Assembly: GCF_009914755.1 (NCBI RefSeq)
Contig: NC_060931.1
Length of the DNA stretch: 64,000 bases
Source of the DNA: the human T2T-CHM13v2.0 reference genome, Homo sapiens
Direction: 5' to 3' (one strand)
The notes under the pieces were generated by a model, which did no database searches, was not told the DNA's origin, and worked only from the letters and a program-made list of their open reading frames with translations. Made by a program: the position numbers and the translations under genes. Of the stretch, positions 1 to 64,000 are shown piece after piece. Position 1 is the first letter of the stretch, and each line of letters starts with the position of its first letter.

Positions 1-1160
1 GACTGTCGCCACACGCCTCTGTGTACATGTGTGCAGAGCAGACAGGCTACAAAGCAGAGATCGACAGACAGCCAGGTAGTTGGAACTTTCTGTTCCCTAT
101 GGAGAGGCTTCCCTACACAGGGCCTGCTATTGCAGAATGAAGCCATTTAGAGGGTGAAGGAGAAATACCCATGTTACTTCTCTGAGTTTTAGTTGGTCTT
201 TCCATCTATCACTGCATTATCTTGCTCATTCTTCAGTTCTCTACTCCCTCTTGTCAGTGTAGACACAGGTCACCATTATGCTGGTGTATGTTTATCAAAG
301 AGCACTTGAGCTGTCTGAAGCCCAAAGCCTGAGGACAGAAAGACCCTGATGCAGGTCAGCCCATGGAGGCAGATGCCCTTGCTGGGCCTGGGGGTTTTCC
401 AAGCCCTCAGCTGGTCCTGACCAGGATGGAGCAAGCTCTTCCCTTGCTCATGAGCTCCTGATCAGAGGCATTTGAGCAGCTGAATAACCTGCACAGGCTT
501 GCTGTATGACCCCTGGCCACAGCCTTCCCTCTGCATTGACCTGGAGGGGAGAGGTCAGCCTTGACCTAATGAGGTAGCTATAGTTGCAGCCCAAGGACAG
601 TTCAGAGATCAGGATCAGCTTTGAAGGCTGGATTCTATCTACATAAGTCCTTTCAATTCCACCAGGGCCAGAGCAGCTCCACCACTGTGCACTTAGCCAT
701 GATGGCAACAGAAACCAAGAGACACAATTACGCAGGTATTTAGAAGCAGAGGGACAACCAGAAGGCCCTTAACTATCACCAGTGCATCACATCTGCACAC
801 TCTCTTCTCCATTCCCTAGCAGGAACTTCTAGCTCATTTAACAGATAAAGAAACTGAGGCCCACGGTTTCAGCTAGACAATGATTTGGCCAGGCCTAGTA
901 ACCAAGGCCCTGTCTCTGGCTACTCCCTGGACCACGAGGCTGATTCCTCTCATTTCCAGCTTCTCAGTTTCTGCCTGGGCAATGGCCAGGGGCCAGGAGT
1001 GGGGAGAGTTGTGATGGAGGGGAGAGGGGTCACACCCACCCCCTGCCTGGTTCTAGGCTGCTGCACACCAAGGCCCTGCATCTGTCTGCTCTGCATATAT
1101 GTCTCTTTGGAGTTGGAATTTCATTATATGTTAAGAAAATAAAGGAAAATGACTTGTAAG
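1..1160 (+). other. AQP1: 3' UTR (terminal exon, partial) of aquaporin-1
   Basis: Non-coding sequence ending in AATAAA (1138-1143) with a downstream U/GU-rich tract (1181-1203). AQP1 is the known same-strand upstream neighbour of GHRHR. No coding sequence is in the window and the 3' end is approximate. Confidence 0.85.
1138..1143 (+). terminator. AQP1: Polyadenylation signal of AQP1
   Basis: Canonical AATAAA followed about 40 nt later by TTTTTCTTCTTTTGATGCTGTGT. Confidence 0.8.
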
Positions 1161-2439
1161 GTCCTTCAGGCTTCCTGTAGTTTTTCTTCTTTTGATGCTG
1201 TGTCCCCACAAATGTTTCTGGATTACTCCACAAGGAAATCAGGCCACTGCTAGAGACCCAGTCTGAGGAGGAGCCACTGCCTCCCCTTCTGCCTTCAAGA
1301 CCCCTGATCTCAGGCAATGGATACAGCCACACCACAGAACCCCATCTGAGGGACACAGGGTCCTGCCCCTAGTAGGAGACTTCCAGAGCCCAGTGGGATG
1401 ACTTTGGAGACCTGGGGGCAGGGAAAAGGGGCAGGCTTCTGATCAGTTTAAATGGACCGATGGGAGCCATTTCTGATTCCGGAGTATGGAAGGGATGGGG
1501 GAAAGCAGGGCTGAAGTCTAACAGCCCCCTCATCCCCTCTACCCTCCACAGAGCAGGGCCCAGGGAACACTAGGGATTGCTCCACCTTCCTCCCTCCCTC
1601 CACTCACATTTGCAACCCATCTGACCTGGGCTGGGCGTCTCATGGGAGACAGACTCACTCATCAGAGCCCAGTGCAGTTAGGGCTACTTCAGGCTGAGAC
1701 TGGGACCCTGGCTCCTGACCCTCCCGACGTGCACACACACTTAGTAGTGCCTGATAATAGGGAACAGGTATCACCACGGCAGTGGGCTGAGGCAGGAAAT
1801 AGTGTATGGACAGGTCCTGGGGCCCCAGCACTGCTCCTGGGAGACACATGGTTCCTGTCCCCTCTGTGGAATGCCTGGCTGATGGTGATATAAGGGGGGC
1901 TGGGTCTCAGGGAGCCAGGGGCTAGGCATCCGCAATGAAGACTGAGGCCATGTTGATGGAACAGGGTTTCTAATTTAAGTGTGCCCTGGGTCACTAGGCT
2001 GTCTAAGTCCCTGCAAATCAGTGCATCACATCTGCACACTCTTTTCCGTTCCCTTGCAAGAACTTCTAGCCCATTTAATAGATAAGGAAGCTTATCTCCC
2101 AGCTTAAGAGGGGCATATAAATGGCAGAGTGCCAGCCAAGCTATGGGAATTGGGTATGGGCCAGCCCGCTGCATCCCAGGCCTGCCTGTGAGGGTGTGCC
2201 GAGGCTATCTCTCACAGCCCTTCTCAGCTTGTCTCCTTAATTTGTCCCATTCTTCTTGGCCTGAAGCCCTCCCAATCACCACTATGGGCCCAGCCACGCC
2301 ACCTCAACTCCTACTCATTCACTTCTACCCCCACCCCCATTTCACCCCCGCTCCATGGCACAGCCTTCTTTAGTGTATTGCTTAGATATGACTTTTAGAA
2401 TCCTAGAGCCACGAGGCAGGGCCTGAATAAGCCATTAGG

Positions 2440-2665
2440 GAACTGGTATTTCTTGAGCACTTACCATGTGTGAAGAATCTCTCTGAGATTTTGCATACAT
2501 TCGCTCTAATCTTTACAACATCCTTAGAAGGTAGAGATACGTGTCCCCATTTGTAGAAGACGCCAGGGCCCCTGAAGATGAAATGATTTGCCGTAGGCCA
2601 CACAGCAGGTTGGTGGCAGAATTGGGATTTGAACCTATTCTGCTTGGCTTCAAAGATCAGGCTCT
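2440..2665 (-). mobile_element. MIR SINE
   Basis: MIR core motifs (ttgagcacttaccatgtg...cccatttgtaga...ggccacacagc...gggatttgaacc); boundaries approximate. Confidence 0.7.
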
Positions 2666-4757
2666 TTGCACGATGTGGTCTGGGCCGGTTTTGTCATGAT
2701 TCCTGCTAAGTTAAGCTCTGGGCTAGCCAGGAAGCCGGACTGCATGAAGAAGGCAGCCACTCCTGCAGAGTGGGCATGGGGAGGGGGAAGGGAGGAGAAG
2801 GGCCAGCCACAGAGCCATCTGGCATCTGGAGAAGCCTGTTCATTCCAGGGCTAACTGGACGTGGTGTCACCCAAACCTCCCTGCTGCCTTCCACGGCCTG
2901 ACTCTCCCCCTCCTTGGGAGGAAAGTGTCTGAGGACCATGTTCACCCAGCAGAATACCTGAGAAGGGGAAGGGCAATGCTGCACCATGAGGGATAATAAT
3001 GCACTAAGACAGGCCCTCAGCTACCCATCAGGCCAGGGGGCAACAGCTTTGGGCTAAAGGGATCCTAGACTCCTCCTCACCTTCCAGCCTGTGGGTTTAG
3101 TGCTCCAGGCACCCCATCTCTTTGGGGCTACCCCTGACTCTGATCTTCTCATCTTCTATACAGCCCAACACAGGGAGAGGTTTGAGGAAATAACAGATGA
3201 AGTGGTGCTCCTTGGGCAGCTGAGACCTTGTCTGTTTGTTCATCAGACTTTAATGGAGGTAGTAAATTTCCTGAAAACTCCCAGGATTCAATCTTTTTCC
3301 TCAGGCTGTTGAACATTCAGGCAACTGCACATGTGATGTGACTTGGTGAGGGGCACCTGTCACGCATCTCTGACTGGGTCCCTGATGAGACCAGACAACA
3401 GGTCACTATCTCCATCAGACACCCTCCTGGCCCTCCCCTTGAGACTTGCACACGGAATGGCTCAGCTGGCTTGGAAGGTCATGCCCTCTGCACCTGGCCC
3501 AGAAGGAAGCAGGATGTAATCCAGCAGCCACTGAATCCTAGAATATTTGTCTTTCCATTAAATTCACAAGAGCAAAAAGTTACGGTTCTGCAATTGCTCC
3601 ATTTATTCTGAGGCCCCCTAGGAACCCTAGGAAGATCAGGTCAGCCAGAGCCCAGCAGTGAATGTTCACTTCAGCCACACATATTTATGATCTCAAGCAT
3701 CGGATCAACCTCTTCTGGGTTTCTAAACATTCAGGAGTCTGAGATCCTTACAGATCCATATTTTCTTTTTGACATTTCACTTTCTCCTCCAGAATCAAGG
3801 GGATTCATCTTTCCTGGCCCTGGAGGGGTGTTGAGAGGTTATAGGGAGAAGACTTGATTTCTGAAATACCGTGGACTAGGATTCATCCACTGGTCAGAGA
3901 TGTGGTGAAGCTTCAGCGGGGTTAGTGGCCCATAGCCCTGGCCCTGCTCCCAGCACCGTCATCCATCTCAAAGCTCCTGTGGGCTCCGAGGGCCCAAATG
4001 GAAGGGTGTGGGTGGCTCAAGGCCACTTGACCACAAGGACCACGGCACTCTTGGGGGATGCGGTAGGTGCAAGGAGGGTTCTCTCTCTTTCGGGATTCTT
4101 AGGCGGTCCTCAGTATCCCTGGAACCCAAGCCAGGAGTCTGGAAAAGCACTGGAGGAACTGGTGCCGGGGCCCCCACCCATGGCGTGGCCAGGCCATGTG
4201 CTGGCCCATTGGGATTTTTCCATCGCTCCTGTAGGTCATGCCTTCACTGGTCAGAAGCCTGTCTAGGAGGGGACAGTGATTAATGTTTCATGGAGGAACT
4301 GCTGGGCATGACACCTTGTTTTCTTTAGGTTTAGAATACAATGAGGACGATGAGTGGAATTTGCTGCTGAGCTGGGGGCCAGGATGGGGCCATTCTTGGG
4401 GGCCCAAAGACCCAAAGGTAGTGATGTTTACTGTCCTTACTGCCAAAAAGGGGGCGATTGTGTAGGTAGGGAAGGCAGGTGAAGCCCGTGCTTACAGGGG
4501 TGTCTTCCCTAGCCCTCAAGAGCCCACTAGTCCCCACTGATACCTTGGGCCCTGGTGTGCAGAGAGACCTATGGCAAAGGGTATCCAGCAATTTTAATGA
4601 GCTCATCCTGCTTAGGTGATTCTGCTTCATTCCAATAAAGCCATGTTCTCTGCATGTAGGATTTTGCTTATTTTTCTGTTCTTTCCAGCGCATCAATCTG
4701 GAACTGGGTGAGAGCACAACTGATCTTCAGCCGTACGGGCTAGTACAGATTCACCTG

Positions 4758-5057
<300 letters not shown>

Positions 5058-5428
5058 CACCTGCTCTTAAAATATTAAAATATTTTCATCTGTTTTGAGC
5101 TATCCAAGTAACATCCTCCCATCCCTGCTCTCTGGCCTTCCTAGCTTCCCGGCCTCTCTCTATTCTCCCCCAGACCTCCCCACAATCCAGCACTCAATGT
5201 GTTAAGGGGGCCCCTCGGACCCTGTCCAGTACTAAAGTTGTGGGATAGTTCTGATGGATTGGTGTCCCCACAATACCAGGATGGTATATGTTTTACACAT
5301 CAACCCTGGGTGGGAAGCAGTAAGAGGTGTCTATCCAGCAAGGTCCAAGTTAGAAAAAAAGTGTGTGTATGTGCATGTGTGTGTGTGTCAGCAGATTGGG
5401 GCACATAGTCCAAGGCTGGAGTCCAAGG

Positions 5429-5688
5429 CTCCTGCCCTCTCTGGTCCTCAGTCTCCCCACCCGTAAGGAGAGTGGGTGAAGTCGTCCCTTCTCTGTGATG
5501 TCTGTGGTGTCCCAGTCCCTCCCTGACCTGGAGGTGGTGCTTTGCTTCATCTGGAATGCCCAGGGAGTGAGGCCAGGTGGGACAGTGACAGTGCATGTGT
5601 GGGGTGCAGCTGGGACCTGGGGGGCATCTTTCCCCCAGGATGCTCCCATTGTGCTCTGACGGCTCTGCTCCCTCTGTGCCTTGAGTTA
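5429..5688 (+). repeat. Local dispersed duplication, copy A (paralogous to 12582-12834)
   Basis: About 92% identity by manual alignment (21 substitutions, 2 indels). Confidence 0.95.
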
Positions 5689-6284
5689 TGTGGAACTCAA
5701 GAGACGTGTTCTTCCTAACAGATGTCACCACCAGCTACTAGACTCAGTTTGCCTAGAGCCAGCATGCTCTCCAGGTAGAATATTGATTTGAGAAGGCTGG
5801 CCTGGCTTGTGTTCATTAAGGGTGAATTGGCATACATTTCTCAATAAGCTTAAGTAGGTAAGTAGATATATAATTTGTAGAAGAGTATTATCCTTTCTCC
5901 CTCTGAAATAGTAATATGAGGGAAGCTGATTCAACAAAAGAGTCCAATCCAAAAAAAGCAAATCAGAGAATCAGTACAGATGAAAAAGTTCTTAAGGATT
6001 GAAGCTTACAATTCACAGCAGTCTTGAACACTCTGAAAGGGGTCAAAGTGTCCCTGGTGCCTTATTTCATATGAGTGTTTTTTTTTTAAACTTAGCTTAT
6101 ATTTTTCATAATGCAACTTAAATAGATGTAATAACTTATGCCTTTAAGGAACTCAAATAGGAAACCAAAACAAATCAAACCAATGAAAGTAAGAAAATTT
6201 ATTTTAATCATGTACGTGTAAAGTTGATGGCTGGGGGTGGTGCTTATGGCACACAGGGTGTTAATATATTTGGAATATCACTTT

Positions 6285-6286
<2 letters not shown>

Positions 6287-6317
<31 letters not shown>
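6287..6317. repeat. (GT)15 microsatellite
   Basis: Perfect dinucleotide run. Confidence 0.95.
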
Positions 6318-6318
<1 letters not shown>

Positions 6319-7312
6319 ACGTGCATAGGAGGTTCAGTTCTTCGGAGAGTCATGTCAGGCCTGTCAGCAGGAATGCCCACGCTGCATCTGTGCACGTCTG
6401 CGAGCTGCCTGTGGGCCCAGCTGCAGGGTCTTCTGGACTGTGTCAGGCTACTGCCTGCCGGGGATGACAGGATTCATGTGGACTCCAAGGAAACCTTTAA
6501 ATCTAGCTGTTGAACAATATGAGGGCATCTTATCCAGACCCAGTCGCAGAATAGAGGCACATTGCCGAGTTCTGGGCAGCTGATGTTGTTTTTTCCTGCT
6601 GGGAAGAGCAAGTTCCTGGGGGTCTGGTGGGAGGCTGGGCTCCCCTTCCTCACTTGCCAAACCAGGCTGTCAGGACCAATGCTCTCATCCATCTTCTTTG
6701 CCAGATCCAACGTCTAACCTTGGACTGATTATACACAAAATATTTTTTTGGGTCAGTGAACATTTTTTTTTCAATAAGAAATGTATAATAAATTCGAAAT
6801 GTGATAAGAATGTCAGTAACCTTTGTATTCATTGATCACATTTCCTCAGCTGACATTCCTTGTGAAGTCAGGCACTGGGAGGTGAATTCCATATTTAAGA
6901 CGGCATAGCGTGGCCAGAGCTAGTTTCATGTCCCAGTGAAATCATTGACAGAGACAGGTTGTGGAGGCTGGTCACAGGGGATGTGGCCCCATAGTTCCAA
7001 CAGGCCACCTTGCGCGTGCCAATGCCAAGTGCATGCCAACGCCAAGCACGTGCCGCAGCTCTGAAATACACCTCAGGGTGCCCTTTCCTAGCGTTCTGTG
7101 CTTTCACCCTGTGTCTGGGTCTCAGCAGCGAGGAGATGGACTCAGGGATCTCCTCGCCCTCCCTATGCCTGTACCTTTTTCTGTCCTGCCTTGCTTTCCC
7201 CCCCTCTCTCCCATCTGTGTCTCTGCAGACCTAAAGAGGAGTCTCCATTCCAGGCCCTGCGGGAGGATTTCTGGGCCCTTGGGTGGGAGTGACTCCTCTG
7301 CTAAACTGTTCG

Positions 7313-7409
7313 TGAAGTTCCCTGGAACTGGTGAGCCGCTACCGCGCCTGGATTGTAGCTGAAGTTCCCTGGAACTGGTGAGCCGCTACCGCGCCTGGAT
7401 TGTAGCTGA
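7313..7409. repeat. Perfect tandem duplication, 47-bp unit x2
   Basis: TGAAGTTCCCTGGAACTGGTGAGCCGCTACCGCGCCTGGATTGTAGC starts at 7313 and at 7360. Confidence 0.97.
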
Positions 7410-10400
7410 CGGGCCTGTGGCAGCTTCCATCCGAGACGAACTCCAAGAATTTCCGCTGCTGGCAGTGACCTCCAGGGCTGGGAGGAACAGCTGCATCTGC
7501 CTCCAGGAATGTGAGGTCTGAGACGCCATGCCCAGGAATGCCTCCATGGGCTTGCAGTTTCGATTCCAGAAAATTCAGAGGGTTCCAGACCCCTGCCCCT
7601 TTCCTTCTTTCTCCCTAAGTGTGAAGCTACCCAGGCCGCCCTCGGGGAGATTTTTCTGGAGGGAAATATCCTGGAGAGTTGGATTTGAAACACCTTAGCA
7701 GCCAGAGGGACTTTACCAATAGGTGCCACCCATGCTCCTGGCTAAGGCCTGAGTGGAGTGGCTTGGGGAAGTCACCTGCCCTCTGTGGTCCTCGCCCCGT
7801 GAGGGTCCCAGCTCTTGGAGCTATTGACTGATTTTCACGGGTGGCGAGGTAAGTTTGGAAACCACATCACCCTCTTGGAGCCTCACCATTCGAGTCAGCA
7901 GAGCAGAGGCTCTGACAAGTTCTTCAATAAGAACTCATTTTATTTAAGCAAGCGTTTACCAAACTTGTTTGTCCACATAACCTTCTTTCGGAAGTGACAT
8001 GGATTACCATTTCAGACAACTGGATTTCTACAAAACACCCATTGTAAATGCTGGCCTGGGTGTTTTCTCTGAGGGCCCCTTAGCTTTCAGATTGCCCTGT
8101 ATAAAGCCTCAGGGTGGCTTAGTCTATCAAAACCTCTCCTGAGGGCAGGTGTGAGAGAAGAAGGAGGAAAGTGAGGTTTAGAGTTCCCAGTGATAGTGCT
8201 GGTGAGGTAGTGGGGAGAGGGGGCAGGTATGGGGTGTGCCAGAGAGACAGAGAGAAGCAGGGAGAAAGAGAAGGAGAGAGGAAGAGATTGTGACCCTCCC
8301 ACGCTCTCCCTCCAGGCCCATCACTGATTAATCCCTGTGCTGCCCTGCTGGGGTAGCTTGTACAGGAGCCAGCAGCTTCTCCTGGGGGAGAAGGTCCCCA
8401 GGAACGAAGCCTCCATGAATCATTGACTGTCCTTCTATTGTGCTGGAACCAGCTGGGGCTGGTGTCCGTGCCAAGCTCCTGGAGCTGTGGGCAAAGGTGG
8501 TGCAGGCTGGGGGTGAGCCCAGGCAGAGCTACGGCCTCATCCAGACGCTTCCAAAATAGGCCAATCCCAGCCCATCTGGATGGGCTCTGCACACCGAGAC
8601 TCCCTTGCTCCCGAGCCACTGCAGCCAGTGGAAGTAGAGTGAGCACTGGGCTAGGAGTCAGGGCCCAGAGTTCCAGGCTCCCCTCTGCTACTGACTCACC
8701 ATGGCACCTCGAAGGAGCCCCTTCTCCTTTCTCGGCCTCAGTGTCCCCATGTAGACATGGGGATTGAATTTGAGAGTCCTGAAAGACACTCCCGGCAGTC
8801 TACGTGTTGGCCCTGGAGCCTTATTATTGAGACCCCAGCTGATATCCTGCAGCTCTGCCCTAAATCACACCTCACGGGCTCCACGCTTGCTCAGCTTCAC
8901 TATCAGGGACACACAGAGGGACGGGGGTCTGGGGACCTTTCTCAGAGGCTCCGGCATCCCAGCGACCAGCGTTAGGTGGGGCCACTGTGACGGTCCACTT
9001 GTAAAAGGGGTAGGCCTGAACTCACCCGAGGGGACCTGCTGCCCCTGCCGCTGCCTTGCTGTGTGACCCTGGGCAGCCTCTCCTTGTGCTGAGGCCCCCA
9101 TAACACAGCCCTGAGAGGAAGGCCTGAGGTGGCTGCTGTGTGCTCTCACTGTGGCGGGGCCTCTCTCTGGCCCTGCTGCAGGAGCCAAGAGCCAGTCCTG
9201 CCTGCCCGCCTGTGGGAGGAGGAAGCCCGTGCGACCCTCACAGGCCTGGCTCTCATTCCATACACTCTGGGGCTTATCCGGGTGGAAACATCACCCTGGC
9301 ACCTCAGCCCAACTCGTGGGGAAGCTGCCAGAGAGGCCCCTTTCCCGGGTCCTCCCAGGGGAACCATTTTCAAAGCTGAGAGCTTAGCACTCCCAGGGAG
9401 ACCGTCTTCAAAGCCCTGCCCACGTGCCCACACCGCCCCTACCCTCTGCTGCTGGATGCTAATCCTTCGGGGACCCCTGCAGGGCAGGTTCTGGGGCTTA
9501 ATGCATTGAGGAGGGAGTTAGGCTCCTTAGCAGGTGGGGCTGAGGCAGAAGCTTCCTGTTGGCGTGGTTGTCCTGGGACCGCCGTGTCTGCCTGTGGGGA
9601 TACTCGGGTTCATGATAAGAGAAAGCCAGATGAGAGCTGGAGGTGATGGGGTTTAACCAAAGCCCCGACACCTGCATCATCATAGAGCTGGGAACACTGA
9701 GGCCAGAGAGATGGGACCTGCCCCAAGTCACCTCTGGCCTCAGTCGCAGAGATGGGACTGGAGCTCTTTCTGCTGCCCTGAGCTAGCGTTGGCCCTCACC
9801 TCTGATTGCCTTTTACTGTGACCATTTCTCATTTCTGCTTTTCTCTGCCCATGGGGGACAGTCCTACACCATCCCTGCCAAGGCCTTTACAGCCCCCCAA
9901 ATGGTCCTAAGCACAGGCACGATCGCCAGCTCACCTGTCCTTGCTCTGAGCACCGCCATCCCTGCTGGCCTCTCTTCCACTGTGAGTCCCAGGAGACAGT
10001 TCCAGGGGCAAAGAAACATTCGCTGAACAAAGAAGAGGAGAAAACAGTGTTCAGGGGGCCCGGGCCTTGTAGGCTGGGCATTCTGGCCAGGCCAGGGGCA
10101 CTGGTTCCCCAGGTGCCTAGTGGAAGGCCTGTGGTGTAGGAGCAGAGGCCAGAGGAGCTGCTGGGGAGGAGGCTGGCCTGGGGGAGCTGAGCAAACTCAT
10201 GAGACTCAGAGCTCTGGGTGCCTGTGATTTCAGGATAGAGTCTGGGCTTTGGAGATCAGGGGTCCCTGACTTGGGTCAGAGGGGAGGCTAGAATCCTCAG
10301 CGTGGTCAGCGAGGGGGCAAAAGGAGCACCGTTTGCAAAGTCCCTGCCGTGTATTTGGCACCGCGCAGGAACTGCATTTCATGTTTACTGCTTGGCTTGA

Positions 10401-11689
10401 TACTCACAAATGAGCTGAGAGTTAGGGATTACTCATTCATTCATCCAAGAAATATTTATCAAGCTCTTACTATTTGTCAAGCACCATTCTGGGTGCTGGG
10501 TATTGAAGAAAACAGACAATGTTTGCATTTTATAGATGAAGAAACTCTAAATCAGAGAGGTTAGGCAAGCACCCAAAGTCACACAGCTGGAAAGGTCTGG
10601 GACTAAGTTCTTTGCCTTTGTCTATAATGGTTGGGCAGAAAGGCAGGGCGGTGGAGTAGAGAGGGCCCGATGGCCTTGCTATGTGAGCAAGAGCAAGTCA
10701 CTTCCCCTCCCTGGACCTGAATTTCCTCAGTAGATTTTGAGGCCTTTGGCCAAGCAGTCTGGAATAGCTCCTGTGGGCAAAAACTGAAATTAAAATTTTA
10801 CATGGGATAGCTACTGATTTTTGAGCATGTTCTGTGCATCAGATCGTGGAGTGTCTATGGGGAGCCATTGAAGGTTCCTGAGCAGGGGTCGGGGGAGCAT
10901 CCCTGAACTACTCTTGCCCTTGGGCCCTTCCCAGTTCTCCAGGACCTCTTGTCCTAGGGTTATCAGGGGAAGCAGCTGAAGCTTTGGACAAACAGTAGGG
11001 GCAGGCAGGGACACAGGGACATATGGTTTATAAATAAGGGAGCTGGGTGGGGCAGGGATGGATTGGGTGGGAAGGGTGACGGTTGAGCTGCAGGGAGAGG
11101 CCAGGAGAAGGCCTCAGGAGACGTACATCTGCTCCTGGTACTCACCACCCCCCATCACCCTGGGGGCAGCCCCCTCCTCTGATCAGAGCTGACTCAAGCA
11201 TCCCCTGTGTCCAGCCCCAGGCTCAGCATCTCTGAAGGGGGCACCAGGGGCCGGAGCTCTGGTCTAGCCCTCCAGGTCCTCCCAGAGGGTACCAGGGCTG
11301 CTTCCTCCATGAAGTCTTCCATGCTGAGTCCAGCTTATCTTGACCACACCAGTACACATCACCAAGCCACCCAGGTTTGTAAACAAAAGCACAGGATCAT
11401 CAGCCCTCGGTGCTCAGAGAAGAGGGGTCAGAAAAGAGGGAGGTTATTGCGGGGAGAGGAGCCTTGAAGAAAGGGTAGAGGCTGGGCAGTTGGAGGGGAG
11501 GGTGAGGGAGGGGAGGAATTTAACCTGGGGAAGGGGAGGGTTGGTGGGGGATTTTCTCTCCATCTCAGGCCCTGCCCCTCTTGCCTGTGATACGGTGGTT
11601 ACCTCCTTTCCTGCCTCTCCCAGTACACTTTAAATTTTTTATTTGATTAAAATAATAAAACGTTTGTTACTTATACAATAATACATGGA

Positions 11690-11920
11690 ACTTAGTAGAA
11701 TGGTTTAGACCAAGGGCTCTGGAATCAGGTTGCCTGGGTCAGAATCTGGGGCCAGATATCAGGCGTGTGAACTCCAACAAATCACTGGTGCCTCAGTTTC
11801 CTCATCTGGAAAATGACCCACTTCATGAGGTTGGTGTGAAGATTAAATGAGCTAATATACATAAAGTGATTATTAAAGGGCCTGGCCCATAGTAAGCGCT
11901 AAATAAGTATGAATTATTGG
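11690..11920 (+). mobile_element. MIR SINE
   Basis: gtgcctcagtttcctcatctggaaaatg...gaggttggtgtgaagattaaatgagctaat...cctggcccatagtaagcgctaaataa. Confidence 0.8.
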
Positions 11921-12581
11921 AGATGTAAATTATAATGTTTAATAACATAATAAACACTCATGATCCCAACACTCAATTCAGGAACTGGAACATTTCCAAA
12001 ATTTGCATCTAGCTTGTACGTCTCTCCCACTCCCCTAGCATCCCCTAAAGGTGTCTACTATCCTGAATTTTGTGTTTGTCATTCCTTTGCTTAAAAAGAA
12101 AACATTTGTATTCATGCCTGTACACCTAATCAATAATTTGTTCCTTGATTTTTGAGCTTTATAAAAATGGGAGCATACTGTAGGTAGCCTCTGGGCTGTC
12201 CACTCAATCTTCAGTTTCTGGGAGATGCATCAATGCTGTGCCTGTGGCAGTGGTTCATTGTTTTGGGGAACTCACCACCCTTGATTTCTTCCCGGCCACT
12301 GTTTCCCACTCCTGACCACAGGGAGAGCACAAAGCCCACTGTGTCTGCCCCAGCCTCCAGGCCCTCAAACTTCCTCTCCTGCAGCAGTCCAGCTGGCCCC
12401 TTCCTCAGCACTCTAGCCCTAGCTGTCTAGCTCTGTCCCTACCCAGACCTGGGGCCACATTTTTAGACACTGCCTCTTCTCCCATCTGTATGTTGCTCTG
12501 CAGGGAGTGACTGGCCAGGGGCACCAACCTGGGCCTGAGTCCTTGCTTTGCTTCTAATTGGCTGTGTGACCCTGGGTGGGC

Positions 12582-12834
12582 CTCCTGCCCTCTCTTGTCC
12601 TCAGTCTCCCCACCTGTAAGGAGAGTGGGTGAAGTGGTCCTTTCTCTGGAATGTCTGTGGTGTCCCAGTCCCTCCCTGGCCTGGAGGTGGTGCTTTGCCT
12701 CATCTGGAATGCCTGGGGAGTGGGGCCAGGTGGGACAGTGCATGTGTGGGGTGTAGCTGGGGCCTGGGAGGCACCTTTCCCCAGGATGCTCCCACCATGC
12801 TCTGGGGGCTCTGCTTCCTCTGTGCCTTGAGTTA
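12582..12834 (+). repeat. Local dispersed duplication, copy B (probable donor of 5429-5688)
   Basis: About 92% identical to 5429-5688; begins inside a MIR fragment that continues upstream only in this copy. Confidence 0.95.
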
Positions 12835-13865
12835 GTGTGTAATAACCACTTCAAACCAAAATAGGCACATTGAAATTTTGAACCAAAGCTTCGAGGGGAG
12901 TTACAGCATGCAACTTGGGCTGCAGACAGCACCCAAGGCTGGGAACCTAGGGGCCTGAGTCCAAGTCCCAGCTCAGAGAACAATTTCCTGTGAGACCCTG
13001 GGTACTTCACTTTCTCCTTTTGCAAAATGAGGCCAATTCTCCATGCTGGGCACATGCGAGGAACAGGTGGGTCTGTGTATCTCACAGGTGTATATATCTC
13101 ACCTCTCTAGCCCCACTCCCCTCACAGGGCTGGATAGAGAAAGCCTGCTCTAGGAGAAACAGGGCAAAGTCTGCAGTGAAGTTTAAAGTTTATAAAGAAA
13201 TGAGTTATCCATGCACAAATCAAACCACCGTCTTCGGTTGGAGGAAAACAAAGTGTCACATTGTTCTCACATTGTCTGGCTGAAGGCCAGTGTTTCTTCC
13301 ACACCCCTGCCTGCCCACACCTCGCCCTCACCCCTCCCCCTAACAGGTGCTACCTCTTTTGCCTGCTTTCCCCCCATTTTTCCCTATTTTTAATGATTTT
13401 GATGTGGAAACTTCCAGACATTAAAAAACTCTCATATACACAAATATAGTTTTTTTTAATGGAAAAAATCCTCCACATTCTGCCACTTGCTTTTTCTACT
13501 AAAAATCTTTATATTTTAATCAGCTTTATTGAGGAATAATTTACACACAACAAAATTCAGCAAGTTTATGTGTACACTTTGGTGATTTTTAACAAACGTG
13601 GACCATAGGGTGACAATCATCATGATCCCTGGATAGGACACTTTTGGACATTCCTAAATGACTGCAGGGGTTGAGTCTGCTGCTGGGAGAAGGAGACAGA
13701 GGCATCTGAGGAAGGAGCCACGGCCTGTGGGGGAGTGGGGCTAGGCAGGCCCTTAAGGATGGTGCCTCTGCCCCAGTGGGGGATAAGGGATTCCCTTCCT
13801 CAGTTTCATCATTTCTGTTCAGCAGCAAATTCACTTTGGAACTGCAAAGTTGACTTAAAAGTCTT

Positions 13866-14014
13866 TTTTTCTTTTATTTTTAATTAATTAATTTTTTTTA
13901 GAGACGAGGTCCGCTGTGTTGCCCAGGCTGGTCTCGAACTCCTGGCCTCAAGTGATCCTCCCACCTCAGCTTCCTGAGTCTCTGGGATTACAGGCGTGAG
14001 CCACTGTGCCTGGC
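13866..14014 (-). mobile_element. Alu monomer (FLAM-like)
   Basis: Single left-arm Alu with T-rich tail; 16-bp TSD TTGACTTAAAAGTCTT at 13850-13865 and 14017-14032. Confidence 0.9.
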
Positions 14015-14169
14015 TCTTGACTTAAAAGTCTTAAAAACCTAAAGCATCTAAGTGTCATTATTAAGGGTGTCCCCAGGACTCTCATCCCTGGTCCTTGTCC
14101 TGCACCTGACCCTGGCCAGAGCCTAGCCCTGGCAGTCCTGACTGCAGCCCTGTTTAGAGCTGGGTCTCT

Positions 14170-14740
14170 CAGGGGATCACGTGAGAGCGGCAGATGGCTC
14201 CAGGCCGCCAAGCCCCTGCAGCCCTGCAGAGCCACAGCTAAGTGAGGGCTGGGGCTGGCGGCTCCTGTCTGCGGGGATCCGTTCTGAAGTCCCAGGCCCC
14301 TGTGTCTCTGCAGGACTGCTGCCTGCGCCTGAAGGAAGGACAGCGTGGGGCGCAGGAGAGGGACTACACCCCAGCCAAAGGAGTCGCTTCCAGGTCCCCC
14401 AGCAAGGGAGATTTGGGCCAAATATCCAGAAACTGCTGATCCCCAAGGCCCATCCACCAGCTCCAAGCCCCCGGCCCCAGGTCTGGGCACCCTTCAGCCT
14501 GCGCATGCCTGGCGCCATCCTGAGACCGGGAGCTGCTTGTCGCCGTCGGGAAGAGGCGGCAGTTGCGCGTCATCACCACCAGGGGGCACCAGTACAGGTG
14601 GGACTAAACCCTGGGAGTTTCACCATCCACCAGACGTGCTCTCTGAGAACTTGTCAGTCCCCGCGGTCAAGGAGTCCATCTGCTAATGGGATAGACAGGC
14701 CAGCTTAAAATCTCGGCTGATATCTCTCATATCCGCCAAG
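14170..14740. promoter_or_regulatory. CpG-enriched promoter/insulator-like element with CTCF motif
   Basis: About 25 CpGs in ~550 bp; CCACCAGGGGGCAC at 14576-14589; TGCGCATGCC (NRF1-like) at 14500-14509. Confidence 0.55.
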
Positions 14741-16534
14741 ATTACATGGAAAAACCATAACATCAGCTACCCCCTATATTAAATTTAAATAATTTTAATT
14801 GTGCAAGTAGTGAGGGTACAAATAAATTTTTCTTAACAATTGAAATACTGAAATTAAAGATCATGTTCCATTTGACCATCCCCTACATCCCATCCCTTTC
14901 CTCTTTTCCCTATTTTTATAGTTCTAGACATTAAAATATATGCAAATATAGGGTTTTTTAAATTCAAAAAGCACATACATTCTACAACTTGCTTTTTTCT
15001 GCTAAAAATCTATAAATGTTAATCAGCTTTATTGAGGAATAAATTTAGGTATTATAAAAATCACCAATTTTATGTGTTCAATTTGATGAATTTTAACAAA
15101 TGTGTCCAATAGTGTAACCACCATCATGGTCACTGTATAGATTTCTGACATTCCTGAAATATTCTCTCTTAACACTTTCCAGTCAATTCACAACCTCACC
15201 TCTGCGCCCTGGCAACCTCTCATCTGCCTTCAGTTGCCACAGTTTTACTTTTTATAGAATTTCATATAGATGGAATCGTCCTGCATGGAGTTTTTGAGTC
15301 TGATGTCTTTCACTTAGCTTTTATAATGCTTTTGAGATTCATTTATATAGTTGTGTGTAAGTACTTTGTTCCTTTTTATTACTAAGTAATATTCCACTGT
15401 ATGCACATACCATAATTTACTTATCCATTCATGAGTGATGAACATTTGGGGGTGTTCCCAGGTTTTGTCCACTATGAATGAAGCTCCTATGAACGTTCTA
15501 GTACAAGTCCTTGCGTGAACGTATACTTTTGTTTTTCTTGGGGAAATACTTGGAAGGATTGTTGCGTGGTATAAGTGTATGTTTAGCTTTATGTTCATCT
15601 GCTGAATGGTTTTCTACAGAAGCTGTACCATTTTGCATTCCTACCAGCAACGTAAGAGAGTTTTAGTTGCTCCACATCCTTGCCAAGACTTGTGTTGTCA
15701 GGTTTTTACTTTAAGCCATTCTAGTAGGTGTGTAGTAGGATCTTATGATGAAATTTATATTTCTCTAATGGCTTATGGTGTTGAATATCTTTAAATGTGC
15801 TTATTTTCCATTCACATCTTCTTTGGTTAAGTGTCTATTCAAATCTTGTCCACTCATTTAAAATCAATTATCTCCTTATTATTAAGTTGTAGGAATATTG
15901 TATATAGTCTGGGTGTGAGTCCTTTGTAAGACATATATTTTAGAAATATTTTTCCTCTTTCAGTGTTTTGTCTTTTCATCTTCTTAATGTAACTATGTCT
16001 CTTTAACTTTTTATTTTGAAATAATTTTAGACTTACAGAACAATTGCAAAGATAGTACAAAAGTTCCATTCATGGCAACGTCTCACATAACCACAGTACA
16101 ATTATCAAAACTAAGAAATTAACATTAGTATGATATTATACCTAAACCACAGACCTTATTCAGATTCCACTAATGTTCTTTTTCTGTTCCAGGATTTGAC
16201 CATGTCCTCTTGGTTTCCTCTATCTGTGACAGTCAAGTATTTTGTTCAGTGTCCCTCAACTTGGATTTGTCAGATGTTTTCTCATTATTGCATTGAGGTT
16301 GTGGATTTGGGGGAAGAATACCAAATGCCCTTCTGGTTACATCATTTCATGAGGCACATGATAGGAATAGGACACCATCGCTGGTAATGGTAACCTTCAT
16401 CACTTGGTGTCTGATGGGTTTCTTCACTAAAAAGTTATAAATTTTTTCCCTTTGCATTTGGTTTGAAAGTTTGAGGGAGATACTTTGAGACCAAACAACT
16501 ATCCTTTCTTTCCTTAAACTTTTGCTTTCCTCAA

Positions 16535-16858
<324 letters not shown>

Positions 16859-19800
16859 TCATTGGTGAGTTTGCCTGCAGCAATTATTACTATGGTGTTC
16901 TAATGGCAATTTTCTATGCTTCTCATTCCAGCTACCTTTATTAACTGGAATCCTTCTGCAAGAGTTTTCTCTTCTCCATCATTTATTTATTATGTGTGAA
17001 CTGATGGCTATTTATTTTACTCCTTGGATTGTAATCCAATCCTATTTGGTTGCTCAGATGGCCAGCCTTGGCTGTTGGGAGCTCCTCTAGGTTTGCTCCT
17101 GTGTTCTTCGGCATGCTGCCAGCCTCCCTCCTCTGCCTTCTTTTCTTTCCTTTTTTTTTGAGCATTCTCCATCTTTCTGGAACCATGAGATGCTCCAGGA
17201 TTATCTTGAATTATTTTTGTCTCAGACCTGGAATCAACTTCGTCAAGCAATCTTAGTTTTTTTAATTGGAGAATGGTAAATATCATTAATACATATCAAG
17301 ATCTGTGTGCCAGCTTCTATGCAGGTGGCTCTCTCATCAGACAGAGCTAGGAAGTATATGAACGTGTACTAATTCATTTGTATGCAAATTGTCTATCTAT
17401 TAATTGATCAATCGATCAATCCACCAATTTATTGATCCATCATCTATCTATTAAAGAAAGGCGTAACTTTACACTGACACTTGTGACTGCAATCCAGCAC
17501 AATGTGTTCATTCTGGCATTTTCCCTTTACTTATTTGTAACTTTAGCTCTCATTAACTACAATCTTTCTTTGGATCTTATTATCTACAGTATATTTACTT
17601 ATTTGCCCTGTTCTACTGTACAAGTAAAATATTTTTCGACTTGTTACCTCATACTTTTGTGAAAAACAAACTTGACAAATAGAGTACAGTGTTTATAGAC
17701 CATTCTTTTAATCTTTAATCTCACGGCATCCAGGCGAAGTGCTTAGATCCAATCCTTTCTTTTTCATCTCCAGGGTGATTGTGTCATATGTTTGCAATAC
17801 AGTCAGTTTCATTGTCACAGTCTGCATTCCACCTTGGGAACCCCTGACGTCCTGTTTTGTTTTGTTTTGTTTTTAACTATTTGCATACAGTAATATTCAC
17901 TCTTTGAGGTGTACAGGTCTATGGGTTTTGGCAAATGCATGGAATCTTATATCCAAAACCACTTTATATATAGAAGGGTTTGTTAACCCTCCCAATTCCC
18001 TCATGCTGTACTTTTGTAGTCAAACCTTTCCCCCACTCCCGACCCTAGGCAATTACTTATCTGCTTTCTGTCTCTACAGTTTTTGTCTTTCCTAGAGTGT
18101 CACATAAACTGAATAATATAGTATGTAGCCTTCGGGGTTTGGTTTCTTTCTTTCACCTACCAAAGTGGATTTAAGATTCATTTACATTGTCGCATAAATC
18201 AATAGTCTATTACTCTTTATTGATGAGTCATATTATATTGTGTCACTGTTCCACAGTCTGTTTAACCATTCATCTGTTGAAAGAAAGGTGATTTCCAGTT
18301 TTTAATAATTATGAATAAAGCTACTGTAAACATCTGTGTAAAGGTAAGCATAAATGTTTGATTCACTTAGGTAAATACCCAGGAGAAGGATTGATAGTAA
18401 GTATATATTTAACTTTAAAATAAACTGCTAAAGTGTTTTGTAAATTGGTTGTACTATTTTACATTCTCATTGGAGTTCTCAGAGAGTTCCAGTTGCTTTG
18501 CATCTTGGCAAACACTTGGTTTTGTCCATTTTTAAATTTTAGCCATCCTAGTAGGTGTATAGTTTGTGGTTTGTAGCTTGTGGCTTGCATTTGCATTTCC
18601 CTAATGAAATATGACGTTGAGCATCTTTTAGATGTTACTTACCATCTGTGCATCTTTCTTTATGAAGTGACTCTTCAATTCTTTTGTTGATTTAAAAAAT
18701 TGCATTGTCTTTCTTAATGTTGAGTTTTGATGTTCTTTATGTATTCTACATACAAGTTCCTTTTTGGGCATTTAATTTGCAAATATTTTCTCTCAGTCTG
18801 TGGCTTGTCTTTTTCTTCTCCTTGCAAAGCAAAAGTTTGTAGAATTTTGTTAAAGTCTAATTTATCAAGATTTTTTCTCACATGGATTGTGGTTTTAGTA
18901 TTGTATCTAACAAGTCTTTCCCAAGCCCAAGAACATGCAGATTTTTTCCATATTTTCTTCTAGGTCATTTATTATTTTATGTTTAAATTTAGGTCTATGA
19001 TCCATTTTGAGTTAAGTCTGTAAAAGTTGTGAGGTATGGATTGAAGTTCATTTTTGCTTTTCCAAACAAATGTTCAGTTGTTCCAGCACCGTGTGTGGAA
19101 AATACTGTACTTTCTCCACTAAATTGACTTTGCACCTTTATTTAAAAATCAGTTAACTGTATTTGTGTGGGTCTATTTCTGGGCTTTCTATTTTGTTCCA
19201 TTCATCTATGTGCCTATCCTTTTGCCAATACCACACTCTCATGATCCCTGTAGCTATGTAGTAGGTGTTAAAATTGGATAGTGTGTCCTTAACTTTTTCC
19301 CACAATTCCCAGAATTGTGTTATCTATTTTAGTTTCTTTGTTTATCCATTCAAATATTAGAATCAGCTCAATTATATCTATGAAAACAGCTAACTGGGAT
19401 TATGTTGAATCTATAGATCAAATTGAGGATAATTTGCATCTTAGTAATATTGGATCTTTTAATCCATGAACACAATATAACTCCCTATTTTTTTCAGGTT
19501 TTTATTACTTTCACTTATGTTTTATAGTTTTCAGCATATTTTGTTATATTTATCTATAAGTATTTTATTTTATGAAGCTATTGTATGTAGCACTTTTAAA
19601 AGTTTGACTTCTGATTGTTAATTGCAAATACATGGAAATATAATTGATTTTGTATGTATACTTGGATCTTGCAACATTGCTAAATCTGCTTATTAGTTCC
19701 AGGATGTTTTTCTGTAGATTTATTTGGATTTTCTACATAAATTAGGGTTTCAACCAAAACAGCCAGTTTTATTTTTTCATTGAAATCTGTATACCTCTTA

Positions 19801-21719
19801 TTTCTATTTCCTGGCTTCTAACTTGATGTTGAATAGGAGTAGTGAAAGAGGACATTTTTCTTTTGTTCCCTGTTTTAGGAGGAAAGCATCACTCTTTCAT
19901 CATTTAACATAATGGCTGTAGGTGTTTTACAGGTGCTCCTTTGTCAGGTAAAGGAAGTTTCTTTTTATTCCTAGTTCACTGAGAGTTTTTGTCATGAACA
20001 GTTGTAAAATTTTGTCAAAAGCTTTCTTCTACGTATCTAGAGATAATAATATGGTTTTTCTTCTTTTGTTTGTTAATATAGTGAATTATATTGATTGGAC
20101 CTTGAATTTTGAGCCAGAAATATATATGTATGTATTTCTGGATTCAAGTTGCGAATACTTTGTTGAAGGTTATTTTGTGTATGTTTTTAAGAGATGTTGG
20201 TCTGCAATTTTCTTCTGTTGGAATGCCTGGTTTTAGTATCAGAGCAATGCTGACTTCATTGGCTGACTAGGGAAAGCACCCCTTCCTCGTTTTTTCTGGG
20301 AGAGATTGTAAAAAAAATGGATATTATTTCTTCTTTAAATGTTTGCAAAAATTCACCAGTGAAAGCTTCTAATGTTGAAGTTTACTTATTTGAAAGATTT
20401 TTTAAAAGACAAATTAGATTTCTTAATTATGCATGTCTATTCAGATTATAATTTTTTTCTTGAGTTTTATTAAAGTCTTTCACATAATTAGTCTATTTCA
20501 TGTAAGTTGTTGAATTAATGACGTACAATTGTTCATAATATTCCTTTATTATTCTTTCAACATTCATAGGATTTATAGTGATAACATTTTTTTCCTTCCT
20601 GAAATTGGTAACCTGTCTTTCTTTTCCCCTGAGGAGTTTTTCCAGATATTTATTAACTTCAATGATCTTTCTAAAAAAGCAGGCTTGGTTTCATTTGCTT
20701 TCTTTGTTGTTTTTCTTTTTCCTATTTCATTGATTTATGCTATCTTTATTATATCCTTTCTTATGCTTATTTTGTACATAAGTTGGCCTTTTCTGTTATT
20801 TTTGTGGTGGGACATTAGGTCATTGGTTTCGATATTTCTTCCTTTTAAATGTAAGCATTTGGTGCTACAAATTTCCCTCTAAGCACTGCTTTAGCTGCAC
20901 CCCATAGATTTTAATGCATTATATTTTTCTTATCAATCAGTTCAAAATATCTACTAATGTCCCTTGTGATTTCTTCTCCAACCAATATAGTATTTAGAGT
21001 ATACAGTTCAACTTCCAGATATTTGGGGATTTTCTAGACACCTTTTTATTAGTGATATCTGGTGTAATTCTATTATGGTCAGAGAAATACTTTGTATGAT
21101 TTCAATTCTTATCAATTGATTGAGACTTGTTTTGTAGCCCAGAATATGCTCTATCATGGTTAATATTCTGTGTGTACTTGAGAAGAATGTGTATTCTCTT
21201 GTACAAAATACTAGATAAAAGTTTTATTAGATAAAATATTTATGAAAGTTTTTCTATATGTCTCAATTTGTTCAAATTGGTTGTGTTGTTCAAATTATCT
21301 ATATCCTTTCTTACTTTTTAAAATGAACTGTTATATTTAAAATGAACTCTTAGTTTTAGAATAGTTTTAGATTTACGGAAAAATTGCAAAGGTAGTACAG
21401 AAAGTTGCCATCTACTTCACACCCAGTTTCCCCTATTTTTAACATCTTATAATAGTGTGATACCTTTGTTGCAACTAATGAACAAATGTTGATACATTAT
21501 TATTAACTGAAGTCTATACTTTATTCAGATTTCTTTAGTTTTTAATGTAATATCCTTTTTCTGTTTCAGGATTCCATCTAGGGCAGTACATTATATTTAC
21601 TCTTCGTATTTCCTCAGTCTCCTTTGGGCTATGACAGTTTTTCAGATTTTCCTTGTTATCGATGACCTTGACAGTTTTAGGGAATATTGGTAGTATTTTG
21701 TACAATGCTCTTCTAATGA

Positions 21720-22067
21720 TGTGGTGGGATGAATGTTTGTCATTCCCCCCAGATTCATATGTTTCTGAAATCCTAACCCTCAATGTGATGATATTAGGGG
21801 GTGGGGCCTTTGGGAGATGATTAGGCCATGAGAGTGGAGCTCTCATGAACAAGATTAATGTCCTTATAAAAGAGACCCCAGAGAGCTAACTTGTCCTTTC
21901 CACCAAGAAGATGGCTGTCTATGAACCAAAAAGAGGGCACCCACCAGACACCGAATCTGCTGACACCTTGATCTTGGACTTCCCAGCCTCCAGAGAAATA
22001 AATGTTTATTGTTAAAACCCCCCAGCCTATGGTATTTTTGTTTTGAAAGCTTGAGCAGACTAAGACA
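21720..22067 (+). mobile_element. Solo MaLR LTR (MLT1A-like)
   Basis: TG...CA termini (tgtggtgg...gactaagaca); flanks AATGA/AATGG as a decayed 5-bp TSD. Confidence 0.85.
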
Positions 22068-24121
22068 AATGGGATTTGTCTGATGTTTTCCTCATACTTA
22101 GACTGGATTTGTGGGAGAAAGACCACAGAGGTAAAGTGCAGTTGTTATCATACCATATCAAGAGCATATACTATCAGTGTAGTTTATCGTAGTTAATATT
22201 AACCTTAATCAGTTGGCTGATACAGTGTTTGTAAATTTTCTCCAGTGTAAAGTTTTTTCCTCCTTCCCATTTGTGCTCTTTGGAAGGAAGTTGGTAAGGG
22301 AAGCCTATGCTTAAGGCATGGAGAGTTATGCTCCACTTTTTGAGGCTGGGGTAGCTACATAAATTATTTGGAAGTCTGCATAGGCCATTAGTCTATTCTT
22401 CCCTTTTATCTATTTATCTAATTGTTTATTCATATAAGTTTGGATTCATGGATATATATTTGATACTCTGGGTTATAATATAATATTATTTAATTAATTT
22501 TGTTGCTCATATTGTTTCAGCTTTGGCCACTGGGAGCTCTTTCTGTTGGCTCCTGTGTCCCTCTGATATAATCCATTATTGTGGAACTTTTGAGTGCTTC
22601 CTTACTTCCTGTAACTATAAGAAGTTCCAGATTCATCCTGTATATTTCCTGCCCCAGAGTTAAATTTGGTCATTTTTTAAAGGATTCCTGATTCCTTTTA
22701 TTGTAGAATGATATTACGCACCAAGATCTGGGCATTAGATATGCTCATTGCTACTGGGGCGTCATTGCTTCTATGGTCTTATATTTGCTTTATTAATTAC
22801 CCAGGAGTACTGAAACCTCAGACTATAATTTTGGATTTGTCTATTTCTTTTTTTAAAAAAATTCCTTCTGTGCTTTCTTCATACATTTTAAAGTTTTGTT
22901 ATTAGGTACACACACATTTAGGGTTGTTATGACCTCTTGATAGGTTGATTCCGTTATCATTATGGAATGTCCGTATTTATCCTTGCTACTATTTCTTGTT
23001 TACTTTACTGAAATTTACTTTGTCTGATATTAACATAGTCACTTTAACTTTCTTTCAGTTACGTTTGCGTGGTCTGTTTCCTTTGTTTAACTTTCAACCT
23101 ATCTTTGCTTTATATTTAAAATGGGTTTCTTGGAGGCAGCATGTAGTTGGGTCTTGATTTTGTTTTCCATCTGACAATCTCTTTAACTGGAGTAATGTCA
23201 TTTACATGTAATTTATTGATTGATGTTGTTTGATTTATTCCTACAACTTTGCTATTTGCCCTTTGTCTCATCAGCTTTCTGTTTTGTCTTGCTTCTTTTC
23301 CTTTTTTTGATTAATCGTTTTTATAAGATTTATCTTATCTCTACTATTGACTAATTAATCATATCTCTTTGTTTTATTTCGTTAAAAGTAGAACCTCACA
23401 GATTTCAAATATACATAACAGTTTACCTTCAAATTATATTATACTGCTTTATATAGAATAAAAACTTTACAATTATATACTTCTCTTTTCCTCCTTCAAT
23501 CCTTTTTGCCATGTTTTCATACTTTTTACTTCTGCCTAGGCCACAAACTCCACAACATTAACTGTTAGTTGTGCTTTAAGCAATCAATCAATTATCTCTT
23601 TTTTTCACTTTTAAAATTGTGGTTAAAATATACATGACATAATTTGCCACTTTAGCCATTTAAAAATGTACGGTTTAGTGGCATTAAATACATTCATAAT
23701 GTTGTGGAAACATCTTCACCATCTAACTTTTAATCATATCAAACAGAAACTCTGTACTCATTAAAGCAACAACTCCTCATTATTTCATTTCTCCAGACTT
23801 TGGTGATTTATATTCTATTTTCTATGTCTATAAATTTGTCATTTCTAGATACCTCATATAAATGGAGTTATACAGTCTTTGTCCTTTTGTGTTTGCCTTA
23901 TGTCATTTAGCATAATGTGTTCAAGGTTCATCCATGTTGTGGCATATATCAGAATTTCATTCCTTTTTATGGTTAAATAATATTCCATTGTAGGTATAAT
24001 AAATCACATTTTGTTTATTCATTCATTTGTTGATGGTCACCCGCCTTTGGCTATCATAAATAATGTTGCTATAAATATTGGTGTACAAATATCTGTTGGC
24101 ATCTCTCCTTTAAATTTCATT

Positions 24122-24206
24122 CATATATACGTGTATGTGTGTTTGTGTGTGTGTGTACATATATATATGTGTATATATATGTGTGTGTGTGTATATATAT
24201 ATATAT
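24122..24206. repeat. Compound (TG)n/(TA)n microsatellite
   Basis: Alternating TG and TA runs. Confidence 0.85.
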
Positions 24207-24401
24207 GAGTGGAATTGCTGGGTCATATGGTAGTTCAACGTTTACCTTTTTGAGAAACTGACAAACTGTTTTCCACAGCAGCTGTGCATTTACATTTCCA
24301 CTAACAATGCCTGAGAGTTCTGATTTCTCAGCATCCTCATCAACACTTGGTATTTTCCTTAATTTTTTTAAAAAAAATAACCGCCCTAGTGGATATAAAG
24401 T

Positions 24402-26893
24402 TGCCATTGTTACGTTCGTTTGACCCTTCCAAATTTCATGTAGAAATCTGATCCCCAATGTTGGAGATGGGGCCTAATGGGAGGTATTTGGGTCATGAGG
24501 GCAGCTCCCTCATGGAGGACATATTAATGTCCTCCCTTTGGGGGTGGTGGGTGAGTACTCACTCTGTTAGTTCCTGTGAGAGCTGGTTATTTAAAAGAGC
24601 CTGGCCCCTTTGCTTCTTGCTTCCTCTTCCACTCCGTGATCCCTGCACATGTTAGATCCCATTCACCTTCTGCCATGAGTGGAAGCAGTCCGAAGCCCTC
24701 ACTAGGTGCCTATGCTGGTGCTGTGATTCTTGTACAGCCTGCAGAACCATTAACCAAAGAAACCTCTTTTCTTTATAGATTACCCAGCTTCAGGTATTTC
24801 TTTATAGCAGCACAAATGAACTAAGGCAGAAAATTGGTTACGGAGGAGTGGGATGTTGCTATAAAGATACCTAAAAATGTGGAAACAGCTTTGGAACTGG
24901 GTAATGGGCAGAAGTTGGGAGAGTTTGGAGGGCTCAGAAGAAGATAAAAATATCAGGAAAAGTTTGAAACTTCTTCAAGATTTGTTAAGTGGTGGTTTCA
25001 AAAATGCTGATAGAAATATAGAGGGTAAAGGCCAGGCTAACAAGGTCTCAGACAGAAATGAAGAACTTATGGGGAACTGGAGCAAAGGTCATCCTTGTTA
25101 AAGAACTTGTCAATGCCTAGGGCATTGTGTCCATGCCCTAGGATTTGTGGATGACCAAACTTAAGAGTAATGTTCTAGGGTATCTAGTGGAAGAAATGTC
25201 TAAGTGGCAAAGCATTCAAGAAGTGCCAGTGTTGCTTTTAGTGGCTTATGATCAGATGTGGGAGCAAAGAAATGACCTAAAAGTTGAATTTATGATTAAA
25301 AGGGAATCAGATCAGAAAAATGTGGAAAATTCTCAGCCTGGCCATGTGGTAGGGAAGGAAAGAGCATTTTCAGGAGAGAAATCCAAGGGTGCTGCAAAGC
25401 AACCTCTTGCTAGAGAGATTAGCATAGATAAAAGGGAATCTATAACTTAAAAAAATGGTAGCCAGGTGCTAATAGTCAAGACAATGGAAAAAAGTTCCTG
25501 AACGCATTTCAGAAATCTTCAAGGTGCACCTCTCAGCATAGGCTCAGAGACCTAAAAGGACAGAATAATTTTGGGGGAGAGGTCTGTGGCACTGTTGCCC
25601 TATGTTGCCTGAGGATACTGCTTCCTGCATCCCAGCCACTCTGACTCCAGCTGAGGGTCAAATGGCTTCAGGTACTGTTTGAGGTGCTTCTCTGAAGGGT
25701 GCAGCTATAAACCTTCATGGCTTCCATGTGGTGTTACGTCTGCAGGTGCACAGAATGCCAGAGCGGTGGAGGCTTGGCAGCTTTCACTTACATTTCACAG
25801 AATGTATCTGAAAGCCAGGATGCCTGCTAAAGGAGTGGAACCCCAACAGAATGACTCTACTAAGGCAATGCTACTTGGAAATATAAAGTTGGAACCCCTG
25901 CAGAGAGTCCCCACTTGGGCACTGCCTAGTGGCTATGTGGAAGCAGGACTGCTGTCCTCCAGACCTGAGAATTATTGATCCACCAGCAGCATGACACCTC
26001 AGCCTGGAAAAGCCACAGGCATTCAAGTCCAACCCATGGTGGAAGCCACAGGGCTGTTTGCAGAAAAGCCATGAGGGTGTGGCTGCCCAAGGCTTTGAGA
26101 TTTCACTCCTTGAACCAGTGGGGCTAGGATGTAGGACTGGAGTCAAAGGAGAATTTTTTTTAGCTTTAAAATTTCATGTATGCCCTGCTGAGTTTTGAAC
26201 TTGCATAGGGACTGTTACCCCTTGCTTTTGTCTTATTTCTCCTTTTTGGAATGGAAATGTTTGCCCAATGTTTGCTCTGTCATTGTATCTTGGAAGTAAA
26301 TAACTTGCTTTTGATTTTATGGGATCATATCTGTAAGAAACCCGCTTTGAGTCTCAGATGAGATTTTGGACTTTGGACTTTAAAGTTGGTGTGAAACAAG
26401 TTAAGACTTTTGAAGACTATTGGGAAGGAATGATTATATTCTCTACATGAGAAAGACATGAGATTTGGGGGTCCAGGTATGGAATACTATAGTTTATTTG
26501 AATCCTCCAAACCTCAAGTTAAAATCGGATTCCCAATGTTAAAGGTGGGGCCTAATGGTCCAATGGTTTGGGTCATGGGAGCAGATCCCTCATGAATAGA
26601 TCAGTGCCCTCCCTGGTGGGGGTGGGTGAACTGGTTCTCACTTTATTAGTTTCCACAAAAGTTGGTTGTTTAAAAGAGCCTGGCACATTCTCCCCTTGCT
26701 TCTTCTCTTACTTTGTGATCTCTGCACATGCCAGCTCCCATTCACCTTCTGTTATGAGTGGAAGCAGTTTGAGGCCCTCACAAGATGCTGGTGCCATGTT
26801 TCTTATACAGCCTTCAGAACTGTGAATGAAATAAACCTCTTTTCTTTATAGATTACCCAAGCTCAGTTATTCTTTATAGCAATGTCAAACAGA
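24402..26893 (+). mobile_element. Full-length MST-type MaLR element (LTR 24402-24828, internal 24829-26484, LTR 26485-~26893)
   Basis: Two similar LTRs; internal region starts GAAAATTGGT..GGAGTGG and ends in a purine tract before TACTATAG; no intact ORF. Confidence 0.9.
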
Positions 26894-27051
26894 GTAGTTC
26901 TATCTCATTCTGGTTTTGATTTGTATTTCCCTAATGACTAATAATGTTAAGCATTTTTTCAGTGGTGTAATCTTCGGAGAAATGTCTTTCAGGTCCTTTG
27001 CCTATTTTTGAATTGGATTGTTTAGTTTCTTATTGTTGAGTTGCATGTTCT

Positions 27052-28925
27052 TGCCTTAGTCTATTCTCACACTGCTTTAAAGACATACTCAAGACTGAGT
27101 AATTTATAAAAAAAAAAAAAGAGAGATTTAATTGACTCACAGTTCCTCATGGTGGGGGAGACCTCAGGAAACTTACAATCATGTTAGAAGGGGAAGCAGG
27201 CACATCTTACATGGCAGCAGGCAAGAGAGAGCATGTGTCAGCACAGGAAAAACTAACATTTATAAAACCATCAGATCTTGAGAGAATTCACTCATTATCA
27301 TGGGAACAGCATAATAATCAACCTCATAATTCACCTTCATAATCCAATCACTTCCCACAAGCTCTCTCCCTACCTGGGGATTACAATTCTAGATGAGATA
27401 TGGGTCGGGACACAAAGCCTAACCATATCATTTCACCTTGGCCTCTCCCCTCTCAAATCCCATGTTCTCACATTTCAAAATCAATCATGCCTTCCCAACA
27501 GTCCCCCGAAGTCTTGACTCATTTTAGCATTAACTAAATAGTCCAAGTCCAAAGTCTTATGTGAGACAAGGCCCAGGAGCCTGTAAAATCAGACTCAGTT
27601 TATTTACTTCCAAGATACAATGGAGGTACAGACATTGGATAAATGCTTCAATTCCAAATGGGAGAAATTGGCCAAAACAAAGGGGTTACAGGCCTCATGC
27701 AAGTCCAATATCCAACAGGGCAGTCATTAAATCCTAAAGCTCCAAAATAATCTCCTTTGACTCCATGTCTCACATCCAGGGAATGGTGATGCAAAAAGTG
27801 GGCTCCTATGGCCTTGGGGAGCTCTGCCTCTGTGGCTTTGCAGGGTACAGTCCCCCATTCCAGCTGCTTTCATGGCTGGCATTGAGTGTCTGTAGCTTTT
27901 CCAGGCACACAGTGCAAGCTGTTGGTGGATCTATCTTTCTGGGGTCTGAAGGATGGTGGCCTTCTTCTCATAGCCCCACTAGGCAGTGCCCCAGTGGGGA
28001 CTCTGTGTGGGAGCTCCAATCCCACATTTCCCCCTTGTACTGTCCTAGCAGAGGGTCTCCATGAGGGCTTCACCCCTGCAACAGACCTCTGCTGGACATC
28101 CAGGCATTTCCGTACTTCCTCTGAAATCTAGGTGGAGTTTTCCAAAACCTCAATTCTTGACTCCTGCAGGCCCAACACCATGTGGAAGCTGCCAAGGCTT
28201 GGGGCTTACATCCTCTGAAGCAACTGTGGGACTATATGTTGGCACCTTTAAGCCATGGCTGGGATACAGGGCACCAAATCTTGAGGCTGCACAGAGCAGG
28301 AGTGGGGACTGTGGGTCTGACCCATGAAACCATTTTTCCCTTCTAGGCCCCTGGGTCTGTGAAGGGAGGAGCTGCCATGAAAGTCTCTGACATGCCCTGG
28401 AGACATTTTCCCCATTGTCTTGGTTCTTAACATTGCTCCTCATTGCTTCTGCAAATTTTTGTCGCCAGCTTGAATTTCTCTCCAGAAAAATAGGTTATTT
28501 TTTTTCTATTGTATTGTCAGGCTGCAAATTTTCCAAACTTTAATGCTCTGCTTCCCTTTTAAACATAAGTTCCAATTTCATGTAATCTCTCTCAAGTTCA
28601 AAGTTCCACAGATCTCTAGGGCAGGGGCAAAATGTCCCACTCTCTTTGCTAAAGCATAGCAAGAGTGACCTTTGCTCCAGTTCCCAAGAAGTTCCTCATC
28701 TCCATCTGATTCCACCTCAGCCTGGACTTCATTGTCCACATCATTATCAGCATTTTGGTCAAAACCATTCAACTAGTCTCTAGAAAGTTTCAAACTTTCC
28801 CACATATTCCTGTCTTCTTCCAAGTCCTCCAAACTGTTCCAACCTCTGCCTGTTACCCAGTTCCAAAGTCACTTCCATATTTTCAAGTATCTTTATAGCA
28901 GTATCCCACTCCTGGTACCAAAATC
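27052..28925 (-). mobile_element. THE1D/MSTA-type MaLR: 3' LTR (27052-27430) plus internal region (27431-28925)
   Basis: LTR reads tgccttagtc...gggacacaaagcctaaccatatca; the ~1.5-kb internal region is homologous (antisense) to the MST internal region at 24829-26484. Confidence 0.9.
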
Positions 28926-29542
28926 TGTTTTAGTCAGGGTTCTCTAGAGGGCCAAAACTAATACAATATATGTATATATGAAAGGGAGTTTATTAAGGAT
29001 AATTGACTCACATGATCACAAGGTGAAGTCCCACAATAGACCGTCTGCAAGTTGAGGGGCAAGGAAGCCGGTAGTGGCTCAGTCCAAGATCGAAAACTTC
29101 GAAAGTAGGGAAGTCAACAGTGCAGCCTTCATTCTGTGGCCAAGGCTTGAGAGCTTGTGGCAAACCATTAGTGTAAGTCCAAGAGTCCAAAGTCATCTCT
29201 CTCCAATGCTGGATGCCTCCTGTCCTCAGACATAAGACTCCGAGTTCTGATGTTTGAGGGGAGGAAGCATCCATCATGGGTGGAAGATGAAGACTGGAAG
29301 ACTCATCAAGTCAACTTTTTCCATTTTCTTCTGCTTGCTTTTTCTAGCCATGCTGGCAGCTGATTGGCTGGTGCCTGTCCACAGTGTGGGTGGATCTTGC
29401 TGAGGGTGAGTCTTCTTCTCCCAGTCCACTGACTCAAATGTTAACCTCTTCTGGAAACACCCAGAAACATCCAGATACACTCAGAAACAATACTTTGCAT
29501 CCTTCAATCCAATCAAGTTGACACTTAATATTAACCATCACA
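28926..29542 (-). mobile_element. ERV-L LTR (MLT2A/B-like) in the 5' LTR position of the MaLR element
   Basis: tgttttagtcagggttctctagaggg...atcaagttgacacttaatattaaccatcaca match the MLT2 termini. Confidence 0.85.
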
Positions 29543-31959
29543 GTGCTCTTTATATATCCTGGATATTAATGCTTTATCAGATATATTATTTGCAAACATT
29601 TTCTCTGATTCTGTGGATTGTCTTTTCACTCTCTTGATTATGTTCTTAGATTCCCATAAGTTTTTAATTTTGGCAATGCCCAATTTATCTATTTTTTCTT
29701 TTGTTGCCTATACTTTTGGTATCATACTTAATTAACCATTGCTAAACCCAAGGTAATGAAGATTTTCCCTTATGTTTTCATTTAACAGTTTTGGCTCTTA
29801 AATTTAGATCTTTATCCATTTATTTTGAGTTACATTTTGTATAGGGTGTAAAGTAAAGGTCTAACTTCATTCTTTTGCATATGAGCATCCAGTTTTCTCA
29901 ACATTGTTTGTTGAAAAGACTGACTTTTCCCCACTGAACGACCTTCACAGCCTTGTCAAAAATAAATTGGCCATATATGTGAGGGTTTATGTCTGGCTCT
30001 GTATTCCATTCATTGGTCTATATATCCATCTTTGTGCCAGCACTACATTGTTTTGATTACCATAGCTTTGTAGATTTGAATTTTAGAAATGTGAGACTTC
30101 CAGCTTACTTCCAGTTTTGGCTTTGTTACAAGATTGTTTTTACTTTTTGGGGTCTGTTGAAACTCCATATAAATTTTTGTATGGAGTTTTCTATATCTGA
30201 AAACAATGGCAATAAAATTTTTTACAGATATTGCATTGAATCCATATATTACTTTGGGTGATATTGTCCTCTTAACAATATTATGTCATCCAGTCCATGA
30301 ACAGGGGATACATTTCCCTTGCTTTAGATCTCTAATTTCTTTCAGCAGTTGTGTAGTTTGCTATGTAAAAGTATTTCACTTCTTTGATTAAATTTATTCC
30401 AAACTATTTTATTCTTTTTGATGCTACTGTAAACAGAATAGTTTTCTTAATTTGCTTTTCAGAGCACTCATTGTTAATGTACAGTAATAGAACTAAAGTT
30501 TGCATGTTAATTTTGTATTCTTAAACTTTTCTGAATTTGTTTTTTAATGAATAAAAAGAAATATTATAGTCTAAATTTTATCCTCAGCAACCACAAAAAT
30601 GATTTTGAATTCTGAAAAAACAAAAAAAGCTTTAAGATAGTCCAAGTTTTTATTTCACACAGACATAGTTGGCATTTACATAGCAAATGCTTGGGGAGTA
30701 CAGCACTAGCCAAGGAAGTTTACACGATTTACATAGTAGTTGGTGTTCTGCACCACTCCTACCCTTTTTGTTATCACGGGTGCTTAACATGTATGGTTTC
30801 CAACTCCCTGCTTGGCTCAGCTCCTTTCCGGAGAGACTATTTTATTTGTTACTTAGTCTGGGTGCCTGAGTCGTCATAGTACTTGTCTGGTATTAGAATT
30901 TCAATATCATTACCAAAATAAAGCCATCTAGACAAAATTTTAAAGTTAAATTCTAGTATAAGAAATTTCAAATACTTTTTCCAAGACACTTTTGTCAAAA
31001 AGAAGCAGTAAGACGTGACATAACAGCAAACATATGTGCTTTATGTGCCCGTGACTAGTTGATTAACACCTTTATATGAATCAATGTATTTCATCCCCAC
31101 ATAGAACCTTTTAGATTATCTTATTATCCGCATTTTAGAGAAGGAAAAACTGAAGCACAGAGTGATTAAGATAGTAATAGGCAGATGCAGGATTTGAACT
31201 AATGCAGATAAGTGTATGGCCCTGAATTTTTTTATTAATTCTAACAGTTTTTTTTGTGGATTCTTTAGGGTTTTCTACATATAAGATCATGTCATTTGCA
31301 AACAAATAATTTTATTTTTTCCTTTCTAATTTGGATGTTTTTTATTTCTTTTTTTTTTTTTTTGCCTAATTACTCTGGCTAGTACTTCTAATACTATGTT
31401 GAATAAAAGTGGTGAAAGCAAGAAGTCTGTCTTGTTCCTGATCTCGGTGAGGGCAGGGGGGATTTTCAGTCTTTCACTGAGTGTAACTGAGTGCAAACTG
31501 TGGGTTTTTTTTTTTTTTTTCATATATGGCCTTCATTATGTTAGGGAAGTACCCTTCTATTCCTAATATACTGAGTGTTTTTAATCTTGAAATGGTGTTG
31601 GATTTTGTCACATACTTAATCTGCATCATTTGAGATTATCTTTTTCAAAAAATTTATTCTATTAACATGGTGTATTACACTGATTAATTTTCAAATATTG
31701 AGCTACCCTTGAATTGTTGGGATAAATTCCACTTGGCCATGTTGTATAATCCTCTTAATATGTGGTTACATTTGTTTTGCTAGTATTTTGTTGAGTATTT
31801 TAACATCTATATTAATAAAGATCAATTATCTTCTAAACAGTGTAAAATGAGAAAGAAGACCTTTTATTTTCAGTTTTATTCACATTTCTAGTCTCTGCTT
31901 CCCTTCCCTTCTCTTCCCTCATCTCCCCTCCCCTCACCTCCTCTCCTCTTTTGTTTTTT

Positions 31960-32279
31960 CCTTTTCTTTTCTTTTTGAGATGGGGTCTCACTCTGTCACC
32001 CAGGCTGGAGTGCAGTAGCACAATCATAGCTCACTGCAGCCTTGGACTCTTGGGCTCAAGCAATCTTCATGCCTTAGCCTCTTCAGTAGCTGGGACTACA
32101 GATGCGTGCCACCATACCTGGCTAATTAATACTTTTCTTTCTTTTTTTTTTTTTTTTGGTAGAGAAGGGGGTCTCACTTACATTTCCGGGGCTGGTCTTG
32201 AGCTCCTGGCCTCAAGCAATCTTCCCTTTTCAGCCTCCCAAAGTACTGGGATTACAGGCATGAGCTACTGTGCCTGGCC
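31960..32279 (-). mobile_element. AluJ with pyrimidine-rich degenerate tail
   Basis: cacaatcatagctcactgcagccttggactcttgggctcaagcaatc. Confidence 0.9.
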
Positions 32280-33990
32280 ATTTTTCATTCTTTAGTGTAG
32301 TTCCAAATTTTCATTTGTTCTCATTTTCCTTTTGGCTTGAAAAAGTTCCTTAGGCATTTCCTGTAGTGCAGCTCTGCTGAAAATGAATTATCTCATCTTT
32401 GATTTCTCTTTAAAGTCTTTGCCCCCATATTTGAAAGATATTTTCATTAATAAATAGATGCAGTTTGAAAGTTTTTTTCTGTCAGTGCTTTAAAAATATC
32501 TCTCCACTGTCTTCTGATTTGCATAGTTTCTGATGAGAATCTGTGGTCATTCTTATTTTTGTTCCGCTGTACACAATTTGTCTTTTCCCCTTTGGTGGCT
32601 GATAAGATTTTCTCTTCATTACTGTTTTCAGTAATTTATAATAATTATCATGTGCCTTGGAGTGTTTTTAGTTTATTGCTTATATTGTTCATTGAACTCC
32701 TTGAATCCTTGATATATATTTTTTTATCAACTTTGGTAAAGGTCAGCCATTTTGTTATTCAAATATTTTTCTGAACCTCCCTTCCTTCTGTGACTTTAGT
32801 TCCATATATATTAGACCCCTTGATATTGTTCCATAATTAATTTACACTCTGTTATTTTTTAAAAGTTTTTTTCCAGTTTTTACCCAGTCTTTTCTTCCTC
32901 TTTGCATTTCATTCTGCATAGTTTAAATGAGTCGTCTTCAAGCTCATTGCTCTTCATTCTGCAGTGTCTAATCTGCTATTAGTTGCAACCAGTGTATTAT
33001 TTTTTTCATTTCAGATATTGTATGTTTTATTTTAATAAATTGAATTTTGGTCTTTTAAAAATATCTTCCTTCTCTATTTACTATGACCACGTTTTACTCT
33101 TTGTAAAACATATGAGGCTTATTTGTAATAATTGTTTTAACATCTGCGGCTGCTAATTTCACCATCTTTGTCAGACCTGGGTCTGTTTCTATTGATTTAT
33201 TTTTCCCTTGGTTATGAGTTATCGTTTTTTACTTCCTTGCCTGCTTGATAAATTTTTTATTGGATGTCAGACGTTGTGAATTTTACATCGTTGATTTCTA
33301 TATTTTATTTTGTTTATTTAAGTGGTGTTGGATTTTTTTTTTCAGTGAAGTTATATTTTGGATCTTTTTAAGGTTTGCACTTAAGCTTTGTTAGAATGGG
33401 TCCAGAGCAACCTTACGCTAAGGTTAATTTCATCACACTACTAAGTCATTACTATTATACATTCATGCCCTGTGTGTTACACGTCTTATTTTTTCCACTT
33501 GGGCTAATGATACCACAGACTATTTTTAATCCTATGTGAGTTTTGTGCATTTTCTGCCTACTCCATTCCTGTTATTCTTTCTCCAGCCTTAGTTTCTTCT
33601 CACACATTCTCAGATAGGTATCCAGCCAAAGACTGCAAGGTGAAAACATTGGGAGGACCTGTTTTCACAATTGTGGAACTCTGTCTCTGTGTCATGGTTC
33701 TCTCTCTAGTGCTCCGCTTCAAAAATTTCACCAAGCTTGACTTTCTCAGTCACTAATCTTTATTTCCTTTACTTATAAAAATCACCAGACTATGTTTGGG
33801 TTTCTCTTCTTGAGCTGTGGCCTGGAAATTGCCTCTAGGGAAAAACAAAGAACAAAAAACTGGCTTGTAGGGATCAGCTTGTCTACTAATGTCTAAAAGT
33901 AAAAGGTTTTGTATATTTTGGTTGAAATTTTTGTTGTTAAGGTAGGAGGGTAACAGTTCCTGTTACTCCATCTTGGCTGGAAGCAGTTCC
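32280..33990 (-). mobile_element. Ancient L1M fragment(s)
   Basis: T-rich antisense L1 5'/ORF1-region-like sequence (tttctgatgagaatctgtggtcattct, gtgtctaatctgctatt, ttcatttcagatattgta). Confidence 0.6.
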
Positions 33991-34161
33991 TCAATATATA
34001 TTTTTAAGACATCTCCATGTTGATGTGAGGGGTCTCCAGAAAGCTCATGGAAAATAAATATTATGAAAAAACTATGCATAGGTTTCAAAATTTTTTAGCA
34101 CTGAAAAAACTGGTACTAACTTATTGTAATGTGTCTGAACAGGATCTAGTTGGAGGCACTA

Positions 34162-34511
<350 letters not shown>

Positions 34512-34707
34512 TCAGAGCAAAATAAATTATGCTTTAATTGCAGCAAGAACTGATATCAAATTATGATGAAGCTTGGGTGGAAGAATGGTGAAATAATTGA
34601 TACTTTATGAAAAGTTTAAGGAGACAATGCCCCAAATAAATTAGCAGTTTACAAGTGGATAATTCCTTTTAAGAAAGGATGAGATGACGTTAAAGATAAA
34701 GCCTCTA

Positions 34708-34991
<284 letters not shown>

Positions 34992-36401
34992 TCAATTTGT
35001 GAGGAAAAGAATTAATTTGGTCATTCCCTAATTGAAGAGGACTGATGATTAATGGCAGAAACAATAGCCAACACCATAGACATCTCAATCAGTTCACTCT
35101 ACACAATTCCAGCAGAAAAATTAAAGTTGGGCAAACTTCCCAACTGATGGTTGCCAAAAGCATTGCACCCAGATCAACTGGAGACACGAGCAGAGATTTC
35201 AGCAGAAATTTTAAACAAGTAGGTCAAGATCCTGAAACATTTCTTCAAAGATTTGTAAGAGAAGATGAAGGATGGCTTTGCCAGTACAATGTTGAAGACA
35301 AAGCATGATCAAAGCAATGACTACAAAGAGGTAGAAGTGGTCCTGTCAAAGCAAAAGCAGACCGGTCAAGAGCAAAATTCATGATGAAAACAGTTTTGGG
35401 GATGCTTGAGGTATTTTGCAGGTTGACTTTCTGGGGAGCCAAAGAACGATAACATCTGCTTATTGTGAAAATGTTTTGAGATAGCCAAAGCTTTAGCAGA
35501 AAAATGCCCAGGAAACCTTCACTAGAGAATCCTTCTCCACCACCACAATACTCCTGTTCATTCTTCTCATCAAACAAGGCCAGTTTTGCGAGAGTTTTGA
35601 TAGGAAATCATTACACATCCACCTCACAGCCATGATTTGGCTTTTCATGATGTCTTTTTGTTTTCTAATCTTAAAAAATCTTTTAAGGGCACTCATTTTT
35701 CTTTAGGTAGTAATGTAAAAAAGACTGCATTGACATGGCTAAATTCCCAGGACTCTCAGTGTTTTAGGGATGGATTACGTGGTTGGTATCATTGCTTACA
35801 AAAGTGTCTTGAAAGCTTATGTTGAGAAATAAAGTTTATATTTTTTATTTTTTAATTCCATATTTCCATGAACTTTGTGAAATCCTCTTGTACAAATAGA
35901 TTTAGTTCATACCTTTTAACCGCTCAGTAGTATTCCATTGTATGAATAGATCACATTTTGTTTAGCTATTCCTTTCTCATTGGACAATTGTGTTGTTTTC
36001 TGGTTTTTACTACATGTTATAAACAACACTGAACTCAGAACGCAAATACCCAGAACTGGAATTTCTGGCTTATAGGGTATGTTCATTCTTAAATTCATTA
36101 GATAATATCAAATTGTTTTTCAAAGTGGTTATACAAAATTCACTCTCATCTGCCATTTATGAATGCTCCCATTTCTTTACATTATCTTCCAGACACTGTG
36201 TTATCAGACATTAAAGTTTTAGGCAATGTATTAGGTGAAAATGGGTAGCTTATTATTATTTTTATTTTCATATTCTTTAGTATTAGGAATGTTAAACATT
36301 TCTTCATCTGTTTATTGGCCTGTATATTTCACTTCTTTTCTGAATTGTCTATTTGTATCATTTGCTCACTTTTCTGAGTTATTTTTATCTTTCTTACTGA
36401 T

Positions 36402-36693
<292 letters not shown>

Positions 36694-37227
36694 TGATTTT
36701 TAGATATTTTTAAAATACATTTTTGATACTACAGATTTGTTTGTCAGGATTGGTTGCAAATATTTCTTTCAGTTTGTAGCAGAAAAATGCTTTTAGTTTT
36801 CATCTATGGCATCCTCTCTTGAACATACATTTTAAAATGTTAATGTGGTCACACTTGATTTTTTTCTTTACGATTTTTATTTTATATGACACTCTCCTTT
36901 ATTCTAAGGCCATAAACATGAATTTCTATTTTTTGAAGCATTTTTATGATTTTGTTGTTTTATAATTAGGATTTTTAACCTAGAATCTATATTTTGTAAA
37001 TGTGAGCTAGAGATTCAATCTTATTTTTTTGTACAAAGAATCAGCTGTTCCAATCTTACTTGCTGTTAGTCCATCTTTGTTACATGCTGTCATAAATGAT
37101 TGCCCACTGGATCTAGGCTCTGTATGAGGTTCTTTATAGTACACGGCTTTCCTTGTCCACTTATCCCACCAATCCTATAAGGAAGGTGTTAGTATCATCC
37201 CCACTTTTCAGATGGGAAAACGGAGGC

Positions 37228-37653
37228 TCATATGGTTTGAATGTTTTGTTCTCTCCAAATCTTATGTTGAAATAGACCTGCATTGTTGGAGGTGGGGCCT
37301 GGTGGGAGGTGTTTGCGTCATGGGGGTGGGTCCCTCATGAATGGCTTGGTGCCCTCCCCATGGTAATGAGTGAGTTCTCACTCTGCTAGTTCATGCAAGA
37401 GTTAGTAGTTTTAAAGAGCCAGCCAGACATCTCCCTTGCTCTCTTGCTCCCTCTCTCACCATGTGATACACCAGGGGTTCCCCCTTCACCTTCCAGCATG
37501 AATGGAAGCTTCTTGAGGCCCTCACCAGAAGCAGATGCCAGTGCCATGCTTCCTGTGCAGTCTGCAGAACTGTGAGCCGCAATAAACCTCTTTTTAAAAA
37601 TATAATACCAAGCCTTGGGTATTCCCTTATAGCAATACAAATGTACTAACACA
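37228..37653 (+). mobile_element. Solo MaLR LTR (MSTB-like) inserted into a MIR
   Basis: atatggtttgaatg...tactaacaca; flanks GAGGC/GAGGT; MIR core continues on both sides. Confidence 0.88.
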
Positions 37654-37810
37654 GAGGTTCAGAAAGGCTAAATGACTTGCCAAATGTATGACAGCTAGCA
37701 AGTGATGGAGGCAGAATTTGAATCCTGAGTGTATACAGAATTAGCTAGAGAAGACAGCTCCATGAAGAAACAGGCCTGCAGGGATCCTTGGGGAACATGT
37801 ACAGTTAGAG

Positions 37811-38061
37811 CAGGGTTTCTCAGCCTTGGTCTTATTGATCTTTGAGACTGGATAATTCTTCATATGATCAAGGGTGGGGGCATCCTGTGCATTGTAGATG
37901 CTTAATAGCATCCCTGGTCTCTACTCATTCGATACCAGGAGCAACTCACCACCCCACTCCTCACCCTAACTCCTAGTTTTTATTTTGATAACAAAAAATG
38001 TCTCCAGACATTGCCAAATGTCCCCTAGGGAAGCAAAATTGCTCCAGGTTAGGAACCACTC
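37811..38061 (-). mobile_element. MER20 (hAT-Charlie) DNA transposon
   Basis: cagggtttctcagccttgg...aatgtctccagacattgccaaatgtcccct...aggaaccact. Confidence 0.88.
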
Positions 38062-39540
38062 GTTTAGACAGTAATAACTATTATTAATTATCACTATCAA
38101 CCTCAATAATTAGCCATCATTAATGCTAATGATATTGATGCTAATTATCAACAGTGATTAATCGTAAGACTTTTTTTTCCTGGTGCTGTTGCTTCTTTGT
38201 AGCTGAGGAACAGAAGGTTCTAGCTTTCCCTTCAAGTTATACCTTTTCAGCACTCTGCTTTTCCAACCCGTGAGCTCTCAGCCTGCCAAGAGAGGAGCTC
38301 TGCTCTCCCCTAAAAGTGTAAAAGTGTGCAGAGCTCTGTGTGGCATGCTGCTTGCACCCATTTCACAGTTAAGCTCATGAAAACACTTGCACAGGATAGG
38401 AGGGTTTTGGAGCTTGGGGTGGTTCATGTTTTTGTTTCGAAATATTTTTTTTTCAGTATTTTGTTGACAATGAAGAAAAATGGAAAAATAAACCCCTGCT
38501 GATGTCAAAATAAGCCCTAAATCCAGATGTAGCGGGGGCGAGGAGCCTTCAACATTCATGATGTGATCGGGCTGTAAACATGTCTGGTGTTCTAGCACGC
38601 AGCCCAGCAGCTTCTGTGAGTGGAGACGTGCACACAAACATCAGGACCTGTCGGCTACTGGGATATTCAGGTCTTTCAGAGGTGACATCTTTGACATTTC
38701 AAAGTGCTGTGCAAGATCCAGGGGCATTTAGAACACTGTCTTTAGCCTGGCCAATGGAGACCCTGCATTTTAAAGTCTAAAACTATAATAAAAGTGACCA
38801 GGCAATGAATGTTCAATATAGTTTGCTGTGTAAGTCTTCTCATTTCTGCTACCGATGAGAGTTGTCCTCCCCCTATTCAAGATGGCTTGACCCATGAATC
38901 CTTCACAAGGCTTCCAACCAACCTCATTTTCCCCTTTTGCCGTGAGAGTTTTGGAGAGATTTTGATAAGCCCCCATGTGAAATCCAGAGCCTTGATGCTT
39001 GCAGCTTCAGCTCACCATCCAGGCCAGCGTCCTTGCCCAGTAAAGGACCCAGGTCTTGCTGAAATGACACATTCCTGGCCAGCCCATGCCAGTGCTTACA
39101 GATCATACTTCCTTTCCTAAGACCATTCCAACCCTCCATCTCCACTAATACCATACCCTTCCCCTTCCCCACCAGTTCCACACAGCTCTGACCTCACTCT
39201 CCAGCCCTGTGGATGAGGCTAGGAGCACACATCAAATAACCTGGGAGCTTCCCAAGGGCAGGCCCAGGTCCCCTTCCTATTCTTTAAGATCCCATCAATC
39301 TGAGGGGTCACTCCAATGATGGCCACCAGAGACCTGGGCTTAGAGAAGAAAGTGGTAGAGAATATTGACCAAGTGACCTGTGGCTGTCACCTCTCTGGGC
39401 CCTTGCTATCAGGACAGACACACAAGCAGACTTATAGCCAGAGTAGAAGGCGATGAGGGTGGGGGCTCAGCCCCTGCCTGCTGGAAACAGAGTCCCACCT
39501 CAGGGTCAATGCTGAGCTGGGCAGGTGTCCTGCAATCCTG

Positions 39541-39552
39541 GTGAATATTCAG
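39541..39552. promoter_or_regulatory. GHRHR: POU1F1 (Pit-1) element of the GHRHR promoter (-171 to -160 from ATG)
   Basis: GTGAATATTCAG containing the palindrome TGAATATTCA; GHRHR is an established Pit-1 target. Confidence 0.75.
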
Positions 39553-39582
39553 CGGTCTGTGTCCCCTTGGCTAGCTCCTGCC

Positions 39583-39589
39583 TATGCAA
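39583..39589 (+). promoter_or_regulatory. GHRHR: POU1F1 (Pit-1) element TATGCAA (-129 to -123 from ATG)
   Basis: TATGCAA(A) POU motif; includes -124A (39588), site of a known promoter variant in GH deficiency. No TATA box nearby. Confidence 0.8.
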
Positions 39590-39711
39590 ACAGCCACCTG
39601 AGAAGGGGAAGCAGAGGGTGCGGTGGAAACGGCTGTGTCAGGGGACAGCAGGGGAAGGAAGATAGCCAAGGCTTACTGAGGCTGGTGGAGGGAGCCACTG
39701 CTGGGCTCACC

Positions 39712-54888
<15,177 letters not shown>

Positions 54889-55154
54889 GCTGCCTCATCA
54901 CGCCACTGGAGTCCACACTTGAATTTGGGCAGCTACCACGGGTCTGCCATGCTCTGGAGGAGCAAGGGGGCCACATCCCCACCCCAGCTGTTACCCAGCC
55001 CGGGGCAGGTGCAGCCCTTCCTCCCTGTCTCTGCATCTGACTCTCTTTTGAGGTCCCTGTATGTCTACCTCTGACTTCTGTGGTCCCTCTGTGTCTGCTC
55101 TCATCCATTCCTCTTACTGGGGCCTGGGGCTCTAGCCCAAGGCTCAGAGGAGCC

Positions 55155-55160
55155 AATAAA
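55155..55160 (+). terminator. GHRHR: GHRHR polyadenylation signal (3' UTR from 54889)
   Basis: AATAAA about 270 nt after the stop codon, with GU-rich sequence downstream. Confidence 0.85.
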
Positions 55161-55532
55161 CCTGTAAATGAATAGACGCATGTTTGAGTGAGTAAATGGG
55201 CCTTTAAAGGGGAGCGCACCTGCGTTCTTTATTTAGACGTCTGGTGCTGAGTTGCGTTCATCATTCCTCAGTTCATGCTACATTATGATTATTTATCTGT
55301 GCAAGGGGCCTCTTGTTTTATTTATTCTTAAAATGTACTCTCTTTTGCCTTCACCACTCCCATTCGCCTCCTCTCACAGGCAAAGAGAGCATGCTTAATG
55401 TGAATACTTGTGTTTCTGTGTGTCTTGCAAAATACGTGGTGTTTTGTGTGTCTGTACTTTAATTTACATAAATGCTGTTGGTCATATGCCTCATCCTGCT
55501 TCTAACGTTTCCCCCTCAGCACTGTGCTTTTA

Positions 55533-55847
<315 letters not shown>

Positions 55848-57199
55848 GAGAGAGAGATGCTCCCGTGTTTCCCTGCATACATCTGGTCTGTCGTTTTGGC
55901 TGTATGTGGTGCTGTGTAGAGTCATCACCCACGTGTTACTGTCCTGTCCTGTCTCCCCTGCACTCTAGTGAACATGCACATGCCGGTCCCCTCCAGGATC
56001 TGTGAGAGTGAGCCTCTGTCCGGGACTCACACCCAGGAGGAGCAGTGCTGGGCATCCGTTATGCCACCTGTTGATGTGATTCGGAGGTGCCAGATTGCAT
56101 GCTTCAGTTCTGCACTCCCACTAGCAGCTCTTGAGGTCCCTAAGTCCCACAGCCCCACCAACACTTGGCATTACCCAGCTTTGTAATGTTCACCAGCCAA
56201 ATGGGTGTAAAGTGCCATGGCACTGTTGTCCTAATTTGCATCTCCCTGATATCTAATGGGTGTAAACATCTCTTGCTGTACCCGCTTGCCTTTTGGGTTT
56301 CTTCTTCTGGAAATTGCTTGAGTCTCTTTCCCTATTTTCCTCTGGAGTGGAGATGCCTCAACTCCAGGTCTTTCTCTTACGTCGTCCCCATTGTGTGCCC
56401 TCCTGGGTCCCAGCATACTGCCTGCTGTCCCCCACCCAACTGAGGACTCCCTTAATGTAACACATCTACATAGTCTGTCCCTCTTCCAACCTCCTTCTTG
56501 GCAGCGGGGAGGAGAAGGAGACCCAGGCTCTGTCCGTGGGGACCTATTTATTGACTGACAGTGGTGGAGGGAGATTCCAGTACAGAGAATAGGCCTACTC
56601 GGGCTGATCGCCAGGTGCCATTTGCCTTGTCCTGGTCCTTGCCTGGGTGCCTCTCTTCTCTGTGATCCCCTGCATGGTGGCCCTCTCCTCTGCACGGAGG
56701 ATCTAGCTTGTCCTCCATGGCCTGCCTGGACCAGGTATCTTTTCTCATGCACTGGGAACAGAAGGAGTAGGCATCCTTTACCTGTGCTGGCTCACAAGTG
56801 TGTATCTGGTGGACGCAGCAGATGGACATCCTCCTTCCTTACAGTCGTGAGAGTTCCAGGGAATGGAGACACAGCTACATGAAGCCCAAGGCCACATTGT
56901 TGCCCATGACGCCCGGCTGCCTGGCACCTTCCTGGTCAGACAAATGTCAAAGTGCGGGCCCAGTCTGAAAACCCATCATATTCAGTCTCAAATCATAAAA
57001 GTAATTCATATTCATTGCAGGCATTTAGGAGATACAGAAGGATTTTTTAAAAAATCAATCATCATCTTATTACCAAGACATTCACCATAGATACTTTTGT
57101 ATGTTTCCAGAAAGATTTTTTTTCTGTGTTTTGGAAGTAGCTTGAGATTATATTTGTAAAATTTCATATGATTTGTATGCATTAAAACAATATACATTA

Positions 57200-57795
57200 T
57201 ATATAGATGGCCAATAATCACTTGAAAAGATGTTCGATATCATTAGTCATTAGGAAAATGTAAATCAAAACCACAATGCAATATTGTTTCATGTCCATGA
57301 GGATGGCTAAAAGGAAAACAAAATAGCCAATAACAAGTATTGGCAAGAATGTGTAGAAATTGGAACCCTCATGCATTGCTGGTGGGACCAGAGAATTGTC
57401 AGGTGCTTTGGTAAAAAGTTGCACAGTTGCTCACAAAGTCAAACACTGAATTATTCAGAAAATCCACTCCTAGGTATATAGGCAAGGGAATTGAAGATGT
57501 ATGTCTACACAAAACTTGTACATGAATATTCATAACATCATTATTCATAGTAGCCAAGAAGTAGAAACAACCTAAACATCCATCAACTTATGAATGAATT
57601 AACAAAATGTGGAATATCCATACGATGGGATATTAGCTCCATTATTTCTGTTTGAGGTAATGAAAAGTTCTAAAATTAGATCGTGATGATGGTTGCAAAC
57701 TCTGAGAATACACGAAAACCACTGAATTGTACACTTTAAAATGGTGAATGTTGTGGTACGTGAATTCTATCTCAATAAAGCAGTTATTAAAAATG
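57200..57795 (+). mobile_element. L1M 3' end fragment (sense)
   Basis: atggccaataatcacttgaaaagatg...tctatctcaataaagcagttattaaaaa. Confidence 0.85.
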
Positions 57796-57929
57796 AGTAA
57801 ATGAGTGTTTGCTGGAGAACATTTGCAGACAATTTTTCCGCTACATAATTTGAAAAGTCTATATAATATTATTTATTTAGCCAATAGTTATTTAACATAT
57901 TTTATTCGTGAAAGTTTCTGTCGATTTTA

Positions 57930-58195
<266 letters not shown>

Positions 58196-58349
58196 TCAGA
58201 ATAAATTATCCTAATGTGGAAGAATGTTTGAACCAATGCAATGCACATGATAAGTCTTTTAGTACCTGTTGGCAAATTGCCTCCCAGAAAATTGGTCTAG
58301 AGAATTCTTGCACAAACAATATAAGTGTTACAGTTTTTCTGCATTGTTA

Positions 58350-58641
58350 TTATTTTTTGAGACAGGGTCTCACCTGTAGACCAGGCTGGAGTGTAGTAAA
58401 GTGATCACAGTTCACTGCTGCCTCAACCTTCTGGGCTCAAGTGATCCTCCCGCTTCAGCCTTCCCAAGTAGCTGAAACTACAGGCATGCACCACCATACT
58501 GGCTAATTTTAAAATGTTTTTGTAGAGACAGGGTCTCAGTACATATTGCCCAGTCTGGTCTCAAACTTCTGGGGCTCAAGCAATCCTCCTGCCTTGGTCT
58601 CCCAAGTGCTGGAATTACAGGCGTGAGCCAGTGTGCCTGGC
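58350..58641 (-). mobile_element. AluJ
   Basis: gagacagggtctcac...ctgggctcaagtgatcctccc...gtgagccagtgtgcctggc. Confidence 0.9.
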
Positions 58642-58671
58642 TGGCATCATTATATGTTTCTCTGAGTTTTA

Positions 58672-59060
58672 ACTGGTGTTAGCACTGTTAGTAATGGTGT
58701 TAGCATAGTGGTGATAGTAGTTAGTGTTAGTTAGCTTGGTTAGTGCTCTTTAATACTAGTTGTGACTAATTTTAGTGGTTAGCAGTTGGTAGAGTTAGTG
58801 GCTAGTTAGTGGTTAGCATTAGTTAATGTTAGTGGTTAGTGTTGGTGATTAGTTACCAGTTAGTTTAGCAGCTAGCTGTTAGTGTTAGTTAATGTTATTT
58901 AGTGGTTAGTGTTACTGGTTAGTTAGCAGTGAGTAGTTAGTGGCTAGTTAGTGTTGGTGGTTCATTAGTGATTAGTGTTAGTGGCTGGTTAGCAGTGAGT
59001 GGTTAGCGTTAGTTAATGTTAGTTGGTGGTTAGTTAGCCATTAGTGTCAGCAGTGAGTGT
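58672..59060. repeat. Degenerate (GTTA/TTAGTG)n simple repeat
   Basis: About 390 bp of ttag, gttagtg and tggttag units, strongly C-depleted. Confidence 0.9.
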
Positions 59061-60449
59061 ATGATATTGGCAGTGGCAGAAGCAGCTCACTCTGTGAACT
59101 GTCCATCCCTCGCCTACAGGTTTCACAATGGCTGCAGGTTCACCACTTGCTCCCTTTTAGTTTCAACTGGAGCCTCAAATTCCTATCACTTCTCTTGTCT
59201 CTCCCATGACAGGGATTCGCAGACTGGGCCTACGATGCAGATTCCTGGGCAGATCCTTTGACTGGCAAGCTCTTCCTCTCTCAGGACTCCAGCTTCCACA
59301 ACTGAGCGGGGGGGTGGGGGGAGTTGCTCAGGAGATGATGTCTGAGGACGTCTCACCAGGGACACTGGATGGGAAGCAACGAGCTAGGCTGAGAAGCGCA
59401 ATGATCATCCTGGCCACCAGGTGGCAGTCTAACTGCAGCCAAGAGCCCTGGCTGGGCCGACGGTGCTGCCTGCCTGAGCTGACGCTGGAGATGGACGCAG
59501 GACCCCTGCGGCCTGACTGGAGCTCAGCGAGCCGAAGGGGCTGGTGGAGAAGGGGCTGCTGGTCTGGGCAGCCTAGGTTGGGAGGGAGGGTCATGGCGGG
59601 AGTGTGGAGGAGCAAGACATCCCCACGCCCCCCGCCCCCTGCCCCAGACCCCAGTGTTGATGAATAAGAAGCGGATTAAGAAGAGTGAGAGCTGAAGAGA
59701 CAGGAGAATCAGGGACCACGAGAGCCCGTGCAAGATCCGGAGCACAGGGGCTTCCCTGGGTCCCAGGCTTTCTGCAGGACTCACCCCCAACTACCCCGGT
59801 GTCCTCCTTCCAGCCAGCCTCCCCGCGGGTCCTGAGAGGAGAGTTTCCTAAAGAGAAGGAAGAAACTCGGACTTCCCTCCTGTTATGTTCGGGCTCCTCT
59901 GTGAGAAAGAGGAGGAGAGAGGAAAATGAAGGGCCCATTCTCTGTCCCCAGAGAGCCCCCAGGAATGTTGGGAAGATCTGCAAGGATGAGCCTGAACCTA
60001 GAGGTGAGAACTGGTGTGCCGGGCTCAGACTCTCTGGGATGTGGGAGCTCCGAGGACTGGGTGTGAGTGTGGGCAGGAGCAGTCAGGGAAGGCTTCCTGG
60101 ATGAGGGGACTCAGGCAGGGAGTGTAGACCCTAGAGCCCCACCAGGCCAGGCTGCGCAGTGGTCCCTTTCTACCGTTTGCTGGGCAGGAAGCGGAATGGG
60201 GTTGATCTCAGTTTAGAGAGCAATACGTGGAGGAAAGTTCCGGTAGGAGGGTGGTATCGGGCCCAGGCTTCGTTCTCCCCAGGGACTTTCATGACATTCC
60301 TGCTAGGGCTCTGGGTCTGCTGGGCACACATTTATCCATGTGGTGAGTGTTCACTGAGTATCTGGGGAACACGCACCTTGCTAGAGTCTGAAAATACAGC
60401 TACAAGCAACCCCCAAATGTTCCCCTACACAAGGGGCTTAGGGTCTGGT

Positions 60450-60854
60450 TGGCAATGGCCAATTTTACATGTCAATATGACTTGGCCACAGGATGCCTGG
60501 GTATCCGATTAGTCATTGTTTGTGGGTGTGTCTGTGGCGGTGTTTCTGGAAGGGCTTAGCATTTGAATTGGCAGACTGAGTAAAGCCATGGCCCTCCCCA
60601 GTGAGCAGGCACCAGCCAACCCTTGAAGTTCTGAATAGAAAAAAAAAAAAAAAAAAGGCAGAGGAAGGTTGAACTTGAGCTTTCTCTGCCTGGATGTTGA
60701 GCTGGAACATCTATCTTCTGCCCTCCAGGATCCTGGTTCTTAGGCCTTCGAATATACCACCCGCCCTCTGGGGTCTCTGGCTTGCAGAGGGCAGATTGAC
60801 TTCTCAGCCTCCATAATTGCATGAGTCAATACCATACAATAAAGCTCTTTCTAC

Positions 60855-60900
<46 letters not shown>

Positions 60901-60953
60901 GGGTGTGTATATAAAATGTTGGTTTTATTCTCTGGAGAATCCTGACTGATACA
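60450..60953 (+). mobile_element. Solo ERV-L LTR (MLT2C/D-like) with internal poly-A and (TG)17
   Basis: aattttacatgtcaatatgacttggccac...ttagcatttgaattggcagactgagtaaagc...tctctggagaatcctgactgataca. Confidence 0.88.
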
Positions 60954-60959
60954 GAAGGC

Positions 60960-61400
60960 ATTATTTAGGGCTCTCTGTTGCAGACAACAGGACCCACTCT
61001 GGCTGAGTTAAGCAAAAACATGACAAGTTTAAGGACATCAGGTAGCTCCCCTGTCTCTAGGAGGGCCTGAGCTCAGGCCCAGAGGCAGTGCCCATCCCAC
61101 ACCAGGGGGCTACTGTGGCAAATTCCTCATTTCACCACTTTTGGTCATGGACACAGCTGCTCACACCACCAACACCAGGGACAGAATGCCAGAACCACCA
61201 CATGGCTCTCCTGAAAAGCCAAACTCCTTCCCTGCCACGCTGGCCAAAAATTTGATTCCACCTGGCACCAGCTCCCTCTTATTGCTGTCTTCTGGATCTA
61301 AGTCCCACAGAGTTACCCCTGATGGCACAGTCCAGTGACCCTGCCCACTAGCTGCAAGGAAGGCTGGTACAGCAAGCTCAGACCTCTAGCTTGGAGAGGG
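60960..61400 (-). mobile_element. Old MaLR LTR (MLT1K/L/N-like)
   Basis: ttagggctctctgttgcagacaacaggacccactctggctgagttaagcaaaaa ... agctgcaaggaaggctgg. Confidence 0.55.
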
Positions 61401-61479
61401 CCCTCCTACTGTGGCAAGGTTCTCAGGCACAAGAAGGGTGTTCAGAATATGCTGGCTGGCCACAAGCATGACAGATGTG

Positions 61480-62900
61480 TGGCACCAAGAGGCAAGCACA
61501 CCATTCAAGCAATCACATAGTAACGGTGACGGATGCAGAAAGAACAGCAAAGTGTTGGGAGAACAAATATCTAGATGACCAAACCTAGACCGGAAGTGTA
61601 AAAAATAAAAAGGCTTCCTGGAGGAAGTGACAGCTAAGCTGAGATTGGAACCATGAGAATGAGTTGGCCAGGAAAAGAAGTGGATTAAAAAAAAAAAACA
61701 ACCAGGTAGAGGAAACAGCACGTGTGAAGGCCCCGAGGTGGGAAGGAGCTCGGCGTGGGAAGAGATGCAAGTTAGCTACTGTGGTTGGATCTTAGGGAGA
61801 AAAGGGGAGCGTAGAGCGGGCGGCACCCAGATCACGCAGGGTCAGGAAAGCTATGCTAAGGTTTCATCCCAAAAGGTACTGAAGTGTGTGATGTGACGAG
61901 GCTTAGGTGTTTTAAATGATCGCTCTGGCTGGTATACGAAGACTGAATTTCAGGCAGAGACCTCCGCTGGAAGCAGGGAGGCTGGAAATGGAGACACGTA
62001 CTAGGGTGATAGTGATGGAAAAGATAAGGACCAAGTCCAAAGCTGTCTAACTCAGGGGTGAAACTGTGTGAGAGCAAGAAGACGGACGGAGGCGTCCCAC
62101 AAGCCTACTGGAATGAGGAGAGACAGAGAGGAGCAAGCTTTTGGGGGAAGAGCAGGAGCTCAGTTTGGGCACATTGGGTTTGGGGTGCACTGAGACAGCC
62201 AGCAGGGTGCCAAGGAGCGGGCTGGAGTGAGGAGCGAGGCCCAGCTCAGAAGTGGAGTTCATGAGTGGCCAGTATATTGGTGGCGTTTGATGCCAAGGGC
62301 ATAGGTGGGGCCACCCCGCAGTGAGAGTGAGGAGCAGGATGAGAAGGGGACTGAGGGCTGAGCCTGGAGGGATCCACACATTCACAATCCCACGGGGGAG
62401 CAGGAGCCCCCAAAGGAGGCGGAGCAGGGGAAGGAGTGCTCAGAGAGGTGGGAGGAGAACCGGATGAATGTGGGATCCTGGGGCCCCAACCAAGATTGTC
62501 CCAGCGAGGGGCTGCTGAGCCGGCCGAGTGCTGCTGAGCCGCCTTTGTGAGAGGATTTGGAGGCGCAGCTCACAGCGAGAGCGGATTTGGCGGAGGATGG
62601 ACTCGGAGGCTGGGCTCAGGGGTGCTGAGAGGGAGCGGCTGGGGCAGCCCAGGAGAACAACCCTTTACCGAGGCTCCTCTGGGAGGGCGGGGGGAGCCAG
62701 AAGGGAGCGGGAGGAGTCATTTGGTTTTGTTGTAAGAGGACAGCCTGTAAAAATGCTAAGAAGTGGATATGGGAGTCACTGAAAAGTGGGGGGCACGTCA
62801 TGGAGCGGGGTGGTTGAGAAGGAGTGAGAAGGCAGGTCCTGAACCCAGTGTGGGGGGCCTTGGCTGAGAAAGGGGACTCTGCCCCAGAGGCTGGCAGGTG
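61480..62900 (-). mobile_element. L2 LINE fragment
   Basis: aggcttcctggaggaagtgacagctaagctgaga, atgatcgctctggctg, ggagctcagtttgggcacattgggttt; boundaries approximate. Confidence 0.75.
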
Positions 62901-64000
62901 GGTGTGTGGCCTGGGGGTGGGCAGGAGAGGGAGGCCAACTGCTGGCTCCTGCATTCGTCATGAAGGTGAGGTTCCTGGCCTGCTGGGGGTGGGCGCCAAC
63001 AGGGGGTGGGAGTGGAGAGCGGGTGGGTCTTGAGAGTGCAGAAGACGGAAGCAGCTGCGGCAGAGGTGGGAGGACAAGCCAGTAGGGAAGAATATACAGT
63101 TGCCAGGCCATGCTGGCGGGCCAGCTCCCCCAAGAGCGGAAACTTGGAGTGAGACCACTTTTTCTGGGTGGAATATCTGGTACAGACAAAAGTGACTTGG
63201 GCTTATTCAGGGTTGGGTTTTGCCCCAAAGGCTGAGGCACCAGGGACTTGTAGGTGTTTGTCAGAGAGCATTTGTGCAATGCCACAGGGTCCCTGCTGGA
63301 GGGTCTGCTGGAAGGGAGTGGAGTATTCGGTGCTAGGGCTGGGTGGGGGTGCAGAGGAAGAGTTCTAGGAGGACAGAAGGGTGTGGTCAGAACAGGATGC
63401 TTTGCAGCACAGCTGGTGTGACTTCCAGCAGTAGCATGGGCTCCATGTTGGTGTGGGAGGGGGTGTCTGCTGGGGGTCAAGAAGGTCCCTGAGAGAAGGA
63501 AGGGCAGGGACTGTGAGGTCAGTGGGTGACAGACCATCAGCCTGGGCACTGCTGTCACTCAAGACAAAGGCTGGGGTTGAAGGGCAAGGATGACTTTCGA
63601 GCCAGAGCCTCCAGCCATGAAGGTGGGGAAGGGGCTGCAGGAGCCTGGGGGTTGCAAACAGGAGGCTGGGGCAGAGGTGGGATGCAGGGAGTGAGGAGGG
63701 GCAGACCAGAGGGAGAGTCCAGACAGGGCGGGGTGGAGAGGACTCAGGGTGCGGAGCAGGAACCGAAACCCCCAGGCACTGGTCCCCTGCCCTCCGGAGC
63801 CTGGGCAACCAGTCCAGCCATCCTGCTATGGCTTTGCCCTCCCAGCTTTGGGGCTGCCAGAGGCCCTGGCCCTAGAACTGTTAGGAACAGGGCTGCCTTT
63901 GGGGCAGATCCAGGCTTTGGAAACCAACAGGAAACTGCAGATATTATTATTTTTTTTTTCTGACACTCTGTTCTGCCTCATCTGTGTGACTCTCTCGTGT

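What the first reader, a model, noticed from the sequence alone, without database searches (positions are those of the whole stretch)
27047..29547. Chimeric provirus with mismatched LTRs: ERV-L (MLT2) 5' LTR joined at the PBS to a THE1/MST MaLR body, flanked by one TSD
Seen: on the minus strand the element reads MLT2 LTR (29542-28926), then GATTTTGGTACCAGGAGTGG, then ~1.5 kb of MaLR internal sequence, then a THE1-type LTR (27430-27052). The two LTRs are unrelated. The whole unit is flanked by GTTCT (27047-27051) and GTGCT (29543-29547), and the host L1 reads through colinearly once the unit is removed. The adjacent ordinary MST element has GAAAATTGGT at the same junction. Established: the 5' LTR of a retroviral cDNA comes from plus-strand strong-stop DNA that transfers via PBS complementarity, and MaLRs are non-autonomous and thought to rely on ERV-L machinery. 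From memory, GATTTTGGTACCAGGAGTGG is the HERV-L internal start. Inference: this is the product expected if ERV-L strong-stop DNA jumped onto a co-packaged MaLR minus strand at their shared PBS, making it a possible fossil of MaLR/ERV-L co-packaging. Post-integration gene conversion is the alternative.
Basis: partly seen in the sequence, partly recalled or inferred. Interest (0 to 1): 0.82.

Follow-up and report, generated by a model that had tools for sequence, protein, structure and literature searches.

The report
Retroelement fossil with two unlike ends
An old, dead retrovirus-like insertion between AQP1 and GHRHR has a left end from one repeat family and a body and right end from another, most likely because two different elements were copied together in one particle tens of millions of years ago.

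Summary
On the minus strand, window 27052-29542 is one unit: a 617-nt LTR, a 5-nt linker, a primer-binding site, a 1.5-kb MaLR interior and a 379-nt MaLR (THE1-like) LTR. The two LTRs do not align above shuffles. Genomic kin confirm all four LTR bounds. The L1 flanks, compared apart with another L1 copy, abut with a 5-nt duplication matching 4 of 5.

The join sits at the linker and primer-binding site. The linker type follows the 5' LTR family: kin with that LTR share it, and 3 of 3 copies with a MaLR 5' LTR do not. This fits an intermolecular plus-strand strong-stop transfer.

Two corrections apply. The unit is not unique: 18 of 39 scored kin of the 5' LTR run on into MaLR-type interior, and two fetched ones also end in a MaLR LTR. 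Also, I could not tie the 5' LTR to an ERV-L pol; 0 of 3 downstream windows held one. The names MLT2 and ERV-L therefore stay recalled.

Age is roughly 35-50 million years. There is no envelope gene, and the single reading frame is badly broken.

The parts
27052..29542 (-). The whole unit as integrated (2491 nt): 5' LTR, linker, primer-binding site, interior, 3' LTR
   Evidence: only the window's own locus covers query 1-2491
28926..29542 (-). 5' LTR, 617 nt, of a family different from the 3' LTR (MLT2-like by recollection; name not tool-verified)
   Evidence: Kin L002/L003 match query 1-617/618; substitution identity 86%, K2P 0.156-0.159; L002 has a perfect 5-nt duplication
28903..28925 (-). 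5-nt linker followed by an 18-nt primer-binding site; the join between the two parental kinds lies here
   Evidence: linker shared with kin that carry the same kind of 5' LTR and differs from 3 of 3 copies with a MaLR 5' LTR; the site recurs with 1-2 changes in L006 and L004
27431..28925 (-). Interior between the LTRs: linker, primer-binding site, leader, remnant of the single putative gag reading frame (gene bounds not given) and purine tract; MaLR type
   Evidence: (75-82% to 40 MaLR copies); no retroviral Pfam family in 6 window pieces
27052..27430 (-). 3' LTR, 379 nt, MaLR type (THE1-like by length and recollection)
   Evidence: 5' LTRs of ordinary MaLR kin match query 2111/2113-2487/2491; K2P 0.21-0.27 to three MaLR LTRs
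29543..29547 (.). Upstream copy of the 5-nt target-site duplication (host L1 sequence)
   Evidence: 4 of 5 match with the downstream copy
27047..27051 (.). Downstream copy of the 5-nt target-site duplication (host L1 sequence)
29548..30400 (-). Host L1 fragment upstream of the unit
   Evidence: aligns to another L1 copy of the window up to reference 18731
26886..27046 (-). Host L1 fragment downstream of the unit, continuing the same L1
   Evidence: aligns to the same L1 copy from reference 18736 on
24392..26880 (+). Neighbouring ordinary, older MaLR element with a matching LTR pair (bounds approximate); used as comparator
   Evidence: LTR pair 305/384; K2P 0.281; 6-nt A-rich linker

Best explanation
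The unit is a dead, first-generation product of reverse transcription in a particle that held two different class III genomes.

Proposed sequence of events:
1. A MaLR RNA was copied into a full minus-strand DNA.
2. [quoted passage not shown] That DNA comprises the LTR, the linker and a copy of the tRNA 3' end.
3. Extension of both strands gave a DNA with the foreign LTR and linker on the left and the MaLR interior and MaLR LTR on the right.
4. This DNA integrated once into an old L1 and made one 5-nt duplication.

Shown: the unlike complete LTRs, the single integration, the join at the linker and primer-binding site, the linker following the 5' LTR family, and further loci with the same build.

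Inferred: the strand-transfer step itself, co-packaging, and that the LTR donor was an autonomous ERV-L.

The unit has no function today. Its only reading frame is broken many times, and it has no pol or env.
For: - Unlike LTRs. LTR bounds confirmed by kin.
- One integration: (flanks abut in L1 with 5-7 nt overlap; 4 of 5 duplication; 0 of 5 for the 5' LTR alone).
- Join at the primer-binding site: 19 of 39 kin loci of the 5' LTR stop within about 50 nt before to 3 nt past its end, most of them within 10 nt of it, and 2 stop just past the primer-binding site. In one search, none of the other 80 match rows begins before query 599, and 14 main rows begin at 608.
- Linker: 5 nt, identical in L006 and in L007/L008, 4 of 5 in L004. 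It is 6 nt and A-rich in L012, L013 and the neighbour. Mouse ERV-L has a 5-nt linker, a Leu(TAA) primer site and a 5-nt duplication (PMC5930517, passages).
- Recurrence with a precise junction: L005 and L004 have the same kind of 5' LTR, MaLR interior and a MaLR-type 3' LTR end.
- LTR and interior similarity do not rank the kin alike, as expected of separate events. L006 has the closest interior start (91-92%), but its 5' LTR matches less well (72% with gaps) than those of L002/L003 (81%).
- Mechanism: PMC5651808 and PMC6894440 (passages).
- Overlap in time: K2P 0.156-0.159 for the 5' LTR and 0.147-0.206 for the interior. THE1/MSTA/MSTB are simian-only (PMC10735291, sections 3-4). MLT2A2/B3-type copies were mostly inserted between the tarsier split and the simian ancestor (PMC11319637, text). 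HERV-L waves ran until about 40-30 Mya (PMC11359688, passage).
Against: - No pol-bearing provirus was found behind any kin of the 5' LTR. Three downstream windows share only Alu, and 0 of 28 ORF pieces hit a retroviral Pfam family. The ERV-L nature of the donor is therefore unproven.
- Spanning copies are frequent among the scored hits (18 of 39). This could instead mean a lineage that normally pairs this LTR with a MaLR-like interior.
- The linker comparison rests on 4 independent copies against 3.
- The duplication has one mismatch. A 7-nt reading (5 of 7) is also possible against the one L1 reference copy.
- L004 shows no clear duplication, and the 5' end of L005 is truncated, so single integration is shown for the window unit only.
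Confidence: 0.55

Rival explanations
1. Same strand-transfer mechanism, but the donor of the 5' LTR was not an autonomous ERV-L. It was a non-autonomous lineage that regularly carries this LTR type on a MaLR-like interior. The fossil would then record co-packaging of two hitch-hikers, not of helper and hitch-hiker.
For: 18 of 39 scored kin loci of the 5' LTR continue into MaLR-type interior. L006 has this LTR plus about two thirds of a MaLR interior and no MaLR 3' LTR within 4.4 kb. No pol lies behind L006, behind L007's locus or behind a third kin.
Against: Both fetched kin with a readable 3' end (L005, L004) finish in a MaLR-type LTR, not in the 5' type. No copy with the 5'-type LTR at both ends of a MaLR interior was seen. 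The search was biased towards spanning copies because the query spanned the junction. Only 40 of 8194 candidates were scored.
Confidence: 0.15
2. Recombination between two finished or nearly finished cDNAs, or a template switch further inside a stretch shared by both parents, before integration. The crossover would then lie somewhere in the leader or early interior rather than at the primer-binding site.
For: The first fifth of the interior is the best conserved part in all kin: 82-92%, against 76-82% further on. A crossover there would be hard to see. MaLR is reported to share homology with ERV-L gag (PMC11359688, passage).
Against: A switch during minus-strand synthesis yields two identical hybrid LTRs, not two unlike complete ones (PMC6894440, passages). 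The interiors behind the 5' LTR kin are as close to the window unit as ordinary MaLR interiors are, and share a ~100-nt length difference with them. They are therefore MaLR interiors, not a distant ERV-L gag.
Confidence: 0.12
3. Events after integration: gene conversion or ectopic recombination with another element, or nested insertions followed by deletions, replaced the original 5' LTR.
For: The last ~10 nt of the two LTR types and the primer-binding site are alike and could seed an exchange.
Against: The flanks are contiguous L1 with one duplication. The 5' LTR alone has no duplication (0 of 5), and no remnant of a MaLR 5' LTR lies upstream. There is no homology upstream of the LTR to resolve a conversion. 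The same precise junction recurs at independent loci, which random rearrangement would not give.
Confidence: 0.08

Closest known systems
Ordinary ERVL-MaLR elements of the THE1/MST group (the neighbour at about 24392-26880 and the 40 copies)
   Same: Interior of about 1.5 kb with one putative gag frame and no pol or env; MaLR 3' LTR; 5-nt duplication; primer-binding site right after a short linker.
   Different: Ordinary copies carry the same MaLR LTR at both ends and a 6-nt A-rich linker (3 of 3). The unit has a foreign 5' LTR and a 5-nt linker of another type.
HERV-L proviruses with MLT2 LTRs (PMC5753468 table passage; PMC11319637)
   Same: The 5' LTR resembles MLT2 by my recollection. Its kin of about 580 nt are near the published 550-554 nt of MLT2B3 and the 'aba' type. 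The 5-nt linker and 5-nt duplication match those described for mouse ERV-L (PMC5930517, passages).
   Different: No gag-pro-pol-dUTPase interior and no MLT2 3' LTR. The link of this LTR family to a pol-bearing interior was sought and not found here.
Products of intermolecular second (plus-strand) strand transfer in heterozygous retroviral particles (PMC5651808, passages)
   Same: Breakpoint at the border between U5 and the start of the interior. The provirus of the first generation has LTRs of different origin.
   Different: In that work the two parents are variants of one virus, and the event is inferred from later generations. Here the parents are two different repeat families, and the first-generation product itself is frozen in the genome.
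Mosaic human endogenous retroviruses (PMC4724089, passages)
   Same: Recombination between co-existing retroelements leaves mixed proviruses.
   Different: Those mosaics are mostly within class I or II, involve env, or are secondary insertions. That study states that a thorough analysis of MaLR lay outside its scope.

Membership tests
ERVL-MaLR element (THE1/MST group) | The same MaLR-type LTR at both ends | tested here: not met
   The 3' LTR is MaLR type (rows at query 2111-2491). The 5' LTR is not: no alignment above shuffles, and its kin are a different family.
ERVL-MaLR element (THE1/MST group) | Short interior homologous to other MaLR interiors, without pol or env | tested here: met
   75-82% to 40 copies and 70-76% to the neighbour. 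Interior of 1495 nt; no retroviral Pfam family in 6 pieces.
ERVL-MaLR element (THE1/MST group) | 5-nt target-site duplication | tested here: met
   4 of 5, with contiguous L1 flanks.
ERVL-MaLR element (THE1/MST group) | Subfamily (THE1A-D, MSTA-D) by match to a curated consensus | not testable with these tools
   No Dfam/RepeatMasker library was at hand. 'THE1-like' rests on LTR length (379 nt against about 410-440 nt in the neighbour) and on recollection.
HERV-L provirus (MLT2 LTRs) | Interior with gag, pro, pol and dUTPase | tested here: not met
   The interior is 1.5 kb and MaLR type.
HERV-L provirus (MLT2 LTRs) | The 5' LTR family is the one that flanks pol-bearing ERV-L interiors | tested here: inconclusive
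   0 of 3 downstream windows behind kin LTRs show pol. 0 of 8 pieces do so in L006 and 0 of 3 beside L003. The name MLT2 is recalled.
HERV-L provirus (MLT2 LTRs) | 5-nt linker and tRNA-Leu primer-binding site after the 5' LTR | tested here: inconclusive
   The 5-nt linker is present and shared with kin of the 5' LTR, as described for mouse ERV-L (PMC5930517, passages). Complementarity to tRNA-Leu(TAA) is recalled only; no tRNA sequence was available from a tool. Both ERVL and ERVL-MaLR sites match Leu-TAA in mouse (bioRxiv 10.64898/2026.01.22.698655, passages).
First-generation product of intermolecular plus-strand strong-stop transfer | Two complete LTRs of different origin in one integrated unit | tested here: met
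First-generation product of intermolecular plus-strand strong-stop transfer | Breakpoint at the primer-binding site, with LTR and linker from one parent and everything downstream from the other | tested here: met
   The sample for the linker is small (4 independent copies against 3).
First-generation product of intermolecular plus-strand strong-stop transfer | Both parents active at the same time and packed in one particle | not testable with these tools
   Overlap in time is suggested by K2P values and by the literature (PMC10735291, PMC11319637, PMC11359688). Co-packaging itself cannot be read from sequence.

The most novel reading that the evidence does not exclude
Units of this build are a recurrent class: a foreign class III LTR plus its own linker, joined at the primer-binding site to a MaLR interior and MaLR 3' LTR. 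Each would be a frozen record of one particle that packed an ERV-L genome and a MaLR genome together. A census of such pairs would show, subfamily by subfamily, which ERV-L wave mobilised which MaLR wave. At present that relationship is assumed from family resemblance alone.
Probability: 0.35. Interest if true: 0.75.

Novelty: new variant of a known kind. Interest (0 to 1): 0.55.

Why it matters
MaLRs make up about 4% of the human genome and cannot copy themselves (PMC10735291, section 3). Papers state that ERV-L supplied the machinery (for example PMC11319637, introduction), but the passages I read offer only family resemblance as evidence.

A provirus whose left LTR and linker come from one family and whose body and right LTR come from another, integrated in one step, is the direct footprint expected if both genomes sat in the same particle.

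If the class is as frequent as hints, public repeat annotation alone could turn a long-standing assumption into a countable, datable pattern. It would also give a natural estimate of how often second strand transfer is intermolecular.

For the locus itself nothing follows. The unit is inert and lies about 10 kb upstream of GHRHR.

Tried and rejected
Chance or mis-set boundaries: rejected, because kin fix all four LTR ends.

Two separate insertions: rejected by the flank tests.

The idea that the copies spanning the junction are plain HERV-L proviruses whose interior start merely resembles MaLR: I tried to settle it with three downstream windows (L009-L011). No pol appeared and the windows share nothing but Alu. 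The interiors behind these LTRs are as close to the unit as true MaLR interiors are. I therefore treat them as MaLR interiors, but the test is negative evidence only.

Linking the 5' LTR to ERV-L through L003, which has a purine-rich stretch before the LTR: no dUTPase or other family was found.

Naming the LTR from print: a 12-nt search found three unrelated papers.

Pfam on interior pieces: nothing. 'Gag' is therefore the literature's label (PMC10735291), not my result.

Literature searches for such chimeras found none described. That is not proof of absence. Subscription papers (Smit 1993, Cordonnier 1995) were not held, and Benit 1999 (PMC104094) was not held either. Supplements are closed. 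They include the hybrid-element lists of PMC11319637 and tables S1/S2 of PMC4724089, which might list such loci.

Not done because of caps or missing tools:
- primate orthologues;
- Dfam/RepeatMasker naming;
- more MaLR junctions;
- any check of the 13 spanning loci not fetched.


Full report
WHAT IS THERE

Read on the minus strand, window 29542-27052 is a single LTR-element unit of 2491 nt. It has a 617-nt LTR, a 5-nt linker, an 18-nt primer-binding site, an interior of about 1.5 kb and a 379-nt LTR.

The two LTRs do not align with each other above chance. The best local score is 14, against a shuffle mean of 11.3 and maximum of 16. By contrast, the neighbouring element on the plus strand (about 24392-26880) has an ordinary matching LTR pair, 305 of 384.

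The interior matches the neighbour's interior at 70-76% in three pieces.

BOUNDARIES AND SINGLE INTEGRATION

A genome search used the 5' LTR plus the first 176 nt of interior. It gave 8194 first-look candidates, of which 40 were scored. Two LTR copies, L002 and L003, match query 1-617/618 and stop there. L002 is a solo LTR with a perfect 5-nt duplication.

A second search used the whole unit (22866 candidates, 40 scored). The 5' LTRs of ordinary MaLR copies match query 2111/2113 to 2487/2491. This fixes the 3' LTR at 27430-27052.

The 5 nt on either side of the unit match 4 of 5. The 5' LTR alone gives 0 of 5 and the 3' LTR alone 3 of 5.

Each L1 flank was aligned apart to another L1 copy of the window. 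The upstream flank ends at reference 18731 and the downstream flank begins at 18736. The flanks therefore abut in L1 with a 5-7 nt overlap, which is a target-site duplication.

No remnant of a MaLR LTR lies in the 1.5 kb upstream.

One small correction: the last ~10 nt of the two LTR types are alike, because many MaLR kin begin to match at query 608.

FAMILY

The body and 3' LTR are ERVL-MaLR. In one search all 40 other main rows are MaLR copies. [quoted passage not shown] None of the other 80 match rows begins before query 599, so none of these close kin has the foreign 5' LTR.

I call the 3' LTR THE1-like from its length and from memory. No curated repeat library was available.

I recognise the 5' LTR as MLT2-like from memory. 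Its kin are about 580 nt long, near the 550-554 nt published for MLT2B3 and the 'aba' type (PMC11319637, text read).

I tried to verify the ERV-L link and failed:
- Three windows placed 2.4-5.8 kb behind kin LTRs (L009, L010, L011) share only Alu with each other.
- 0 of 28 ORF pieces from L006 and L009-L011 hit a retroviral Pfam family.
- 0 of 3 pieces beside L003 do so.

The family name of the 5' LTR is therefore a recalled label.

THE SURPRISE: THE BUILD RECURS

In one search, 18 of the 39 non-self loci run from the 5' LTR across the junction into the interior by 150 nt or more. A further 19 stop within about 50 nt before to 3 nt past the LTR end, most of them within 10 nt of it, and 2 stop just past the primer-binding site.

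I fetched five of the spanning loci:
- L007 and L008 are 95.6% identical including flank. They are one insertion copied by segmental duplication.
- L005 has the 3' part of the same kind of 5' LTR, a complete MaLR interior interrupted by one insertion of about 0.7 kb, and a MaLR-type 3' LTR.
- L004 has the 5' LTR, the first fifth of the interior, a large internal loss, and the last ~95 nt of a MaLR-type LTR. That end is 84% identical to the LTR of an ordinary MaLR copy and gives no match to the 5' type.
- L006 has the 5' LTR and about two thirds of the interior. Its 3' end was not found within 4.4 kb.

The interiors behind these LTRs are as close to the window unit as true MaLR interiors are. 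The first fifth is 85-92% identical, against 82-89% for MaLR-flanked kin.

LTR and interior similarity do not rank the kin alike. L006 has the closest interior start, but its 5' LTR matches less well (72% with gaps) than those of L002/L003 (81%). This fits separate events better than one lineage, though weakly.

THE JUNCTION

I compared only the non-gene stretch: the last 20 nt of the LTR plus the 45 nt before the reading frame.

The linker of the unit is 5 nt. It is identical in L006 and in L007/L008, matches 4 of 5 in L004 and 2-3 of 5 in L005.

The linker therefore travels with the 5' LTR, while everything after the primer-binding site is MaLR.

Mouse ERV-L is described with a 5-nt linker, a Leu(TAA) primer site and a 5-nt duplication (PMC5930517, passages only). 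In mouse, both ERVL and ERVL-MaLR sites match Leu-TAA (bioRxiv 10.64898/2026.01.22.698655, passages).

MECHANISM

In reverse transcription both LTRs of a new copy are normally identical. Switching during minus-strand synthesis gives hybrid but identical LTRs (PMC6894440, passages).

Two complete LTRs of different origin in a unit integrated once need a different step. [quoted passage not shown] It must come from one genome and anneal, through the shared primer-binding site, to the finished minus strand of the other.

This transfer is usually intramolecular. When it is intermolecular, it puts the breakpoint at the border of U5 and the interior (PMC5651808, passages).

Still inferred: the transfer itself, co-packaging, and that the LTR donor was an autonomous ERV-L rather than another hitch-hiker with that LTR.

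Post-integration routes are disfavoured by the contiguous flanks, by the lack of a separate duplication, and by the same precise junction at independent loci.

AGE AND STATE

Substitution distances (K2P):
- 5' LTR against L002/L003: 0.156-0.159.
- Interior against L004-L006: 0.147-0.206.
- 3' LTR against three MaLR LTRs, probably other subfamilies: 0.21-0.27.
- The neighbour's own LTR pair: 0.281.

At 2.2e-9 per site per year, these pairwise values give about 33-47 My for the 5' LTR and interior. They are upper-leaning estimates, because source copies may have differed.

The literature brackets agree:
- THE1, MSTA and MSTB are simian-only (PMC10735291, sections 3-4).
- MLT2A2/B3-type copies were mostly inserted between the tarsier split and the simian ancestor (PMC11319637).
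- HERV-L waves ended about 40-30 Mya (PMC11359688, passage).

My estimate is 35-50 My. The unit is younger than the neighbour and than the L1 that hosts both.

There is no pol or env. The single putative gag frame is broken:
- 16, 24 and 22 stops in the three sense frames.
- A longest open stretch of 114 codons, against 464 codons reported for one intact THE1D copy (PMC11359688, passage).
- Eight sense pieces of 40 or more codons spread over more than one frame, so there are frame changes whose number I did not determine.
- One length difference of about 100 nt (the unit is shorter) relative to at least six kin.

The unit is old, small, without envelope and unlike any virus of people or livestock.

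VERDICT

The unit is best read as a frozen first-generation product of an intermolecular plus-strand transfer between two class III genomes (confidence 0.55).

It is not unique, and that makes the class more interesting than the single locus.

The main gaps come from caps and missing tools:
- no curated naming;
- no pol link for the 5' LTR;
- no primate orthologues;
- only 5 of the 18 spanning loci read;
- only 40 candidates scored per search;
- matches in closed regions not shown.

Noticed in passing
window about 24392-26880 (+): A complete, older MaLR element with a matching LTR pair (305/384; K2P 0.281). It lies tail to tail with the studied unit and appears to sit in the same old L1.
   Followed up: partly
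L007 (chr22 about 17.13 Mb) and L008 (chr4 about 106.24 Mb): The two loci are 95.6% identical including 30 nt of flank, so one insertion was copied by segmental duplication. Several other rows with near-equal scores (chr2 twice, chr10, chr21) may belong to the same duplication family.
   Followed up: partly
rows on chr17, chr12, chr11, chr4, chr6, chr1: Six spanning copies stop matching about 25 nt before the end of the query, and two of them carry a second, overlapping match. This suggests a short tandem duplication in those copies or a loss in the window unit.
   Followed up: no
window 5' LTR, middle part; also L002, L003 and six rows: A stretch of about 56 nt inside this LTR family also matches itself in inverted orientation, so the LTR holds a short internal inverted repeat.
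   Followed up: no
window about 27100-27125: A long run of T (on the element's strand) lies inside the 3' LTR. It is probably a simple expansion of a T-rich stretch.
   Followed up: no
L006, downstream part: Two Alu-like copies and a pair of about 370-nt direct repeats (69% alike, about 1.65 kb apart) lie downstream of where the interior match ends. This is possibly another LTR element nested or adjacent; its family was not identified.
   Followed up: no
L011 (chr10, 2.4-5.8 kb behind a kin LTR): It holds a MaLR-type LTR and an Alu but no pol. The kin LTR there matches the query only to just past the primer-binding site, and what follows it was not read.
   Followed up: partly
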